Part shown: positions 1 through 64,000 of the stretch, piece after piece
Numbering within the stretch: the stretch's first letter is position 1
Layout: the number at the start of each line of letters is the position of its first letter
Source: Bacteroidales bacterium
GTDB lineage: Bacteria > Bacteroidota > Bacteroidia > Bacteroidales > UBA932
Length of the DNA stretch: 64,000 bases
Reading direction: 5' to 3'
Assembly (NCBI GenBank): GCA_017443025.1
Contig: JAFSPG010000004.1
Location: forward strand, 1,030-65,029
Position numbers and translations under genes: made by a program
Notes under the pieces: model-generated
Told to the model about the DNA's origin: nothing
Seen by the model: the letters and a program-made list of their open reading frames with translations, nothing else
The model's database searches: none

Positions 1-120
1 TTTTTCATTTTTCGCCGGGACGCGACGTTCACACGCGACGCCAGGCTAACCACATAATTAATAACACTAAAACTAATAACCAAAGAGTCACAAGGAAAAA
101 TCATCCCCTTAACTCGAGTG

Positions 121-151
121 CAAAATTATACATAAATTCGATAATCGCAAA
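121..151 (-). promoter_or_regulatory. Bacteroidetes sigma-A promoter for a gene running off the left edge (possible ATG at 8..6)
   Basis: Minus strand TTTG (151-148), 19-nt spacer, TAATTTTG (128-121); matches the TTTG-N19-21-TANNTTTG consensus. Confidence 0.5.
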
Positions 152-383
152 TTTTTTTAAGCACTTTTTTGCAAATATTTTAAAATAAAATTTAATCGAC
201 TGATTTATAACGATTTAAAATTATATAAACTGATATTTGAAAGTATTTCTCAATTTTCTATGTCGCTTAAAACGTTATGTATTGATATGCAAACTACACT
301 AAATCGTTTTTTATGCCAAAAATACTTACAAAATGAAAGTAAAGGACACTTCCCCACCCGCTTATAAGATATATCAGTTAATA

Positions 384-415
384 TTTGGATTGAAAAATTA
401 TTGTACGTATATTTG
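384..415 (+). promoter_or_regulatory. Sigma-A promoter of tRNA-Cys
   Basis: TTTG at 384-387, 20-nt spacer, TATATTTG at 408-415, just upstream of the tRNA. Confidence 0.75.
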
Positions 416-426
416 CAGTCCTTTCT

Positions 427-497
427 GGTGCGATGGCCGAGCGGTTAGGCACAGGTCTGCAAAACCTGCTACAGCGGTTCGATTCCGCTTCGCACCT
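427..497 (+). tRNA. tRNA-Cys (GCA)
   Basis: Acceptor GGTGCGA/TCGCACC, anticodon arm CAGGT-CTGCAAA-ACCTG, T loop GGTTCGATTCC, discriminator T; CCA not encoded. Confidence 0.97.
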
Positions 498-500
498 CTC

Positions 501-538
501 AAGATGCCCCGAACTTATTCCAGGGGCATTTTTTGTTT
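501..538 (+). terminator. Intrinsic terminator after tRNA-Cys
   Basis: ATGCCCC (504-510) / GGGGCAT (523-529) stem followed by a T run. Confidence 0.7.
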
Positions 539-542
539 TGAT

Positions 543-1046
543 ATGAAAAGCGCATCAAGAACAGTAAGAGCAGCCAGGTATGAGGACATCCCCCGCATAC
601 TTGAAATACTTGATGCCGCCCGTATCAGGATGTGCCAGTCAGGCAATCCCACACAATGGCAGCCGGGCTACCCAACGGCAGAAATGGTTTCCAGGGATAT
701 CGACCGAAATGCAGGCTACATAATAGAAGACGACGGAGTCGAAGTAGCCTACTTCGCATGCTTACCATCCCCCGACCCGACATATGACATCATATATGAA
801 GGAAACTGGCTGGATGACACACTTCCCTACTGCGTGATACACAGAATCGGAGGCATCCCTTCGGCAAGTGGAATCTTTGAATCCATTATGGACTATTGTT
901 TCTCGAGATGCTCCAACATCCGCATCGACACCCACCGCGACAATCACGTGATGCAACACCTCATTCAAAAACGCGGCTTCACATATTGCGGAATAATCCA
1001 CCTTGCGAATGGCGACGAACGACTCGCCTATCAAAAGCTTGATTAA
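543..1046 (+). CDS. GNAT family N-acetyltransferase (167 aa)
   Basis: GNPTQW..GYP, CVIHRI and IRIDTHRDNHVMQ..GF.YCG motifs; start moved to ATG 543 because the longer ORF runs through the tRNA. Confidence 0.8.
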   Translation: MKSASRTVRAARYEDIPRILEILDAARIRMCQSGNPTQWQPGYPTAEMVSRDIDRNAGYIIEDDGVEVAYFACLPSPDPTYDIIYEGNWLDDTLPYCVIHRIGGIPSASGIFESIMDYCFSRCSNIRIDTHRDNHVMQHLIQKRGFTYCGIIHLANGDERLAYQKLD

Positions 1047-1087
1047 TTTGACTTTTTTCATATATTTGAAGCCTAATCAGTTGCACT

Positions 1088-2125
1088 ATGATATCATTCA
1101 CCTGCGATTATAGCGAAGGAGCACATCCGGCGATACTCGAGAAACTCGCCCTGACCAATATGATACAAGCCCCCGGATACGGCGAGGACGAATTCTGCGC
1201 CTCAGCCATCGAGAAAATTCGGACGGCACTAGGCAAGCCTTCGGCAAAGGTATTTTTCCTTGTCGGAGGAACGCAGACTAATTCGACGGTGATTGACGCC
1301 ATGCTTGCCGGGCACGAAGGAGTGATTGCCGCGGAAAGCGGACATATAGCCGTACACGAAGCCGGGGCCATAGAATTCAGCGGACACAAGGTCATCACCC
1401 TGCCCGGGCACAAGGGCAAGATCGACGCAGGCGAGCTCAAGGCCTGGCTGCAGAACTTCCACGGCGACGGAGCCTGGCAGCATATGGTATATCCCGCGAT
1501 GGTTTACATATCCTTCCCAAGCGAATACGGAACGCTTTACAGCAAGGCGGAAATTGCCGCCATCAGGGAAATATGCAGGGAATATAAGATGAAACTCTTC
1601 GTTGACGGAGCCAGGCTCGGTTATGGCCTCGCCAGCCCCGAATGCGATTTGACACTGCCCGAACTCGCAGAACTCTGCGACGTATTCTATATCGGGGGAA
1701 CAAAGGTAGGCGCGCTGTGCGGCGAAGCAGTGGTATTTCCCGAGCCGGAAACAGCCCCTGCAGCCTTTTTCACCATCATAAAGCAACACGGAGCACTGCT
1801 GGCCAAAGGCCGGCTGCTCGGAATTCAGTTTGACGCACTATTCAGCGACGGCCTATATATGAACATCAGCCGCAGTGCCATAGGAAAAGCGATGAGAGTC
1901 AAGTCGATGTTCCAGAAGAAAGGAATACCCTTCCATATCGACTCCCCCACCAACCAGCAGTTCCCCATCCTCACCAAGTCGCAGATCGACTCACTCAAGG
2001 ACAAGGTGATGTTCGAGATTTGGGAGAAGCTGCCTGGAGAAAGAAGCGTTACCCGCTTCGCCACAAGCTGGGCTACTACTGAAGCCCAGCTGGACGAACT
2101 CGAGAGCTATATCTCTAACTTATAG
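1088..2125 (+). CDS. ltaE: Low-specificity L-threonine aldolase (PLP-dependent)
   Basis: SFTCDYSEGAHP, GGTQTN, HEAGAIE, DGARL, IGGTK(PLP Lys)VGALCGEA. Confidence 0.88.
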   Translation: MISFTCDYSEGAHPAILEKLALTNMIQAPGYGEDEFCASAIEKIRTALGKPSAKVFFLVGGTQTNSTVIDAMLAGHEGVIAAESGHIAVHEAGAIEFSGHKVITLPGHKGKIDAGELKAWLQNFHGDGAWQHMVYPAMVYISFPSEYGTLYSKAEIAAIREICREYKMKLFVDGARLGYGLASPECDLTLPELAELCDVFYIGGTKVGALCGEAVVFPEPETAPAAFFTIIKQHGALLAKGRLLGIQFDALFSDGLYMNISRSAIGKAMRVKSMFQKKGIPFHIDSPTNQQFPILTKSQIDSLKDKVMFEIWEKLPGERSVTRFATSWATTEAQLDELESYISNL

Positions 2126-4698
2126 CTGCCAGGCTGATATTCCTCAGGATCCTTTCCGGGGACGGAGACAGTCGCGCTGGTGCCATCAGGAATAGTGAAC
2201 GACCAGCTGCATTTATCACCACTTACGCTCCACTCGCTCTTGATTTCTCCAGCGACCGACTTATACGAAGCCTTAAGGTGATTGATTCCATCAATCCTGT
2301 GCGGAGCAAGGATGAAATGCCTGAAGCCGGGAGCTGAAGTATCGGCAGAAATACCCGCGAGATACTTCCATATCCAGGCGCACACGCAGCCGTAAGCATA
2401 ATGATTGAAGCTGTTCATGCCCTTAGGGCCCATACCGTGCTCGATAGTGTAGCTGTTCCAGCGCTCCCAGATTGTGGTGGCGCCATTATCCACTGAATAC
2501 AGCCAACTCGGGTTCTTGCGCTGCAGGAGGAGGCCTGCGGCGATATCGAACATACCATTCTCCGAAAGAGTCTCCATAAGAATCGACGTACCCAGGAATC
2601 CCGTCTGCAGGCATCCGCCGTGAGCGGCGAAATTCTCCCTCAAGGCAGCAATCATTTTCTCTCTCGCCTCACCCGTAAACAAATTGTTCTTCAGGGCAAA
2701 GAGGGCCGGAGTCTGCATGGTATTAAGAATTTCGGTCTTGAATCGACCCTCAGGGGTAAAGAACTGCTCACGCAGGTAATTCTTCGCAAACTCCTCCATA
2801 GCTACGTACTTCCTGACGTCGCGGCCAAGAGCCGTAGCCATATCGCGCATCATGGCGGCATCCATTGCCCAATAGGAAGCACTCAGATAGTTCCAGTAAT
2901 CCAGAGTCTCCGGAAGAGGCTTGCGCTTGTTGGTCTTCGGATCGTGGTAGAAGGCTGAATTCCCGCTGCTCTCCAGAGGCTCGTAGCTGAGCCAGTCGCC
3001 CCACTGATAATTGCGGTTCTCCTCCTTCAGTGTCTCGTGGTCGTATTTAGCCTCATTGATATGGTCCATATACTTTTCCATCGACTCCCAATGCTCCTCA
3101 AGCAGGGAAAGGTCCCCGAACTGACGCCATACCGTCCAGGGGACGATTATGCCCGCATCAGCCCAGCCAAGACGCGAGATGCTGCGTCTCGCATAAGCCG
3201 AGAGCGGAGCCACGCCCGGATATCCGCCGCTCTCTATCTGGGTATCACGGATGTCGCGCAGCCACTTGTGGAAGAATGAATTGGTATTGGCGAAGAAAGC
3301 GCCCGTCTCGGTGAAGACCTGGGTATCCGCCATCCATCCAAGCCTCTCATTACGCTGAGGGCAATCGGTAGGCACTGAGAGGTAATTCGACCTCATACCC
3401 CAGATTGTATTGGAAATCAGTTTGTTGACAAGTTCGTTATCCGTCTCGATATGCCCGATTTCCATCTCTTCGGTAATCGAAGTGACAGGAATCGAAACGA
3501 CAGACTTTATGCTAACGTCGCCGGTAGCGGTGATTGACAGATAGCGGTAACCATAGAAGGTGCAACGGGGGAAATACTCCACCGGCTTGTCAGAAGCAGC
3601 GAAGATATAATCAAGCCTGACGGCATTCTCGTGGATACGGAGATTAGTGCGGTGGCAACTGCCTTCAGGGCCGTCCATTCCGCGCGACTGTGCGCCGTTA
3701 CCGTCGTTCAGTATCTCCGACGGCAGGCAGCTGAGCTTGGTACCCTCCGCGGCATTGAATACGAAAGCCGGAACGGCCGAAGCGTTCTGGCCGAAATCAA
3801 TCACAAGAGTTTCGCCCTCATGAAGCAGCATCGGTTCGCCATCTTTATACCTTCTGGAGATTAGCACCTTACCATAGGTTGAATCCGTAACGCCTTCGAC
3901 ATCCTTCCACACGTAAGCCTCTACGGGCTTAAGCGTAAGGTCTTTACGGAGATATATCTCGGCGCCCTCCGAAGGGATTATTTCTCCATCGAAAGCGGTG
4001 TTGAGTTCAGGCTCGAGGAGTTTCTCCGGGCAGGCATAGCCGGGTATTTCACGGGCATCGTAGAATTCACCGTCATAGATAGCAGCGTGCTTTACAGGGC
4101 CTGCAATGCCCGCCTTCCAGTTCTGGCAGTCGGTTCCGTACAGAAGCCGGCTGCCATCGCTGTAAGTCAACTCCAGCACGGACCTGAAGGCAGGTTTGCC
4201 GCCAATCATTCCCTCCTTGCCAGAAGGACTGATGATTTTGTCGGCCCACCATCCGGGAGTAACCTGGGCCGCCAGTTGATTGCTTGCACCGGAAGCCAGG
4301 TTAAACGCATCGGTTACGTCATAAGTGAAGGAAAGCTTGGTCTTGGCGTAATGGGTAAAGCCAGGCTTGAGGAATTCCTCCCCTATCCGCTGGCCGTTGA
4401 CATACAGCTCATATACACCCAGGCCGGCGGTCATCCACTTGGCCGAAACCACCTTCTTATCGTTCGTCAGCTCGGATACGAACCAGCTGGCGCCGTCGGC
4501 GGCGAGATTATTTACAGTTTCTTCGACCTTGCCGGTTACGACCGGAGCATTTGCAGCAGATATCCACTCGGATACCTTCCAATCGCCCTCGTCAAGGGCA
4601 GCTATACGTTTCCCTGCAGATTCGTTGCCCTTGCTACAGCAAGAGGCAAGAGCGACGGCACAGAAAAGCGAAAGCAGAATTGATTTTAGCTTTATCAT
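2107..4698 (-). CDS. Alpha-L-rhamnosidase, GH78 (lipoprotein)
   Basis: Lipobox LASC; DFGQN, PTDCPQRNERLGWMAD, GATTIWERWNS, SFNHYAYG motifs. Confidence 0.9.
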   Translation of the reverse strand: MIKLKSILLSLFCAVALASCCSKGNESAGKRIAALDEGDWKVSEWISAANAPVVTGKVEETVNNLAADGASWFVSELTNDKKVVSAKWMTAGLGVYELYVNGQRIGEEFLKPGFTHYAKTKLSFTYDVTDAFNLASGASNQLAAQVTPGWWADKIISPSGKEGMIGGKPAFRSVLELTYSDGSRLLYGTDCQNWKAGIAGPVKHAAIYDGEFYDAREIPGYACPEKLLEPELNTAFDGEIIPSEGAEIYLRKDLTLKPVEAYVWKDVEGVTDSTYGKVLISRRYKDGEPMLLHEGETLVIDFGQNASAVPAFVFNAAEGTKLSCLPSEILNDGNGAQSRGMDGPEGSCHRTNLRIHENAVRLDYIFAASDKPVEYFPRCTFYGYRYLSITATGDVSIKSVVSIPVTSITEEMEIGHIETDNELVNKLISNTIWGMRSNYLSVPTDCPQRNERLGWMADTQVFTETGAFFANTNSFFHKWLRDIRDTQIESGGYPGVAPLSAYARRSISRLGWADAGIIVPWTVWRQFGDLSLLEEHWESMEKYMDHINEAKYDHETLKEENRNYQWGDWLSYEPLESSGNSAFYHDPKTNKRKPLPETLDYWNYLSASYWAMDAAMMRDMATALGRDVRKYVAMEEFAKNYLREQFFTPEGRFKTEILNTMQTPALFALKNNLFTGEAREKMIAALRENFAAHGGCLQTGFLGTSILMETLSENGMFDIAAGLLLQRKNPSWLYSVDNGATTIWERWNSYTIEHGMGPKGMNSFNHYAYGCVCAWIWKYLAGISADTSAPGFRHFILAPHRIDGINHLKASYKSVAGEIKSEWSVSGDKCSWSFTIPDGTSATVSVPGKDPEEYQPGSYKLEI

Positions 4699-4821
4699 AA
4701 TCGATGGTTTTATTGCATTTTCTTCAAATTTACGTCTATGCGTCGGAATTTCAAAAATTTTTACAAATAACCTTGTATCTTTTCGCCGCTCTCCCTATTT
4801 TTGCATTATATACATTCGCAT

Positions 4822-5823
4822 ATGTTAGTAGCAGTTGTCGGTGCCACCGGTCTTGTAGGCACAAAAATGCGTGAAATACTCGAGGAACGAAATTTTCCGG
4901 TCAGTGAGCTGATTCCGGTCGCATCCGAGCGCTCCCTTGGCAAGGAAATAATCTTCCACGGCAAGTCATACAAGGTGCAGAGCCCGGCCGCTGCCGTTGC
5001 CCGCAAGCCTGCGCTCGCCATTTTCTCGGCCGGCGCCGCCGTCTCCCGCGAATGGGCGCCCCGCTTTGCCGAGGCCGGCAGCTATGTAGTGGACAATTCA
5101 TCCTGCTGGAGGATGGAGCCCGGCATTCCCCTCATAGTCCCAGAAATCAACGGAGACGTCCTTACCGGAGCCGAACATATCATCGCCAACCCCAACTGCT
5201 CCACCATCCAGATGGTCATGGCCCTGAATCCGCTCAACAAGGCCTTCGGCATCAGGAGAATCGTAGTATCGACCTATCAGTCGGTCACAGGCACCGGGCA
5301 GAAAGGCGTCGCCCAGCTTGAAGGCGAACGCGCCGGTGCCCCGGAAGGCAGCTATAACAAGACCTATCCCTTCCCCATCGACCTTAACGTCCTTCCGCAT
5401 ATTGATTCCTTCCTCGAAGACGGATATACCAAGGAGGAGATGAAGATGGTAAATGAAACACGGAAGATTCTCCGCAGCCCGGAAATAGGCGTCAGCGCCA
5501 CTACAGTCAGGGTGCCGGTAAGGGGCGGCCACAGTGAATCCGTGAACGTCCAGTTCGAGAAGCCCTTTACCCTTGAGCAGGTCCGCGAAATGCTCGCCGC
5601 CACCGATGGAGTCACCCTTATGGACGATCCTTCCCGCAATATCTATCCGATGCCGATTATATCCGAAGGCAAGGACGATGTATTCGTAGGCCGACTGCGT
5701 ATCGACAATTCGGCCCCCAACGCCCTTAACTTCTGGTGCGTATCTGACAATCTCCGCAAGGGCGCAGCCACCAATGCCGTCCAGATTGCAGAGCTCCTCC
5801 GCCGCCAGGGCTGGATTAAATAA
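4822..5823 (+). CDS. asd: Aspartate-semialdehyde dehydrogenase
   Basis: VVGATGLVG, IIANPNCST, TTVRVPVRGGHSE, DNLRKGAATNAVQIAE; start placed at ATG 4822. Confidence 0.95.
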   Translation: MLVAVVGATGLVGTKMREILEERNFPVSELIPVASERSLGKEIIFHGKSYKVQSPAAAVARKPALAIFSAGAAVSREWAPRFAEAGSYVVDNSSCWRMEPGIPLIVPEINGDVLTGAEHIIANPNCSTIQMVMALNPLNKAFGIRRIVVSTYQSVTGTGQKGVAQLEGERAGAPEGSYNKTYPFPIDLNVLPHIDSFLEDGYTKEEMKMVNETRKILRSPEIGVSATTVRVPVRGGHSESVNVQFEKPFTLEQVREMLAATDGVTLMDDPSRNIYPMPIISEGKDDVFVGRLRIDNSAPNALNFWCVSDNLRKGAATNAVQIAELLRRQGWIK

Positions 5824-5839
5824 GTATTTTCAAAAAAAC

Positions 5840-5870
5840 TTTGCTTTTCAGACGAATCGTCTTAAATTTG
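5840..5870 (+). promoter_or_regulatory. Sigma-A promoter of tRNA-Val
   Basis: TTTG 5840-5843, 19-nt spacer, TAAATTTG 5863-5870; followed by CAGTC, as at the tRNA-Cys promoter. Confidence 0.75.
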
Positions 5871-5908
5871 CAGTCCCGATTTGCAGAGAACGTACTGCAC
5901 GGGCAGAC

Positions 5909-5983
5909 AGGGGCGTAGCTCAGTCGGTTCAGAGCGCTTCAGTCACATTGAAGAGGTCATCGGTTCGAGCCCGATCGTCCCTA
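5909..5983 (+). tRNA. tRNA-Val (CAC)
   Basis: Acceptor AGGGGCG/CGTCCCT, D arm GCTC/GAGC, anticodon arm CTTCA-GTCACAT-TGAAG, T arm ATCGG-TTCGAGC-CCGAT. Confidence 0.93.
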
Positions 5984-5987
5984 CTAA

Positions 5988-6020
5988 AAATCGCTGTAAC
6001 CCATCTTGTTACAGCGATTT
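5988..6020. terminator. Probable bidirectional terminator between tRNA-Val and trpS
   Basis: Perfect 13-bp stem AAATCGCTGTAAC / GTTACAGCGATTT with a 7-nt loop. Confidence 0.7.
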
Positions 6021-6076
6021 ATATTTCTACCTACCACAGGTATCATTTTTCAACTTTCCGTTTTTTTTCGGAAAGT

Positions 6077-7186
6077 TTATTTGTATTTCGCGGCTTGCTG
6101 GGCGATGAGGGCGGCGTCTTCGAAGTAGTTGATTTTCATTGCGTCCTTCATCTCGTGCAGAGTCCTGGCCGCGACTTCGCGGGCGGCATCGGAGCCCTTG
6201 CGGAGGATGTTGAATACCTCGGGGATATCCTGCTCATACTCGTGCCGGCGGGCCCTGACGGGGTCAAGTCGGTCGTTGAGAACATTTATGAGGAACTTCT
6301 TGCACTTCATGTCGCCAAGGCCTCCGCGCATATAATGCTCCTTCACCTCCTGGAGGTTATTGTATTCCGGCCAGTACTTGGCAAAGTCGGAATCCTCGCA
6401 GAAAGCATCCAGATAGATAAATACGGTATTGCCTTCAATCTTTCCGGGGTCCTCCACCCTCAGGTGGCCGGGATCGGTGAACATCGACTTGACCTTGGCT
6501 TCCATCTCCTTCGGGTCGTCGGAGAGATAGATGCAGTTGCCAAGGGACTTGGACATCTTGGCCTTGCCGTCTGTACCGGGAAGACGGCGGCAGAAGAGAT
6601 TCGAAGGAAGAAGAATCTCCGGCTCCACGAGCACGGGGCCATAGGTGGAATTGAAGCTACGGACGATTTCGCGGCACTGCTCGATCATAGGCTCCTGGTC
6701 GTCGCCGACGGGAACTGTAGTGGATTTGAAGGCGCAGATATCGGCAGCCTGAGAAATGGGATAGGTAAAGAAACCCACGGGCAAGCCGCGCTTGTTGTCT
6801 TCGCCGTCGCCGCCTTCGTGGTAGCCACGCATGGCCATTTCGGTCTTGACCGTAGGATTGCGCTGAAGCCTGGCCACGGTTACGAGGTTCGAGAAGAACT
6901 GAGTCATCTCGTGCAGCTCGGGAATCATGCTCTGTATGAAGATGGTCACCTTCGAGGGGTCGAGGCCGCAGGAGAGGTAGTCGAGAGCCACCTCAGCTAT
7001 GTTCTGGCGGACTTTCTCGGGATTGTCGGCGTTGTCGGTAAGAGCCTGTACGTCGGCTATGAAAACGAACATCCTGTCGTAGTTGCCTTCGTTCTGAAGC
7101 ACGACGCGGTTCCTGAGGGAGCCCACATAGTGCCCGAGATGGAGTTTACCGGTAGGACGGTCGCCTGTCAAAATGATTCTGCCCAT
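6077..7186 (-). CDS. trpS: Tryptophan--tRNA ligase
   Basis: [13 protein letters not shown] (HIGH), VPVGDDQ, KMSKS; start at ATG 7186. Confidence 0.97.
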
Positions 7187-7209
7187 TTCTTTTATCTTGT
7201 AAAATCTCC

Positions 7210-7256
7210 CAAAGATACGAATTTTTTGCCGATACAAACGCGATTCTTTATCTTTG
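7210..7256. promoter_or_regulatory. Overlapping divergent promoters for trpS and trmO
   Basis: TATCTTTG on minus (7217-7210) and on plus (7249-7256); plus-strand TTTG at 7225-7228 with a 20-nt spacer. Confidence 0.6.
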
Positions 7257-7275
7257 CCTTGAAAAAAACATTAGG

Positions 7276-7944
7276 ATGAACCTTAAGCAAATAGCTACCT
7301 TTCACTCTCCCCTGCCGGAAAAATTCGGTATTCCGCGCCAGAGCGGACTGGCTCCGAGCCTTAAGGGCAGCATAGTATTCGAGCCCGGGCTCAGGGATGC
7401 CAACGCCCTGAGAGGCCTCGAGGACTTTTCGCATATCTGGCTCATCTGGGGTTTCTCGGCCAACAGGCACGAGGCGGAAGGCGTTACCGTAAGGCCGCCT
7501 CGCCTCGGAGGCAACAAGGCCCTCGGAGTATTCGCTACAAGGTCACCCTATCGTCCGAATCCCATAGGGCTCTCTGCAGTAAAGATAGAAAGCATCGATT
7601 TCAACGGCCCTGAAGGCCCGGTAATCCACGTTCAGGGCGCAGACCTTATGGACGGCACGCCCATCTACGACATCAAGCCCTATGTGCCTTACGCCGACAG
7701 TATCCCTGAGGCGGCAGGCGGCTTCACCGACAGCACTCCCTGGAAGGAACTGGAAGTTAGCAACCCCGAGGTACTGCAGGAGGTTTTCGGCGAGCGGAGC
7801 GGAGCTCTTCTCGAGATTCTGCGGCAGGACCCCCGCCCGCAATATGCAGCCGACTCCGCAAAGACTTACGCCCTTACCTACGACGGGCATGACATCCGCT
7901 TCTCCGTATCAGGCGGAAAACTCGAAATACATTCCGTAGAATGA
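7276..7944 (+). CDS. trmO: tRNA t6A37 N6-methyltransferase TrmO (TsaA)
   Basis: FGIPRQSGL, VRPPRLGGN, GVFATRSPYRPNPIGLS, DGTPIYDIKPY. Confidence 0.9.
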   Translation: MNLKQIATFHSPLPEKFGIPRQSGLAPSLKGSIVFEPGLRDANALRGLEDFSHIWLIWGFSANRHEAEGVTVRPPRLGGNKALGVFATRSPYRPNPIGLSAVKIESIDFNGPEGPVIHVQGADLMDGTPIYDIKPYVPYADSIPEAAGGFTDSTPWKELEVSNPEVLQEVFGERSGALLEILRQDPRPQYAADSAKTYALTYDGHDIRFSVSGGKLEIHSVE

Positions 7945-9377
7945 CTCCACTTACAGCAATACTTACCATCCTGGGCTATCTGGCCCTGATGTTCACCGTA
8001 TCGGCCATCTCCGCCAGAGGCGGCGACAACAATACCTTTTTCAAAGGAGGCGGCCGTTCTTCCTGGCTTCTGGTAGCCTTTGCGATGATAGGCTCGGTGA
8101 TGTCGGGAGTCACCTTCGTCTCCGTCCCCGGCTGGGTAGGCTCGAGCGGAATGGCATATCTGCAGATGTCCCTCGGCTTTATAGTAGGCTATGCGGTAAT
8201 TGCCTTTGTGCTCATACCCCTATACTTCAAGCTGAACGTCATCTCTATTTACCAATATCTTGAGAATCGCTTCGGTCTGGCCACTTATAAGACCGGAGCC
8301 TGGTTTTTCTTTATTTCCAAGATTCTCGGGGCGGCCGTCAGGCTGTTCATCGTCTGCGTAAGCCTCCAGATGCTGGTTTTCGACCCTACAGGCCTGCCCT
8401 TCTGGCTCAACGTGGCGATATCGATGGCAATTGTATTTGCATATACAGTCAAAGGCGGCGTCAAATCCGTTATCTGGATTGATCTGCTCAAGACTCTGTG
8501 CATGATTGCATCCGTTGTACTGACAATTGTCTTCATAGCCAAAAGCCTCGATATAAATATCGTCTCCGAAATCAGGAACAGCCAGATGTCGAAGATTTTC
8601 TTTTTCGACGATCCTCTCTCCGGACAGTATTTCTGGAAGCAGTTCCTCGCCGGTATTTTCACGGTCGTGGCTATGACCGGCCTCGACCAGGACATGATGC
8701 AGCGCACGCTCAGTTGCAAGAACTACCGCGACAGCCAGAAGAATCTCATGACCAGCATCTTCCTTCAGATAGCGGTGATATTCCTCTTCCTCTGCCTTGG
8801 CGTCCTTCTGTACATCTTCGCCCAGGCCAGAGGCATTGCCGAGGTTGGCGATAAAATCTTCCCGGCCGTGGCTACCGGAGGATATCTCCCTGGAATCGTT
8901 GGGATTCTCTTCCTCGTAGGCCTGGTTTCCGCGGCCTACGGAGCCGGCGGCAGCGCCCTTACCTCCCTGACAACCAGCTTTACCGTGGATATAATTGGAA
9001 CGGCCGGAAAAGGGGAACAGGAGGTAGCCAGCATCCGCCGGAGGGTACATGTTGCGATGGCCGTACTTATGGGCCTTGCCATTATCGTCTTCAATGCCCT
9101 TAATTCCACCAGCGCCATAGATGCCGTCTATAAGATAGCCTCCTACACCTATGGGCCTCTGCTCGGAATGTTCGCCTTCGGCATCGCCTGCAGGAAAAAA
9201 TTCCACGACAGGTGGGTTCCTGTCGTGGCTATTGTTGCGCCGGCGATATGCCTGCTGCTGGATTTGAATTCAGAATCTCTCTTCGGAGGATATAAGTTCA
9301 GCTACGAGCTGCTTATTCTTAATGCCGCTCTTACGGCTGCCGGACTTTTGATTCTTACTTGCCGAAAGTCACGCTGA
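7941..9377 (+). CDS. Sodium:solute symporter family transporter
   Basis: Multiple TM helices; SGVTFVSVPG, GLDQDMMQRTLSC. Confidence 0.85.
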   Translation: MTPLTAILTILGYLALMFTVSAISARGGDNNTFFKGGGRSSWLLVAFAMIGSVMSGVTFVSVPGWVGSSGMAYLQMSLGFIVGYAVIAFVLIPLYFKLNVISIYQYLENRFGLATYKTGAWFFFISKILGAAVRLFIVCVSLQMLVFDPTGLPFWLNVAISMAIVFAYTVKGGVKSVIWIDLLKTLCMIASVVLTIVFIAKSLDINIVSEIRNSQMSKIFFFDDPLSGQYFWKQFLAGIFTVVAMTGLDQDMMQRTLSCKNYRDSQKNLMTSIFLQIAVIFLFLCLGVLLYIFAQARGIAEVGDKIFPAVATGGYLPGIVGILFLVGLVSAAYGAGGSALTSLTTSFTVDIIGTAGKGEQEVASIRRRVHVAMAVLMGLAIIVFNALNSTSAIDAVYKIASYTYGPLLGMFAFGIACRKKFHDRWVPVVAIVAPAICLLLDLNSESLFGGYKFSYELLILNAALTAAGLLILTCRKSR

Positions 9378-10737
9378 ATGCAATAGGCTCGGCTTTCAGG
9401 CCGCGGGGCAGCTTGATGCTGACCTTGCCATCCTTCACAACGGCCTTCAAGGCCTTTCCGTTATTCAGGAGCTTGACCTTTGCGCCCTTGGGGAGATTGC
9501 CTTCCCAGCTAATGGCTGCAGGCAGGGCTTCTCCGTCGCCGAGGGTATAGATTCCGTATTTGGTCTTGCCGTCCTTGGAAGCCGTGAACCAAAGTTTATC
9601 GGCCGGATGATAGTCGGGGGTGATTGTGGTAGAATATATAGCCTTTCCGCAGCGTCCAAGCCACTCTCCGATTTCCTTGAGGATGACGACCTGCCTGTCT
9701 TCCACGAGGCCCTGTGCATTGGGGCCGATTCCGAGAACGAGGCAGCCTCCCTTGGCGACGATTTCGGCGAGTATGCCGATAACCTTATGGGCGCTCTTGT
9801 AGGGAGCATTCGGCACCCAGCCCCAGTCGTAGCTGTGGGTAAGGCAGGACTCCCATGGATGGTCAATCTGCTTATCGGGAATCATCCTCTCGGGAGTCTG
9901 ATAGTTCTCGTTGGGACCCTGAATGGTACGGTCTACTGAAATCATGCCGGGATAGCGGGCGCGGGCCTTTTCGAGCACGGCCTCAAGGCCTACTTCGCTT
10001 CCGGTTACCCAGCCGCCGTCGAGCCAGAGGATGTCAATCTGCCCATAGCGGCCTCCGGTAATCTCGAGAAGCTGGTTCCGGGTATAATCGACATAGGACT
10101 TCCACCAATCGGGGTGAGCCTCTTTCTTATAATTGGGCCTCCTGTTGGGAGTGGCATATGCAGGATTCCAGAAGCCGGGATGATGCCAGTCGGGCTTGGA
10201 GAAATAGGCTCCGATCATGAAATCTCTATCGCGGAAAGCCTCGAAAACGTACTTTGCTGCATCTTTCTTGGGATTTTTTGCAAAGGGGCCCTTGGCGATG
10301 GAAAAGTCGGTGTACTGCGAATCGAAAAGGCAGAAGCCGTCGTGATGCTTGGTGGTGAAAATCACGTACTTCATTCCGGCATCCTTTGCGGCATCAGCCC
10401 ACTGGCCGGGGTCGAAGGCGTAGGGATTGAAGACCTTGGACAAATCCCAGTACCACTGCTTGTAGCCCTCGTAGGTAGTGCCTTCGGGGCGGGTAATCCA
10501 GTCTTCGTTGCAGATAGACCAGGATTCCACTATGCCGGGAACGGCATAAAGGCCCCAGTGGATAAGGGCTCCGAACTTGAGGTCCTGCCACTGCGAAAGC
10601 TTTTCGAGTACTTTGGTATCCGTAGGCCAGGTGTAGCCGTCGGCCTGGGCGACGATGTCGCTCTCCTGCGCCCTTGCCGAGAAGGAGAACAATGCAAGGC
10701 TCAGGGAAGCAAATAATGTGATTGTGCGAGTTGACAT
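9355..10737 (-). CDS. Alpha-L-fucosidase, GH29
   Basis: Signal peptide; KFGALIHWG, TTKHHDGFCL, ILWLDGGW. Confidence 0.9.
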   Translation of the reverse strand: MSTRTITLFASLSLALFSFSARAQESDIVAQADGYTWPTDTKVLEKLSQWQDLKFGALIHWGLYAVPGIVESWSICNEDWITRPEGTTYEGYKQWYWDLSKVFNPYAFDPGQWADAAKDAGMKYVIFTTKHHDGFCLFDSQYTDFSIAKGPFAKNPKKDAAKYVFEAFRDRDFMIGAYFSKPDWHHPGFWNPAYATPNRRPNYKKEAHPDWWKSYVDYTRNQLLEITGGRYGQIDILWLDGGWVTGSEVGLEAVLEKARARYPGMISVDRTIQGPNENYQTPERMIPDKQIDHPWESCLTHSYDWGWVPNAPYKSAHKVIGILAEIVAKGGCLVLGIGPNAQGLVEDRQVVILKEIGEWLGRCGKAIYSTTITPDYHPADKLWFTASKDGKTKYGIYTLGDGEALPAAISWEGNLPKGAKVKLLNNGKALKAVVKDGKVSIKLPRGLKAEPIAFSVTFGK

Positions 10738-10834
10738 ATCTTTATGGTTATCAGTTTAGCAAAAATAAAAAAATAATCCCGCAATTCAAAAACAGATTAG
10801 TATCTTTGCAGACAGCGACAAAAAAAATGCAGAA

Positions 10835-12007
10835 ATGAATCCTGAAGCCACTCGCTGCCTCTTATGTAAGAATGCGCGCTGCACTGCGGCCTGCCCCGTC
10901 GGGACGGACGTTCCCTCCGCCATGAAACTCTACCGCGAAGGCAAGCTCTCTGAAGCCGGAAAGCTGCTCTTCGAGAACAACCCGATGAGCGCCATCACTT
11001 CCTGCGTCTGCGACTGGCCCCGAATGTGCTACGGCCACTGCATCCTCAATGCAAAGAATGCGCCCATAAAATGGTACGAGATAGAGCAGGAGCTTTCGCG
11101 TAAATACCTTTTGGAGGAAGTCAGCCTTGCCCCCGGCGCCCCGGCCGGCAAGAGCGTTGCCATAATTGGCGCCGGGCCTGCAGGCATATGCGCGGCCCTC
11201 TGGCTCGCGCAGAAAGGCGTAAAGGTGGATTTGTATGATTCATTCCCTGAGGTAGGAGGCGTGCTGAAGTATGGCATCCCCGACTTCCGTCTTGACAAAA
11301 AGCTGGTCGATGCCTACGCCGGCATTCTTAAAGGCCTTGGCGTAGCATTCCACGGAGGCAAAACTCTCGGAAAAGACCTTATCCTTGCCTCTGTGAAGGA
11401 TAATCACGATGCCATCCTCCTTGCCGCAGGAGCCTGGATAGCCCGCGAGATGAGAATTCCCGGCGAGGATAATCCCCACGTTGTGCATGCCCTCGACTTC
11501 CTCACCGAGCCGGATAAATTCGCACTTGGCCATAAGGTTATAGTTGTAGGCGGAGGAAATGTAGCCATGGACGCCTGCCGCACGGCCATCCGCAAAGGCT
11601 GCGACACTACGGTAGTTTACCGCAAGACCTTCGAGAACATGCCCGCCGGCAGTATCGAGATCAGGGAAGCTCAGGAGGAAGGCGTCAAATTCGACGTATT
11701 CAAGGTTCCGGTTGAAGTCAGGACAGATGGCTCAAGAACATATGCCATAGTGCGCGACTGCGAGAACTACACCCGCGAAGACGGCTCCCTTGCCACCAGG
11801 ATTCTCGATGGCACGGACGCCGAAATGGACTTCGATACAATGATAGTTGCAGTGAGCGAAAGCGCCGACAAATCTCTTATGGAAGGCGCTCCGGAGGGTG
11901 TATTTACGGCAGGCGACTATGCCTACGGCCCGAAGACGGTAGTGGCAGCAGTTCAGTCCGCCAAGGAAGTCACGGCAGACATTCTCAGTTATCTTGGTCT
12001 TTCTTAG
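10835..12007 (+). CDS. GltD/PreT-like Fe-S FAD/NAD(P) oxidoreductase
   Basis: CLLC..C..CP and VC..C.GHC Cys clusters; GAGPAG, GVLKYGIPDFRL, GGGNVAMD, GDYAYGPKTVV. Confidence 0.85.
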   Translation: MNPEATRCLLCKNARCTAACPVGTDVPSAMKLYREGKLSEAGKLLFENNPMSAITSCVCDWPRMCYGHCILNAKNAPIKWYEIEQELSRKYLLEEVSLAPGAPAGKSVAIIGAGPAGICAALWLAQKGVKVDLYDSFPEVGGVLKYGIPDFRLDKKLVDAYAGILKGLGVAFHGGKTLGKDLILASVKDNHDAILLAAGAWIAREMRIPGEDNPHVVHALDFLTEPDKFALGHKVIVVGGGNVAMDACRTAIRKGCDTTVVYRKTFENMPAGSIEIREAQEEGVKFDVFKVPVEVRTDGSRTYAIVRDCENYTREDGSLATRILDGTDAEMDFDTMIVAVSESADKSLMEGAPEGVFTAGDYAYGPKTVVAAVQSAKEVTADILSYLGLS

Positions 12008-12980
12008 CCTTCTGGCGCCTTGACATCATCCTTCTGATTCGCGCCCAGCCTTCCTTCAGGAAGGAATCCACATGGCGCTGCTTCTTTTCAGGATATAAAT
12101 CGTCGAACGACACAAGTATGCCGGAATCATAGACATCGGCGAATTCGTCGTTGATTCCTGTGCCGAGATATTTCATCGTCGGGGAAAGGTTCATATATGA
12201 ATTCACCAGAGGAGGGATATTCAGCCCCATCGCACGTATTTCGGCATTCAGAATCTTGTAGCCTTCCTTGTAGCTCTTGCCCCTGAATAACGGACGGTAT
12301 TTGGCCGGATGTAGAGGCTTGACGGGAATGCCCATCTTCACGAGATGATGATGGTCGGGGAAATACTTGCGCAGGAAGACCATTATCATATCCAGGGCCT
12401 CACGGGGATAATCCGGATATATGGTCATCTTTCCGAAAAGGAATTTCTTGTCCTTGTGCATCACCATCAGGGCGCCAAGGCCGTCGAAGAGATTGTCGAG
12501 GGCGTATATCGACTTGGAGCCGGCCCTTGTGCTCTGATACTCGAGAGAAACGAAGGAGCGCCCGAGTTCGATGGATACGGGAAGATAGTTCTTAAGGAAT
12601 CTCTTCGAGAACTTGAACATATGGGCCGAGGTGATGATTGGCTGGCCTGTGCGGTCGAAGACTACGTCTGTACCCAGAACGAAGCGGTACCCTCCGAGAA
12701 TCTCTTCGGTTTCAGGGTCCCAGAGAACGAGCTGCTTGTATCCGTAGGCAGGGTAGGTGTCGAATTTATCTACATCCAGCGACATACCCGTTCCGCCGCC
12801 TCCGGCGCGGAAGGCAATTTCCCTCAGACGCCCGATTTCGCGAATCACGTTCGGGGCGTTTTCGCCGTCGACTACATACAACTCGTTTCCGGCGCGGTTG
12901 GTCTTTCTCAGAAGCCGGGCCGGAGACAGTTCCTTTTTAAGCACCGCCCTGTCGATGGGCGCAATTATCTCCTCTTTCAT
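11985..12980 (-). CDS. GNAT-type N-acyltransferase, probable glycine-lipid synthase (GlsB/ChoA/OlsB-like)
   Basis: EIGRLREIAFRAGGGG, GGYR, IELGRSFV, IPPLVNSYMNLSP motifs of the Bacteroidetes hemolysin-annotated acyltransferases. Confidence 0.75.
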   Translation of the reverse strand: MKEEIIAPIDRAVLKKELSPARLLRKTNRAGNELYVVDGENAPNVIREIGRLREIAFRAGGGGTGMSLDVDKFDTYPAYGYKQLVLWDPETEEILGGYRFVLGTDVVFDRTGQPIITSAHMFKFSKRFLKNYLPVSIELGRSFVSLEYQSTRAGSKSIYALDNLFDGLGALMVMHKDKKFLFGKMTIYPDYPREALDMIMVFLRKYFPDHHHLVKMGIPVKPLHPAKYRPLFRGKSYKEGYKILNAEIRAMGLNIPPLVNSYMNLSPTMKYLGTGINDEFADVYDSGILVSFDDLYPEKKQRHVDSFLKEGWARIRRMMSRRQKAKKDQDN

Positions 12981-13792
12981 TCCAAATCATATGAGAGCGA
13001 GCGCACGTGTGCGGCCCACTCCGCAGGTGTTTTAGTGTTGTCGAAGTACGTGGGAGCTATCGGCTTCCCTACTGTCAGATGGTATTCCTTTCCCCTCGAG
13101 CGGTAGAGTTCATCGGGAATGAGAATCATCGCCAGGGGGAACTTCATCCTGAAAATCTTGCCTATGCGGTCAAGGAAGTAAAACCTCCAGGAGTTACGCC
13201 CGGAAAAGTGACAGGGTACAATCTCCCTGCCGCTCTCCACGCTCTTGCTGATGAATGATTTACCCCATTCGCAGTCCTGGATTTTACCTTTTATCTTGCG
13301 GGAGCACTTCCCTGCCGGGAAAATACACATCTGGGCCTCGGAATCATAGGCTTCCCTGATTGCCGCCGGGAGGCCGCGCGACTGCCCGCCTACCTTATTG
13401 ACGGGGATGAAGAACGACGCCGCGCCCTTCATCGCCATCAGGAAATCATTCACCGGCACCTTGACCTTTCCGCCAAAGAAATTTCCCATCACCTGGACCA
13501 TCCCAACCGCATCCGCTCCTCCGAGAGGATGATTGCATACTATCGTATATCGTCCGTCGGGGCGGAGATTCTCCAGCCCGGACACGGTAATCTTCACTCC
13601 AATGAATTCCAGAGCCTTGTCCATAAACTCCATCCCTTCGTATCCCTTCTCGAAATAGGCATTGAAATAATCTATATGGAGCAGTTTGCCCACAAGCCTT
13701 ACAACCCAGCGCGGAATCCGGGGGTATTTGCTCCTCAGGAGCGCGTCCAGGTCGATTCTGAACGAGGATGAAGGCTTGGGCTCTGATGACAT
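12977..13792 (-). CDS. PlsC-family acyltransferase (GlsA/OlsA-like O-acyltransferase)
   Basis: CNHPLGGAD (HX4D), IFPAGKCSR; 4-nt overlap with the downstream N-acyltransferase. Confidence 0.78.
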   Translation of the reverse strand: MSSEPKPSSSFRIDLDALLRSKYPRIPRWVVRLVGKLLHIDYFNAYFEKGYEGMEFMDKALEFIGVKITVSGLENLRPDGRYTIVCNHPLGGADAVGMVQVMGNFFGGKVKVPVNDFLMAMKGAASFFIPVNKVGGQSRGLPAAIREAYDSEAQMCIFPAGKCSRKIKGKIQDCEWGKSFISKSVESGREIVPCHFSGRNSWRFYFLDRIGKIFRMKFPLAMILIPDELYRSRGKEYHLTVGKPIAPTYFDNTKTPAEWAAHVRSLSYDLE

Positions 13793-14622
13793 CAGTCGAG
13801 GTTCAAGGTGATTTCTCCCAGATTGAGGCCCCAGCAGCCGTCCTGGACGATGGGAATCTGACGTCCGTCAAGGTCGGTCGCGTATGCCACTTTCTCAAGG
13901 AAGGTGTGCGAATGTCCGCCTACTACAAGGTCTATGTTCCGGCACTGGGGAACCAACTGAGGGTCGGTAAAGGATTCATCCTCGAAGCCGATATGGGTAA
14001 GGGCTATGACAAGGTCGCAGCCCTCCTGTTCCTTGAGCAGGGCAGCCCAGTAGTTTGCTGTCTGGACATCGTCGAATTTCGGAAGGCGGTCGGATACTGA
14101 AGAATCTACAACCTTGCGGACATCGGTAAGAAGTCCGAAGATGCCGATTTTCAGGCCGGCCTTTTCGACTATCGTATAAGGCTCAATGTATTTTCCGGCC
14201 TCGAAGGGCGAGAAATCGTAATTTGCACAGACGACCTTCGCCTTCACGCTCTTAAGGCGCCTTGCGAGGTCTTCGATGCCGTTGTCGAATTCGTGGTTGC
14301 CAAGGCAGACTACGTCATAGCCGAGGTCATTCAGGGCCTCGATTTCAAGATCTCCGTTAAGGATGGAGAAATAAGATGAACCCTGGCTGAAGTCGCCGGC
14401 GTGCAGAAGAAGTACATTCTCGGCACCGTTGGCGGCCCTGACGCTGTCGATAAAAGCGGCCCTTTCGATTATGCCGCCGCGACCAGCATCCTCTCCGCAG
14501 CGCAGAGGCTCGAAGTGAGAATGAGTGTCATTCGTATGGACAATAACCAGACGATGTCCGCTGCGGCAGGAAGAAACAACCGCCAGCAGGATTATCATTA
14601 CGTAAAGTATAGTCTTTCTCAT
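13792..14622 (-). CDS. 5'-nucleotidase, metallophosphoesterase (N-terminal) half
   Basis: HTNDTHSH, AGDFSQG, LGNHEFD, ALTHIG, GGHSH; lipoprotein signal VSSC. Confidence 0.88.
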   Translation of the reverse strand: MRKTILYVMIILLAVVSSCRSGHRLVIVHTNDTHSHFEPLRCGEDAGRGGIIERAAFIDSVRAANGAENVLLLHAGDFSQGSSYFSILNGDLEIEALNDLGYDVVCLGNHEFDNGIEDLARRLKSVKAKVVCANYDFSPFEAGKYIEPYTIVEKAGLKIGIFGLLTDVRKVVDSSVSDRLPKFDDVQTANYWAALLKEQEGCDLVIALTHIGFEDESFTDPQLVPQCRNIDLVVGGHSHTFLEKVAYATDLDGRQIPIVQDGCWGLNLGEITLNLD

Positions 14623-14624
14623 GG

Positions 14625-15461
14625 CTAGTCGATGATTTTAATACGTCCGTCAAGTTCTGAATCGATGGGCTTTCCCTGTGCGGTAAGGCTCTCGACGTAT
14701 GGCAGCATCACATCTATGATGTACCCCGGGAACATCTTGAGATTCCTGGAATTACGGGCCACATAGAGGTCGTCGCCGCCGCTGAGCACGAAATTGATTG
14801 TAGCCACGCCGTAGGTGCGATTGTCGTCGAGCGGCTGGCCGCCTATCTCGGCGGATTCAAGCTTCCCGCCTTTGACGACGCATCTCGCTCCGCCGACCAC
14901 CTGCCACTTCGTGGCGGCCAGCTGCTCGAGCAGAGCCCTGATATCAGAGCCCTTGAGTTCAAGATAGCAGAGATTGTTCTTGAAAGGGAACATCGACACG
15001 ATATCATCCTTCAGGACATCACCCTTGGGCATGTCCACGCGTATGCCGCCGAAATTGACAATACCGAAATCGACCTTCTTGCCGGACTTTTTGGCGGTAA
15101 TGGACATAAGGGCGTCGATGTACCAGTTGCCGAGTAGGCTCTCGGGGTACTCTTCCCTTGACATCTCGCGTGTGGACTGGGCAATGACCTTCTTTACGTC
15201 AGCCATTGCAGCCTGGGCGCATATAAGGGATTTGGCGGCGGCGTAGGTTGCCGAGCCTGGAAGGAACTCCCTTCCGGAGGGAGATACATAGACGGAGTCT
15301 GTCAGGGAGCCGAGGGCTTCGGCCTGATTTGTCGCGGTGCAGGCGGTGACGCCTGTCCTTGAAGCGTCCATTGAAACCCTGCGCCAGGACAGTCCGCCAC
15401 CCTGCGAGCAGGAGGAGAAGAGCACCAGTGCCAGGGCTGATGAAAGAATCAGTGATTTCAT
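14625..15461 (-). CDS. 5'-nucleotidase, C-terminal substrate-binding half
   Basis: NFGGIR, MFPFKN, ATINFVLSGGD; lipoprotein signal FSSC. Confidence 0.88.
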   Translation of the reverse strand: MKSLILSSALALVLFSSCSQGGGLSWRRVSMDASRTGVTACTATNQAEALGSLTDSVYVSPSGREFLPGSATYAAAKSLICAQAAMADVKKVIAQSTREMSREEYPESLLGNWYIDALMSITAKKSGKKVDFGIVNFGGIRVDMPKGDVLKDDIVSMFPFKNNLCYLELKGSDIRALLEQLAATKWQVVGGARCVVKGGKLESAEIGGQPLDDNRTYGVATINFVLSGGDDLYVARNSRNLKMFPGYIIDVMLPYVESLTAQGKPIDSELDGRIKIID

Positions 15462-15462
15462 A

Positions 15463-16800
15463 TTATTTCTGTCTTAACCAGTTCCAAAGGTCTTTGAATG
15501 AAGATTTCTTGCCGTACATGAGTATGCCTACCTTGTAAATCTTGGCAGAGGCCCAGGCCATTGCGATGAAGGTGAACAGCAGGATGGCGATTGAAAGCAC
15601 CAGCTCCCCTGCCGGGACTCCGTAAGGAATGCGGGCGAGCATCACTATAGGCGAAGTAAAGGGAATCATCGAACCCCATACTACGGTAGCGCTGTCGGGG
15701 TTGCGGAAAGCGAAGAGGATAATCATATATCCTACCATAAGAGGTATGGTCAGCGGAAGCTGAAGTTGCTGGGTGTCGGCCTCGTGCTCCACGGCAGAGC
15801 CGATGGCTGCAAACATCGAGGAATAAAGCAGGTAGCCGAGGACGAAGTACACGAAGAAGGAAACGAGCATCGTACCCCAGGGAATCTTGCTTACAGTCGA
15901 GAAGATTACTGAAGCGTCGCCCTGCATTACACTCGGGTCGATTCCTCCCATATCGGCTCCGGCCATCTGGGCCATCGCCGCGGAGTCGACGCTGCTGCCG
16001 CCGGCCAGGACACCTGTGGCAAACATAAGACCGCCGGTCAGGAGAATCCACAGCACGAACTGGGTAAGTGCCACAAGGGCCACCCCGATAATCTTTCCGA
16101 ACATGAGTTCGGTGGCCTTGGCCGAGGAAATCAGCACTTCAACTACCCTGCTTGTCTTCTCTTCGATTACGCTCGACATTACCATCGAGCCGAACATGGT
16201 GATGAAGAGGAAGATGAAAATGCCCATGATCATCGACACGAACATATATACGCCCGACTCGGAAATGCTTTCGCTGCCGGATTCATCGAGCAGATATTCG
16301 GTAACAGGGATTTTGCACTTGATGTCGCGGACTATCTTGTCGAGGTCTTTGATATCCTTGTAAGTACTTATACGATATGCTTCTATCGCTTCATTTACCT
16401 GATTCGAAACGATATGTGAGAAATCCACGTTGAGCGGCTTGTAGGAATAGGCCTGAACTGAAACCGACTTTGTGGAATCGATATCGGATATCACGAGCAG
16501 AACGTCCAGGCCCTTGCCCTCAAGATTTTCCTTGACCTGCTGTTCGTCGGCCTCGGCGGAATAATCCAGATAGGTGTTGCTTTCGCTGCTCTTGAGATAT
16601 GGCATCACTATGCCGCCGGTGCGGTCGATGACGGCCACCTGCTGGGCCCTCGGGGTAACACCGGACATAACCTTGAACATTACGAAAAAGCCCAGGGCAA
16701 TGATGACGGGAACGATGAAGGTAGTTACAAGAAAGGATTTCTTGCGGACTTTGGTCATATACTCACGACCGATAACCGTATTTATTATCTTAATGTTCAT
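15463..16800 (-). CDS. ABC-2 type transporter permease (NatB/YhaP-like)
   Basis: REYMTKVRKKSF, VIEEKTSRVVEVLISS, GKIIG, SMIPFTSPIVMLAR. Confidence 0.88.
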   Translation of the reverse strand: MNIKIINTVIGREYMTKVRKKSFLVTTFIVPVIIALGFFVMFKVMSGVTPRAQQVAVIDRTGGIVMPYLKSSESNTYLDYSAEADEQQVKENLEGKGLDVLLVISDIDSTKSVSVQAYSYKPLNVDFSHIVSNQVNEAIEAYRISTYKDIKDLDKIVRDIKCKIPVTEYLLDESGSESISESGVYMFVSMIMGIFIFLFITMFGSMVMSSVIEEKTSRVVEVLISSAKATELMFGKIIGVALVALTQFVLWILLTGGLMFATGVLAGGSSVDSAAMAQMAGADMGGIDPSVMQGDASVIFSTVSKIPWGTMLVSFFVYFVLGYLLYSSMFAAIGSAVEHEADTQQLQLPLTIPLMVGYMIILFAFRNPDSATVVWGSMIPFTSPIVMLARIPYGVPAGELVLSIAILLFTFIAMAWASAKIYKVGILMYGKKSSFKDLWNWLRQK

Positions 16801-16806
16801 AGCAGT

Positions 16807-17715
16807 CTATTCGGTAACAAGTTTAATGAAAATGTCGTTCATGCGAGGCATCAGCTCACGGTATGAATGTATGGTGATGTCTCCCTTGGAAAGCAGTGAC
16901 GAAAGTACTTCGTTGCCTCCTGCCGAAATCTGAAGCACGGCCTCTCGGCGGCCTGAGGCGGTTTCGACATCGGATAAGACCGAATACAGGCCCTCTGATC
17001 CGGGCACTGCCTTGCTGCCGCTGTAAACGAGTTCTATATTGTTGTGGCCGTAGGCACGGCGAATGGCATCGACCTCTCCGGTTACTACCAGCTTGGATTT
17101 GTTCACGAGGGCGATGGAATCGCAGAGTTCCTCGACGGATTCCATATTATGGGTAGAGAGAATTATCGTAGCGCCTTCCTTGCAGAGCCTGAGAATTTCG
17201 CTTCGGATAAGCTCGGCGTTGACCGGATCGAAGCCCGAAAAAGGCTCGTCGAGAATCATCAGAGAGGGTTTGTGCACTACGGTGGTGATGAACTGGATCT
17301 TCTGGGCCATGCCCTTTGAGAGTTCTTCGACCTTCTTTTTCCACCAGTCCTGGATGCCGAATCTCTCGAACCATTCCTTCAGGGCCAACTGGGCATCGTG
17401 GTACGACATTCCCTTCAGGCGGGCGAGGTACATCGCCTGGTCGCCGACCTGCATCTTGCGGTACAGGCCTCGCTCCTCGGGGAGATAACCTATCTTAGTT
17501 ACATCATCCTGGGTGATGGGGCGGCCGTCGAACAGCACCTGCCCTGAATTGGGGATGGTAATACGGTTGATGATACGGATAAGAGTGGTCTTTCCGGCGC
17601 CGTTCGGCCCGAGCAGGCCGAATATCTTCCCTTCGGGGATATCCAGAGACACGTGATCCAGGGCCACTTTCTCACCGAAGGACTTACAAAGTTCAACTGT
17701 TTTGATTATTCCCAT
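16807..17715 (-). CDS. ABC transporter ATP-binding protein (NatA-like)
   Basis: Walker A GPNGAGKT, LSKGMAQ, ILDEPFSGFDP. Confidence 0.9.
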   Translation of the reverse strand: MGIIKTVELCKSFGEKVALDHVSLDIPEGKIFGLLGPNGAGKTTLIRIINRITIPNSGQVLFDGRPITQDDVTKIGYLPEERGLYRKMQVGDQAMYLARLKGMSYHDAQLALKEWFERFGIQDWWKKKVEELSKGMAQKIQFITTVVHKPSLMILDEPFSGFDPVNAELIRSEILRLCKEGATIILSTHNMESVEELCDSIALVNKSKLVVTGEVDAIRRAYGHNNIELVYSGSKAVPGSEGLYSVLSDVETASGRREAVLQISAGGNEVLSSLLSKGDITIHSYRELMPRMNDIFIKLVTE

Positions 17716-17728
17716 TTTTATCGTAAAA

Positions 17729-18775
17729 CTATTTTGTATTCAAAATCTGAGTACAGAGTTCCATGAGGAGTTCTCCGTCGCCGGTGTCCGGACCGGCTCC
17801 GCCCTTCCCCTTGAAATCGTATTCTTCAATCAGGGCAAGGATTTTCATGGTCGCCGCAAGCGGATAATTCGCCGCTGCAGCATCGTATTCCCTTACAAAG
17901 AAGGGCTTTACTCCGAGAATTTCAGCTTTCTCATCCGGCGAGACTGCGCCCTTCATCATCCTGGCCTCCAACTTGAGGAGACGGTAGAAATGATTGAAAA
18001 GCGAGGCCGTGGCCATCGGCAGGGCGAATTTTGCCGCCATTCCGAGATGCGAAGCGATATATAGGGCCTTGGAGGCCCGGCGGTACGACAGTTCCTTGGT
18101 GAGCTCGAAGATGCTGAACTCCCTCGAAATCCCTACGTTCCTTTCGATGTCGGCGGCAGATACGGAAGTAGTGCCCACAGGCAGGTTCTTGCGCATCTTT
18201 TCGGTTTCAAGGGCGATTTTCACAAGGTCGGTTCCGGCGAATTCAGCCAGAAGCGCAGCGGCATCCGGGGCTATGTTCATACCCTGACGGGAGAAGTATT
18301 CGGAAATCCAGCCGCTTATTTCATAGTCCCTTACAGGGCTTGACTCCACTACCATTCCCGTCTTGCAGACTGTCTTGTAGAAGGCCTTTCTCTTGTCGGC
18401 CTTGGCTCCCCGCATCAGTATTACCAGGACGGTGCTGTCCATCGGCTCCTCGCAGTAAAGCGCAAGGTCTTCGAGGCTCTTCATGCTCTGGGCTTCCTTT
18501 AGGACCACGAGCCTTCGCTCGGCCATCATCGGATAGGCCCTGGCCTCCGAGGCTACGGTATCGGCGTCGGTGTCGAGCCCATAGAAAATCGTCTGGTTGA
18601 AATCCCTTTCTTCGGGTGCGAGAGCATTTTCGATGATGGCGTCACAGATACGGTCGGGGTAGAAAGGTTCCTCCCCCATCAGCAGATAGACGGGACTGAA
18701 CTTACCCTGGCGGACATCGGCGATTATCTTCTCGCACTGATTGGCCGTATCCAGATATGCGGGATTCTTTGCCAT
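17729..18775 (-). CDS. holA: DNA polymerase III delta subunit
   Basis: PVYLLMGEEPFY, DFNQTIFYG, YPMMAERRLVVLKEAQ. Confidence 0.9.
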   Translation of the reverse strand: MAKNPAYLDTANQCEKIIADVRQGKFSPVYLLMGEEPFYPDRICDAIIENALAPEERDFNQTIFYGLDTDADTVASEARAYPMMAERRLVVLKEAQSMKSLEDLALYCEEPMDSTVLVILMRGAKADKRKAFYKTVCKTGMVVESSPVRDYEISGWISEYFSRQGMNIAPDAAALLAEFAGTDLVKIALETEKMRKNLPVGTTSVSAADIERNVGISREFSIFELTKELSYRRASKALYIASHLGMAAKFALPMATASLFNHFYRLLKLEARMMKGAVSPDEKAEILGVKPFFVREYDAAAANYPLAATMKILALIEEYDFKGKGGAGPDTGDGELLMELCTQILNTK

Positions 18776-18787
18776 CTTTTTTCCCTC

Positions 18788-18813
18788 AAAAGGGACGGCC
18801 GGAAGCCGTCCCT
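18788..18813 (-). terminator. Intrinsic terminator after hpf
   Basis: 9-bp stem AGGGACGGC/GCCGTCCCT followed on the minus strand by TTT. Confidence 0.7.
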
Positions 18814-18838
18814 GGATTAATGACTTATGTCTGGAGGT

Positions 18839-19129
18839 TTATTCGTAGCGTTTACCTTTGTTGCGGGTGAGGCGCTCTTTCATTGCATCGACTGCGTCGG
18901 TAACGGCCTCCTCGAAAGTCTTGGAATTCTTCTCTACTACGAGTTTCTCGCTCGGAACGCTTACTGAAAGCTTGACAACTTTGTTCTCAGGCCTCTCTGC
19001 CAGCGACAGCACAAGCTCTACATCGACGATGTTGTCGTCGAAGCGGTCCAGTTTCTCGACCTTCTTCTGAACGTATTCAAGCAGTTTCTGGTCGGCGTCA
19101 AACTTAAGGGTTTGCACTCTAATCTCCAT
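18839..19129 (-). CDS. raiA: Ribosome hibernation factor HPF/RaiA
   Basis: FDADQKLLEYVQKKVEKL, FEEAVTDAVDAMKERL; directly after xerC as is usual in Bacteroidetes. Confidence 0.88.
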   Translation of the reverse strand: MEIRVQTLKFDADQKLLEYVQKKVEKLDRFDDNIVDVELVLSLAERPENKVVKLSVSVPSEKLVVEKNSKTFEEAVTDAVDAMKERLTRNKGKRYE

Positions 19130-20054
19130 TGTTACCTCCTTTTTTAGCCCGTGGATGGGCGTTATTGTAAACTGTTTTCAGTTTCCCTATCGAGTTGTGC
19201 GTATAGACTTGGGTTGCTGCGAGCGAAGAATGTCCGAGTAACTCTTTTATGGCGTTCAGGTCGGAGCCTTTTTCGAGCAGTTCGGTGGCAAGGGTGTGCC
19301 TCAGAAGGTGAGGTGACTTGCGCCCGGCTATGCTGTCGACTTCTCCGAGTTCGGCCTTGACCATTCTTTCTACAGCCATAGGATACAGTTCCCTGCCCTT
19401 TTCACTCACAAGCAACGGCTCCGCGGCTGTACGCGACCGGCCCAATAAGGTTTCTGTCGATTGTAAATATAATAACAATTCTTCAGATAAAGAAGAAATC
19501 ATCGGAATTTCCCGCATTTTATTTCCTTTTCCCCTTACGTGAATCACATTCCGGGCAAAATCAACGGAGCCAATTCGCAAGGCGATAAGCTCGCTGCGGC
19601 GCATTCCGGTGGCGAACAGCAGCGATACAACCATCCTCGAAAGACGCTCCTTGTACTTTATATTGATGTCTTCCGTCTTCCAGGTAGTTTTGTCGAAATA
19701 CTCCTGCATCGATTTCTCTCGGTAAAACACCGGCAGGCGCTTTTCGACCTTCGGCCTTTTAACGAGCCTGGCCGGATTGCTTTCCAGCAGGCCTTCCTTG
19801 ACGAGGAAGGAGCAGAAGCCGCTGAGCACTGAAAGATGCTGGCCGGCGGTGCGGGCTCCGAGATTGCTGTCTTTTGTCAGGAAAACCTGATAATCCCTGA
19901 TGTCGCCGAGCGTCATGGCCTTTAGCGCATTTTCCGGCTCCACCTCGCAGAAAGCAAGATATCTGGCCAGGATATCGGAGTAGATTTCGACTGTCCTGGG
20001 AGAATACCTTCTCACGGAGGAAAGGTATTTCAGATATTTATCTACCGGATTCAT
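19119..20054 (-). CDS. xerC: Chromosomal tyrosine recombinase XerC
   Basis: TGMRRSEL, KGNKMR, PHLLRH, LLGHSSLAATQVYTH (R-K-H-R-H-Y residues intact). Confidence 0.85.
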   Translation of the reverse strand: MNPVDKYLKYLSSVRRYSPRTVEIYSDILARYLAFCEVEPENALKAMTLGDIRDYQVFLTKDSNLGARTAGQHLSVLSGFCSFLVKEGLLESNPARLVKRPKVEKRLPVFYREKSMQEYFDKTTWKTEDINIKYKERLSRMVVSLLFATGMRRSELIALRIGSVDFARNVIHVRGKGNKMREIPMISSLSEELLLYLQSTETLLGRSRTAAEPLLVSEKGRELYPMAVERMVKAELGEVDSIAGRKSPHLLRHTLATELLEKGSDLNAIKELLGHSSLAATQVYTHNSIGKLKTVYNNAHPRAKKGGNNGD

Positions 20055-21523
20055 TTTACAGGGGTAAGACCCATACTTTCGGCGGTGCGCCTCATATAGG
20101 CGTCGGCCTCCTCGAAATTATTGCCGATGATGCCGTCAAGCACGGCCTCCTTTACGGCCTCCTTGAGGACGCCGATGGCTTTTCCGGGTGGAATGCCGTA
20201 CACTTCCATTACATATTCGCCGGTAATGGGATTCTTCCAGTTGCGGATGGCATCCTTTTCTTCGACCTCCACAAGCTTTTGGCGCACTATCTCGAAGTTT
20301 CGCTTGATGCCGGCCACCTTTACGGGATTCTTGGAGGTGATGTCGGCCCCGCAGAGGGTCATGAGGTCGTCGATGTCGTCGCCGGCGTCGAAGAGAAGGC
20401 GGCGAATCGCGGAATCCGTAACTTCTTCATCCACGAGGGCCACCGGGCGGTGATGGAGCCCGACGAGTTTCTGCACATATTTCATCTTCTCGGTGAGAGG
20501 AAGCCTCAAGGCCGTGAAAATCTTGGGAACCATCCTGGCACCTATTACTTCGTGCCCGTGGAAGGTCCAGCCTGACGCTGCGTCCCAGCGCTTGCTGGCC
20601 GGCTTGCCTATATCGTGCAGCAGGGCGGCCCAGCGAAGCCAGAGATTCGGCTCTTTCCCGGCTGCCGCCTCAGCCTCGGACACGTGGTCGACCACCTGTA
20701 TCGTATGGCTGAAGTTATCCTTGTGGCCACGGCCATCGACGGTTTCTACGCCCTTCAGGCGATCGAGGGCCGGGAGTACGTATTCCAACAAACCCGTATC
20801 CTCCAGCAGCTGAAGACCGATGGAAGGCTTGGGAGTAAGAAGAATCTTATTGAGTTCCTCGGCTATGCGCTCGGCCGAAAGAATAGTCATTCGGTCGCGC
20901 ATCCTTGATATGGAATCAAGACATTCTGGGCTGATATGAAACAGGAGCTCCGGAGTTGAAAGCTTTGAAGCGAATCGGACGGCACGGAGCATCCTCAGAG
21001 GGTCGTCGCTGAAGGTGATGTCAGGATCAAGCGGGGTTCGGATGATGCCCTTGGCAAGGTCGGCTATGCCTCCGAAAGGGTCCACGAGGGCTCCGTAATC
21101 CTCCTTCTGGAGGCTGAAGGCCATGGCGTTGATGGTGAAGTCGCGGCGCTTCTGGTCGTCTTCGAGCGAGCCGTCCTCGACTATCGGCTTGCGGGAATTA
21201 TGCTGATACGACTCTCTTCTGGCCCCTACGAATTCTATTTCAGTACCACGGTAGTGCAACATTGCCGTGCCGAAGTTCTTGAAGCAGGCAACGGTGCAGG
21301 GATGGCCGCTTTCGGCCTCGATGGCCCCGGCTACGGCCTCGGCAAAGGCCGTCCCGCTGCCCTCGACTACGATATCGATGTCGTCGGTCTTACGGCCGAG
21401 GAAGCAGTCGCGCACGAATCCACCTATGACAAAGGCCCGGACGCCCTCCTTCGAGGCCACCCGGCTTACCAGTCCGAAAATCGGATGGGTAAGGAAGTGA
21501 TTGTCTATGCGCGCATTGCTCAT
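20051..21523 (-). CDS. cca: CCA tRNA nucleotidyltransferase / poly(A) polymerase family with HD domain
   Basis: GGFVRD..DIDIV, RRDFTINAM, DDPLRMLRAVRF, LHDIGKP. Confidence 0.88.
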   Translation of the reverse strand: MSNARIDNHFLTHPIFGLVSRVASKEGVRAFVIGGFVRDCFLGRKTDDIDIVVEGSGTAFAEAVAGAIEAESGHPCTVACFKNFGTAMLHYRGTEIEFVGARRESYQHNSRKPIVEDGSLEDDQKRRDFTINAMAFSLQKEDYGALVDPFGGIADLAKGIIRTPLDPDITFSDDPLRMLRAVRFASKLSTPELLFHISPECLDSISRMRDRMTILSAERIAEELNKILLTPKPSIGLQLLEDTGLLEYVLPALDRLKGVETVDGRGHKDNFSHTIQVVDHVSEAEAAAGKEPNLWLRWAALLHDIGKPASKRWDAASGWTFHGHEVIGARMVPKIFTALRLPLTEKMKYVQKLVGLHHRPVALVDEEVTDSAIRRLLFDAGDDIDDLMTLCGADITSKNPVKVAGIKRNFEIVRQKLVEVEEKDAIRNWKNPITGEYVMEVYGIPPGKAIGVLKEAVKEAVLDGIIGNNFEEADAYMRRTAESMGLTPVK

Positions 21524-21945
21524 TTTCCTGTCATCGTATCGTACCCCGGCAGGGCGCTTTCAGCGGCGAATACGCAGTCTTCGCGTCTGTGGAATATCAT
21601 AGTTTTATTGCCGTTCGTAAGAACCAGCCATTTGACATTGAGAACCGAATTGTAGCGCATCGCCTGCCGGGCGGTTTCTTCGGTCAAATCGACATCCGGG
21701 CGCTTGCACTCGACTGTCATTACAGGATGCAAAGCCCTGTCATACACCACGATGTCGGCCCTGTAGCGCTTCTTCTTCGCTCCGGCGAGCCCGCCGATTT
21801 CTTCACCAAAGGTGAAAGCGACTTCGCTGCGCATCAGGCTGAGGGGCACTCCAGCTTCGTCGCGGAGCACGCCGATAAACCACTGACGGACACTTTCTTC
21901 AGGGGTCAGTGCAACGTTCTTCCGGCGAAGAGGGTCCCAAATCAT
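21520..21945 (-). CDS. Stand-alone HsdR N-terminal-domain protein
   Basis: IWDPLRRK.VALTPEE.VRQ, RADIVVY..VECK (PD-(D/E)xK-like), QAMRYN. Confidence 0.8.
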   Translation of the reverse strand: MIWDPLRRKNVALTPEESVRQWFIGVLRDEAGVPLSLMRSEVAFTFGEEIGGLAGAKKKRYRADIVVYDRALHPVMTVECKRPDVDLTEETARQAMRYNSVLNVKWLVLTNGNKTMIFHRREDCVFAAESALPGYDTMTGK

Positions 21946-22027
21946 CGACCAATGTTTTTATTTTCAATAAAACTACGCAAATATACGCATTTATTTATTA
22001 TTTTTGCGCTCGAAATCAGATATCCCG

Positions 22028-23698
22028 ATGATACAAGTCTTCTGCAAAAACACAGGTACCTACAGGAAGTATCCCGAGGGTACCTCCCTTCTGCAAATGC
22101 TCCCCGATTTTGAGTTCAGCCAGCCCCATCCCATTGTATCGGCCAAGGTCAACAATGTCTCGCAAGGCCTGAAGTTCAAAGTCTACAAAAGCAAGGACAT
22201 TGAATTCGTAAGCATAGGAGAAGCCAGCGGAATGCGCGTTTACTGCCGTTCGCTGTGCTTTTTGCTTTATAAGGCCTCCTGCGACGTCTTCCCCGGCAGC
22301 AAGCTCTACATAGAGTATCCCATCTCGAACGGTTATTTCTGCCATCTACACAAGGAAGACGACTCCCCTCTCACAAAGGACGATATCGCCCTTCTCGAAA
22401 AGAAGATGAGGGAAATCGTCGAGGCCGACGTCCCCTTCCACCGCTATGACGTACAGACCGAAAAGGTCCTCAAGATTTTCCGCGACGAAGGTTACGAAGA
22501 CAAAGTCAAGCTCCTCGAGACCAACGAGGAAGTCTATATGGACTACTACAAGCTGGAGGATACCATCGACTATTATTACGGCCGTCTCGTTCCCTCCACC
22601 GGATATCTGAAAATCTGGGGCATAGAGCCTTTCCGCGACGGCATCCTTCTGCGTCTCCCCGACAAGAATGACCCCTCACGCCTCGCTCCCGAGAACGACC
22701 AGCCCAAGACCTTCGAAATGTTCAACGAGCATCTGCGCTGGAACATCATCATGGGACTCAATACCGTCGGAGACGTGAACCAGGCCCTGAAGGCCGGCCA
22801 CGGCAGCGAGCTGATTCAGGTAGCAGAGGCTCTTCAGGAAAAGAAAATCATCCAGATTGCCGAAGAAATCAACAAGCGCTACCGCAGCGACAACCCTGTG
22901 CGCCTCGTCCTTATTACTGGCCCGTCGAGCAGCGGCAAGACCACCTTCTGCAAGAAACTGAGCGTGCAGCTCAAGGCCTGCGGACTGAAGCCCATCTCGG
23001 TATCGACCGACGATTATTTCGTAAACCGCGTCGACACCCCCAAGTTCCCCGACGGCAGCTACGACTTCGATAATTTCGATACCGTCGACCACGACATGAT
23101 GGAGGCCGACCTCATTAAGGTCCTCTCCGGCGAGGAAGTATCCGTACCCGAATACAACTTCGTTACCGGTATGCGAGAGTTCAACGGAAAGACTTTGAAG
23201 ATGGAGCGCGGCAGCATCCTCCTCGTTGAAGGTATCCACGCCTTGAATCCCGCCCTGACCTCGCATATCGACGAGAGCAAGAAATACCGTATCTTCATCA
23301 ATACCCTTACGAATACATCCCTCGACTACCACAACTGGATTCCCACGAGCGACAACCGCCTGCTCAGGCGAATCATCAGGGATTACAACAAGGGTGCATA
23401 TACGCCCCGCGAGTCGATCAGCCAGTGGCCCAAGGTCTGCGAGGCGGAGGACAAGTGGATTTATCCTTTCCAGGAGATGGCGGACGCGATGTTCAACTCG
23501 GCTTACCTGCTGGAATTCGCAGTGCTTCGCAATCACGCCGAGCAGATTCTGGCCTGCGTGCCGAAGAACTGCGCGGAATACAGCGAGGCGCACCGTCTGC
23601 TGAAGTTCATCCACTACTTCACTCCTGTTTCCGACAAGGAAATCCCGCCCACCTCAATGCTCCGCGAATTCGTCGGCGGTTCAAGCTTTCATTACTAA
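22028..23698 (+). CDS. Nucleoside/uridine kinase with N-terminal TGS and ThrRS-like domains
   Basis: SAKVNN (TGS), DYYYGRLVPSTG, GPSSSGKTT, LLVEGIHALNP, DNRLLRRIIRD; start at ATG 22028. Confidence 0.85.
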   Translation: MIQVFCKNTGTYRKYPEGTSLLQMLPDFEFSQPHPIVSAKVNNVSQGLKFKVYKSKDIEFVSIGEASGMRVYCRSLCFLLYKASCDVFPGSKLYIEYPISNGYFCHLHKEDDSPLTKDDIALLEKKMREIVEADVPFHRYDVQTEKVLKIFRDEGYEDKVKLLETNEEVYMDYYKLEDTIDYYYGRLVPSTGYLKIWGIEPFRDGILLRLPDKNDPSRLAPENDQPKTFEMFNEHLRWNIIMGLNTVGDVNQALKAGHGSELIQVAEALQEKKIIQIAEEINKRYRSDNPVRLVLITGPSSSGKTTFCKKLSVQLKACGLKPISVSTDDYFVNRVDTPKFPDGSYDFDNFDTVDHDMMEADLIKVLSGEEVSVPEYNFVTGMREFNGKTLKMERGSILLVEGIHALNPALTSHIDESKKYRIFINTLTNTSLDYHNWIPTSDNRLLRRIIRDYNKGAYTPRESISQWPKVCEAEDKWIYPFQEMADAMFNSAYLLEFAVLRNHAEQILACVPKNCAEYSEAHRLLKFIHYFTPVSDKEIPPTSMLREFVGGSSFHY

Positions 23699-23713
23699 CC
23701 GTGGCCGGTTAGT
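23694..23713 (+). terminator. Hairpin overlapping the kinase stop codon (possible terminator)
   Basis: Perfect 8-bp stem ACTAACCG-TGGC-CGGTTAGT; T run 10 nt downstream. Confidence 0.45.
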
Positions 23714-23730
23714 ACCGAAAACTTTTTAAT

Positions 23731-23790
23731 ACCGGGAGAAGGGTCTCCCAGACCCACTCTGTCGGGCTTCGCCCTCCGGCGCACAGAATA
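23731..23790. repeat. GC-rich structured intergenic module (second type; single copy in window)
   Basis: GGGTCT-CCC-AGACCC hairpin, and a TCTGT/ACAGA stem enclosing GGGC-TTC-GCCC. Confidence 0.45.
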
Positions 23791-23810
23791 TGTTTTTTAC
23801 CGGATGGAAA

Positions 23811-24013
23811 AATAATAAGTTGGTCTCTTTTAAGACTGTGGTCGCCCGTGACCGCATGAACCGACGCATGAGTGAGTAAAGAGTGAACTTGTTTACTCTT
23901 TCGAGCGAAAAGGAGGAAAAGGTCAAAGACCTTAACATTCGGGAGGGGCCCAACTTTAGTTGGGAGGGATAGGACCGAAGGTCCGTAGTCTATAAAAGAG
24001 ACCAGCTATTATT
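23811..24013 (+). repeat. Structured dispersed element, copy 1 (long form, REP/REPIN/MITE-like)
   Basis: Core ACTGTGGTCGCCCGTGACCGCATGAA (23835-23860) ... GGGAGGGGCCC..TGGGAGGGATAGGACCGAAGGTCCGTAGT (23941-23989) recurs at 41755-41827; enclosed by its own inverted repeat. Confidence 0.85.
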
Positions 24014-24039
24014 TGTATTTATTTGATTTATAGAAACAT

Positions 24040-25712
<1,673 letters not shown>

Positions 25713-25716
<4 letters not shown>

Positions 25717-27077
25717 GCGCCCTGCGCGGCGGCGAGAATTACCTCGCCAAGCGTCGGGTGCGCGTGCACAATCGAGCTTAATTCTTCTGCGGTAGCGCCC
25801 TTGGACATAAGGGCGGCAACTTCCTGCACCAGATCGGCGCTGTGAGCTCCGAAGAGGTGGCAGCCCAGAATCTTTCCGGGAGTCTCGCTCCCCTCTCCGG
25901 CAACCACAAGCTTCACGAATCCCTCCGGCTCATCCATGCTCACGGCCTTGCCGTTGGCGCGGAAGAAAGATTTGAGGCACTTCACGGGAATGCCGGCCTC
26001 CTTGCACTCATCCTCTGAAAGCCCTACGGTAGCAGCCTCCGGAGCAGTAAACACGGCGGCCGGAACTACTCCGAGATTGACCAGCGAAGCCTCGCCGAGA
26101 ATGGCGGAGAGAGCTTTCTTCCCCTGGAAGACGGCCACGTGGGCCAGCATATAGCCTCCGGTGATGTCTCCGATGGCGAATATATGAGGCACGTTCGTGC
26201 GCATATCCTTATCGACCGCTATGCCCTTGGGAGTGAATTCAATGCCTGCATCGGCAAGATTGAGTGAATTCACAGCAGGACGGCGGCCAACTGCCATAAG
26301 CACTTTGTCGGCAAGGACTTCAGCTGACTGCTCCTTCTTAAGATAGCTGACCTTGTAGCCATCCGCCGTTTTCTCCACCGACTGCACCTGAGCTGAAGTT
26401 TCAATGGCAATTCCCCTCTTGGAAAGAGCTTGCTTGAGCCTTTTCGAGAGGTCGGTATCGAATCTCGGAAGAATCTCCTTGCAGAATTCCAGCACTGTAA
26501 CCTCCGAGCCGAAACTCTTGAAAATCGAGGCGAATTCAAGGCCGATTACCCCTGCCCCAATGACGCAGAGCCTTTGAGGCGCCGCCTCCAGTTCCAGAAT
26601 CTCCTTGGAAGTAAGGCAGAGTTCGGCACCTGGAATGGGAAGCACGGCCGATTGTGAACCGGTTGCTATGATGATATAATCTCCCGAGACTTCAGTTTCA
26701 GAACCATCTTCGAGCGCCACCTTTACGCTGCGAGAGTCCTTGAATGAAGCCCTGCCCCTGAGAAGGCTGATGTTCTTTCCCTTGAGCAGGAATTCAACGC
26801 CCTGGCGGAGCCCGTCAACGACCTCTTCCTTACGGGATACAACCTTTTTGAAATCAAGGTCATAGTTAAGGTTTTCCAAACCGAAGCTTGAAGCCTTGGA
26901 AAGGTCGTCTAGGAAGGCGGCGTTACGGCAGAAGCACTTGGTGGGAATGCAGCCTTCGTTAAGGCATGTACCCCCTACCGGGCCGTCGCTCACGATGGTC
27001 ACTTCAATGCCTCTTGAAGCCGCGGCCACGGCGGTCTCATATCCGCCGGGCCCGGCACCTATTATAATTATTCGCAT
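25713..27077 (-). CDS. lpdA: Dihydrolipoyl dehydrogenase (GCS L protein)
   Basis: [36 protein letters not shown]. Confidence 0.95.
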
Positions 27078-28489
27078 ATGGAATCCTGATATTTCAAAAT
27101 AGGATTACGTGCAGCCGTTGTTTCGTCGGGCCTGCGGATAGGAGTGCAGTGAGGAGCGTCGCGCAGAATCATAGGATTCTCGGCCGCCTCGGCTGCGATT
27201 TTCCGCATTACTTCAATGAAGTCGTCCAGAGTTTCCTTGGATTCCGTCTCGGTAGGCTCAATCATCAGGGCCTGATGGAAGAGCAGCGGGAAGTAAATCG
27301 TAGGAGCGTGGAAGCCGAAGTCCAGCAGGCGCTTGGCTACATCGAGGGTAGTTGCTCCGTGGCCGTCGGGGGCCTTGGAAGCTCCGTCGTCGATCAGACC
27401 GTCGTACACGAATTCGTGCTTGCAGACCGAAGGAATCGGGAGCTTATAGCAATCCTTGAGAGATTCCTTGATGTAATTGGCGCTCAGAGTGGCGTATTTT
27501 CCGGCGAGTTTCACATTCTCGCGGCCAAGCATGAGAATATATGCATAAGCCCTCAGGATAACCCCGAAATTGCCATTGAAGCCGGATACCTTGACATCAG
27601 GCAGGATATCTACGAGATGCTTTGCAACTCCAACCGGACCTGAACCGGGGCCTCCGCCTCCGTGAGGGGTAGAGAAGGTCTTGTGCAGGTTAAGGTGCAT
27701 CACGTCAAAGCCCATGTCGCCCGGGCGGACTACGCCAAGCAGAGGGTTCATATTGGCACCATCGTAATAAAGCAGGCCTCCGCACTCATGTACAAGGGCT
27801 GCTATCTCCTTGATATCCTTTTCAAAGAGGCCAAGGGTATTCGGGTTGGTCATCATTATGCCGGCCACCTCGGGGCCGAGAAGGGGCTTCAGTGCCTCTA
27901 CGTCCACCAGGCCATTGGCGTTGGACTTGACTTCCACCACCTCAAGGCCGCAGACGGCCGCGCTGGCAGGATTGGTGCCGTGGGCGCTGTCGGGAACGAT
28001 AATCTTCGTTCTGGCTGTATCTCCCCTCCTGCGATGATACTCGCGTATAATCATAAGGCCGGTCAGTTCGCCGTGGGCTCCCGCGCAGGGCATGAATGTA
28101 AATCCTGCCATCCCGGTAATGGCGGCAAGGGCTTTGTCCATCCCTTCGTAAACCGCCTTGGCGCCCGCTACGGTAGCTTCTGGCTGCAGGGGATGCAGGC
28201 CGTTGAAACCGGGCAGGGCGGCAATTTCCTCATTAATCTTGGGATTGTACTTCATAGTACAGCTGCCAAGGGGATAGAAACCGGTGTCCACGCCGAAGTT
28301 CATCTGCGAGAGATTGGTATAATGCCGTACGACGTCGATTTCGCTGACCTTGGGAAGTTCGGGGGCTGCCGGGCGGCGAAGTGCCTTGGGAAGTTCCTTG
28401 AGGCAATGGCCGAACTTGTTTTCCGGAAGTGAATATCCGCTGCGGCCCTCACGCGAGAGCTCGAATATCAGTTTGTCGTAGTATTTCAT
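27068..28489 (-). CDS. gcvPB: Glycine dehydrogenase subunit 2
   Basis: [42 protein letters not shown]. Confidence 0.95.
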
Positions 28490-29814
28490 TGCTCCACCTC
28501 CTTTACAAGTTCAACAAGGGCATCGATTTCTTCTTTGCCGTGTTTTTCAGTCACGCAGAAGCTGACATAGCCTTCTTCCGTCTGCAGGGCGGCGAAATAT
28601 CCTCCTTCCAGCAGCTTCTTCTGGAGTTTCTCCACGGGAACAAGAGGCTTCAGGACGAATTCCTTCAGGAAAGGAGCGTCGAATACCGGAGCGAATTTTC
28701 CGGTTTTGAGCAGCTCTTCGTAGAGATAATGCGCTCCGCTGAAGCTCAGGCAGTTGACCTTCTTGAGACCCTCTGCTCCCATCAGCGATGCATAGACCGT
28801 AACGAAGAGGGCCATCAGGCTCTCGTTCGAGCAGATGTTGGAGGTGGCTTTCTCGCGGCGGATATGCTGCTCGCGGGCCTGGAGTGTCAGGACGAAGCAG
28901 CGGCCTTCGGAGTCGGTTGTCTGGCCGACGATTCGGCCGGGCATCTTGCGCACATAGTCCTTGCGGCAGGCCATAAAGCCTACGTAAGGGCCGCCGAAGC
29001 AAAGCGGAATGCCGAGGGGCTGACCGTCGCCTACGGCGATGTCAAAGCCCCAGTCGGCCGGAGTCTTGATGACGGCGAGCGCGGAGGGGTCGCAGTATTC
29101 GACCACTACTCCGCCGGCCTCGTGGACAGCATCAGCAAAGCCGCTGTAATCTTCAATTATTCCGTAACGGTTGACGGCAGGGACTATGATACCGGCTACA
29201 TCACCTGCGGCAAGCTCCTTTTTAAGGCTTTCCAAGCTTGTGAGGCCTCCTTCAAGGTCTATGTAGTCGATTTGGTCGCCGTGGAACTTTGAATAGGTCT
29301 CGACTACCTTCTGGACGTTGGGCAGCAGGCCTTTCGAGAGCAGTACGCGGGTTTTCTTCTTGGTACAGGCGAGAATCATCCTGACTGCCTCTGCGGCGGC
29401 TGTAGGGCCGTCGTACATCGAGGCGTTGCTCACGTCCATTCCGGTTAGCGAGCAGATGACGCTCTGATACTCGAAGATATACCTCAGGGTACCCTGTGAA
29501 ATTTCGGCCTGATAAGGTGTGTAGGCGGTAAGGAATTCAGACCTCGAAGTAATGTAAGGAATGACCGAAGGCGTATAATGGTCGTAGGCTCCGGCCCCGA
29601 CAAACACCTTAAGCTTAGTATTCTTTGCTTCGAGGGCGCTGAAAAAGTCCCTGACCTGCTGCTCCGACATTGCCTCCGGAAGATTGTACTCGCCTTTGAA
29701 CACGAAGTCACGGGGCACATCTCCGTATAGCTCGTCGAGACTGCCGGCGCCAATGCGTTCCAGCATCAGGCGGATGTCTTCATCCGTGTGCGGGAAATAA
29801 GCAAATGTTCCCAT
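28486..29814 (-). CDS. gcvPA: Glycine dehydrogenase subunit 1
   Basis: [48 protein letters not shown]. Confidence 0.95.
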
Positions 29815-29823
29815 AGGGATTCT

Positions 29824-30201
29824 TTAGTCTGAAATTTTCTTATAGGCTTCTGCGTCGAGGAGGGCATCCAGTTCGGAAGGGTCACTCATTTCAACCTTGA
29901 TGATCCAGTTGGCGTATGCATCCTGGTTTACGAGCTCGGGCTCGTCTTCGAGGGCCTCGTTTACTTCCACTACCCTGCCGCTCACGGGAGCGATAAGGTC
30001 GCTGGCGGCTTTCACGCTCTCGAGGGCGCCGAAATCCTCGCCTGCGGTGACTTCGTCATCGACATCCGGCAAATCGACATAGGTGATGTTGCCCATTTCC
30101 TTCTGTGCGAAGTCGGATACACCCACGACGGCCAGGCCGCCTTCAACTTTTACCCATTCGTGTGACTCGCTATAGCGCAGTCCTTCAATTACTTTTGACA
30201 T
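29824..30201 (-). CDS. gcvH: Glycine cleavage H protein
   Basis: YSESHEWV, ESVK(lipoyl Lys)AASDL, VNQDAY; start at ATG 30201. Confidence 0.95.
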   Translation of the reverse strand: MSKVIEGLRYSESHEWVKVEGGLAVVGVSDFAQKEMGNITYVDLPDVDDEVTAGEDFGALESVKAASDLIAPVSGRVVEVNEALEDEPELVNQDAYANWIIKVEMSDPSELDALLDAEAYKKISD

Positions 30202-30209
30202 ATCTTTTA

Positions 30210-31313
30210 TTATTTTTTGTATTTTGTCTGATAGAATCTCTTCTTGACCACCTTGCCGGGGAACACTCTCTTGCGAATGCGTATCCACAGAGGGGTATCG
30301 AGGGCGGCGAATTCCTTGTCCACAAGGGCGAAACAGATGCTCTTGTCGAGCGATATGGAATGATACCCTGTAGTAACGATGCCAACCTCGGTGCCATCCT
30401 CGAGTTCAACCGGATATCCGGCGCGAGGAATTGCCCTGTCCTCGATTTCGATACCTACGAGCTTACGCTTCAGGGCTCCGTCTTTCTGGGCCTGCAGGGC
30501 CTCCTTTCCGATGAATTCATCTTTGTCCATCTTGCAGAACATTCCGAGTCCGGCCATCACGGGGCTGATCTCGGGGCTCAGTTCATCGCCGTAAAGCGGG
30601 AGGCCTGCCTCGAAGCGAAGCGTATCGCGGCAGCCGAGACCGCAGGGCACTACTCCTGCAGCAAGAAGCATTTTCCAGAATTCGACCGTCTGCGCAGGTG
30701 TAGCGTAGATTTCAAAGCCGTCTTCGCCGGTATAGCCGGTGCGGCTGAGGATTATACGGCCTACGGGATTATCAACGTTAGTAAAGGTGTAGAACGAAAG
30801 TTCGGCGGCTTCTTTAAGGCCAAGGACTTCGATGACGGTTTTCTCTGCGTCGGGGCCCTGGACTGCGAGCTGCGCCCATTTCGGGGACTGATTGTCGACC
30901 ACTACGTCGAAGCCCTGCGCCTGCTCCTTCATCCAGGCTACATCCTTGTCTATATTGGATGCGTTGATTACCAGGAAAAAGGCATCCGGCTCGAAGCATT
31001 TATAAACCAAAAGGTCATCCACGGTGCCTCCGTCGGGGTAAAGCATCATTCCGTACAGCACCTGCCCGGGAGTCATCACGCGGATATCGTTGGTGAAAAT
31101 ATGGTTCACGTATTTATCGGCCTCGCTGCCGGTAATGAGAACCTCTCCCATATGCGACACGTCGAACATGCCCACGGCATTTCTTACAGCAAGATGCTCG
31201 GCGGTTATATCCGAATACTGGATTGGCATCATAAATCCCGCGAAGGGGCTCATTTTGGCGCCAAGCTCCAGATGGCAGTCATATAAGGGAGTTATTTGAA
31301 GATTTTCTTCCAT
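30210..31313 (-). CDS. gcvT: Glycine cleavage T protein (aminomethyltransferase)
   Basis: GMFDVSHMGE, SRTGYTGEDGFE, GLGCRDTLRFEAGLPLYG. Confidence 0.95.
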   Translation of the reverse strand: MEENLQITPLYDCHLELGAKMSPFAGFMMPIQYSDITAEHLAVRNAVGMFDVSHMGEVLITGSEADKYVNHIFTNDIRVMTPGQVLYGMMLYPDGGTVDDLLVYKCFEPDAFFLVINASNIDKDVAWMKEQAQGFDVVVDNQSPKWAQLAVQGPDAEKTVIEVLGLKEAAELSFYTFTNVDNPVGRIILSRTGYTGEDGFEIYATPAQTVEFWKMLLAAGVVPCGLGCRDTLRFEAGLPLYGDELSPEISPVMAGLGMFCKMDKDEFIGKEALQAQKDGALKRKLVGIEIEDRAIPRAGYPVELEDGTEVGIVTTGYHSISLDKSICFALVDKEFAALDTPLWIRIRKRVFPGKVVKKRFYQTKYKK

Positions 31314-31323
31314 TATATTAGTT

Positions 31324-32349
31324 TTAGTTGTTAATTATCAAATTAATAAGTTCTTCCTTATCCATATTCAAAACCTCACTCTCAAGCTTGATTCCCTCAA
31401 GGGCAGCCTCAAGGGCGGGCCTTTGCAGGGGGCAGTTCATCAAGGCATTGGTAAGCATCGGGTCGATGTGCTCCTCAAGCGAAAAGAAATCCCCGCTGAG
31501 ATGACAGGCCTTGATGAGGCCCTTGTCGATATCGAGCGATACTTCCAGCTCACCGGCGGAGGTCCTTCCGGATACCGTCATCGAGTATTTTCTTGGGCCT
31601 CCCTGAATGAAAGAGGGCTCAAGATAGGATTTCTCTATTTCGTCAATATTTGAGATGTCTTCCGGCGAAAGAATGATTTCGGAGCCGTCGGCCCCCTTGA
31701 AAAAACCGGTAAGATAATCCACCAGACCCTCGAATGATAGGTCTTTGCCGCAGGCTGCAAGTTCCCCTTTAAGATTGGTAATTCTCTGGCGCACAGATTC
31801 TATGCCCTTGCTCTGAATCTTTGAGGCCGATGGAGTGATGGCCTTCTGGATTATTTCAGGATTCACGTCATAAAGAAGCGTACCGTGTACGATAACGGCA
31901 GACGGTGTCTTAAACAAGGCGTTACCGGATACCTTCTTTCCACCCACGAGAACGTCATTTCTGCCCGAACGGCCGGCATCGAGCCCGAGCCGCCTCAGGG
32001 CCAGGGCCAGCCTCTGCAGATATCGCTCAAAGGTGAACGCCGGAGAGCCGTCACTGACATAGGAAATCATAAGGTTCCCCATATCGGCGTAAACGCAGCC
32101 GCCTCCGCTTTTGCGGCGGTAAAGGCTGATGCCGTTACTACGACAGTATTCGGTATTGACTTCAGCTTCAAGGACTTGATTGCGACCGAAAATCACCGTG
32201 GGAGGAACACGCCACAGGAAAAATGCTTCACGTTCTCCACCGGCGGTGGCAGGTACAAGGCGGCTGATGTTGCCGGCAATGTATTCTTCCATTGCCAGAT
32301 ACCAGACCAGTCTTTTGCGCTCCTCGAAGGGAAGTCCGACGTGAACCAT
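31324..32349 (-). CDS. lplA: Lipoate--protein ligase
   Basis: LAMEEY, FGRNQ, RRKSGGGCVYAD, RND..GKKVSGNA, HGTLL. Confidence 0.9.
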   Translation of the reverse strand: MVHVGLPFEERKRLVWYLAMEEYIAGNISRLVPATAGGEREAFFLWRVPPTVIFGRNQVLEAEVNTEYCRSNGISLYRRKSGGGCVYADMGNLMISYVSDGSPAFTFERYLQRLALALRRLGLDAGRSGRNDVLVGGKKVSGNALFKTPSAVIVHGTLLYDVNPEIIQKAITPSASKIQSKGIESVRQRITNLKGELAACGKDLSFEGLVDYLTGFFKGADGSEIILSPEDISNIDEIEKSYLEPSFIQGGPRKYSMTVSGRTSAGELEVSLDIDKGLIKACHLSGDFFSLEEHIDPMLTNALMNCPLQRPALEAALEGIKLESEVLNMDKEELINLIINN

Positions 32350-32452
32350 CTTTTCTACGTATACAAGTTTTCAAATATAGCGATTTTTTTCTTGGCTTTT
32401 AGTCGGTTTTACAATTTTATTGTAATTTTGCCGGGAATTTTACTGTAGGGAA

Positions 32453-33943
32453 ATGATAAGCAAGAGTTTAAGAAGAACACTGGGTTCTCTGGCCGGGCTA
32501 CTGATGTGCACGATGCTGTCATCTGCGGCGGAGCTCCCTGATTCCGTCAGCTCCGCTTCCGGAAACTCTTTGCTGCGCAAAGACATGGGCTTTCACCCCT
32601 GGGTCGCCGCCGCAGAGGTTACAGGAAGCAATTTATTTGTATGGAGCCGTGATTTTTTCAGCAATAAACCTTACGCCAAGATAAACTGGAAGGCCATCAA
32701 GGACAATTTCACAAAGGGAATCGTCTGGGATAACGACGGTCTGGCCACCAATCACTTCGGCCACGCCTATCACGGCGGCCTGTACCATAACGCCGCCCGT
32801 GTAAACGGCCTGAACTTCTGGCAGTCTCTCCCCTACGATCTGGTCGGAAGTGCCATGTGGGAGTTCTTCGCCGAGATTGAGCCGCCGGCGATCAACGACC
32901 TGCTGGTCACCACCCTCGGTGGCGCCCTAATGGGTGAAATCACCTTCCGCAGCTCCAACCTTATCCTGAACGACAGTTCCACCGGCGGCGAGAGGATTGC
33001 CCGTGAAGCGGCCGCTTTCATCATCAACCCAATCGGAGCCGTCAACCGATTGCTTAACGGGGATATGTGGAAGGTTCGGAATACCGGATATCTGTATCAC
33101 GACTATGAGCTCATCCCGGCTAAAGTAAGCGTTTCAGCCGGAGGTCGTATGTTGATAGAGGATAAGAATTTCAAAGACTATCAGTTCGACCCGTATCTGC
33201 ACGTCGGCCTTCGCTACGGAGAGGCTACGGAGGCGGAGCAGAACGCCCCTTTCGACTTCTTTACGGCAGACTTTACCGTAACCCCTTCCAATAACCAGAA
33301 ATTCATCAATTCCATCCAGATGCTGGGCCGCCTCTGGGGCAAGGACATTGATACCGGCGACGACCGCAACGAAGCAGTGTTCGGTATTTTCCAGCACTAC
33401 AACTATTATAACGCCTGCGCCGTGCGTGGAGGAAACCATCAGGTAACCAATAGCTTCTGCGAAAGCGTGTCATACGGCCCAGGTTTATATTATAAGTGGA
33501 ATCGCGACGGCTTTATAAAGAGCATCACCCAGAGCGTTTTCGCAAATGCCATAATCATGGGTGGAGTTTACAGCGATTATTTCCGCCATATCGACCGTGA
33601 TTACAATATGGGAAGCGGCTTCAGCCTGAAAGCCCGTACCGAAGCCGAATTCGGATGGGGACTCAACGCTTCGGTTGAAGCTAAATACTATCGAATCTAC
33701 ACCTGGTACGGAGTCGAGCGCAAGGACCTCACCGACGTCGAGCCGCTCTTCTACAACACCCTCGGAAATGAGGGCAACACCCAGCTCGCAGTAGTCGAAG
33801 CAAGGCTCGAAAAATCGCTCACAAAGTCTCTCGGAATCGAGTTTCTCGGAGCGATGTACCACCGCAACGCCCACTACAGATTTCAGGAGAACGTTTCTGC
33901 CACTTCATTCGAGCTGAAAGCCGGTATAGTGGTGCATTTTTAG
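32453..33943 (+). CDS. DUF3943-type outer membrane protein
   Basis: Signal peptide; WDND..TNHFGHAYHG..YHNAAR.NG, WEFFAEIEPPAIND; amphipathic beta strands ending in VVHF. Confidence 0.7.
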   Translation: MISKSLRRTLGSLAGLLMCTMLSSAAELPDSVSSASGNSLLRKDMGFHPWVAAAEVTGSNLFVWSRDFFSNKPYAKINWKAIKDNFTKGIVWDNDGLATNHFGHAYHGGLYHNAARVNGLNFWQSLPYDLVGSAMWEFFAEIEPPAINDLLVTTLGGALMGEITFRSSNLILNDSSTGGERIAREAAAFIINPIGAVNRLLNGDMWKVRNTGYLYHDYELIPAKVSVSAGGRMLIEDKNFKDYQFDPYLHVGLRYGEATEAEQNAPFDFFTADFTVTPSNNQKFINSIQMLGRLWGKDIDTGDDRNEAVFGIFQHYNYYNACAVRGGNHQVTNSFCESVSYGPGLYYKWNRDGFIKSITQSVFANAIIMGGVYSDYFRHIDRDYNMGSGFSLKARTEAEFGWGLNASVEAKYYRIYTWYGVERKDLTDVEPLFYNTLGNEGNTQLAVVEARLEKSLTKSLGIEFLGAMYHRNAHYRFQENVSATSFELKAGIVVHF

Positions 33944-33995
33944 GCCAAAAACAGGGTTAACAAAAAAGTTAGGAATTTAAACTACTTTGTTATTT

Positions 33996-34742
33996 ATGTT
34001 GATATTCAAGCTATCAGATAGCGATATAAACGTCCATCCCAAAAATGGGCGTTTAATTGATTTATCCGGCATAAATGGCACTTCCTGCTACTGCGACGAA
34101 GCCGCAAAGGCAGAAATCAGGGCAAAAATCGAGGCTGAAATACAGGCCGAAATGCCATCTTCAAGACCTCGCATCAACCTCATCGACTGCGGCGATTATC
34201 ACTATATGACAGCCCTTCTCTGCGAGCCGATAAACGAGCCATTTTCTCTCGTTCTTTTCGACCATCATCCCGATATGCAATCCCCCGCTTTCGGCGACGT
34301 TCTCAGCTGCGGAGGATGGGTACGGACAATGCTCGAAAATCATCCCTTCCTTCGAAAAGTTCTCATCATTGGTATCAATCCGGAGCTGATCTGCGAAACA
34401 GAGGGCTTCCCCGGAAAGATGACAGTCATCGACAAGGCGGCTTCTGAGTCTGCAGCACTGTCGGAAATTCAAAAATGGCAGCCGGAAGGAAAGCTTTATA
34501 TAAGCATCGATAAAGACGTATTGTCCAAAGAATTCGCTACTACCGACTGGGACCAGGGAGATATGTCTATCCCCACCCTCCTTAAACTTATCGAGGCCTG
34601 TATGGCTCTTCCTCATAAGGGACTCATTGCTGTCGATATTTGCGGAGGTATGCCTATATCAAAAGGAGGTACCCCGAAGGATACCTCTCTTAATTCCATA
34701 GCCGACAAGGCTATTATTGACTTGATAAATCAGCGATATTAG
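33996..34742 (+). CDS. Arginase/ureohydrolase-family protein (divergent)
   Basis: GDYHY, FDHHPD, SIDKDVL, DWDQG, AVDICG. Confidence 0.7.
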   Translation: MLIFKLSDSDINVHPKNGRLIDLSGINGTSCYCDEAAKAEIRAKIEAEIQAEMPSSRPRINLIDCGDYHYMTALLCEPINEPFSLVLFDHHPDMQSPAFGDVLSCGGWVRTMLENHPFLRKVLIIGINPELICETEGFPGKMTVIDKAASESAALSEIQKWQPEGKLYISIDKDVLSKEFATTDWDQGDMSIPTLLKLIEACMALPHKGLIAVDICGGMPISKGGTPKDTSLNSIADKAIIDLINQRY

Positions 34743-34990
34743 TCGCCGTAAGGGTCAGCGGTGTTCCACTCGGCCATAAGCAGGCCGTGACGGTCGACGC
34801 AATGCTCGTGAATCTTCGCCTTGGCTGCTTCGTCGAGAGATTCCCACCATTTGGTACAGGCGGGATAAAATACCAGTGAATCATCTACTTTTCCGTCGGG
34901 AGTTTCCTTGGACTGAGCCTTGCGGGCGATTCTTTCTTTCTGTGAGATGGGCAGGGTCGACCACCAGATATCCAATTCTTTGTTCGTCAT
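34739..34990 (-). CDS. Hypothetical protein (83 aa, internal WW..L...K..I repeat)
   Basis: Clean ORF with its own TATTTTTG promoter (35014-35007). Confidence 0.7.
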   Translation of the reverse strand: MTNKELDIWWSTLPISQKERIARKAQSKETPDGKVDDSLVFYPACTKWWESLDEAAKAKIHEHCVDRHGLLMAEWNTADPYGD

Positions 34991-35045
34991 AATCCAATAA
35001 TTTCTGCAAAAATATAAATATTCCTATACAAATCAAAGCCGATGA

Positions 35046-36203
35046 TTACAGAGGCAGTACGCCAATTCCCGGCCTGTCGGGGATGGTTAGCTTGCCATCC
35101 TCCACCTTGACTCCGTCAAATATATCATTGGAAATCAGGAGATTGCCATCAAGGTCGGCGAAATCAACCGCCGGCGAGAGCTGGGCTGCCGCCGAAATTG
35201 CGCAGGAGGTCTCTGTCATGCAGCCGAGCATAACTTTCATTCCAAGGGCGCGGGAGAGCTGGACCATTTTGTGGGCTTCCCTCATTCCCGTGCATTTCAT
35301 CAGCTTGATATTGATTCCCGAGAATATTCCTTTGAGCCCGGGGATATCGGCGAGCCGCTGTACGGATTCATCTGCAAAAATGGGCACTGGAGCGCGCTCG
35401 GTAATCCAGGCGATATCGTCAAGGCGTTTGACCGACATGGGCTGCTCTACCATCACGACACCCCTTTCGTGCAGCCAGAATATCTCGTCCAGGGCCTTGT
35501 GCTTGTCCTTCCAGCCCTGATTTGCATCGACGGCAATCGGAAGGTCGGTCACTTCACGGATTGTACGAATCATCTCCTCGTCGTTGTCCAGGCCCACTTT
35601 TACCTTAAGAATCTTGAACTTGCCGGCAACTTCGAGGGTTTTCTCCCTTACCACATCCGGAGTATCTATGCCGATGGTGTATGTAGTATTAGGAGTTTTG
35701 GCAGGATCAAGGCCCCAGATGCGGTACCAGGGTGCTCCGAGTATCTTTCCGGCTAAATCGTGCAGGGCGATGTCGACGGCCGCCTTGGCCGCGCTGTCGC
35801 CCGGTGAAAGGGAATCCACGTAGCTGAGAATATCGTCCAGCATCAGAGGGTCGCTGAATTGCTCGAGATCTACCTTTCTAAGGAACGAGCACACGCTCTC
35901 GACGCTCTGGCCGAGATACGGCGGCATCGAAGCCTCGCCGTAGCCCTTCAGTCCGTCGAATTCAATCTCGACCTGCACTCCGGGCGTAGTCTTGCGGCTA
36001 TAGGACGCCACGGTAAATGTGTGCCGCAGCTCCAGCTCATACGGCCTGAAGCTAAGATGCATTCTAGCATTCCGGCCCGCACCGTCCTGGCCGCTACTCG
36101 CGCCCGGCCCGCCCTTCGCGAGCCCGAACCCCGCCACGGCTCCCACCGCAGCCCCGGCCAGCACTCCCCCGGCCGCCTTCAAAAACTCCCTTCTATTCTG
36201 CAT
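35046..36203 (-). CDS. Dipeptide (L-Ala-D/L-Glu) epimerase, enolase superfamily, Tat-exported
   Basis: NRREFLK Tat motif; KVKVG, DANQG, EQP, DES, NIKLMKC, DLDG. Confidence 0.88.
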   Translation of the reverse strand: MQNRREFLKAAGGVLAGAAVGAVAGFGLAKGGPGASSGQDGAGRNARMHLSFRPYELELRHTFTVASYSRKTTPGVQVEIEFDGLKGYGEASMPPYLGQSVESVCSFLRKVDLEQFSDPLMLDDILSYVDSLSPGDSAAKAAVDIALHDLAGKILGAPWYRIWGLDPAKTPNTTYTIGIDTPDVVREKTLEVAGKFKILKVKVGLDNDEEMIRTIREVTDLPIAVDANQGWKDKHKALDEIFWLHERGVVMVEQPMSVKRLDDIAWITERAPVPIFADESVQRLADIPGLKGIFSGINIKLMKCTGMREAHKMVQLSRALGMKVMLGCMTETSCAISAAAQLSPAVDFADLDGNLLISNDIFDGVKVEDGKLTIPDRPGIGVLPL

Positions 36204-36212
36204 ATTAATTGA

Positions 36213-37355
36213 TTATTCTTTCCTTTTTCCGATTAATTTATTGGTCACCGGCAAATTCTTTTCGCAGGTACGTTCGACGATATCAATTATCTCCAGGCAC
36301 TTTGATTCCGGGATGTGGATTCCGGTACCGGCCTTTAGGACGAGGTCCAGGCCCGGGTTACCATTGTAGAAGAGAGAGGTTGAATGCTCCCCGTTCGAGC
36401 CAAGAGGAGAATATGTTATGTCATAGGCCGGGGCGAGTGACCATTTTCCCTCTTCGCAAATAAAGGAGAAATTTTTGGAATGGTCATCCTTGTTGATAGA
36501 GACAATATTCATTACCATTCTCTTGAACATCTCTTCAACCTGCATCGGGTCCTGAGTCAGATATCCGGTCAGAGCGAGTAAATTGGTATAATCGACATCT
36601 TGCTTCCTGAAATCGGTCTTGAGCAGGGCAGCTGCTGTTACGACATGACGCCTCAGGCCATCAGGGTCAATGTCGAATCGCTCGATTGCAAAATACCGGT
36701 TGTTAATCAAGGCAATGCGCGGGATGGTAATGCCGCATTCCTCCGCAGTACGCATATAAAGGTACTCCTGCTTTCCAATATCTGAGGAGTCGTATGTATG
36801 ACGAAACTTGACCAGCCAGTGAGAGCCATCATCCGCCCTCATAGCAGTTTTTGGACGAGCTCCGCCTGAATTCGCGCTGTTGTAATATAATAGAGTCGCA
36901 TCACCATTCCTTTCAGAAAGGACTTTCAATGCTTCTTCTTGAAGCATATCAAGCTCACTATCCCCTTCCAATTCGCGCTGATGCTTAATATCCGGCATCA
37001 TCGGGATATATGAGAGTGCGCCCATTCCGTCTTTGCCAATAATAGACAAACGCTGCAACGGAGTCAACTCCCGCAGGGATCTGTTTTGACGGCGAAGAAT
37101 CCTGTCTATAAGATACAGCCCGTATCCGTCCGGTAGACTATCCTCGAATATTGCAAATGAGCCGCCGAATTTATCTTTATCGCCATAGAACAGGCCACTT
37201 TGCAATGGGAGTTCTGTAGGGGAAATCGAGAATCCTTCCGAAAGCCATGATTTATCGTATTCAAAGACACAAATACCACTTGCCGGGTCGGATTGAAGAA
37301 TCCCGACTTCGACATTGCGGTACAGAACCTTGATTTTTTTGACATCGGAAATCAT
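36213..37355 (-). CDS. hipA: HipA family Ser/Thr kinase toxin
   Basis: N-terminal coupled domain (FEY..WL..GFSISP, FEDSLPDGYG), SGGARPK, NKDDHSKNFSF, LAPAYDI. Confidence 0.9.
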   Translation of the reverse strand: MISDVKKIKVLYRNVEVGILQSDPASGICVFEYDKSWLSEGFSISPTELPLQSGLFYGDKDKFGGSFAIFEDSLPDGYGLYLIDRILRRQNRSLRELTPLQRLSIIGKDGMGALSYIPMMPDIKHQRELEGDSELDMLQEEALKVLSERNGDATLLYYNSANSGGARPKTAMRADDGSHWLVKFRHTYDSSDIGKQEYLYMRTAEECGITIPRIALINNRYFAIERFDIDPDGLRRHVVTAAALLKTDFRKQDVDYTNLLALTGYLTQDPMQVEEMFKRMVMNIVSINKDDHSKNFSFICEEGKWSLAPAYDITYSPLGSNGEHSTSLFYNGNPGLDLVLKAGTGIHIPESKCLEIIDIVERTCEKNLPVTNKLIGKRKE

Positions 37356-37663
37356 CGGCCTTTTTGTCTGTTCTGATTTTTATTAATTGTCTCCAGTTCT
37401 TGGGAGTTTGAGTATTTAGTACGCCCGAGGAGTGAAGCCATTTCGTCGAAATAGTCAAACAGGACTATCAACTTGCAAAATGATTCCAAGGAGATTTTAC
37501 CAGTCCTTTCGAAATACTCGATAGTTGGGGCAGGAATTCCTGTCAAGTTGCCCAGAGTCCTCCTGCTGTATCCTTTTTCAAGCCTGCGAGACTTGCAATT
37601 CTCCGCAAGTCTATCCATCAGGAGCTGTGGGTTTCTTGAATAATTGTCTAATCTATATTCCAT
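37352..37663 (-). CDS. XRE/HTH antitoxin (HipB-like)
   Basis: RRLEKGYSRRTL..TGI..TIEYFERTGKISLESF HTH; 4-nt overlap with hipA. Confidence 0.85.
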   Translation of the reverse strand: MEYRLDNYSRNPQLLMDRLAENCKSRRLEKGYSRRTLGNLTGIPAPTIEYFERTGKISLESFCKLIVLFDYFDEMASLLGRTKYSNSQELETINKNQNRQKGR

Positions 37664-37715
37664 AATATATTATGCCATATAGCAAATATTCGCCTTAATC
37701 ACATATTATATTATG
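37661..37715. promoter_or_regulatory. Two 14-bp palindromic operator candidates of the hipBA-like operon
   Basis: CATAATATATTATG (37661-37674, perfect palindrome) and CATATTATATTATG (37702-37715), 41 bp apart. Confidence 0.65.
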
Positions 37716-37747
37716 CAAATATACAATTTAAAATAATTAAATGCAAA
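37716..37747 (-). promoter_or_regulatory. Sigma-A promoter of the hipBA-like operon
   Basis: Minus strand TTTG 37747-37744, 20-nt spacer, TATATTTG 37723-37716. Confidence 0.7.
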
Positions 37748-37828
37748 CCATTGAGAATAATCTGCCGAATATTCTGCCTAAATAACCGCAAATTTGTATA
37801 TTTGTGTGTTAATGAAAATTTCTGAGTT

Positions 37829-39571
37829 ATGTCACGGATTCGCACAATTGTTTCAGCAGTAGTTTTAATCCTTACGTTCTCGGCCGGAGCCGGCGCGAAA
37901 GACTGGGAAAGGCAGCTTGTTTGGCCCAAGGGCAAGATGCCTCACCAGCAGCCCCACCAGATTGCCGCAATGACAGCCGAAGCCAACGCAGAAGGATTCA
38001 AGCCCGAAAAGCACACTACCGCCTACCTCGAGTGGTTCGACAAACCCGCCAACCCCAACGGCACCTGCATGATACTCATCTCCGGCGGCGGCTACAACAA
38101 CTGCTGCGACATGAAGCTCATAAAGAAGTGGCGCGAAGCCCTCACTCCCCTCGGAGTACAATGCGTCAGCTTCGTGTACCGCACCCCCAGGCCCGAAGGC
38201 CTGCCGATTTACCAGACCGCCTGGGAAGACGCCCAGAGAGCAGTCAGGATGGTACGCAGCCAGGCAAAAAAGCGCGGATTCGACCCAGAAAAAATCGGAG
38301 CAATAGGAATGTCGGCCGGCGGGCACCTCACGCTGCTTCTCGCGACCACATCCCAGACAAAAGCCTATAGCCCCATCGACAAGCTCGACAGCCTGCCCTG
38401 CCACATCAACTGGGCAATCGCCAATGCCCCCGCATATCTCACAACCGACGGCGAGCAAGGCACAAGATGCACCCGCCAGGGCTACGGCAGCGATGTAAGC
38501 ATCACCAAGGTATTGGCCTTTGACGAGAAAACCTGCCCGGTCAGTATGCACCACGGCGGCCTCGACCCCTACTCCCCCAACGGCTCAACCCTTGTATACA
38601 GGGAACTACGCAAGAGAGGCATCCCCGCAGAACTCCACCTCTATCCCAATAAGAAACACGGTGCCTACGGCCTTGAGAGAGCGATAGAATTCATGACACA
38701 GATGGGCTACCTCGGAGAGGTCAAGCCGGAAGAAAAGCTTATGGACCGCTTCCCCTCCGACGAAGCCAGGGCCGAAGTAATCAAGGAAGACATCTGGCCT
38801 GAGGACAAAATCCCCAGCTTCCAGGAAAATCAGTGCAAGCCCTATGTAGAATGGCACTTCCCCAAGGAAAAGAAGACCGACGCCATACAGATTATCTACT
38901 CAGGCGGCAGTTATAAGAATAACAATCCCGACGGCTTTGAAGTAGCCCCTGCCAGAAGATATCTCAATGCCCTCGGCATCACCGTTGTAACCCTCAAATA
39001 CCGCACGCCACGCCCGGAAGCTCCACTGTCAAAGCACACCACCGCCTGGCAGGATTTGCAGCGCACCATACGCCTCGTTCGCAGCAAAGCCAAAGACTAC
39101 GACCTGAACCCCGACAAAATCGGTATCATGGGCTCATCGGCAGGAGGACATCTCACCCTTATGGGAATAACCTCCTCGCTCCACAATAGCTATAATCCGA
39201 GCGGCGATATCGACAAGCTCCCCTGCAACGTCCAATGGGGCATAGCCATCTATCCCGCCTACGTACTCACAGACGGAATGAACGGCCACAATTCGAACGG
39301 AGGCAACGGAGATGAAGACGTCTTCGCCCCCGAATTCTCCTTCGACATCAAGACAGCTCCCACGCTTTTCATCCACGGCGACGCCGACGGCTACTCAGCC
39401 ATGGGCTCGGTCAAGACCTGGGAAAAGATGCGCGCCATGGGCATACAGAGCGAACTCCATACCCTCGCGACCCGCAAGCACTGCTTCCAGCGCCAAGCCT
39501 CACCCGGTACCGGCAGTTACACCTGGATGGACAGAATCGCAGAATTCCTCCAGCCATTTATTAAGGACTAA
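37829..39571 (+). CDS. Secreted tandem alpha/beta-hydrolase (carbohydrate esterase-like, two catalytic domains)
   Basis: Signal peptide; two repeats each with ISGGGY/YSGGSY, YRTPRP, GxSAGGH, HGxxD and a C-terminal His. Confidence 0.8.
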   Translation: MSRIRTIVSAVVLILTFSAGAGAKDWERQLVWPKGKMPHQQPHQIAAMTAEANAEGFKPEKHTTAYLEWFDKPANPNGTCMILISGGGYNNCCDMKLIKKWREALTPLGVQCVSFVYRTPRPEGLPIYQTAWEDAQRAVRMVRSQAKKRGFDPEKIGAIGMSAGGHLTLLLATTSQTKAYSPIDKLDSLPCHINWAIANAPAYLTTDGEQGTRCTRQGYGSDVSITKVLAFDEKTCPVSMHHGGLDPYSPNGSTLVYRELRKRGIPAELHLYPNKKHGAYGLERAIEFMTQMGYLGEVKPEEKLMDRFPSDEARAEVIKEDIWPEDKIPSFQENQCKPYVEWHFPKEKKTDAIQIIYSGGSYKNNNPDGFEVAPARRYLNALGITVVTLKYRTPRPEAPLSKHTTAWQDLQRTIRLVRSKAKDYDLNPDKIGIMGSSAGGHLTLMGITSSLHNSYNPSGDIDKLPCNVQWGIAIYPAYVLTDGMNGHNSNGGNGDEDVFAPEFSFDIKTAPTLFIHGDADGYSAMGSVKTWEKMRAMGIQSELHTLATRKHCFQRQASPGTGSYTWMDRIAEFLQPFIKD

Positions 39572-39579
39572 ATAATTAA

Positions 39580-39626
39580 AAAATCGGCATTGTCACAAAA
39601 ACGAAAGACAATGCCGATTTTCTTTT
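39580..39626 (+). terminator. Intrinsic terminator after the esterase
   Basis: 15-bp stem AAAATCGGCATTGTC / GACAATGCCGATTTT followed by CTTTT. Confidence 0.75.
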
Positions 39627-39685
39627 GGATTTGTCGGCATAAAAAACTAATTTTGTAACCCGTATTTTAACCAATTCCTATCGCC

Positions 39686-41155
39686 ATGAAATACGGGTTC
39701 GACAACGAGAAATATCTCAAAATCCAATCAGAACACATCAAGCAGCGCATCGCCACCTTCGGCGATAAACTCTACCTTGAATTCGGAGGCAAGCTCTTCG
39801 ACGACTTCCACGCCAGCAGGGTCCTTCCCGGTTTCGAGCCCGACAGCAAGCTGAAAATGCTCATGCAGATGAAAGATGATGCCGAAATCATCATCGTCAT
39901 CAGCGCGGTAGATATCGAGAAGAACAAGGTACGCGCCGACCTCGGCATCACCTACGACGTTGATGTACTTCGTCTGAGGGACGAATTCATCGACAGAGGC
40001 CTGAGCGTCAACAGCGTTGTCATAACCCACTACAACGGCCAGTCCAGCGCCGACGCCTATCGCAAGCGCCTCGAGAAGATGGGAATTAAAGTTTACTACC
40101 ATCATACCATCGAAGGTTACCCCAATAACGTCGCCCTGATTGACTCAGAAGAAGGCTTCGGCAAGAACGACTACGTGGTAACGACCAAGCCCCTCGTCGT
40201 AGTCACGGCCCCAGGCCCCGGCAGCGGCAAGATGGCAGTCTGCCTCAGTCAGCTTTACCAGGAGAATAAGCGCGGAATAAAGGCCGGATACGCCAAATTC
40301 GAGACCTTCCCCATCTGGAACCTTCCTCTCGCCCACCCCGTAAACATGGCCTACGAAGCTGCCACGGCCGATTTGGACGACGTCAACATGATTGACCCCT
40401 TCCACCTCGAAGCCTACGGCAAGACGGCAATAAACTATAATCGCGACATCGAGATATTCCCCGTAATGAACGCTCTCTTCGACGACATCTACGGAGAGAC
40501 TCCATACAAATCGCCCACCGATATGGGCGTTAATATGGCCGGCTACTGCATCTGCGACGACGAAGTATGCCAGGAAGCATCCAGGCAGGAAATAATCCGC
40601 AGATACTATACGGCCCTTTGCAGCCTCGCCAATGGCAAGGAAGCTGAAGGAGAGGTCAACAAAATCGTCCTTCTGATGAAGAGAGCAAAGATTACGACCG
40701 CCGACCGCAAGGCCACCGTCCCCGCAAAGGAAAGGCTCGAGAAATCTGGCTACGCCACAGCAGCCATCGAGCTCGCCGACGGCACGATTCTCACCGGCGA
40801 GACCAGCTCTCTGCTCGGCCCCAGCGCCGCCCTGCTGCTTAATGCCCTGAAGCATCTGGCAGGAATAGCCCACAACGTAAAACTCATCCCCCAGCAGATG
40901 ATTGAGCCCATCCAGACCACCAAGGTAACCTATCTGCATGGGCACAACCCTCGCCTTCACACAGACGAAGTGCTGGTGGCGATATCAATGATGAGCCTGA
41001 TAGACGAGAACTGCAAGCTTGCCCTGCAGCAGCTTCCCAACCTTAAAGGAGCGCAAGTCCACTCCACTGTAATGCTCAGCGAAGTGGACCGTAAAACTTT
41101 CAAGAAACTGGGAATCGACCTTACCTGCGATCCTGTAAGGAAAATCGTCCGATAA
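39686..41155 (+). CDS. DUF1846 family protein
   Basis: GFDNEKYL..QS.HI, LYLEFGGKLFDD.HASRVLPG, TAPGPGSGK, YAKFETFP, NPRLHTDEVL. Confidence 0.85.
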   Translation: MKYGFDNEKYLKIQSEHIKQRIATFGDKLYLEFGGKLFDDFHASRVLPGFEPDSKLKMLMQMKDDAEIIIVISAVDIEKNKVRADLGITYDVDVLRLRDEFIDRGLSVNSVVITHYNGQSSADAYRKRLEKMGIKVYYHHTIEGYPNNVALIDSEEGFGKNDYVVTTKPLVVVTAPGPGSGKMAVCLSQLYQENKRGIKAGYAKFETFPIWNLPLAHPVNMAYEAATADLDDVNMIDPFHLEAYGKTAINYNRDIEIFPVMNALFDDIYGETPYKSPTDMGVNMAGYCICDDEVCQEASRQEIIRRYYTALCSLANGKEAEGEVNKIVLLMKRAKITTADRKATVPAKERLEKSGYATAAIELADGTILTGETSSLLGPSAALLLNALKHLAGIAHNVKLIPQQMIEPIQTTKVTYLHGHNPRLHTDEVLVAISMMSLIDENCKLALQQLPNLKGAQVHSTVMLSEVDRKTFKKLGIDLTCDPVRKIVR

Positions 41156-41717
41156 TCCAGCGTCCTACTCTGGCAAAGGCATAACCGATTACAAGACCTA
41201 CTATAAAGCCTACAAGCACGTCGCCCAGAAAGTGCTTGCCGACGAATATGCGGCTGATTCCGACCAGAATCGCCCAGGAGAAAATGCACCAGCCGTAAAT
41301 CTTATACGAACGGGTAGTATCGTTCTTGAATCCGAGATAGGAGCATATTGCAAAGCCGAGGGCATTGGCGGCGTGTGCTGAGAAGAATCCGAAGTGATTG
41401 CCCTTCCCTTCAAGCATATGCAGGCCTCCTGCGACCATAAATTCATCCCAGCAGGGGCGTAACCTCGCTACCGAGTACTTAACCAGATTCCCGAGCTGGT
41501 CGCAGCAAGTTACGGTCAGTATGCACATGAACATCACCACAAGGGCCCTCTTCCATCCGAGATTCCAGAAGAAAAATCCAAGAATCACTGCATACATGAT
41601 AAACCATATCTTCTTCGCTGAGAAGAGCTGCCATACCGGATCCGTTATCGCGCTGTGCAACGAATTTATCGCCAACGTTACACGCTGGTCAATGCTATGT
41701 AAATCTTCGATAATCAT
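41121..41717 (-). CDS. PAP2 family phosphatase
   Basis: KYSVARLRP, FFSAHAA, SRIFVGKHF motifs; TM helices. Confidence 0.88.
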   Translation of the reverse strand: MIIEDLHSIDQRVTLAINSLHSAITDPVWQLFSAKKIWFIMYAVILGFFFWNLGWKRALVVMFMCILTVTCCDQLGNLVKYSVARLRPCWDEFMVAGGLHMLEGKGNHFGFFSAHAANALGFAICSYLGFKNDTTRSYKIYGWCIFSWAILVGISRIFVGKHFLGDVLVGFIVGLVIGYAFARVGRWIIGRFSLQDRR

Positions 41718-41730
41718 AACATTATATTAT

Positions 41731-41850
41731 TTATAAATTGGTACTGAAATAAAAACTGTGGTCGCCCATGACCGCATGAATGGGAGGGGCCCACGAAGTG
41801 GGAGGGATAGGCCCGAAGGGCCGTAGTTTTTATTCAGTATCAATTTATAA
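41731..41850 (+). repeat. Structured dispersed element, copy 2 (short form)
   Basis: Core 41755-41827 matches copy 1; enclosed by a ~27-bp inverted repeat TTATAAATTGGTACTGAAATAAAAACT / AGTTTTTATTCAGTATCAATTTATAA. Confidence 0.85.
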
Positions 41851-42909
41851 TACATGATTCTCAAGTTTCGATTTGGCGAAGGCGGCGGTGACGTGAACGG
41901 ACTTCTTCTTTGACGAAGGAGCATCGAACATGGCGTCGTCCAGAATCTTCTCGCAGATGGAACGCAGGCCACGGGCACCGAGCTTATTGCTAATGGCAGT
42001 ATCAACAATGATATCCATCGCCTCATCATCCACCTTGAAGGTAATCCCGTCCATCTTGAAAAGCCACTCATACTGTTTCAGAATGGCATTTCTGGGCTCC
42101 GTAAGTATACGCTTCAGGGCGGCCCTGTCGAGCTGGTCGAGATAAGTAATCACCGGCAGACGGCCGATAATCTCAGGAATGAGACCATATGTACGCAAAT
42201 CCTGGGCATTTACATACTGCAGGAGGTTATTCTTGTCGGCCACCGGCTTGTTCGAGGTACCGAAACCAATCACATTGGTATTGAGCCTCTGGGCAATGCT
42301 ACGCTCTATGCCCTCAAAAGCACCGCTGCAAATGAACAGGATGTTCTGAGTATTCACGTGAACGAAAGACTGCTCCGGATGCTTGCGCCCTCCCTTGGGA
42401 GGAACATTCACCACCGTGCCCTCGAGAAGCTTTAGCAAAGCCTGCTGAACGCCCTCGCCGGAGACATCCCTGGTAATCGAAGGATTGTCGCTCTTGCGGG
42501 CAATCTTGTCGATTTCGTCGATGAATACAATACCCTGCTCCGCCATGGCTACATTGTAATCGGCCTGCTCAAGCAGACGGGTCAGGATGCTTTCCACATC
42601 TTCGCCCACATAACCGGCCTCAGTCAGTACCGTAGCATCGACAATCGCAAACGGCACTTCCAGAAGCTTGGCAATGGTCCTGGCAAGGAGAGTCTTTCCG
42701 GTACCGGTAGGGCCGACGAGAAGCACATTCGACTTCTCCAGCTCCACTCCCGACTCCCCTACCAGCTGACTGTTGTGAATCAGGCGCTTATAGTGATTAT
42801 ATACAGCAACAGCGAGCTGTTTCTTAGCCCGCTCCTGCCCAATCACATAGCCGTCGAGATACTTTTTAATATCCTTGGGCGTGTAAATATGGACCTCTTT
42901 ATTTGCCAC
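41845..42909 (-). CDS. clpX: ATP-dependent Clp protease ATPase ClpX, lacking the N-terminal zinc-binding domain
   Basis: [48 protein letters not shown] loop, GARGLR; GTG start at 42909 is inferred (ATG 42933 is the alternative). Confidence 0.92.
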
Positions 42910-43579
42910 TTGCGCGTTTTTTGATGATTTCATCGACCATTCCGTAGTCGAGAGCCTCCTGCGCACTCATCCAGAAGTCGCGGTCGGCGTCGGCGAAGAC
43001 TTTGTCGAAGGGCTGGCCGCTGTGCTCTGAGATGATTTTGTAGAGCTCAGTACGGATTTTGTCGATTTCCTTTGCAGCAATGAGAATATCAGAAGCCTGA
43101 CCCTGTGCGCCGCCGAGAGGCTGATGAATCAGCACTCTGGCGTGCGGAAGGGCGGAACGCTTGCCGTGGGCGCCGGCGCACAGCAGCACCGAGCCCATCG
43201 AGGCGGCCATACCGGTAACGATAGTCTGCACGTCAGGCTCAACCAGCTGCATAGTATCGTATATAGCGAGGCCGGAAGACACCTGACCACCCGGAGTATT
43301 CAGATAAAGCGTAATATCGGCAGAACTGTCCTGGGAGGCCAGGAAAAGCAGCTGAGCCTGGACGATATTTGCAACGTCATCATCAATAGGCACTCCAAGG
43401 AAGATGATTCTGTCCATCATAAGGCGGCTGAACACGTCCATGCTGGCTACGTTCAGCTTGCGCTCCTCGATGATGGTAGGATTGATATATGCATCGAGGG
43501 CGGACTGGTAGCGGTGAAGGGTCGCCGAGGAGATTCCCCTGCCCTTGTTGGCGTATTTGTTGAATTCGTTGCTGTTCAT
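42899..43579 (-). CDS. clpP: ATP-dependent Clp protease proteolytic subunit
   Basis: [21 protein letters not shown](Ser)MG, HQPLGG, DRDFWM. Confidence 0.97.
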
Positions 43580-43582
43580 ATA

Positions 43583-44650
43583 TTAAAGCGCTCTGAATTT
43601 TTCTACTGTAATCTTTTTCTTGCTGATGGTGATGACATCCTTGACGGCGGCTAGAACCTTCTGGTCTTCGACGCCCTCTTCGATCTGACGGCCCTGACGC
43701 TCGTCGGCGAGAACCCTCTGGGCTGCCTCCTTGAGCATATCGGCAGGGACATTGCCGATTCCGTACATTGCATACTGATATGCGACATAGGACTCAGCTG
43801 CCTCCTGGATATCCTTAGCCTCAACCTTGAGCTTATATTCCTTCATGAGGTGCTCACGGACGAGCTGCCAGCGGAAATCCTTGAGGAACATGTCGAATTC
43901 CTTCTCTACGTCCTCTGCGGAGAATTTACCCTCATTTACTTTAATGAGCCAGCGCTTCAGGAAGTCCTCGGGAAGCTGCAGTGCTGCCTTTTCTACCAGA
44001 TACTCGCGGATATCCTTGGAAAGGCGGTAATCGGCCTCCTGTTCATAATTCGAGGTAAGATGCTCTGCGACAGCGGCGTCGAATTCCTTCTCGTCATGCA
44101 CTTTGTCGGGGCCGAAGAGGCGGTCGTAAGCCTCCTTGCCGGGCTCGGCGGGAACAAGTTCCTTCTCGCCCTTATCGTTCTCCTTCATCTCACCGGCCTG
44201 ACGGAGCATATTCTCCTTCATCTCCTTCTTAGCCTTCTCGGTGACATCGATATTGTAAAGGGTAACTTTGTCGTCCTTGGAAAGGGTGAGCGTGATTTCA
44301 GGGGTCTGGGCTACATCGAACTTGAAGGTGAAATCCTTGCCGGATACCCATTCGTTCTCGGGCTGGTCCTCGCTGGCGAGAGGCTCTCCGACCACGCGGA
44401 GCTTGCTCTTCTTGAGGAAATCATTGAGCCCTTCGGAAATGACATCGTTGACGGCCTCGGCCAGTGCCTGCTCGCCGTAAACCCTCTGAATGAGACTCAT
44501 AGGAGCCATTCCCTTGCGGAAGCCCTTGAAATCGGCGGTTCTTCTACGTTCTGAAAGTCTTTTCTTCTCCGCGGGCTGATAATCCTCAGCCTTGATCTCC
44601 ATTGTGACCTGAACGTTAAGGTCATCGATCTGCTTTTTTGTAAGTTTCAT
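43583..44650 (-). CDS. tig: Trigger factor (355 aa, PPIase domain apparently absent)
   Basis: Ribosome-binding GFRKG motif, C-domain LPEDFLKRWL, canonical tig-clpP-clpX synteny. Confidence 0.88.
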   Translation of the reverse strand: MKLTKKQIDDLNVQVTMEIKAEDYQPAEKKRLSERRRTADFKGFRKGMAPMSLIQRVYGEQALAEAVNDVISEGLNDFLKKSKLRVVGEPLASEDQPENEWVSGKDFTFKFDVAQTPEITLTLSKDDKVTLYNIDVTEKAKKEMKENMLRQAGEMKENDKGEKELVPAEPGKEAYDRLFGPDKVHDEKEFDAAVAEHLTSNYEQEADYRLSKDIREYLVEKAALQLPEDFLKRWLIKVNEGKFSAEDVEKEFDMFLKDFRWQLVREHLMKEYKLKVEAKDIQEAAESYVAYQYAMYGIGNVPADMLKEAAQRVLADERQGRQIEEGVEDQKVLAAVKDVITISKKKITVEKFRAL

Positions 44651-44667
44651 TTCTAAAATATGATTTG

Positions 44668-46692
44668 TTATTTGTTTTGCGAAGGATATTCAACTCTGTC
44701 GTGGTAGAGGCGCCCGAGATACTCCTTGAGCACTTCCTTGATGGCCACCAGGTCTCCGAGTGTCAGGCCGGATTCATCCAGCTGGCCGTCGGAAATCTTG
44801 GCGGATACTATCTTTTCGACGAAGTTGTCAAATGTCTCTTTTGAATTGTCGTTCAGCGTTCTTGATGCGGCCTCGACGGTATCGCATATCATAAGTATTC
44901 CCTGCTCACGAGTCTGGGGCTTCACGCCCTGATAGCTGAACAGGTATTTATCAGCGGGGTCGCCACCCTCTGAGACATATTTATTATAGAAATATGCCGC
45001 ACAGGACACTCCGTGGTGGCTGCGGATAAAGCCTATGACATCCTCGGGAATGTTGAACTTGCGGGCCAGCTCCACCCCGTCGGGCACGTGCTTTACGATA
45101 CGCGCCGCACTCTGGATGGGAGCCAGACCGTCGTGGTAACGGACTGAGCCGATCTGCTGATTCTCAATGAAGCAGAGAGGGTCGGACAGCTTGCCGATAT
45201 CGTGATACATGGCTCCTGCGCGCACAAGAAGAACGTCTGCGCCGATGCAACGGGCTGCGGCATCGGCCATATTCATCACGGCTAGAGAATGCTGGAATGT
45301 TCCTGGGGCCTTGACGGACAACTCACGGAGAAGTACTCCGTTGGTGTCGCAGAGCTCGCGGAGTTTGGTCTCTGAAAGCATTGAGAACAGCTTCTCCAGG
45401 AGGAATATCAAAGGATATCCGGCAATCGGCAAGAATGCGCCGAGGAAGAGCGACAGAATCCTGCCCTGGTTGATGAAGATTATACTACCGTCGAGGAAGC
45501 GGAACACCAGATATGCCACCAGCATCGCTGCAAAGACAATCGATGCCATTATGAACTGGCGCCATCCGCGTGAGAATCTTTCTACTGCAGCCAGAGTAAC
45601 AATACCGGCCGTCAGGTAAATGACGAAAACTTCCAGTCCTACAGCCTGGAATGCAAGCAGTGGAAGAAGCGTTGCAACATATACGGCCACTACGAGGTTC
45701 CTGCTGAAGAAAGGTACCAGATACAGGCAGAGCAGCGAGAACGGCACCATATACAGGGCCTCGGTGTTGGAAACGCCGGTGATGATTCCGCCCAGCATGA
45801 ATGCAGCTGCGCAGAATACGATGTAAAGCAGTTTATTCCATTCGGCGAATACTCCCGGCGCGCAGTAAAGCACAGCCAGGAAGAGCATTATGCAAATCAG
45901 CAGGGAAAGGAAACCGTTGCCCAGCCAGACCAGCACGAGCGGGCCGGAGTAACCGATGCTGCTTTCGAATTCCGTCTTGTAGGAATAAAGAATCTGATAA
46001 GCCTCGGAGGTTACGGTATCTCCCTCACGGATAATGACCTCGCCGGCAGACACATAGCCCTGGGTAGGAGATATGTCCTGGACGGCGGAATTACGAATAA
46101 GCAATTCGCCGTCCTTGTCCGGGACCAGGTTAACCCTTACCAGCTCGTTTATCCGCTCTGAGCGCATAAGCTCTTCGAGACTCGCAGCATTTTCAGCCAA
46201 AGGAAAAAGATTTGCGTAAAGACGGTCGAGGGCCGATGAAAGGGTGTACAGGTCGCTTGCTGCGCAGGGAGTGGAATGCTTATCCTTGCGGACATATACG
46301 AGAGCGGCTCCGTCGGGGATATCTTCGTCGGAAACGATTCCCTTGCTGTAAATGTCGGTCAGGCTGCGGAGAATCTCGTTCTTGATCTTCAGCTCCACGG
46401 CGGGACCGAGATTCCCGGCGTCTTTCAAGGCCGAAAGCACGACCATGTCGTCGTACTTGAAGCAATAGTTGATATCTTCACGGGAGGCATCTTCATCTTC
46501 CAGAAGCTGGCGTTCGGTTTTCAGTATTGGAAAATCGAACTGGGCTGTAAGCGTAGGGTTTGACCACGTTTCGCCTTTGGCGAACTCGTAGCTGAACCGC
46601 GCCTTTCTGGGAAATGCAACTGTAATGGCTGCAAACAGAATTGCGAACAGTATGTAAACCGATATGCTTCTCGGGATATTTACACGCTCCAT
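44668..46692 (-). CDS. 7TM-HD (HDIG) phosphohydrolase, PgpH-like
   Basis: Extracytoplasmic domain, about 7 TM helices, APGTFQHS, YHDIGK, HHG, CDTVEAASR. Confidence 0.85.
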   Translation of the reverse strand: MERVNIPRSISVYILFAILFAAITVAFPRKARFSYEFAKGETWSNPTLTAQFDFPILKTERQLLEDEDASREDINYCFKYDDMVVLSALKDAGNLGPAVELKIKNEILRSLTDIYSKGIVSDEDIPDGAALVYVRKDKHSTPCAASDLYTLSSALDRLYANLFPLAENAASLEELMRSERINELVRVNLVPDKDGELLIRNSAVQDISPTQGYVSAGEVIIREGDTVTSEAYQILYSYKTEFESSIGYSGPLVLVWLGNGFLSLLICIMLFLAVLYCAPGVFAEWNKLLYIVFCAAAFMLGGIITGVSNTEALYMVPFSLLCLYLVPFFSRNLVVAVYVATLLPLLAFQAVGLEVFVIYLTAGIVTLAAVERFSRGWRQFIMASIVFAAMLVAYLVFRFLDGSIIFINQGRILSLFLGAFLPIAGYPLIFLLEKLFSMLSETKLRELCDTNGVLLRELSVKAPGTFQHSLAVMNMADAAARCIGADVLLVRAGAMYHDIGKLSDPLCFIENQQIGSVRYHDGLAPIQSAARIVKHVPDGVELARKFNIPEDVIGFIRSHHGVSCAAYFYNKYVSEGGDPADKYLFSYQGVKPQTREQGILMICDTVEAASRTLNDNSKETFDNFVEKIVSAKISDGQLDESGLTLGDLVAIKEVLKEYLGRLYHDRVEYPSQNK

Positions 46693-46704
46693 TGCGACGA
46701 AGGT

Positions 46705-48717
<2,013 letters not shown>

Positions 48718-48846
48718 TCAAATAAAATTTACTTCTGTCCAAACGTAAAAAAACGTACGTTTCAGGGGGATGCCCATAAAACGTACAAATTTAGGTAAAA
48801 TTTTGCATTAAAACAATCCTCTGGATTGTTCCCTTGCATTTTTATT

Positions 48847-50874
48847 TCAGAAATTGCAGACGATTCCGGCGGTGCCGTAAATGCCGCGGTACGACATCAG
48901 GTTGTCGAGAATGATTTTGCGGTCAAGAAGGTTTCCGGCGCGGCCGAAAAGGGAGAATTTGCGGTTGACTGAATATTCCGCGTAAAGGCCCAGATCGGTG
49001 TATCCGGAAGTGCCTGTTTTGCCCCTTAGACCGGTGGCTATTTCAGCCTCTATGCCGAATAGTATCCTGGTTTTCCAACGATATGTTCCCTTCAGGTTGA
49101 CTTTCGCCCTTCCGGGCAGGAACAGAGTCTGCCCTTCGGCCTCATCTGCAGAAGCAGACCTCAGCAGGAAAGACGCCTGAAGCATATAAGGACGCCGATC
49201 AAAGACGGCCATACCCTTCAGATATCCTTCGTGGAATTTGGCAAAAGCGATGTAGTAAGGAATCTGTTCGCTTACGGCATACAGGGCTTCGTCCGCAACC
49301 AACCTGAAACCCGCCGATAGTTCATATCTGAAGGCCGTGGCGATATTTCCTCTTATCCCTGCCGCAGCATTGATGCGCTCGGCGCTGTTGCCGCCCAGTC
49401 CGAGCATATTTGCCGTATAGAAAGGATTCCTGTCTTTCAGTACCGAATAATCCAGAAGAGTGTTGCCTCCGGTTACGGAAAGCCAGGAAGACATCCTTCC
49501 GTGAATGAGTTCGTAAGAGATGGAGGCGTCGGGATAAATAACCTGATTCTTGTGGACGGAACGGCTTGTAAACCCGATTTTTACCCCTATGTCAATCCGT
49601 GTCCTGCCTTTCGAGAAGGTGTAATGCGGCGATACTTCGAACGACTCCAGCACTCCTTCGGCAAGGCCTGAATAAGAAGTATGGGTATAATGCAGGGATG
49701 CATATATGGAATGGTCGAAATACTGATACCCCAGCCGGCCGTCAAATACAAGCCCGAGAGAAGAGAGCCTGTCAAGGGAGGTTACGCTGTCGCCGTTCCA
49801 GTCGAGCGCCGCTCCGGCACCATAAATCCAGCCTTTTTCGCCGCGCGAGCCGAAACTGACTCCGGCATTCAAGCCGCCGAAGGAAGTATTTATTTTGTCT
49901 CCGTATATGCCGTTTCTGGAATGTATGCTCTTGAAAGAGGCATCGAAATTCAAATCAGCTCCGGAGAAACGCTTGACTCCGTCGATTCCCGCGGTTGTCA
50001 CGCTTTCGTAGCCTGTCCATTCGAGATGATTGACCGCGCTCCCGTACTTTCCGAAATACGAACGGTTACGGGCGCTCAGATTGAGCGCGAAGTCACTGTC
50101 TTCCAAGGGAGTAAAGACGAAGTCCACCTCAGGATGCAGAGGATAGCCGGCACCTGCCTTCAGGTATCCGCTGCTGCCCTTCCTGGCTCCGCTATGGAGT
50201 TTAAGTCCGAAATTATCCGCCTCCTTCTTCCCCACACCGCCTTTATTGGACTTTATCGCCTGAAGACAATGTTCGGAAATTTCCGTAAAACGTCCATCCT
50301 TGCGGCTGAGCTCAAAGTATTTGGCCGCCTCGGAATATCGTCCTTCGCCATAGTGGATGATGCCCGACAGGCAGGCCCCGGCGGCCGAATATGAAGTCTG
50401 TCCCATACGGGAAAGGACTTCGAGTTCGTGCAGGGCTCCGTCGTTGTCGGAGGTGCGATAGCTGCAATAGGCTTTTTTGAAACAAGCCTCGCTGCGCTCG
50501 CGCCAACGCAACAGACGGGGATTGAGCTTATCCATCATCATCTGGGCGAGTCCGTAGGCTCCGCTGTCGAAAAGATTCAGGCCGTGGCGGTAGTAAATGA
50601 GAGGGAGAAGCCCTGAAGAAGGATACTTCTTTTCGTATTCGATTAAAACATCTTCGTATCCCACGGCATTTAGCTGGGCAAGGCACAATAGCCTGTAGCC
50701 CTCGGCCTCGCTGCCGCTTTCTGCGGCCAGCACTTTTGCAGCCTCGGAATACATTCCCCGGTCGAACAGTTCCCTACCCTGATCAAGTATATCCTCGGGG
50801 CCCGATGCGGCGGCCGGCATGGCGGCCATTGAAATCATTGCGGCGAGGGATATTGCAAGAAAGGAACGATTCAT
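48847..50874 (-). CDS. Exported protein: N-terminal TPR repeats fused to an outer-membrane beta-barrel (675 aa)
   Basis: Signal peptide from ATG 50874; helical TPR-like first ~210 aa; alternating beta strands ending GIVCNF. Confidence 0.7.
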   Translation of the reverse strand: MNRSFLAISLAAMISMAAMPAAASGPEDILDQGRELFDRGMYSEAAKVLAAESGSEAEGYRLLCLAQLNAVGYEDVLIEYEKKYPSSGLLPLIYYRHGLNLFDSGAYGLAQMMMDKLNPRLLRWRERSEACFKKAYCSYRTSDNDGALHELEVLSRMGQTSYSAAGACLSGIIHYGEGRYSEAAKYFELSRKDGRFTEISEHCLQAIKSNKGGVGKKEADNFGLKLHSGARKGSSGYLKAGAGYPLHPEVDFVFTPLEDSDFALNLSARNRSYFGKYGSAVNHLEWTGYESVTTAGIDGVKRFSGADLNFDASFKSIHSRNGIYGDKINTSFGGLNAGVSFGSRGEKGWIYGAGAALDWNGDSVTSLDRLSSLGLVFDGRLGYQYFDHSIYASLHYTHTSYSGLAEGVLESFEVSPHYTFSKGRTRIDIGVKIGFTSRSVHKNQVIYPDASISYELIHGRMSSWLSVTGGNTLLDYSVLKDRNPFYTANMLGLGGNSAERINAAAGIRGNIATAFRYELSAGFRLVADEALYAVSEQIPYYIAFAKFHEGYLKGMAVFDRRPYMLQASFLLRSASADEAEGQTLFLPGRAKVNLKGTYRWKTRILFGIEAEIATGLRGKTGTSGYTDLGLYAEYSVNRKFSLFGRAGNLLDRKIILDNLMSYRGIYGTAGIVCNF

Positions 50875-50954
50875 CAGGAATAATAGGTTAAAGCATACAA
50901 AAATAAACAAATTTCCGTTATATTTGCACTGCGACCATCGAAATATCCAAGATA

Positions 50955-51671
50955 ATGGCAGATAACGGCACAAAGCCCCTCATTCAATTCGAAGGAGCTG
51001 ACATAAACAACGGCGAATCGACCGTCATCAAGAATCTGAACATGTCGGTATTTCCGGGAGATTTTGTCTACATAGTAGGTAAGGTCGGCACCGGCAAGAC
51101 CTCCATCATCAGGACGATAATCGCCGAGAATCCCCTGCTCAAAGGCAAAGGTACGGTTTGCGGCTTCGACCTCAAGCGCATCTCCGCCAAGCAGGTCCCG
51201 ATGCTGCGCAGGCAGATGGGTGTGGTATTCCAGGATTTCCAACTGCTGACCGACCGCACGGTCGAAGACAATCTGGCCTTCGTCCTCGAGGCTACCGGAT
51301 GGAAGGATGCCGTCAAGCGTGCCGTCCGCATCAAAGAAGTTCTCAAGGACGTAGGTATGGAGGATAAAGCCGGCAAGATGCCCCATCAGCTCTCCGGCGG
51401 CGAGCAGCAGCGCATCGCCATAGCCCGTGCCCTCCTGAACAGACCTTCCGTCATCATCGCCGACGAGCCCACCGGCAACCTCGACAACGAGACCGCCGAC
51501 GGCATAATGAAACTTCTAACAGGAATTAACGCCGAGGGTACCGCCATAGTGATGGTCACGCATAACAAGCTGATTTTCGAGAAGTACCGCGGACGAGTGA
51601 TGGTCTGCAAGAACGACAGCTGCACCGAAAACATCGCCGACGAAGTAATCGACCTTTCGCTCAACATATGA
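50955..51671 (+). CDS. ftsE: FtsE-like ABC ATP-binding protein
   Basis: [39 protein letters not shown]. Confidence 0.8.
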
Positions 51672-52303
51672 CGCTGAAGGAAAGATACGCCGGAATAATA
51701 GGCTGGTTTACCGAGAACCGGCCGGTTGCGGAGAGCGAGCTTCACTTCGACTCCCCTTTCCAGCTTCTTATAGCCGTTATCCTTTCGGCCCAGTGCACCG
51801 ACAAGAGAGTGAATCTGGTAACTCCGGCACTGTTCAAGGCCCACCCCACTCCCGAGGCCCTCGCTTCTGCCTCCGCCGAAGATGTTCTGCCCTATGTAAA
51901 AAGCGTGTCATATCCCAACAGCAAGGCCCTCCATCTGGTGGAAATGGCCCGTAAGCTGCTTTCGGATTTCGGGGGAGAAGTCCCTTCGGATATCGACGAG
52001 TTGATGACTCTTCCGGGCGTTGGCCGCAAAACCGCCAACGTTATAGCCTCTATAGTGTACGACAAGCCTGTTATTGCTGTAGACACCCACGTATTCAGGG
52101 TTTCTCACCGTCTAGGCCTGTCGAAGGGCAAGACTCCTGAAGCAGTTGAACGCGACCTTGAAAAACACATTCCCGTGGAGAAACGGGCCATTTCACATCA
52201 CTGGCTCATCCTCCACGGGAGATATGTATGTACCGCGCGCTCACCTAAATGCAGCGAATGCCCATTGAGCGGCTGGTGCGCTTATTTCGAGGCCGGAATC
52301 TGA
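51668..52303 (+). CDS. nth: Endonuclease III
   Basis: [11 protein letters not shown], Hh[17 protein letters not shown]6-C-X2-C-X5-C. Confidence 0.95.
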
Positions 52304-53295
52304 CGGTATTTTCCGTTATAATCGACTACGTTCTTGACTCCGGCTTTGTCGGTAACTTCAATCACGAAGAAATCATTTCCTGCAACTGAAATGTCGATAG
52401 AGGCGACCGCCTCTTTCTCAGCATTTGTCAGGCCAAGAGCGCGGACGTCGGCTGTAAAGCCTTCCGTGCGGTCCATCTCGGCATAGAACAGGGCCCACAT
52501 TGTATTCCAGCCTGTCAAATCAGCCTCTCCGAGCTCGACAGACTCATTAGGAGCGGCAAAGTACAGTATGCCCCAGCGCTCCGGCATATGCATGTCGATT
52601 TTGCCGGTAGGACTCCATACCCAGTTCTCCTCCCTGTCGGGCCTCATCCATTCTACCCTTGAGAAATTGATACGCCAGATGCGGGATTCCTCAGGCTTGG
52701 CGAAAGCCATCATCAGACCTTTCCTCGGGATGGCCATCTCAGCATACCAGGCCTTGGAGTCGCGGGAGGTCCTGACCACCAGGCCCGGGCAGTCCCATGG
52801 CATATAAAAATCGCCGCCGTTGCGGTAGGGCTTATTCATCATCAGGTCCATCACCGTGCCTATGGCATTTATCTCTATCTCGAAATACGACTGTCCGTCG
52901 CAGTCGGGGTCGATAAACACCTCGAAATCGTTTTCCTTCCAAATGATGGTGTCGCGCTGCTTGAGGTTGGCCACAATCTTGTCTTCGATGATGGTTGCGC
53001 CGATATAGAGGTTCTCGGCATCCCAGAGCATCTTTACGAAGGTCTGCTTTGCGGGCAGAGTATCTACAGATATGTCGGTGAAATCTTCACTTGCAGGAGC
53101 CGCAAGCCAGTCGGCGTCGCCAAGTTTTCCGTCAACGACAATTCCACCGGTATATGGAGCCATATAATACCTTGGCTCAGTAAGCCTTGCAGCGTATTTG
53201 GAGAGCAGGCCCTCTCCTTCAGAAGCACTGCAGCAGGAAGCCACAATGGCCCCTGATGCAAGCATAATCGGAAGTAATATCCTTCTCATAGTCAA
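52282..53295 (-). CDS. CBM9-like (sugar-binding DOMON) lipoprotein
   Basis: Lipobox VASC; VDGKL.D..W, KMLWD..NLY, ENDFEVFIDP, WRINFSRV, IDMHMPERWG. Confidence 0.75.
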   Translation of the reverse strand: MTMRRILLPIMLASGAIVASCCSASEGEGLLSKYAARLTEPRYYMAPYTGGIVVDGKLGDADWLAAPASEDFTDISVDTLPAKQTFVKMLWDAENLYIGATIIEDKIVANLKQRDTIIWKENDFEVFIDPDCDGQSYFEIEINAIGTVMDLMMNKPYRNGGDFYMPWDCPGLVVRTSRDSKAWYAEMAIPRKGLMMAFAKPEESRIWRINFSRVEWMRPDREENWVWSPTGKIDMHMPERWGILYFAAPNESVELGEADLTGWNTMWALFYAEMDRTEGFTADVRALGLTNAEKEAVASIDISVAGNDFFVIEVTDKAGVKNVVDYNGKYRQIPASK

Positions 53296-54960
53296 TTATT
53301 TGGCGAACTGAGCCTTAAGGTGTTCAATCTTGGCGTCGGCGTTCTCGCCCTTTGCTCCGAAGTAGAACTTGATCTTGGGCTCCGTTCCGGAAGGACGGAC
53401 GGTAACTACGTCGCCGGCCTGGGCGAAGAACTGGAGGACATTGGATTTGGGCAGGCCCGTCTTTTCAGTCTCGAGATAATCGACGACCTTGATAACGGGT
53501 GAGCCATCGAGGTCTTTCGGAGGATTCTGGCGCAGGTCGGCCATAATCTTCTGGATTTCCTCGGCTCCGCTCTTGCCCTTGCGGACTACGGAGACAAGGC
53601 CTTCCTTGCGATATCCGTAATCCTTGTAAATCTTCTGGAGAAGCTGATACAGGGTGAGGCCCTGATCTGCAGCCCAGGCAGCGCACTCAGCCACGAAGCA
53701 GCAGGAGATGGGTGCATCCTTGTCCCTTACATACTCGCCTACGTTGAAGCCGTAGCTTTCCTCGCCGCCGCAGATGAACTGGGCCTTGCCTTCGTTCTGC
53801 TTGACGACTGCAGCGATGAATTTGAAGCCTGTGAGCACATCATAGCACTTGATGCCGAAACTGGCAGCAATCTCGGCGATAAGAGGAGTGGTAACGATAG
53901 TCTTTACTACATATTGCTCACCTTTGAGCTTACCCTCTTCATTCATACGGTTAAGTATGTACCAGGTGAGGATGGAGCCTGTCTGGTTGCCGTTCAGAAG
54001 AACCATCTTACCTTCGTTGTCACGAACGGCGATGCCGATACGGTCGGCGTCGGGGTCGGTGGCCATGACGAGGTCTGCTCCCTCTGCATCGGCCTTCTCG
54101 ATGGCCATCTTGAGAGCGGAGGCCTCCTCGGGGTTAGGCGACATTACGGTAGGGAAATTTCCGTCGCTGATGTCCTGTTCGGGGATATGGATGATATTCT
54201 TGAATCCAAGCCTGGCGAGGCCCTCGGGAACGATTCTGACGCCGCTGCCGTGGATTGGAGTATATACGATCTTGATGTCGGAGTGACGCTTCACTGACTC
54301 GGGGCTGAGCATCTGCGAAAGGACGTCGTTGAAGTATTTGTCGTCCATCTCCTTGCCCATGATATCGATGGGAGCGGCATCGGGGCCGGGAACGAACTTC
54401 ACCATCGAAGGGTCGGTAATCTTCAGAACCTCGGCCACAATCTCCTTGTCGACGGGAGATGTAACCTGGGCGCCGTCGCTCCAGAATACCTTGTAACCGT
54501 TGTACTCCTTGGGATTGTGGGATGCGGTAATCATGACGCCGGCGTTGGCCTGCTTGCTGCGCACGGAATAGCTCAGCAGCGGAATCGGGCGGATATTGTC
54601 CCAGAGATAGACGTGGATGCCGTTGGCAGAGAGGACATCGGCCGTAATACGGGCGAAGACCTTGCTGTTGTTGCGGCTGTCGTAGGAAATGCATACGCTG
54701 AGCTGCCCTTTGATGCGGCTCTTCATATAGTTGGCAAGACCCTGGGTAGCCATTCCCACGGTGTACTTGTTCATTCTGTTCGTACCGACGCCCATAACGC
54801 CTCGTAGGCCGCCTGTACCGAACTCGAGATTACGGTAGAAGGCATCTTCGAGAGCTGCGGGGTCCTCCTTCTGGAGACGAAGGATTTCATTTTTGGTTTC
54901 AGGGTCGAAATCGCCGCAAAGCCACTGATTTACAACATCCAGGTAATTCTTTTCTGCCAT
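53296..54960 (-). CDS. pgm: Phosphoglucomutase / phosphomannomutase
   Basis: FGTGGLRG, TASHNP, DPDADR, GEES, RPSGTEPKIK. Confidence 0.92.
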   Translation of the reverse strand: MAEKNYLDVVNQWLCGDFDPETKNEILRLQKEDPAALEDAFYRNLEFGTGGLRGVMGVGTNRMNKYTVGMATQGLANYMKSRIKGQLSVCISYDSRNNSKVFARITADVLSANGIHVYLWDNIRPIPLLSYSVRSKQANAGVMITASHNPKEYNGYKVFWSDGAQVTSPVDKEIVAEVLKITDPSMVKFVPGPDAAPIDIMGKEMDDKYFNDVLSQMLSPESVKRHSDIKIVYTPIHGSGVRIVPEGLARLGFKNIIHIPEQDISDGNFPTVMSPNPEEASALKMAIEKADAEGADLVMATDPDADRIGIAVRDNEGKMVLLNGNQTGSILTWYILNRMNEEGKLKGEQYVVKTIVTTPLIAEIAASFGIKCYDVLTGFKFIAAVVKQNEGKAQFICGGEESYGFNVGEYVRDKDAPISCCFVAECAAWAADQGLTLYQLLQKIYKDYGYRKEGLVSVVRKGKSGAEEIQKIMADLRQNPPKDLDGSPVIKVVDYLETEKTGLPKSNVLQFFAQAGDVVTVRPSGTEPKIKFYFGAKGENADAKIEHLKAQFAK

Positions 54961-55082
54961 AGTTATATAGTTATTAATTAGTCTGATAAGCGTATCGGAA
55001 GCCGTATCCGGTACATCCTCACAAACTTACGCAAAAATTTTAATTTTTGCAATGAAAACAGATTGTTATCTTTGCATATTGT

Positions 55083-56321
55083 ATGAAAGCTGATTTCAGC
55101 ATATTGTGCGACTTTGTCGCCGCCCACGGAAATGAGTCCCCGGACGCCCTGCTTCTGGGCCGAAGCAAGTGGCCGGATATCGACATCGACGCAGCTGTCA
55201 ATACTCTCCGGGGCCGCGAAAGGCTTCACAGGAAGGTACCCGACTGGGCCGGCAATCAGAGCCTTGTCTTCCCCACCGACCTTTGCACCCAGCAGTGCAG
55301 CAGCGCCGAAACTGCCGGATTCAAAGTTGCCTTGGCAAAGAGTATCCTGAAAGGTAAATCGGCCGGCGAAGCCCGTCTCGCCGACCTTACCGGAGGCCTT
55401 GGAGTAGATGCATTCGCCTTTGCATCCAACTTTGGGAAAGTACTCTATAACGAGGCAGACGAGCGCCTTGCAGCTGCTGCGCAGTGGAATTTCTCCCATC
55501 TTGGAGCCGGAAATATAACAATATCCAACAGATTTGTCGAAAGCGGAAACCTGCAGGAAATCTTAGGCGGCTTCAAACCGGATATATTATTCCTCGACCC
55601 GGCCCGCAGGGCCGTGGACGGGAGGAAGGTCTTTATGCTTGAAGACTGCAGCCCTGACATTCTCAGTATTAAAGACGAACTGCTCTCTCTCAGCCAGGCC
55701 GTTATGGTAAAGCTCTCCCCCATGGCCGACATATCCAGAGTTGTCGGGCAGCTCGGAGACTGCGTATCACTGGTCTGCACGGTTGCCTGTGGTGGAGAGT
55801 GCAAGGAACTCCTGCTCGTCCTCGAAGCCGGGCACAGCGGCCCTGCCTCACTTTGCATTTACGAAGACGGAACTGTAATTCGCCGCCCTTCCTGTAAAGA
55901 CGGCGGAGATATAAAGCTATTCAGCACCCCGGCAGAATTCGAGAGCAGCTGCGGAGCCCTAATTTTCGAGCCGGGCAAAGCCCTGTTGAAATCCGGACTG
56001 TTCAATGCTCCCTGCAGTGAAGGATATGTCAAGCTTGCCGGAAGTACCCATCTTTATATATGCCGGGGCAGCAGTGGCCTTCCCGGCAAGTATTTCAGAA
56101 TCAAGGAGATTCGACCCATGTCAAGCAAGGGGCTGAAGGCCATTTCCAAGACCGGAATAAGCGCAGAAGTGTCTACACACAATCTTCCTATAAAAGCCGA
56201 GGACCTGAAAAAGCGTCTTCGCGCCTCTTCAAGTCCTTCGGAGCATATCTTCGCCTGCAAGGTGGAATTCGTCTCGGCCCCCTCCGGCAATTATCTCATT
56301 TTCGCCAGCCGCGAAGCTTAG
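55083..56321 (+). CDS. Class I SAM-dependent methyltransferase with C-terminal THUMP-like domain
   Basis: QQCSS, DLTGGLGVD, FLDPARR, KLSPMADI. Confidence 0.78.
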   Translation: MKADFSILCDFVAAHGNESPDALLLGRSKWPDIDIDAAVNTLRGRERLHRKVPDWAGNQSLVFPTDLCTQQCSSAETAGFKVALAKSILKGKSAGEARLADLTGGLGVDAFAFASNFGKVLYNEADERLAAAAQWNFSHLGAGNITISNRFVESGNLQEILGGFKPDILFLDPARRAVDGRKVFMLEDCSPDILSIKDELLSLSQAVMVKLSPMADISRVVGQLGDCVSLVCTVACGGECKELLLVLEAGHSGPASLCIYEDGTVIRRPSCKDGGDIKLFSTPAEFESSCGALIFEPGKALLKSGLFNAPCSEGYVKLAGSTHLYICRGSSGLPGKYFRIKEIRPMSSKGLKAISKTGISAEVSTHNLPIKAEDLKKRLRASSSPSEHIFACKVEFVSAPSGNYLIFASREA

Positions 56322-58213
56322 CGCTTCAGATATTTGAGCCAGAAGGCGTGGTGGGCCGAGCGGTCGTGGCGGCCCTGAGTCCCGCGGTAGCCATGCATGC
56401 CATCAGGGTAAATCATCAGTTCGAAATGCTTACAGGTACTCTGGAGGGCGTCAATCAGCTGAAGAGAGCCCTGGAAATGAACGTTATCGTCGCCTGTGCC
56501 GTGAGTAAGCATAAGCATTACCGGAGCCACTGCCTTTGCATCCTCTTTCGTAGTAGGATACTCGACGGGATAATTCCCTACCTGCGAAATCACCCTCGTC
56601 CGGGCGAAGCCGTCGGGATTGGTAGAAGGCGTTTCCATGAATCTTTCGGTATAATGGGTATCGTAAAGCGTCCAGTCATAGACTCCGCCGCCGGCAATTC
56701 CGTAATGGAACACGTCCGAATGATTCATCACCAGAAGAGCAGTCATCGTCCCTCCGAATGAAAATCCCTCTACGCCAATCTTGTCTGCATCCACGTATGG
56801 AAGAGACTGCAGATACCTTCCCCATTCCACGAAGTCGCGGGTTTCGAGGACACTCAGCTGTCTGTAAATGGCATCCAGGCCTTTACGGCCGTTATGCCCG
56901 GCGGCGCGGCAATCGACGGTCACCTCGATTATGCCGTTCTCGGCCCACCACTGGTCACGTATCCTCCAGGAGTCCTGTACCATAGGGATATCGGGGCCAC
57001 CGTAGATATCAACGTGAACAGGATATTTCTTCGAGATATTGAAATCCTTGGGATACATAATCCACCCGGGAAGGACAAGGCCGTCGGAGGTAGTAATGGA
57101 AATATTCTCCGGCAGAGCAAAGTTGCTGATATCCACATCTTTGTCTACAGCCAGATCGGATATCTTGCGGGCTGCTTTCGCCGGAAGATTCTTCCCTTTG
57201 CATTTTGCCGCGGCGGCAGTTTTGAATTCCCATACCTGCGTAGGCGTAGTAAAGTTGCTGAGGGCGCATTCGAAGGTCTTTCCGTCGGGCGACATCTTTA
57301 CGCCATCGGCATTGTAAGCTGTGTCGGTAAGAGGGGTAATCCTTCCCTTCCTGTCGACTTTATAGAAGCCTGTCCTGACCGTAGATTCCCTTCTGGCGGT
57401 AAAGTAAACATCACCCTTTTTCTCATCCACCCTCACGATGGAAACCCTCCACAGAGAGTCGTCGGTAAGGCGTTTCAAGGTTTTGCCATCGTATGACAGG
57501 AAATAAATCTGCTGCCAGGAAGTCTCGAATGAGCGCACCATATAAAGGCCCTCGGAGGTGAAGACCATATTGTCTATCCAATCGAGCCAGGTCTTGTAAG
57601 ACTCGTGATAGATAAGACTCTTGGAGCCGTCGGACGCCGACACCTTGTACAAGTCAAGTGTATTCTGGATGCGAGGCTCGCGCTGCACATAAAAACCCTT
57701 CGAATCAGGCCCCCAGAAGGGAGTGCCGAAGTATTGGTCGTCGTTCTCGTCGAAATCCGCCCACACAGGCCCGGTGCCGGCTTTCAAATCGATAATTCCT
57801 ATGCGAACCTTGGGATTGTTCTCCCCCACCTTTGGATAGCGAGTGCGGGAGAGAGAGCCGTCCTGCCCTTTCGGAGAATAGATGGGGAACATCGGCACTT
57901 CCGAATTATCGAAGCGGTAGAAGGCGAGCTTGCGGCTGTCGGGGCTCCACCAGAAAGCCTTGAACTTTGAAGGCCTGCCGAAAATCTCCTCGTAGTAAAC
58001 CCACGAAGCGTAACCGCTATGAATCAGTTCGCTGCCATCGAAGGTCAGCTGACTGACAGACTTTGAGGCAAGGTCTTCTACAAATAGGTTGCCGCCGCAG
58101 GTAAAGGCAAGCAGCGAGGAGTCCGGAGATGGAGTGGGGTTCTCCCTGTCCTGGGCCTTTGCAATTACTCCAAGAACCGCAACGGCGGCTGCAATAAGCG
58201 CGAATCTTCTCAT
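56318..58213 (-). CDS. S9 family dipeptidyl peptidase IV-like protein
   Basis: Signal peptide (start ATG 58213 or 58225); WVYYEEIF, GFSFGG, HGTGDDNVH, GMH catalytic triad. Confidence 0.88.
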   Translation of the reverse strand: MRRFALIAAAVAVLGVIAKAQDRENPTPSPDSSLLAFTCGGNLFVEDLASKSVSQLTFDGSELIHSGYASWVYYEEIFGRPSKFKAFWWSPDSRKLAFYRFDNSEVPMFPIYSPKGQDGSLSRTRYPKVGENNPKVRIGIIDLKAGTGPVWADFDENDDQYFGTPFWGPDSKGFYVQREPRIQNTLDLYKVSASDGSKSLIYHESYKTWLDWIDNMVFTSEGLYMVRSFETSWQQIYFLSYDGKTLKRLTDDSLWRVSIVRVDEKKGDVYFTARRESTVRTGFYKVDRKGRITPLTDTAYNADGVKMSPDGKTFECALSNFTTPTQVWEFKTAAAAKCKGKNLPAKAARKISDLAVDKDVDISNFALPENISITTSDGLVLPGWIMYPKDFNISKKYPVHVDIYGGPDIPMVQDSWRIRDQWWAENGIIEVTVDCRAAGHNGRKGLDAIYRQLSVLETRDFVEWGRYLQSLPYVDADKIGVEGFSFGGTMTALLVMNHSDVFHYGIAGGGVYDWTLYDTHYTERFMETPSTNPDGFARTRVISQVGNYPVEYPTTKEDAKAVAPVMLMLTHGTGDDNVHFQGSLQLIDALQSTCKHFELMIYPDGMHGYRGTQGRHDRSAHHAFWLKYLKR

Positions 58214-59637
58214 TTTATAAAACAATCTTCGTTGAAATTCACAAGATAAACCTTTTCAGTGGCCCTGGTGATAGCCGTGTACAGCCAGCGCAGCATATCT
58301 CTGTCAAGTTCTTCCTGCCAGATAGGATTATCGATGAATACGCATTTCCACTGGCCGCCCTGCGCCTTGTGGCAGGTAGCGGCATAGCCGTATTTTATCT
58401 GCAGTGCGCTATAATACGGGTCCATCTTCACCGCATCGTAGCGCTTGCGCTTCGACTTGATATGTGCATAATCCTCCGAGACGCCCTGATACAGGTTATT
58501 CTGCTTTTCATAGCTCAGCGAAGGGGAATCAGAAGTCAGGGTATCAAGGCATATCTTGGCTTCCAGGACATTATCATTGTAATCCGGGAACGACAGCCTT
58601 GCAGTTGCGAACTCCAAGCCATATCTCTCCTCGTATGAAGATATTTTCTGAAGTTCGGCCACGTCCCCGTTGGCGATATAATCGGTCTCCTCCCACTTCC
58701 CCTCCACAAGATAGCTGTTCTTCACTATCATCAGTCGGTCGCCGCGCACCAGCCTGTCCTCCTTGTACTGAATCATCGAACGTATGCCCTGATTGTAACG
58801 GTTCGACATTTTGTTGGAACGGCAGACAATCATCGTTTCGTCCTCGCCGTAGTGGGAATATGCATCGGTAAGGGCCTCCAGAACCTCTCCTCCCCCGATT
58901 CTGACCACATCGTCGAAGCCCCGGGTATCAAAACGGAGGTCGCTCCTTGACATCATCGATACTCCGTCTTCGAACAGGAGCTTCCGGAGCCTCGTGGCAT
59001 TGAGCAGAATTCCGGATTCGGCCTTCTGGCGGACGATAGTCTTCATCTCTGCGCGGACTATTCCGCCATAGCCTTCTATGGTAGCGTCCAGGGCCGGGCT
59101 TTCGTCAAGCCCCACCGGCGGCAGCTGCGCCTTGTCACCCACCAGCAGGAGCTTGCACTCCGCCCCGGCGCGGACGAACTGAATCAAATCGTCCAGAAGG
59201 TTTCCGGAGCCAAATGGAGAGCCCCCCTCCTGCGAAGTTCCTATAAGCGAGGCTTCGTCCACCACGAACAGAGTCCGGGCAGACTTGTTATGGGAGAGAG
59301 AAAACAGGCCCATTCCGTCGTCGCTGAAGGATTTCTGACGGTAAATATGCTTGTGAATCGTATAGGCCTGTCGCCCTGCAAAGCCGCTGAGCACCTTTGC
59401 GGCGCGGCCGGTCGGGGCCAGGAGCGTGCAAGGTGTTCCGAACTGGGTAAGAGTATTGACTACGGCGGCGAGCAAGGTGGTTTTTCCGGTACCTGCGAAG
59501 CCGCTAAGCACCATTATATCCGAATCGGAAGAAGTGACGAAGCCTGCGATTTTGCGGAAAGCAGCATCTTGACAGGCAGTAGGGTCAATTCCGAGATTCT
59601 TCAGAAAACCATTGTAGAGAATATCCTCCCGGCCCAT
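58210..59637 (-). CDS. RecD-like SF1 helicase / AAA ATPase
   Basis: GFAGTGKTT, APTGRAAK, VDEAS, VGDKAQLPPV, VRQ, HKAQG, YTAITRA. Confidence 0.85.
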   Translation of the reverse strand: MGREDILYNGFLKNLGIDPTACQDAAFRKIAGFVTSSDSDIMVLSGFAGTGKTTLLAAVVNTLTQFGTPCTLLAPTGRAAKVLSGFAGRQAYTIHKHIYRQKSFSDDGMGLFSLSHNKSARTLFVVDEASLIGTSQEGGSPFGSGNLLDDLIQFVRAGAECKLLLVGDKAQLPPVGLDESPALDATIEGYGGIVRAEMKTIVRQKAESGILLNATRLRKLLFEDGVSMMSRSDLRFDTRGFDDVVRIGGGEVLEALTDAYSHYGEDETMIVCRSNKMSNRYNQGIRSMIQYKEDRLVRGDRLMIVKNSYLVEGKWEETDYIANGDVAELQKISSYEERYGLEFATARLSFPDYNDNVLEAKICLDTLTSDSPSLSYEKQNNLYQGVSEDYAHIKSKRKRYDAVKMDPYYSALQIKYGYAATCHKAQGGQWKCVFIDNPIWQEELDRDMLRWLYTAITRATEKVYLVNFNEDCFIK

Positions 59638-61092
59638 TTACTTCCTGTTTTTTCTGAGAATCATTATGAAAACCGCCAGCACAGGATATATTTCCAGGCG
59701 GCCAAGAAGCATGTCGATAGAGAAGAGGAATTTTGCCATTGAAGGCTCGGCGCCGAAGTTACCGGCCGAGCCAATCTCACCGAGAGCAGGACCTACGTTC
59801 GAAAGTGAGGTAATGGTTCCGGTAAGGGCGTTTTCTCCGGAGGAGCCTACCATCAGGCACAGCACCGTAGATATGAGGATAAAAGCCAGGAAAACGGCGA
59901 TATACACTATATGGGGGAATATTTCCTCGTCAGACAGATAACGGTTGCCGACCTTGATATTGAGTACCGAAGAAGGGTTGATGCTGCGGTGAATCTGACG
60001 CCCCACCGACTTGAACAGGTAAATTATCCTGTCGCACTTGATTCCACCCGTGGTAGAACCGGCCATACCGCACTGCATACCCACGAACATGAGAAGCACA
60101 CAGGGAAGCATCGGCCATACGCTGTTGTCGGCAATGGCAAAGCCTGTTGTCGACGAGTATGCACATACCTGGAAGAATCCATCCATGAAAGCCTTGCCCC
60201 AGGAAGCTTCGGTGCCGCTCAGTTTCAGGGAGAAAGAAACAATCAGCGAGACTACTACAAGCACCGAAATATAATATCTCAGCACATTGTTTTTCAGCGG
60301 CTTAAGCGACCTCGTAGCAAAGACCATGAAAATGAGGCCGAAATGCACCGAGCCAAGCACCATGAACACCATGGTGATGATATTGATTACCGGACTGCCG
60401 AAAGCACCTATTGAAAGATTCTTCGTGCTGAATCCTCCGGTTGCGCATACGCTGAAGGCGTGGTTGATGGCATCGAAGAACGACATTCCGGCCAGCATAT
60501 ACGACACAGTTGCAGCAACTGCAAGGCCTACATATACATAGGTAAAGATGGAGACGGTTTTATTCGCCCTTACCCTGTAGCCCTCCTTAGAGAGGGATGA
60601 CAGTTCCATATTCGTAAGCCTCAGTTTGACAGGGCTCGACGAAGGAATGATAAGGAGGAGGAATACTACGACTCCCAAACCTCCGATAAAGTGGGTTGAA
60701 GACCTCCAGAACAACAGACTGTTTGGGAGGGCCTCTACATTGTCGAGGATTGAAGAGCCAGTAGTGGTAAAGCCCGAAACGCTTTCAAACCAGGCATTTA
60801 TAACCGTGAACGGCCCTCCCCACAGCACATATGGCAGCATTCCGAATATGAACGACAGCACCCACGAAAGGATGATGATCATATATCCGTCCTTGAGCGA
60901 TATTGCTGAAGTCTTGCGTACGAAGATGAAGGGGAAAATACCGGCCGTGAAGGTAATCACAAAGCTGATTGACAGGGCTGCCAGAGCACTGTCGTGGCCA
61001 CCTATAAGAGAGATGAGCATAGACAAAAACATAAACAATGCACTCACGAGAAGTGCATAGCCTACGTTTCTGGATATGACTTTAAGGTTCAT
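59638..61092 (-). CDS. trkH: Trk system potassium uptake protein TrkH
   Basis: FESVSGFTTTG, ATGGFS, SSTTGF, GSTTGGIK, NVGP, LGRLEI. Confidence 0.92.
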   Translation of the reverse strand: MNLKVISRNVGYALLVSALFMFLSMLISLIGGHDSALAALSISFVITFTAGIFPFIFVRKTSAISLKDGYMIIILSWVLSFIFGMLPYVLWGGPFTVINAWFESVSGFTTTGSSILDNVEALPNSLLFWRSSTHFIGGLGVVVFLLLIIPSSSPVKLRLTNMELSSLSKEGYRVRANKTVSIFTYVYVGLAVAATVSYMLAGMSFFDAINHAFSVCATGGFSTKNLSIGAFGSPVINIITMVFMVLGSVHFGLIFMVFATRSLKPLKNNVLRYYISVLVVVSLIVSFSLKLSGTEASWGKAFMDGFFQVCAYSSTTGFAIADNSVWPMLPCVLLMFVGMQCGMAGSTTGGIKCDRIIYLFKSVGRQIHRSINPSSVLNIKVGNRYLSDEEIFPHIVYIAVFLAFILISTVLCLMVGSSGENALTGTITSLSNVGPALGEIGSAGNFGAEPSMAKFLFSIDMLLGRLEIYPVLAVFIMILRKNRK

Positions 61093-61895
61093 TTCTCCGA
61101 GTTTTCCTCAGCTTCGGCGTTACGGTGGCGAATGGCTCTGATACGCCTGCGGAGCTGCATGTTCTCGTCGGTCACCTCAGTAATGGAGTCGTTCAGAGAA
61201 CGCAGCTGGTCGTCGCCTTCAAAGGAATAGTTGTACGACCTTCCGAAATCGCGGTAGTTGCGAAGAGCCGCAAGCATCTTGTAAATCGGGGTAACATAGT
61301 ATACCGATATGAAGAAGAGCAGCATCAGCACCAGTACAAGACCTACGGCCACTGCAACGGCACCCGGAATGATACTCCGGTAAAAGCCTCTCTCGAAGGT
61401 TGCGGAATTGCGCTGCAGCTCATTGTAAATCGCAGTGCTCAGAGCGTCGATATCGTCGCGGAGGCGGTTATAGACAGGCTGCAGCCTCTCGAAGTACCAG
61501 GCTCTGGTATCGATGAAATCCGACAGGATAACGGCGGGGAGCTCCAGCGAAGTAAGCATATAAGCGCTCCAGGCATATTCCACAGAGTCGGCCAGATGCT
61601 GCATGTTGATGGAACTCAGCGAGGTACGCAGGCTGTCGCAGTGATTGAGGAATTCCTCTTTGTTGAAGTCAGGAAGATCTTTCTCGTTTTCGTCGCCGAT
61701 AACCGTAAGAACCTTGAGGTTATAGGCGTCAGTTGCGCCCGAGAGCCGCTGAGCGGCGTTGATGCTTTCAATGTTGTCGGCGATAAGGTCGGAGACATAA
61801 TTGCTCATGCTCCGGTACTCGAGCACCGAGATCATGGTGGATACAAGAAGAATGACCGCTATAGCCGTAAGGCTGAGCGATATCTTCCCTCTCAT
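61089..61895 (-). CDS. Membrane protein with a four-helix-bundle sensor-like domain and HAMP-like tail
   Basis: TM - ~170-aa helical region - TM - GDDQL..L linker; start ATG 61895 or 61937. Confidence 0.65.
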   Translation of the reverse strand: MRGKISLSLTAIAVILLVSTMISVLEYRSMSNYVSDLIADNIESINAAQRLSGATDAYNLKVLTVIGDENEKDLPDFNKEEFLNHCDSLRTSLSSINMQHLADSVEYAWSAYMLTSLELPAVILSDFIDTRAWYFERLQPVYNRLRDDIDALSTAIYNELQRNSATFERGFYRSIIPGAVAVAVGLVLVLMLLFFISVYYVTPIYKMLAALRNYRDFGRSYNYSFEGDDQLRSLNDSITEVTDENMQLRRRIRAIRHRNAEAEENSEK

Positions 61896-61959
61896 TGAAA
61901 TGTGGAAGTTCTTCCAGAATTTTACAAATCCGTGCATATCAATGCAAAGATATACAAAA

Positions 61960-62838
61960 TCAGAGAATGTTCATACTCTGCTCACGCATTTTCTCCAGTT
62001 CGTCTTTCATTCTGACGACGCACTTCTGGATGCCTGCGTGATTTGCCTTGGAGCCGGTAGTGTTGATTTCGCGGCCCATTTCCTGAATGATGAATCCAAG
62101 TTTTTTACCCGGATAAGGCTCTCCGTCGATGGTGTCGCGGAAATACTTGCAGTGCTGACGGAGCCGGACCTTCTCTTCATTGATGTCGAGTTTTTCGAGA
62201 TAGAAGACCATCTCCTGCTCGAACCTCTGAGGGTCGACCTTCTGCGAAAGCTCTTCAAGGCTTCGGGTGAGCTTGGCGCGCACGGCCTCAATTCTTTCCT
62301 TCTCGTAAGACTCGACCTCGTCGTAGAGCGAAAGGATGTTATCCACGCGCGAGAGGACATCCTTGTACAGGACTGCGCCCTCGCGGCTGCGATAGTCGTC
62401 GACCGCCGCTATGGCTTCGTCGAAGGCTTTCTCGATGGCAGGGATGTCTTCCTCGGAAATGAGTTCGGAACGCTTCTGTCCGAGGACATCGGGGAAGCGC
62501 AGGACAGTCTCGAGAAGACCGGCACCGCCAACGGTAACACCGAGCTCCCCGGCAACTTCGCCGACCTGATTATAGTAGGCCCTGACGAGATCTTTATCGA
62601 TTGTCTGTGCGCCTTTGCCGGCAGGCTGCTCGACTGTCAGGAATACATCGATTGTGCCCCTCTGGAGCTTGGCTGCGAGCTTCTGGCGGATAAGAAGTTC
62701 TTCGTCCTTGGGAAGAAGGTTCGACTTGATGTTGATATCGGCGGATTTGCCGTTCAGGGTGCGGATTTCGACAATAAGGCTGCCGCCAGAGACAAGCTCT
62801 GCGGCAGCCTTACCGTATCCGGTCATTGATTTAATCAT
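61960..62838 (-). CDS. yicC: YicC/YloC family endoribonuclease
   Basis: MIKSMTGYG, EIRTLNGK, KLDINEE, GKKLGFIIQEMGREINTTGSK, EQSMNIL. Confidence 0.92.
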   Translation of the reverse strand: MIKSMTGYGKAAAELVSGGSLIVEIRTLNGKSADINIKSNLLPKDEELLIRQKLAAKLQRGTIDVFLTVEQPAGKGAQTIDKDLVRAYYNQVGEVAGELGVTVGGAGLLETVLRFPDVLGQKRSELISEEDIPAIEKAFDEAIAAVDDYRSREGAVLYKDVLSRVDNILSLYDEVESYEKERIEAVRAKLTRSLEELSQKVDPQRFEQEMVFYLEKLDINEEKVRLRQHCKYFRDTIDGEPYPGKKLGFIIQEMGREINTTGSKANHAGIQKCVVRMKDELEKMREQSMNIL

Positions 62839-64000
62839 TATTTTATGATGCCCTGCTCCTTGAAAATCTGTGTAAGGATTTCAACGGCGCGGTCGACCTG
62901 TTCGTTTGTATGGGTTGCCATGAGGGCAAAACGCACCAGAGTGTCAGTAGGGGCGCATGCCGGAGGAATCACGGAGTTGATGAAGACTCCCCTCTTGAAG
63001 GCCTCGGCTGTTACGATGAAGGTCTTTTCGAGGTCGCGGACATAGAGCGGGATGATAGGGCTCTCGGTGTCGCCGATTTCGAAGCCTGCCTCGCGGAAGC
63101 GGGCAAGGGCGTAGTTGGTAACCTTCCAGAGTGCTTCGATGCGCTCGGGCTCCTTCTGGATGATATGCAGGGCCTCGAGGGCTGCTGCAGTGGCGGCCGG
63201 GGTGCAGGAGGCGCTGAAGATATACGTTCTGGCTGTATGCCTGAGGTAGTTGATGATAACCTTGTTGGCTGCGATGAAACCTCCGATGGATGCCAGCGAC
63301 TTGCTGAAGGTCCCCATGATGAGGTCGACTTCGTCGGTAAGACCGAAGTGGTCGCAGACGCCGCGGCCCTGACGGCCGAATACGCCGAGGCCATGGGCTT
63401 CGTCAACCATGATTACCACATTCTTGTACTTATGCTTGAGTTCAACGATCTCCGGGAGCTTGGCAAGGTCGCCTTCCATTGAGAATACTCCGTCCACGAC
63501 GATGAACTTGACTGCGTTTTCGTCGCACTTGGCAAGGAGTTTCTCGAGGTCCTCCATGTCGTTGTGCTTGTAATGGAGGGCCTTGGCAAACGAAAGACGG
63601 CGGCCGTCCACGATAGAAGCGTGGTCGCGGTCGTCGCAGATAATGAAATCATCCTTGGTAAGGAGCTGAGGGATGACACCGGAGTTGACGGTGAAACCTG
63701 TAGCGAAGCACAGGGCTTCGTCCTTGCCGACGAATGCGGCCAGTTCCTTTTCGAGGATGACGTGAATATCCAAGGTGCCGTTAAGGAAGCGCGAACCTGC
63801 ACAGCCTGAGCCATACTGACGCATTGCCTTGATACCGGCTTCAATAACTCTTTCGTCTCCGGTGAGACCTGTGTAAGCGTTGGAACCGAACATCAGAACT
63901 GGATGTCCTTCCATCTCGACCTCAGTACCCTGTTTGCTTTCTATCTCCCTGAAATACGGATAGATACCCCTTTCAATCATCTGCTGGGGAAGCGTGTACT
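62838..64000 (-). CDS. spt: Serine palmitoyltransferase (AONS family); 5' end lies beyond the window
   Basis: YPYFREIE, MFGSNAYTGL, GSRFLNGT, DHASIVDG, DEAHG, GTFSKSLAS; the frame stays open to the window edge (YTLPQQ upstream of Met 63980). Confidence 0.85.
   Translation of the reverse strand, partial: YTLPQQMIERGIYPYFREIESKQGTEVEMEGHPVLMFGSNAYTGLTGDERVIEAGIKAMRQYGSGCAGSRFLNGTLDIHVILEKELAAFVGKDEALCFATGFTVNSGVIPQLLTKDDFIICDDRDHASIVDGRRLSFAKALHYKHNDMEDLEKLLAKCDENAVKFIVVDGVFSMEGDLAKLPEIVELKHKYKNVVIMVDEAHGLGVFGRQGRGVCDHFGLTDEVDLIMGTFSKSLASIGGFIAANKVIINYLRHTARTYIFSASCTPAATAAALEALHIIQKEPERIEALWKVTNYALARFREAGFEIGDTESPIIPLYVRDLEKTFIVTAEAFKRGVFINSVIPPACAPTDTLVRFALMATHTNEQVDRAVEILTQIFKEQGIIK

Follow-up and report, generated by a model that had tools for sequence, protein, structure and literature searches.

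The two structured repeats found in the window, which is the whole 64,000-nt stretch of Bacteroidales DNA analysed here, are two of 17 copies in the source genome of what is probably a non-autonomous palindromic DNA element, either mobile or prone to recombination. The element is similar to Rickettsia palindromic elements (RPE) and to MITEs, is of a new type and is apparently undescribed. The unit is 120-210 bp long and consists of two long inverted arms (P1) flanking a conserved core of about 75 nt. The median arm length is about 30 bp, and complementarity between the arms is about 90%.

In the first-pass annotation of this DNA, two copies sharing the core TGTGGTC-GCCCRT-GACCGCA-TGAA were described, and this core was recovered at 23837-23860 and 41757-41780 (2 matches compared to 0.00 expected from 100 shuffles). 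The parts that had been listed downstream of it (YGGGAGGGG, a middle hairpin, AGGGATA, a last hairpin and GTAGT) were all present in both copies, and the sequences of the middle and last hairpins confirmed that the differences between the copies preserve the structure. The long outer stem P1 around each copy had been overlooked. On the G-rich strand the core is composed of three hairpins and an H-type pseudoknot formed by the P2 loop (CCCNN) with NNGGG. The order is P2, the pseudoknot strand NNGGG, AGGGG, P3, AGGGR and P4, with the purine runs AGGGG and AGGGR bordering P3 on either side. The features of the copies in the window, the first of which lies at 23810-24015, were as follows.

23698-24037, no strand: 340-bp spacer containing copy 1, between a kinase-family gene and an ABC-F gene
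23810-23836, plus strand: copy 1, P1 5' arm, AATAATAAGTTGGTCTCTTTTAAGACT, pairing with 23987-24015 in the minimum-energy fold
23837-23860, plus strand: copy 1, hairpin P2 (TGTGGTC/GACCGCA), whose loop GCCCGT is the pseudoknot 5' strand, and linker L3 (TGAA)
23861-23939, plus strand: copy 1, optional 79-nt insert within L3, containing its own 11-bp hairpin, a AAGGAGGAA stretch and a small GGTC-AAA-GACC hairpin; exactly absent from a near-identical strain
23940-23989, plus strand: copy 1, core 3' half, with CGGG directly after the insert (the pseudoknot 3' strand), AGGGG, P3 (CCCAAC-TTTA-GTTGGG), AGGGATA, P4 (GGACC-GAA-GGTCC) and GTAGT
23987-24015, plus strand: copy 1, P1 3' arm, AGTCTATAAAAGAGACCAGCTATTATT, in the minimum-energy fold
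41722-41844, plus strand: copy 2, whole element, 123 bp, with limits from the empty-site allele; its edges are the 5-bp direct repeat TTATA at 41722-41726 and 41845-41849
about 41731-41756 with 41825-41850: copy 2, outer stem arms
41757-41827, plus strand: copy 2, core, 65.8 bits with covariance model R1
41757-41776, plus strand: copy 2, P2 with loop GCCCAT
41777-41779, plus strand: copy 2, L3
41780-41784, plus strand: copy 2, ATGGG
41785-41789, plus strand: copy 2, AGGGG
41790-41802, plus strand: copy 2, P3 (CCCAC-GAA-GTGGG)
41803-41809, plus strand: copy 2, AGGGATA
41810-41822, plus strand: copy 2, P4 (GGCCC-GAA-GGGCC)
41823-41827, plus strand: copy 2, GTAGT

The pseudoknot, which had been suspected from CCCG/CGGG in one copy and CCCA/TGGG in the other, was found to be real and to lengthen to 5 bp (CCCNN:NNGGG). 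All of its pairs were intact in 96 of 97 copies, six different pair states being used, and it was paired in 100% of the sequences of an 83-sequence alignment. Covariation was present in P2, the pseudoknot and P3 of this larger alignment, where the whole structure scored 0.416 compared to 0.133 after shuffling (0 of 500 shuffles reached 0.416) and no more than 0.096 when the partners were slid. Changes on both sides were observed at all seven P2 pairs. The pseudoknot changed state up to 29 times on a tree of 96 copies, and the near-identical pairs L080/L088 and L019/L020 are each separated by double compensatory changes in it. The purine runs were invariant, a result that is partly circular as the search pattern demanded them, and variant cores without the G runs were found at C15:171616, at C16:40689 and in the G328 family. 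Expansions of variable length occurred at two fixed sites, L3 and P3. The 3' junction word varied by subfamily, being GTAGT, GTACC, GAAGG or GACGG, and the GTAGT of the window copies belongs to one subfamily only.

The P1 arms were shown to be constrained solely to remain complementary. Their sequences are homologous within a subfamily and unrelated between subfamilies. The homologues of the copy 1 arms at C7:41601 and C14:57025 differ by compensated changes, and in the orthologous in-gene copies L002 and L076 the core was unchanged while the arms had accumulated many compensated changes. Since inverted repeats can acquire such "compensatory" changes through template switching without selection, covariation in the arms by itself proves little.

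The suggestion that the two copies belong to a larger dispersed family was borne out. The 1.66-Mb source genome contains at least 14 copies with the exact core and 17 as detected by the covariance model; a minimal copy, at C17:27560-27660, spans 101 nt. At least 120 loci were found in the genome collection, and about 95 among the matches listed come from Bacteroidales MAGs. More than 100 copies lie outside the source genome in rumen and gut MAGs of this order. The element occurred in 19 of the 61 genomes of the host family, at 1 to 22 copies in those that carry it, and copy numbers within one genus could be 17, 6 and 0, or 19 and 0. The exact pattern was present in only 3 of 301 genomes across the order, and no match was obtained in plasmids and phages. 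The element is largely restricted to a single family of uncultured Bacteroidales from the rumen and gut.

The same core sequence was retained across many genera whose arms are saturated with change. Some copies were located at contig ends in G039 and many copies were near-identical in G328; identical and contig-end copies indicate recent amplification in some genomes. In G328 the core is nested in an ordinary MITE with terminal inverted repeats (TIR) and duplications of about 8 bp, and its G runs have decayed. Since the core rides inside the MITE in this decayed state, it was not required for that amplification, and the case has the appearance of an element that inserted into the carrier before the carrier was amplified. 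Entry of the core into pre-existing hairpins was also considered and rejected, since the arms only ever accompany cores in the source genome and no core-less arms were found there.

Comparison of strains showed turnover of the unit at the DNA level over the time that separates strains, by gain, loss and rearrangement, with element-free or rearranged alleles found in strains having flanks about 99% identical. For copy 2, DNA run X8 contained an empty site (join 41721->41845) with five shared letters (TTATA). This allele holds neither arm, and an origin of the arms by copying from the target was therefore rejected. For copy 1, loss of the whole element (deletion of 23815-24020) was found in X25, and a deletion of 23850-23999 (join 23849->24000) in X7, X27 and X30. 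RNA processing was rejected as the origin of this joint in the RNA contigs; since the joint was also present in a DNA run, it is a strain deletion. The complete 340-bp spacer was missing (join 23697->24038) from DNA run X13 and RNA run X29. In spacer-free strains the flanks were 95-99% identical and the kinase-family and ABC-F genes abut (TAAT ATG). Some of the strain polymorphisms are plain deletions at microhomology. As to the dapF copy described below, no empty allele was found, all four strains looked at having the copy.

The 79-nt insert was precisely missing from the near-identical strain X3 (join 23860->23940). The same insert occupies this position of the core in C7:41638 and C11:15001 and was also present within copy 2 in strains X7 and X13, and no other carrier was found among the 61 genomes of the family. 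Target-site duplications were 5 bp (TTATA) at the copy 2 empty site and 2 bp at the copy 1 deletion allele, and none was evident at the remaining copies in the source genome; the duplications of about 8 bp in G328 belong to the carrier TIR element. Since target-site duplications were inconsistent, transposition is not demonstrated by them.

Relative to the flanking genes, copy 1 is sense and copy 2 antisense, as had been noted, and no orientation bias was found across the copies, which upholds the earlier argument against a simple cis-regulatory RNA. Within long ORFs, where 35 of 108 copies lie, 19 were sense and 16 antisense, and co-directional intergenic copies were split 13:13. Other intergenic sites were convergent in 20 cases and divergent in 4. 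The GC skew around 100 copies gave no significant replication-strand bias (42:58, p = 0.09). In the source genome, in-frame copies were identified within dapF, xseA and murF. The reading frames of DapF, XseA and the Mur ligase are open across the element, with Pfam domains on both sides, and alignment of DapF placed an insert of about 41 amino acids in a variable loop that is without the insert in 11 DapF orthologues. No gene split by a copy, whether as a broken gene or with translational bypass, was found. Copies were shown to persist inside genes if they land in frame in a surface loop. As a side effect relevant to annotation, the elements break assemblies, add about 40 residues to proteins and split Pfam domains.

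Known families and partner enzymes were searched for. When Rfam 15, which includes the twister, pistol, hatchet, HDV-like and hammerhead ribozymes and the Bacteroidales motifs, was applied to the whole window, only two tRNAs were found at gathering score. At E values up to 10, copy 1 gave zero matches and copy 2 only chance-level matches on the outer stem (mir-3578, with 20 bits where the cutoff is 78, and TwoAYGGAY, with 17 where it is 43). The expectation of an uncatalogued family was thus upheld as far as Rfam is concerned, and no description of the element was found in the literature by sequence word or keywords. Assignment to a known RNA family was also rejected for the alphaproteobacterial loci, which in Rfam gave only an unrelated suhB/mmgR sRNA. 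These Alphaproteobacteria contain an analogous module, GGGAGGGGCCC-hairpin-GGGAGGG, in a homopurine mirror repeat that forms inverted doublets.

A link to HUH/Y1 transposases (RAYT, IS200/IS605) had been proposed and was not supported, as PF01797 was present in 8 of 10 element-bearing and 7 of 10 element-free genomes; it was absent from two element-bearing genomes and matched seven times in one element-free genome. Contrary to the idea that copies adjoin a mobilising gene, no RAYT gene was flanked and no neighbour recurred across 94 loci. Clustering of the ORFs at these loci gave no family in more than five loci, and those few were orthologous sites, so a neighbour-encoded partner was rejected. 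The genes between close copy pairs were rejected as well, being mutually unrelated (a RelB/PIN pair, a lipoprotein and a membrane protein). DUF559 was considered because one pair of the alphaproteobacterial doublets brackets a DUF559 endonuclease gene, and it was rejected since it is missing from the source genome and from 9 of 10 element-bearing relatives. A DUF559 gene with the motif on its flanks is present in laboratory strains of Caulobacter vibrioides. No transposase was located beside any copy, and among the IS families searched no autonomous IS with the same ends was found.

In the mechanism that we propose, the arms would enable the core to fold out of single-stranded DNA, such as that exposed in replication, into a hairpin or cruciform. 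A putative trans-acting enzyme may then recognise the G-rich strand in its folded form for copying, insertion or copy-to-copy exchange. Both selection and template-switch (quasipalindrome) correction would contribute to keeping the arms complementary, and the uniformity of the core within a genome and the movement of the 79-nt insert among copies may be due to gene conversion. A more specific version, which we put forward only tentatively, is that the core is a purpose-built ssDNA tertiary fold that serves for recognition or catalysis in an undescribed system of mobility or copy exchange dependent on hairpins. In such a fold the H-type pseudoknot would be stacked on hairpins capped by C-GNA-G triloops, and the symmetric purine runs GGGAGGGG and GGGAGGG may add triples or switch to a quadruplex. 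The cut sites would lie in the arms, at positions that vary and are set by structure, and conserved ends would not be used. The alphaproteobacterial REPIN-like doublets may apply this principle in a second branch that relies on another enzyme.

It is improbable, in our judgement, that the element is a host-serving DNA structure and not a selfish one. The extruded G-rich fold, as a pseudoknot or as a G-quadruplex or purine triplex from the GGGAGGGG and GGGAGGG runs, would then be a site for recombination, replication pausing or repair, nucleoid organisation or control of DNA uptake. Host roles of this kind have been proposed for REP/BIME and NTS/Ssn repeats. Conservation of the core across genera while arms and flanking genes drift would fit such a role, as would the symmetry of the two purine runs about P3, the preference for convergent over divergent intergenic sites and the analogous alphaproteobacterial module with its one pair around a DUF559 gene. 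However, DUF559 is missing from nearly all element-bearing genomes, as described above, the G runs are invariant in part because the search required them and cores without them exist (C15:171616, C16:40689 and G328), and presence of the element differs between strains. Since most genomes of the family, even within one genus, lack the element, it cannot have a core host function.

Inert palindromic debris is an unlikely explanation too. The copies would be an old MITE family whose transposase is gone and whose structure is kept by mutational mechanisms alone (template switching at the quasipalindrome inside each copy, and gene conversion among the copies). The searches run for a partner enzyme (neighbour genes, PF01797 and DUF559) were negative, microhomology deletion derivatives are common, the arms evolve at a roughly neutral rate and the precise swapping of inserts between loci fits gene conversion, all in agreement with debris. 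Gene conversion, however, works only within a genome, whereas one core is found across many genera with saturated arms. The pseudoknot partners lie 11-13 nt apart with another helix in between, yet they are paired in all but one of the 97 copies, and the identical and contig-end copies indicate recent amplification in some genomes.

It is similarly improbable that the core works as a structured RNA, whether as a self-cleaving ribozyme, an sRNA that binds a protein or an mRNA element acting in cis, that was spread by a mobile hairpin and is insulated by the long closing stem. The four-way junction, the covarying H-type pseudoknot and the invariant purine junction strands are typical of functional RNAs, and the expansions of variable length at the fixed sites L3 and P3 would fit an RNA. 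Folding z-scores for copy 2 were -4.6 as RNA, and -3.9 and -3.2 as DNA on the plus and minus strands, respectively, and the copy 1 locus is covered by contigs from RNA runs. According to the first-pass annotation, pairs that deviate from Watson-Crick are G·T when read on the plus strand. This held as a tendency (137:55 compared to A·C, p = 3e-9) but not as a rule. Pairs were counted by direct arm-to-arm alignment, since counting based on minimum-energy folds was misleading owing to register shifts. Such an excess is compatible with one folding strand, and the ratio of G·T to A·C on the G-rich strand was similar in sense and antisense copies and thus independent of the direction of transcription.

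The loops also disagreed with an RNA. Triloops made up 55 of 100 P3 loops (34 of the C-GNA-G type) and 57 of 79 P4 loops (39 of that type), whereas GNRA or UNCG tetraloops numbered 2 and 0, respectively. With orientation random relative to host transcription, half of the copies would give a transcript of the C-rich complement; copies within genes leave no space for a promoter of their own, no Rfam match was obtained even at E up to 10, and the 23849->24000 joint occurs in DNA as well. The unbiased orientation, the C-GNA-G triloops and the G·T excess favour folding as ssDNA over an RNA role, and together with the presence/absence polymorphism at the DNA level they argue against a cis-regulatory RNA. 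Of the two possibilities left by the first-pass annotation, a REP/MITE-like family acting as ssDNA is therefore favoured and an independently transcribed structured RNA disfavoured. None of the three outcomes that the annotation had named as refuting its reading was obtained.

In-frame palindromic repeats in essential genes have long been a Rickettsia curiosity. For the mobile DNA element proposed here, they are common in a dominant rumen lineage and observable between strains. To our knowledge, its pseudoknot is among the best supported known for an element apparently acting as DNA. A protein that reads the fold, should there be one, would be a novel ssDNA enzyme with specificity for both site and structure, from a class that is now sought for tools (Ssn, HUH and bridge-type systems). 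If no protein reads it, the family would be a clean natural test of how far template switching and gene conversion by themselves can imitate "covariation", and such imitation bears on all covariation-based searches for RNA motifs in repeat-rich metagenomes.

Compared to known systems, the element reverses the layout of integron attC sites, in which the outer R''/R' boxes are conserved and the centre is variable, and it is without cassette context. Like the pistol, twister and HDV-like ribozymes, it has a hairpin loop that pairs with a strand further downstream, is closed by a long stem and occurs as a repeat. Its helix order, however, is presumably unlike the HDV-like or pistol topologies, no match to such pseudoknotted ribozymes was obtained in Rfam, and the orientation and loop statistics argue against RNA. 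NTS/SRM repeats are multi-copy hairpins of 20-50 nt that are cut by the GIY-YIG ssDNA nuclease Ssn, are recognised solely as single-stranded DNA, are oriented by a strand-specific flanking tag (HGTCWY) and flank their nuclease gene (Chenal et al. 2025, PMC11893778). The element is likewise a multi-copy, oriented hairpin, but on inspection its core lacks HGTCWY and no gene is flanked by its copies. Similar to REP/REPIN sequences, it is a dispersed hairpin that would act as ssDNA; it is far longer and more complex than REP (20-40 nt) and is without the conserved 5' GTAG-type tag of REP/REPIN-RAYT systems.

The unit has much in common with MITEs and with Correia/CREE, ERIC/IRU, bcr1 and BOX/RUP repeats, being short and non-coding, occurring in many copies and ending in inverted arms. 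Insertion at AT-rich sites and deletion derivatives are further likenesses to MITE-type repeats, and optional internal inserts at fixed positions are shared with ERIC. MITE families keep their ends, which are transposase binding sites, while the interior varies. The element inverts this usual logic, having a conserved centre and free ends. Its target duplications are not consistent.

RPE-1 and its relatives in Rickettsia, reportedly described by Ogata and co-workers in 2000, are hairpin-forming repeats of 100-200 bp with many copies and without a transposase of their own, located in intergenic regions or in frame in housekeeping genes. The element resembles them in size, hairpins, copy number and the in-frame peptide loop in intact housekeeping genes, a likeness that is functional only; the host phylum differs, and a relation in sequence is not expected. 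In contrast to RPE, the centre and not the whole unit is conserved here, the arms are unrelated between subfamilies, the pseudoknot is supported by covariation and gain and loss of the unit are documented at the strain level.

Both core stretches described in the first-pass annotation were confirmed letter for letter in the window, where copy 1 (23810-24015, core 23837-23989) equals copy 2 (41722-41844, core 41757-41827) plus a 79-nt insert placed between TGAA and CGGG. In the window, two occurrences of the 24-nt 5' core word were counted where 0.00 were expected. The window is C3:1030-65029 of a 1.66 Mb, 52% GC, 93%-complete genome, in which an exact search with GGGAGGGGCCCA recovered 14 copies and a covariance model built later recovered 17. 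With further copies in other Bacteroidales, the dispersed family suspected from two copies was borne out. The copies of the window's genome formed four subfamilies with a common core and unrelated arms. When one genome per prokaryotic species was scanned, at least 120 loci were found; about 95 loci among the matches listed came from Bacteroidales MAGs of rumen, gut and faeces, including Candidatus Cryptobacteroides and the RUG and RGIG series. Within the window's family, the covariance model detected the element in 19 of 61 genomes at 1 to 22 copies each, unevenly even inside genera (17, 6 and 0; 19 and 0; 22 and 2), while the exact pattern was present in only 3 of 301 genomes sampled across the order. 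The family had been proposed to be uncatalogued and indeed had no match in Rfam; no match was found in the plasmids and phages searched, and no description in the full-text literature searched.

Each core was enclosed by a long outer stem (P1) that had gone unnoticed in the first pass, and all copies folded as a four-way junction with a closing pairing of 20-35 bp. Inside it lie the core hairpins P2, P3 and P4, and the P2 loop CCCNN pairs with a downstream NNGGG as a pseudoknot. Pairs were counted over 83 distinct aligned cores for a structure that we specified.

Pairing in the 83 aligned cores
P2: 85% of cells paired; both-sided changes at 7 of 7 pairs
P3: 95.5% of cells paired; both-sided changes at 5 of 8 pairs
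Pseudoknot: 100% of cells paired; position 20/35 U-A 35, G-C 31, A-U 15, C-G 2; position 21/34 C-G 47, U-A 35, U-G 1

The covariation score was 0.416, compared with 0.133 for column shuffles (0 of 500 reached the observed value) and at most 0.096 for slid partners. The 5-bp pseudoknot was complementary in 96 of 97 directly parsed copies, in six combinations, so the structure-preserving changes and the pseudoknot first proposed from two copies were upheld in the larger alignment. As relatedness can inflate pair counts, independent events were sought. In two pairs of near-identical copies (L080 and L088, L019 and L020), the members differed by a double compensatory pseudoknot change. A tree made from the remaining parts of the element gave up to 29 changes of pseudoknot state among 96 copies, an upper bound because the tree is weak. 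The geometry was that of a classical H-type pseudoknot, with 1 nt crossing the 5-bp helix, 0 nt between the helices and 3-6 nt (the linker L3) crossing P2. L3 was also the site of optional modules: besides the 79 nt inserted in copy 1, the copy at C5:23100 carried a different insert of 62 nt, and other genomes had inserts of about 30 nt. Two variant cores, C15:171616-171681(-) and C16:40689-40754(+), kept P2 and the pseudoknot and had GGGAGGGGCCC...GGGAGGGAT replaced by GGGGGGACCACC[GCCGTMAGGC]AAGGTGGTGGGAT; the purine runs, labelled invariant, are therefore not obligatory. The copy at C11:20319-20480 was composite: a subfamily B 5' arm lay outside subfamily C arms, P2 was of the D type and P3 was enlarged, which suggests that subfamilies have nested or recombined.

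Such a fold could act as RNA, and the RNA fold was indeed very favourable (z = -4.6, where the DNA strands gave -3.9 and -3.2). Nevertheless, four observations, namely orientation, wobble pairs, loops and DNA-level variation, favour DNA, and the RNA explanation is disfavoured. Orientation relative to host genes was random, since copies inside ORFs were sense in 19 cases and antisense in 16, and co-directional intergenic copies were divided 13 to 13. Convergent spacers held more copies than divergent ones (20 vs 4), a pattern such as tolerated selfish DNA would be expected to give. On the other side, no replication-strand bias of the copies was found. On the strand on which the core reads AGGGG-P3-AGGGR (the G-rich strand), G·T exceeded A·C pairs in arms (73:36) and core (64:19) alike, giving 137:55 in total (p = 3e-9). 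The earlier claim that non-Watson-Crick pairs are G·T on one strand thus stood as a tendency and failed as a rule, and an asymmetry that is only a tendency leaves some room for RNA. Copies transcribed from the opposite strand showed no reversal of this ratio (29:12 vs 19:14, difference not significant), indicating that one element strand folds regardless of host gene direction. Triloops made up 55 of 100 P3 loops and 57 of 79 P4 loops, with C-GNA-G triloops in 34 and 39 cases and GNRA or UNCG tetraloops in 2 and 0, respectively. Mini-hairpins of the d(C-GNA-G) type are exceptionally stable in DNA, whereas GNRA and UNCG loops are favoured by natural structured RNAs; the P3 and P4 loops resemble those of DNA.

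Long ORFs held 35 of the 108 copies counted over all loci, and many cores were stop-free in several frames of both strands. Three in-frame copies were found in the window's genome.

Copies inside genes of the window's genome
C7:716-1597, dapF, element sense, in frame
C12:22082-23383, xseA, element sense, in frame
C14:108765-110210, murF-type ligase, element antisense, in frame

Alignment of DapF with 11 orthologues placed an insert of about 41 residues, NPMREAPGPVAAHGHMNGRGPTSGWEGWSEAEGNGSLMHGV, in a loop of naturally variable length. It comprised both arms and the core and was present in all four strains examined. Between the orthologous in-gene copies L002 and L076 the arms differed at many positions, nearly all compensated, and the core was identical. 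DapF of sister species (L122, L124, L125) carried different, unrelated insertions, among them a Cys/Glu-rich tandem repeat of about 100 aa (EPCTCEKSECECGCQDG...) in L124 and further low-complexity inserts in other loops. Proteins of the window's genus seem unusually tolerant of insertions.

All observed variation of the element was at the DNA level. Contigs of public sequencing runs (X) were compared with both window copies, and the flanks in the runs listed for copy 1 were 95-99% identical.

Copy 1 in public sequencing runs
X1 (DNA): no join, same as window
X3 (DNA): 23860->23940, exactly the 79-nt insert missing
X7 (DNA), X27 and X30 (RNA): 23849->24000, 150-bp deletion over GACC microhomology
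X25: 23814->24021, 206 bp, the entire element, missing
X13 (DNA), X29 (RNA): 23697->24038, entire 340-bp spacer missing, two genes abut

At copy 2, 123 bp bounded by the 5-bp direct repeat TTATA were missing in X8. At 41780|41781, a site without the 79-nt insert in the window, the X7 and X13 strains carried it. Among the 61 genomes of the family this insert occurred in the window's species only, and inside cores only. Gene conversion between copies, or site-specific insertion, best accounts for its precise gain and loss at two loci. Copies at contig ends in one genome (G039) and at least 12 near-identical copies in another (G328) are signs of recent amplification. A second small repeat, ACCGGGAGAAGGGTCTCCCAGACCCACTCTGTCGGGC, lies at 23730-23764 inside the 340-bp spacer (23698-24037) and recurs at C11:18025-18059 and C5:44461-44511; in every metagenome run its depth was raised and it also stood in other contexts.

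The proposed link to HUH/RAYT transposases was not supported, as Y1/RAYT (PF01797) matches were equally common in genomes with and without the element and none adjoined a copy. No recurrent neighbour gene emerged when all ORFs around 94 loci were clustered, genes between close copy pairs were unrelated to each other, the Ssn/SRM tag was absent from the element, and target duplications were inconsistent among sites. One pair of direct copies 1 kb apart (L201, G330:C25:6300-8200) enclosed ORFs 553-900 and 881-1381, which from their motifs may encode RelB/DinJ-like and PIN-domain proteins. In the mechanism that we propose, the element would be a non-autonomous hairpin whose arms serve to extrude the core, which would fold on the G-rich DNA strand and be read in trans by a putative enzyme or exchanged between copies through recombination. 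Template-switch correction 'perfects' quasipalindromes, and arm pairing may be maintained partly in this way. We regard the DNA-element reading as a whole as moderately probable, and any particular enzyme as its partner as much less so.

In G328 (loci L163-L190), the core with its own 20-bp arms was centred in an ordinary MITE with 21-23-bp terminal inverted repeats GATTATCCGCAAAATTACCCC and AT-rich target duplications of about 8 bp. These ends occurred 91 times in G328, around many unrelated inner parts of 56 to 400 bp, and were not found in the window's genome. One 171-bp subfamily, with deletion derivatives (L183, L185), carried the decayed pseudoknot core; because its G runs have decayed in this carrier, the core is a passenger there.

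Among the matches listed, about 20 alphaproteobacterial loci and 14 IMG/VR contigs also fitted the search pattern, with the layout CCCTCGCCCC-TCCG-GGGGAGAGGG-AGGGG-CCC[hairpin]GGG-AGGGAGAGGGG. The central module GGGAGGGGCCC-hairpin-GGGAGGG is shared with the Bacteroidales core and lies inside a homopurine mirror repeat in the alphaproteobacterial element (L013, L017, L028, L071-L073 and L195); kinship or convergence could each account for the resemblance. No Rfam family covered these loci. Caulobacter vibrioides DSM 9893 had 27 module copies, which often formed inverted doublets spaced by about 110 bp. At L195 (G370:C18:56800-58500), motifs at about 336-366(+) and 793-823(-) bracketed ORF 444-785(+), a gene for a 113-aa DUF559 endonuclease, an arrangement resembling REP-RAYT and NTS-ssnA. 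In the IMG/VR contigs L154 (classed as provirus), L155, L152, L158 and L161 the alphaproteobacterial form of the module appeared 2-4 times per 10-15 kb. In these viral or proviral contigs its usual place was immediately upstream of gene starts read divergently.

By the tests applied, the Bacteroidales element does not belong with REP/RAYT, Ssn/SRM, attC or the Rfam families. It has the generic features of a MITE; of the two that would name a transposase, a fixed duplication and a partner IS, the duplications varied among sites and no partner IS was found next to the copies. In its behaviour it resembles the Rickettsia palindromic elements and such MITEs as ERIC, Correia and bcr1. Two things are new: its logic is inverted, with the centre conserved and the ends free, and an element that seems to act at the DNA level contains a 5-bp pseudoknot rich in covariation.

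Follow-up and report, generated by a model that had tools for sequence, protein, structure and literature searches.

We consider it moderately probable that the two long palindromes in this DNA are the outer stems of a non-autonomous hairpin repeat resembling REPINs or Rickettsia palindromic elements (RPEs), and that the arms of each copy are kept paired by arm-to-arm exchange. The window, a 64,000-nt stretch from a Bacteroidales bacterium (GCA_017443025.1 JAFSPG010000004.1:1030-65029), holds two copies: copy 1 between a nucleoside kinase gene and ettA, and copy 2 between clpX and a PAP2-family phosphatase gene. The features of both copies and their neighbors are:

41731..41757, + strand: copy 2, 5' (left) arm of the outer stem, TTATAAATTGGTACTGAAATAAAAACT, pairing with 41825-41850
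41758..41824, + strand: copy 2, conserved GC-rich core, 67 nt (nhmmer, 38 bits)
41760-41773: copy 2 core, hairpin 1, with loop CCCAT (41765-41769) able to pair with ATGGG (41780-41784)
41782-41789: copy 2 core, GGGAGGGG
41790-41802: copy 2 core, hairpin 2
41810-41822: copy 2 core, hairpin 3
41825..41850, + strand: copy 2, 3' (right) arm, AGTTTTTATTCAGTATCAATTTATAA
23811..23837, + strand: copy 1, 5' arm, AATAATAAGTTGGTCTCTTTTAAGACT
23838..23986, + strand: copy 1, core including an optional 80-nt expansion domain
23861-23940: copy 1, expansion domain, between hairpin 1 and GGGAGGGG
23987..24013, + strand: copy 1, 3' arm, AGTCTATAAAAGAGACCAGCTATTATT
41845..42933, - strand: clpX, 362 aa in public annotation, with its final codons inside the copy 2 arm
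41121..41717, - strand: PAP2-family phosphatase gene, downstream of clpX
22028..23698, + strand: nucleoside kinase (PRK family) gene, upstream of copy 1
24040..25716, + strand: ettA (ABC-F), downstream of copy 1

Each copy is enclosed by its own long palindrome. An earlier sequence-only reading had proposed this, and its coordinates, the one G-T pair and one bulge in the copy 2 stem, and the clpX stop codon in the copy 2 right arm (41845-41847, minus strand) were all confirmed. That arm also includes the last two sense codons of clpX. The left arm comes within 13 nt of the PAP2 start codon (41715-41717, minus strand), and copy 2 fills most of the 127-nt clpX-PAP2 spacer. The kinase-ettA spacer measures 341 nt here and has a lineage-specific length. 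Folded as single-stranded DNA, the 126-nt unit of copy 2 reached -26.6 kcal/mol (z = -6.15; equaled by 0 of 200 shuffles), and the opposite strand reached -23.6 kcal/mol. The core loop and its partner covary across copies (CCCGT/ACGGG, CCCAT/ATGGG and CCCTC/GAGGG). We observed the 80-nt expansion of copy 1 also in the copies at C7:41718 and C11:15081 and in strain L132; at one locus this domain is present or absent between strains. Many copies have a GTAG motif at the junction of core and 3' arm. Rfam scans by gathering score and by E-value assigned no family to either copy: the window contained only two tRNAs at gathering score, and the sole match around both copies at E <= 10 was a spurious miRNA on the stem.

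We counted copies in the 1.66-Mb assembly of this genome (G000) by a core regular expression or by an nhmmer profile, which gave 23 and 27 copies, respectively. Own inverted arms flanked the core in all 23 regular-expression copies. An exact-pattern scan of one genome per species located 44 loci in other MAGs, each with its own stem, and the arrangement seen at the two window copies is general. All 44 loci came from rumen or gut Bacteroidales MAGs, several of them named Candidatus Cryptobacteroides. Among 150 other genomes of the genus, 97 contained 1-41 copies and 53 contained none (reversed-pattern control, ~0). The unit, a stem plus a GC-rich core, is about 120-200 nt long. Within G000 it falls into subfamilies A1 (mostly intergenic, including both window copies), A2 (genic) and A3, and a related B type.

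Nearly half of the G000 copies (11/23) lie in frame within 10 protein genes, in either orientation relative to the gene. The host genes are xseA, dapF, murF, truB, trmB, a spoU-like methyltransferase gene, citX, a citG-like fusion (two copies), a DUF1343/namZ-like gene and a gene for a 4Fe-4S (ferredoxin-like) protein. The in-frame indels leave the frame open (75, 117 and 123 nt, and about 108 nt net in murF). In the A2 core, five of the six reading frames lack stop codons, and both orientations are therefore translated. The core avoids stop codons only modestly, with 4.05 frames open as against 3.57 after shuffling.

Arms match their own partners far better than they match other arms. Across 67 distinct copies, the stem had a median of 23 matched bp. 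The local alignment score of an arm with its own partner had a median of 16.5, compared to a control median of 7.0 (95th percentile 9.0) when arms were swapped between copies, and likewise for random places in the genome. The arms are not identical across copies and are not ordinary terminal inverted repeats, as the sequence-only reading had held. Arm identity was 0.76 at a core identity of >=97%, 0.66 at 90-97% and 0.57 at 80-90%, and below 80% it was at the shuffled level (0.47). Arm similarity follows core similarity and decays faster. Copies of one subfamily at separate loci, such as C17:148936, C11:40109 and C11:15081, have about 30 nt of arm in common, and the arms of copy 1 are homologous to those of C7:41718 and C14:57062 with compensated differences. 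The arms of the two window copies both contain ...TTGGT... and an inner AAAAC/ACT. They look "unrelated" because two distant family members were being compared; that earlier description applies to distant pairs and breaks down within subfamilies.

The composition of the arms varies with their surroundings. With the conserved inner 6 nt of the arm left out, arm GC was 0.43 where the flanks are AT-rich, rising to 0.67 where they are GC-rich (r = 0.51), and core GC was 0.64-0.70 throughout. Arm GC follows the local flanks, and the earlier description of the palindromes as AT-rich is therefore true only for intergenic copies. Among arm mismatches in G000, read on the element-forward strand, 17 were of G-T type and 1 was of A-C type (P = 1.4e-4). 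This excess suggests that the relevant fold forms on the top strand of the element as a single strand. The asymmetry was weak in other genomes (16 versus 11). Wobble asymmetry of this kind could possibly reflect mutational bias.

We compared alleles of the element at the same locus. At clpX-PAP2, contigs with ClpX 98.9% and ~92% identical carried the element in the same place and orientation as a different allele. The arms of the window copy and of strain L132 have diverged at 12 and 10 positions. Paired with its own partner, an allele shows 0-1 non-wobble mismatches (1 for window versus L132); with the arms crossed between alleles, the number is 8-10 (10 for window versus L132). Same-locus copies showed up to 12 arm differences, nearly all of them compensated, with 0-2 non-wobble mismatches per copy, and the compensated pattern was also observed in L055/L098, L099/L100 and L076/L078. 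The ClpX C-terminus reads ...ENHVL here, ...ENQLI in strains with the other arm allele, and ...ENS[LI] in other species, with the stop codon following in each. L132 and L134 have their arms in common, and only L132 carries the expansion. The L132 core is nearer to G000 copy 1 (93.8%) than to copy 2, which suggests that cores were exchanged between copies while the arms stayed with the locus. L085 and L093 have identical cores (100% over 80 nt) and arms only ~60% alike. For this pair, simple co-divergence needs a strong constraint on the core or core exchange, a point against the main reading.

The core can be inverted in place. In xseA, within the same species, G000 and L138/L139 have identical 25-nt arms around a 79-nt core that is exactly reverse-complemented at the DNA level. 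This in-place inversion between identical arms is new here. The two XseA protein forms were found on 12 and 9 contigs, the flipped form on nine. Since the arms (~25 bp) are probably shorter than the assembly k-mers used, misassembly is unlikely. A Y-to-V change in XseA varies with the arm. A second flip was observed between species in a lipoprotein gene, where the core is forward in L086 and reversed in L057/L079 and the arms are homologous. At dapF site 2, ~96%-identical strains carry opposite orientations, and the outer arms differ there. Flipping is not frequent: it was found at 1 of about 9 loci compared at strain level, and seven other host-gene clusters, with 4-17 strain-level members each, were in a single orientation. 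An exact inversion of the core between identical arms means that the arms interact. Together with the compensated same-locus changes, this inversion supports the third option of the sequence-only reading, in which the arms co-evolve, as would be expected of hairpin-templated repair.

We next set filled against empty alleles in five comparisons, two of them by protein alignments only. At dapF site 1, G000 is empty and reads CGCTTCGGT, ACA and GATGGCTTG in succession; two ~96%-identical contigs are filled. The insert holds both 19-nt arms and 20 further nt on the 5' side of the element, with ACA replaced and no duplication. A 3-bp extension (GGT/ACC) is found on the 3' side, and one of the two filled contigs carries the expansion domain. 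At the xseA site, 25 species of the genus have 7 residues, compared to 45 in G000. Within the species, 98.5%-identical alleles are empty (ICKT directly followed by APVDAV), and the indel is 117 nt with a direct repeat CCG at its borders. What is left of the arms in the empty allele is 4 nt on the 5' side and 9 nt (GCACCGGTT) on the 3' side; the insert starts with GGGTGC, which pairs with the retained host GCACC. The outgroup L141 (96-99% identical) has GCGACTCCTTCCGGCGCCCCGTAC at the same position; the xseA empty allele therefore differs by a 9-nt deletion and several substitutions, all of which fall within 20 nt.

The other three comparisons concern truB, murF and the ferredoxin-like gene. 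Throughout the genus, the truB loop that precedes CSKGTYIRA is a hot spot for insertions. There, L100 is filled and L101 is empty with near-identical flanks; the indel is 123 nt, and L101 retains 10-18 nt of the 3' arm, the inverted partner of which is within the indel. At murF, eight 96-98%-identical alleles are empty (KALAAL-REGSS-IHWH). They retain KALAA, which is GCTGGCCGCT in G000 and belongs to the outer part of the 3' arm, and the partner of this stretch, GCGGCCAGC, falls inside the indel. The never-filled murF of L145 has the homologous GCGCTTGAGGCT. In the 4Fe-4S (ferredoxin-like) gene, which carries a B-type copy, a 75-nt indel is bordered by GCGGAG. GATG at the 5' end of the insert pairs with host CATC, and the empty allele forms a 7-bp stem with a 4-nt loop in a protein-level comparison read on G000 DNA.

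These comparisons show that the whole hairpin can be the unit of an indel, and we infer the direction of each indel, insertion or excision. In four of the five (xseA, truB, murF and ferredoxin-like), the palindrome extends 7-18 nt past the indel on the 3' side of the element. The 5' side was never retained alone. In both xseA and murF, the native site includes CCTTCCGG, which is the 3' end of the element in reverse complement; the native dapF site contains CGGTAC, which likewise matches the 3' end of its element (n = 3). A general rule that what remains of the outer arm is native host sequence does not hold at dapF site 1. No consistent target-site duplication was found (junction microhomology of 0, 2, 3 or 6 nt at four sites), in keeping with the sequence-only reading.

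The sequence-only reading had pointed to the orthologous spacers of the two window copies, and only one of them yielded empty sites. At kinase-ettA, the site of copy 1, the two genes are 3 nt apart in G136, and the ~100-nt spacers of G128 and G004 hold neither the element nor its arms. A look-up by identical protein returned an identical spacer; empty sites were found at species level only. At clpX-PAP2, no empty allele was found among the contigs compared. Four contigs with an identical PAP2 protein had an identical spacer, all seven contigs from relatives with 90-99% ClpX identity were filled, and species-level relatives were not syntenic. Across the empty or never-filled sites (dapF site 1, murF of L145, xseA of L141, and kinase-ettA of G136, G128 and G004), no long palindrome was present. 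Residual inverted repeats were 4-7 bp only, in the xseA and ferredoxin-like empty alleles.

We assessed candidate mobilizing enzymes. G000 contains two Y1 HUH genes, at C15:79409-80329 and on C6 at about 21.6-22.5 kb, both encoding HxH and Y motifs. Among NCBIfam families they come closest to the REP-associated tyrosine transposase (NF047646), scoring 42.9 and 21.8 bits where the cut-off is 80, and their PF01797 match is just above cut-off. A third PF01797 match (C17:212968) was a cytidylate-kinase-like false positive. Of the 97 genomes with the element, 69 had a homologue of the C15 Y1 gene, as did 11 of the 53 that lack the element (odds ratio 9.4, P = 3e-9, with kinship and MAG incompleteness ignored). 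No Y1 homologue was detected in 6 genomes with >=10 element copies. Y1 genes reach up to 8 copies per genome, and the element is not adjacent to either Y1 gene in G000.

On the reading that we prefer, the element is a Cryptobacteroides hairpin repeat whose gains and losses are block events, both in spacers and, in frame, in coding sequence. The sequence constraint would fall on the core alone, presumably through recognition by a trans-acting protein. A stem that must only pair would therefore drift quickly and adopt the local base composition, and its arms would remain complementary because they interact physically. Arm-to-arm exchange, by recombination or by template switching within the hairpin, would transfer changes between the arms and would occasionally invert the core in place. 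Inversion requires the arms to pair or recombine, which is the same contact that would copy changes; we therefore propose exchange, together with selection on the top-strand fold, for the private palindromes. The folding strand would most likely be DNA at the replication fork, and the element would pass through a single-stranded DNA intermediate. A RAYT-like Y1 (HUH) transposase would be the likely mobilizing enzyme, and exchange, over selection alone, the probable homogenizing force. Since only 1 of about 9 loci showed a flip, exchange alone may be too rare to account for near-perfect arms.

A different account of the stems starts from the host DNA beside them. Here the outer 3' arm would be host DNA, and the element would show polar flank templating or guide-like targeting. 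The mobile intermediate would consist of core, inner stem and a 5' tail; either the host flank would be copied in inverted form to give the 5' side, or targets able to pair would be picked by the 5' tail. The palindrome might then grow outward by templated correction, overwriting adjacent host codons. We regard this account as possible but unlikely. The 3'-arm stretches that lie outside the indels agree with it, namely GCACCGGTT in the xseA empty allele with GGGTGC facing host GCACC, the 10-18 nt kept by truB L101, and murF, where GCTGGCCGCT has a homologue in the never-filled allele and its partner is inside the indel. So do the GATG/CATC pairing in the ferredoxin-like gene and the 3-bp GGT/ACC extension at dapF site 1, which is on the same side. 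The correlation of arm GC with flank GC, the variation of the ClpX C-terminus and of XseA Y-to-V with the arm, and the matches of CCTTCCGG and CGGTAC in native sites to element 3' ends point the same way. The 3'-arm part outside the indel, native-like at murF, fits flank templating better than it fits our main reading. Against it, the 19-nt arms at dapF site 1 are wholly within the insert, subfamily copies at different loci have ~30-nt arms in common, and the xseA empty allele resembles an excision scar and not a virgin site. Retained arm ends can also be footprints, as REPIN excision leaves ~6 bp of the 3' end (PMC3116915), and the number of comparisons is small (five, two by protein alignments alone). 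Flank copying, the second option of the sequence-only reading, is possible on the four comparisons in which part of the 3' arm is outside the indel and finds no support at dapF site 1. Retention of 3'-arm ends can be read in two ways, as an asymmetric excision footprint or as a stem for which host DNA served as the template or as the match that was selected. The murF outgroup, the tracking of flanks by arm GC, and CCTTCCGG/CGGTAC (n = 3) favor the host-DNA stem, whereas the scarred xseA empty allele and dapF site 1 favor the excision footprint. The stronger proposal, that each new copy builds or chooses its outer stem from 3'-side host DNA, then self-corrects and can flip its core, seems to us rather doubtful. 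If true, this would be a dispersed family of self-made, locus-specific invertible hairpins recoding essential proteins, and target-templated or tail-guided insertion would be a mode of transposition and inversion undescribed for any bacterial repeat.

Three further explanations fit parts of the data. The copies could be programmed intragenic or intergenic invertons, with arms that serve as sites for a host invertase and a flip that acts as a regulated switch of recoding or expression. The exact in-place inversions in xseA and the lipoprotein gene, the open frames in both orientations (5/6 for the A2 core) and the many invertases of Bacteroidales, where intragenic invertons have been described (PMC10028968), are in line with this. 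We nevertheless judge it improbable: arm sequences differ at every locus, so the inverted repeats have no common recognition motif; the seven other host-gene clusters are single-orientation; the inserts are in variable loops of housekeeping enzymes with no obvious use for recoding; and copy number ranges from 0 to 41 among species, as in mobile repeats. A structured non-coding RNA gene family, in which the outer helix is a functional RNA stem and covariation comes from selection on the RNA, would account for the compensated changes in the stem and core hairpins, the covarying pseudoknot, the tolerance of G-T on one strand and the optional expansion domain, which is common in RNAs. It would not be expected to have 11 copies within 10 protein genes, running with or against the gene, to flip its core in place or to differ in presence between strains. 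Stems of 25-30 near-perfect bp also exceed what RNA selection usually maintains, Rfam gave no match, and we think such a family quite improbable. The first option of the sequence-only reading, insertion into loops of host hairpins already in place, for example terminators, draws on the intergenic copies at gene ends, where terminators are expected, on the 7-bp stem and 4-nt loop of the ferredoxin-like empty allele, and on a 4-5-bp inverted repeat in the xseA empty allele. It is contradicted at four sites that have no long palindrome (dapF site 1, the native site in murF, the outgroup for xseA, and the kinase-ettA junctions). The arms common to subfamily copies also speak against it, as do the 25-30-bp perfect palindromes, which would be unexpected within coding loops. 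We find this option highly improbable.

The exchange reading places the element among several known systems. By analogy, its single-strand hairpin and candidate RAYT-like enzyme may make it act as a REPIN does, and its in-frame insertion resembles that of an RPE. RPEs were reportedly described by Ogata et al. in 2000. They are palindromic repeats of 100-150 bp that occur in frame in housekeeping genes, are translated as extra loops, and are also intergenic; the family described here likewise consists of in-frame palindromic repeats that leave the reading frame open. RPEs differ in having a whole-length consensus, compared to the copy- and locus-specific arms here. Homology to RPEs is not expected because the phyla differ. 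We know of no report of in-place inversion or strain-level gain and loss for RPEs. Hairpin-bounded small inversions occur in plastid non-coding DNA, where the loop between short inverted repeats inverts exactly, and quasipalindrome correction in E. coli makes imperfect palindromes perfect by intramolecular template switching. Template switching of this type would explain both the flip/flop and the compensated arms without a dedicated enzyme, but quasipalindrome events are sporadic at ordinary hairpins and involve no mobile family with a conserved structured core. RPEs are also mentioned in PMC1779305.

REPINs are hairpins with compensatory changes and asymmetric excision (Bertels & Rainey 2011, PMC3116915). 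On excision, a few bp of the 3' end stay behind and a 5' tail goes along (PMC3116915), and REPIN intermediates have been proposed to choose pairable targets by this tail. Like the REPIN/REP-RAYT system (PMC3116915; PMC8266576), the present family is a short non-autonomous repeat that folds as one long single-strand hairpin with compensatory changes across it, has no classical terminal inverted repeats or target-site duplication, and occurs in a genome with Y1 HUH genes whose best family match is RAYT; the GTAG motif noted above for many copies is a further likeness. Unlike REPINs, in which the arms are the conserved REP and the spacer is variable, it has a conserved, pseudoknotted center of ~70 nt and variable arms. 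REPINs are extragenic, whereas 11 of 23 copies here are in frame within genes. RAYT genes are usually single-copy and REP-flanked, whereas the Y1 genes here are below cut-off, multi-copy in some genomes and unflanked in G000. Intragenic invertons of Bacteroides (Chanin et al., PMC10028968) also consist of an in-gene segment between inverted repeats, with both orientations and frame-preserving recoding. Those are single loci, presumed to be flipped by an invertase and heterogeneous in clonal cultures, whereas here a dispersed repeat family has locus-specific inverted repeats and flips between strains or species at 2 loci. IS200/IS605 elements and PATEs transpose strand-specifically as single strands by a hairpin-reading Y1 HUH enzyme without target-site duplication, and the IS200/IS605 target motif is related to the element-end motif, comparable to CCTTCCGG and CGGTAC (n = 3) here. 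They have two small subterminal hairpins and tetra- or pentanucleotide targets, in contrast to the one large hairpin here, with no fixed target established. Classical MITEs, such as Correia elements (PMC10969869), are likewise small, non-coding, dispersed repeats with inverted ends that are occasionally in genes, but they have conserved terminal inverted repeats and a fixed target-site duplication, neither of which was found here.

REP, REPIN and RPE hairpin repeats are common, and their mode of movement and the perfection of their stems are old puzzles. In this family, filled, empty and flipped states can be compared at single loci in near-identical strains. Its conserved center and free-running stems make arm-to-arm exchange, polar excision or insertion, and the responsibility of a RAYT-like Y1 enzyme testable. 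Dispersed repeats of this kind can make recoding inversions in housekeeping genes such as xseA, and they can rewrite neighboring host codons, as at the ClpX C-terminus. Both points bear on the annotation of thousands of rumen and gut Bacteroidales MAGs.

The end of clpX lies within the right arm of copy 2 of the element, the mobile hairpin repeat with a GC-rich core and copy-specific inverted arms.

Window 41845-41856: 3' end of clpX, where the final three ClpX residues vary with the arm allele.

We observed that ClpX terminates in HVL before the stop codon in the window, in QLI in relatives of 90-99% identity, and in S[LI] in other species. As these terminal residues change with the arm allele, the element has recoded the C-terminus of an essential protein.

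Strain differences were also observed in trmB (C17:161405 in G000, the genome holding the window; proteins P0287-P0292). Compared to G000, related strains carried 13 additional residues (TGCHAVQSLQAGP) beside the B-type copy, and one strain lacked 3 residues in the B-type core. The element and its immediate surroundings thus accumulate small indels. The citG-like fusion gene of G000 (679 aa) contained two copies in opposite orientations (C5:21714 and C5:23155), one of B type, the other an A2-type copy that contains a different expansion domain. The truB loop preceding CSKGTYIRA was an insertion hot spot (G000 C17:27251; truB loci L099-L128). Across many species this loop was occupied by A-type copies, B-type copies or other inserts, in both orientations, and its length varied by more than 60 residues.

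The candidate mobilizing enzymes of the element are RAYT-like Y1 transposases, present in G000 as two genes.

C15:79409-80329: RAYT-like Y1 gene with a C-terminal extension of ~170 aa.
C6 ~21640-22500: RAYT-like Y1 gene with a C-terminal extension of ~170 aa.

Unlike classical RAYTs, which are single-copy, these Y1 genes were multi-copy in some species of the genus-wide comparison, with up to 8 per genome.

Further repeats were found upstream of copy 1.

Window 23699-23810: 112-nt stretch from the kinase stop codon to copy 1, with more GC-rich inverted repeats, e.g. GGGAGAAGGGTCTCCC and CGGGCTTCGCCC.

These inverted repeats, which the spacers of other species lacked, may be what is left of different repeats.

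Around dapF, G000 was compared to L129 and L130, two contigs ~96% identical to it that carry an extra dapF insert. On C7 of G000 (reverse strand), an additional 24-nt copy of ATGTCATTTCGACCGAG... preceded the dapF start by ~60 nt. This copy was a tandem duplication of a different small repeat (translation ..SFRPSEAS..), and both L129 and L130 lacked the duplication. The G000 and L129 sequences parted directly past the dapF stop codon, and L129 carried an rve-family integrase gene ~600 nt downstream of dapF (L129:3141-4068). Other short in-frame repeat families occupied the same protein loops as the element (L129/L130; dapF relatives P0003-P0034; L026, the xseA locus of another genome, G067).

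In translation, these families appeared repeatedly in different species as CHPERSEGS, SFAGLTGES, STTPAHA, KKCPRNSF and MPDLIGHL. Small palindromic inserts of several sorts, besides the element, are thus abundant in the proteins of this genus.

Follow-up and report, generated by a model that had tools for sequence, protein, structure and literature searches.

The tig locus and its neighbourhood

The window, i.e., the whole 64,000-nucleotide stretch of DNA analysed here, originates from the metagenome-assembled genome (MAG) of a rumen member of the Bacteroidales, which comprises 1.66 Mb in 19 contigs and is 93% complete. On its minus strand, the window carries a tig gene encoding a trigger factor (TF) of only 355 amino acids as an intact open reading frame with zero internal stop codons (Table 1). 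Directly upstream, ending 17 nt before tig, lies the gene for a 7TM receptor with an intracellular HD hydrolase domain, and this place is conserved in a relative encoding a long TF. Downstream, clpP follows almost immediately, and clpX begins within the 3' end of clpP, with an overlap of about 35 nt when counted from the start codon that yields a 362-aa product (42899-42966, minus strand). The gene order gyrB-7TM_HD-tig-clpP-clpX is identical in the window and in the long relative, and the order tig-clpP-clpX is also that found in E. coli. From gyrB to clpX, the minus strand looks like one long, tightly packed operon. Outside the window, contig C19 of genome G000 (133883-134023) contains a stretch of 47 residues that matches the C-terminus of the CLP_protease family and has an in-frame TAG, which is probably a clpP fragment or pseudogene.

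Table 1 Features of the tig region, with positions counted from the first nucleotide of the window
Feature	Position	Strand	Evidence
clpX, 362 aa, without N-terminal C4 zinc-binding domain	41845..42933	-	AAA_2 + ClpB_D2-small
clpP, starts 3 nt past tig stop	42899..43579	-	CLP_protease, E 1e-76
tig, headless trigger factor, 355 aa	43583..44650	-	ORF, Pfam, NCBIfam, single copy, AlphaFold2
C-terminal arm (chaperone) domain of TF, residues 167-355	43586..44152	-	precomputed PF28539 TF_C
Deletion junction, residues 153-166 (G-EMKE-NDKGE-KELV)	44153..44194	-	alignments, AlphaFold2
Peptide across the deletion junction, ..GEMKENDKGEKELVPAE..
N-terminal ribosome-binding domain of TF, residues 1-147	44210..44650	-	Trigger_N, E 5.4e-31, profile positions 1-143 of 144
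TF signature GFRKGMAP, residues 43-50 (GFRxGxxP ribosome-docking motif)	44501..44524	-	translation
7TM receptor with intracellular HD hydrolase (7TMR-HDED + HD), 674 aa	44668-46692	-

Domain composition of the trigger factor

Two of the three domains of a canonical TF were detected in the protein. The N-terminal part is covered by Trigger_N (PF05697) almost over the entire length of the model and contains the GFRxGxxP motif as defined in PMC11559001, of which residues G43, F44, R45, G47 and P50 are invariant in an alignment of the window TF with its relatives. The C-terminal arm is recognized by TF_C (PF28539) and by Foldseek matches to 1w26, 2vrh and 3gty; AlphaFold2 predicts it as all-helical, with helices between residues 187 and 337 and pLDDT values of 85-95. 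The older Trigger_C model (PF05698) matches weakly (E 0.12). No Pfam FKBP family matched the protein even at E<=1, so that nothing corresponding to the middle peptidyl-prolyl isomerase (PPIase) domain, the head, was found. The same picture emerges from the precomputed assignments of a newer Pfam version, which list Trigger_N and TF_C for the window protein and Trigger_N, FKBP-like_TF (PF28537) and TF_C for relatives of 437-438 aa. With the equivalog model TIGR00115 the protein reaches 140.4 bits in two stretches and falls short of the cut-off of 180.2 bits because the middle domain is missing. As TFs of this type score below the cut-off, annotation may mis-name them.

The source genome contains a single Trigger_N gene. 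The headless tig is therefore the sole copy, which rules out that it is a paralogue. A free-standing head encoded by a split gene was ruled out as well, because a head-domain profile built from the relatives had zero matches across the 93% complete genome. By its N domain, its C domain, its single copy and its synteny, the window protein is the Tig orthologue, and the conserved motif together with the fold suggests that it would still dock at the ribosome (uL23) and act as a chaperone on nascent chains. An earlier note on this DNA had described an intact 355-aa frame, identified the product as a TF from its N domain with the GFRKG motif and proposed that an FKBP domain is absent. All three claims hold, with the addition that the gene resides on the minus strand, which the note had left unstated.

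Deletion junction and predicted structure

In a large protein collection, the closest relatives of the window TF are a 99%-identical cluster of 355-aa proteins and P0002, a protein of 357 aa with 79% identity. These are followed by hundreds of proteins with 437-438 aa, starting with P0003 (79% identity in the search). P0003, with 437 aa, is the nearest full-length relative and is 82% identical to the window TF on shared columns; compared with it, the window protein shows a net in-frame loss of 82 aa. When aligned with ten long relatives, the window TF exhibits one clean gap of ~82 residues between ..GEMKENDKGE and KELVPAE... It reads ..NMLRQAGEMKE-NDKGE-KELVPAEPGKEAYDRLFG.. where P0003 has ~87 residues between SLQD and RTFV. 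The junction coordinates given in the earlier note (near 44153-44194) translate into residues 153-166.

The AlphaFold2 model of the window TF (pLDDT 87.3, pTM 0.73) consists of the N domain and the helical arms, and the best Foldseek matches in the PDB are the TFs from E. coli and T. maritima (1w26_A, E 6e-13, TMq 0.64). At the junction, strands E154-157 and E163-166 (pLDDT about 80) are predicted to form a small hairpin, in which a 5-residue turn connects the two linker strands that bear the head of the long relatives. In the model for P0003, a well-predicted beta-rich domain (~158-244) sits between strand E154-157 and the end of E236-248. This model matches the isolated PPIase domain of E. 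coli TF (1l1p) and SlyD (4odr), while the short model does not. Since the extra domain of P0003 is bounded by the same two strands that meet in the window protein, the deletion took exactly one structural domain at its borders. The DNA alignment of the junction with a long relative (~77% identity) revealed no repeats able to cause a collapse of the assembly. Possibly, CGATAAGGGCGAGAAG is left over from the first hairpin of the head (DNGEK), and this would point to two deletions; in this GA-rich sequence, such a resemblance is indistinguishable from chance.

Nature of the lost domain

The canonical FKBP_C family did not match P0003, P0055 or the tig products of four genomes with long TFs. In E. 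coli TF, I195 and H222 are conserved and important for catalysis, and the TF-deltaPPD variant is devoid of prolyl-limited foldase activity (PMC6166725). In the heads of Bacteroidales TFs, the positions of E. coli F177, F185, I195, F198, Y221 and H222 are unconserved: those aligned to I195, F198, Y221 and H222 read gap/D, A, V/I and K/S/N, respectively, and the E. coli loop GRMIPGFEDG is replaced by RNVEG(K/D)AHAKF. Two independent alignments underlie these assignments, a profile alignment to E. coli TF and one made with MAFFT that includes five other families of the Bacteroidales; at ~15% identity, the assignments are provisional. With the same reservation regarding the low identity, the heads of the long relatives present neither an FKBP_C domain nor the catalytic residues that together characterize a catalytic FKBP-type PPIase. 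The residue pattern thus suggests that the Bacteroidales head was probably already a non-catalytic client-binding module before it was lost. The source genome retains five other FKBP_C genes, the same number as long-TF relatives. The wording of the earlier note, which regarded the PPIase (FKBP) domain as excised, therefore needs to be amended: the middle domain is indeed gone, but what was lost is a divergent FKBP-like head and probably not an active isomerase.

Occurrence of headless trigger factors

According to contig titles, the relatives belong to the genus Candidatus Cryptobacteroides, represented by MAGs from rumen, gut and faeces. We examined an evenly sampled set of 401 species genomes of this genus. 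A tig gene is present in 381 of them and a strong match to the head profile in 258 of these, and it follows that ~123/381 (32%) are headless. In the subset of 180 high-quality genomes, 177 have tig and 126 match the head profile (E<=0.01, strong and weak matches combined). The headless form is thus common within the genus of the source organism, in ~32% of species, and it is also recurrent there (see below), neither of which had been part of the earlier note. It is not the norm for the order, because the long form occurs in 24 of 24 other families of the Bacteroidales. Across the phylum, 143 out of 145 high-quality genomes have tig frames of at least 425 aa, the two exceptions being the source genome and G502, a genome described further below.

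The other headless TFs of the genus have 328-342 aa and are ~50% identical to the window TF. They comprise one large clade and lack a longer stretch including the linker VPAE..YDRLFG..DKV, while the window group (355-357 aa) keeps VPAE..YDRLFG. All of 80 further headless genomes of the genus encode the ~329-aa type of the large clade, and no additional independent head losses were found among them. Within this clade, tig does not adjoin clpP-clpX in 27 of the 28 loci examined (L024-L051), in contrast to the long-TF species and the window. In G063, an apparent ClpX fragment without zinc-binding domain is encoded directly beside tig. Genome size shows a weak trend with head loss (median 2.30 versus 2.58 Mb, p 0.045, uncorrected, n=35).

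ClpX and the trigger factor head

The ClpX protein encoded in the window departs from the canonical form. The zinc-binding domain zf-C4_ClpX (PF06689) is absent from both the gene and the genome and there is no CxxC pair, while the AAA+ core, Walker A, the GYVG pore loop and the IGF loop are all retained. A CxxC..CxxC domain is present in ClpX from long-TF relatives and from other families, and PF06689 was found in 252 of the 401 genus genomes. Among the 381 genomes with tig, 247 encode both the TF head and the ClpX zinc-binding domain, 118 encode neither, 11 have the head only and five the zinc-binding domain only, leaving 16 discordant cases. Note that absence of the zinc-binding domain combines two states. 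In G141, G275, G016 and G220, ClpX is present without the domain, whereas, in the large headless clade, both clpX and clpP are missing from several near-complete genomes (G184, 95% complete in five contigs, G003 and others). In a basal headless clade (G344, G203, G272), clpP is present and no clpX match was obtained at E<=1e-60. Head loss thus tracks the erosion of ClpX and ClpXP, but the association is not significant after allowing for phylogeny: only three independent contrasts are available and the sign test remains non-significant.

The sequence of events in the window lineage could be followed in more detail. The locus of P0003 (L019) encodes a full TF next to a 336-aa ClpX without zinc-binding domain. 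In the ClpX tree, the proteins from the window and from L019 form a clade with a starred value of 100 on a long stem, inside a clade of domain-bearing ClpX proteins with a starred value of 95; apart from the window lineage, the backbone of this tree is poorly supported. Locus and tree together indicate that in the window lineage the zinc-binding domain of ClpX was lost before the head of TF. Locus L124 (G340, contig C91) contains a divergent ClpX-like gene (48% identity, 376-aa frame) without zinc-binding domain and with extreme branch length, which may not be an orthologue.

A loss of both modules would fit the partnership published for E. coli, where TF is an adaptor for ClpXP and contacts the zinc-binding domain of ClpX with its arm 2 and with the hinge that connects the PPIase and arm domains; the exchanges L226A, K239A and E241A, located in the head or hinge region, eliminate the effect (Rizzolo et al. 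2021, PMC7804408). One could therefore imagine that head loss is functionally coupled to ClpX, i.e., that a non-catalytic head is kept mainly for adaptor cooperation with the zinc-binding domain and that loss of one partner frees the other. Besides the published contact, the distribution of both modules over the genus, the early disappearance of the zinc-binding domain in the window lineage and the lack of both clp genes in several near-complete headless genomes speak in favour of this idea. Still, we consider it rather doubtful. Apart from the small number of independent contrasts, G502, G281 and G022 have no TF head but a ClpX whose zinc-binding domain is intact, in the case of G281 even in the same operon, and conversely the head is still present in G220 and in the P0003 lineage together with a ClpX lacking the domain. 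The order of the two losses varies between lineages, and a shared cause, for example reductive evolution in one clade, explains the co-distribution equally well.

Selection on the gene and reliability of the assembly

Rather than a functional gene, the headless tig could represent a decaying one that acquired the deletion recently, as a step towards complete loss. The small size of the genome and the erosion of proteostasis genes nearby, i.e., a ClpX without zinc-binding domain and relatives without any ClpXP, might be taken as hints in this direction. However, between the window tig and that of P0002, dN/dS amounts to 0.12 across a synonymous distance (dS) of 1.08 since the headless lineages split. 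The gene is free of frameshifts and stops, the ribosome-binding motif is invariant, the model is of high confidence, and tig is kept in nearly all high-quality genomes of the genus, with all headless ones included. Decay is thus a very improbable explanation. The dS value of 2.2 to the long P0003 gene is larger than that between the headless pair, in agreement with a tree placing the window protein and P0002 as sisters.

That a collapse or mis-joining during assembly or binning dropped the domain from a gene that is full length in reality is a concern for any window taken from a MAG of 19 contigs, and the earlier note had itself named a collapse at the junction as a possible pitfall. Here, such an artefact is extremely unlikely. 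Two pipelines (ENA submitters and Logan) independently recovered the identical window tig, on at least 12 contigs that derive from at least five samples. Five loci fetched from five samples showed zero nucleotide differences across the 1068-nt gene and had the same neighbours; the five samples seem to stem from a single study and to carry an identical strain. The second headless lineage, represented by the 79%-identical P0002, originates from another study and an unrelated run and has the same architecture. Furthermore, headless genes occur in about 120 other species of the genus, and the junction is free of collapse-prone repeats. We thus state that the window tig is a real gene maintained by selection.

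Independent losses and direction of change

Phylogenetic trees for TF were calculated on columns of the N and C domains only; they are unrooted and their backbone is weak. The window protein and P0002 together are sister to the long P0003 in a clade with a starred value of 99 that is nested among long forms. This pair stands apart from both the large headless clade (25 to 38 rows) and the basal headless clade (3 to 5 rows). In AU tests, a common clade of all headless forms was rejected (p 0.002), as was the union of the window pair with the large clade (p 0.007). ClpP and ClpX of the window are 80-87% and 73-80% identical, respectively, to their counterparts in long-TF genomes, compared with 71% and 72% for a genome of the large clade. 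Trees, AU tests and these identities together lead us to conclude that the head was lost independently at least twice, and probably three times, within Candidatus Cryptobacteroides: the best tree shows three losses, while the starred branches alone force only two. G502, a genome of 4.0 Mb from another family of the same class, encodes an independent headless TF of 366 aa (..VRYGKVTNEEEVKEGKEPITEKAVLNQELFDKIYG..), and downstream of its tig lie clpP and a clpX gene whose product keeps the zinc-binding domain (L090 555-1655, L091 571-1803). This is a further head loss, outside the genus.

The reverse scenario, an ancestral short form into which the head was inserted, finds a foothold in parsimony counts, which on an unrooted tree cannot separate gain from loss, but is rejected by the outgroups and can practically be dismissed, because the head occupies the homologous position in E. 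coli, in all 24 further families of the order and in 143 of the 145 genomes from the phylum, and because the window pair is nested deep inside the long forms.

Discussion

Bacteria possess one chaperone that binds to the ribosome, trigger factor, and to our knowledge its three-domain plan is treated as universal. The module formed by the N and C domains is the chaperone core of the protein, and the PPIase domain can be deleted in laboratory work. Kramer in 2004, Genevaux in 2004, Merz in 2006 and Gupta in 2010 are said to have found that E. coli TF consisting of N and C domains supports growth and chaperoning and delays folding less. Searches of the full-text literature did not turn up any natural housekeeping TF of bacteria that lacks the head. 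The tig gene in the window very probably encodes just that: the cell's single housekeeping TF in a natural headless form, which, as the earlier note had suspected, arose by in-frame deletion of the middle domain.

The deletion would have occurred in the common ancestor of the window species and the P0002 lineage, after the split from the lineage with the 437-aa TF. It would have removed the FKBP-like head as a whole (net 82 aa) and left a short turn between the two antiparallel linker strands. The resulting protein is predicted to dock at the ribosome exit via its GFRxGxxP loop and to cradle nascent chains between the N domain and the C-terminal arms, and it would do so without the additional client-binding site of the head and without any contribution from prolyl isomerization. 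Such a loss may have been tolerated because the head was probably non-catalytic already, because the five other FKBP genes are present and because the N and C domains constitute the chaperone core.

With canonical TFs (E. coli Tig; 1w26, 2vrh; TIGR00115), the window protein shares the N domain with GFRxGxxP, the arm domain, the single gene copy and the tig-clpP-clpX arrangement. It differs in lacking the middle FKBP/PPIase domain, in having 355 instead of about 432 aa and in scoring below the equivalog cut-off. Its closest match in architecture is provided by the engineered E. coli variants TF-NC and TF-deltaPPD, in which the head was cut out between the linker strands at nearly the same borders. 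Unlike these, the window TF is natural, fixed in a lineage and under purifying selection. Furthermore, whereas the laboratory TF-deltaPPD loses prolyl-limited foldase activity (PMC6166725), the ancestral head in Cryptobacteroides probably had none to lose. Within the genus, the large headless clade (328-342 aa) lacks the same domain and likewise possesses headless TF as the sole tig product, but the deletion in the window lineage is a separate event, is smaller and left the linker in place, and the proteins share only ~50% identity.

Other known cases also illustrate the modularity of TF, with domains lost or kept separately. Plant Tig2 (PMC11731035) consists of the N domain only, TF paralogues of Myxococcus (PMC11559001) lack the N domain, and MPN555 from Mycoplasma (PDB 1zxj) is a TF relative resembling the C domain. 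These proteins are additional paralogues or are missing one of the core modules, that for ribosome binding or the arms, whereas the only TF encoded in the source genome retains both and lacks just the head.

Nature has repeated a cut made in the laboratory at the same borders, the product has been kept under selection, and this has happened recurrently in one genus of gut and rumen bacteria. The availability of relatives with and without head that are up to 82% identical would allow clean comparative biochemistry of the role of the head on the ribosome. The co-distribution with the loss of the ClpX domain or of ClpXP offers an evolutionary handle on the recently proposed cooperation between TF and ClpXP. 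If the two modules were indeed coupled, some lineages would proceed to lose ClpXP altogether once both are gone, and the genus would constitute a natural deletion series, with ~250 species retaining both modules, ~120 having neither and intermediates in both orders, which could be used to test whether TF-assisted degradation by ClpXP is a general, selectable function.
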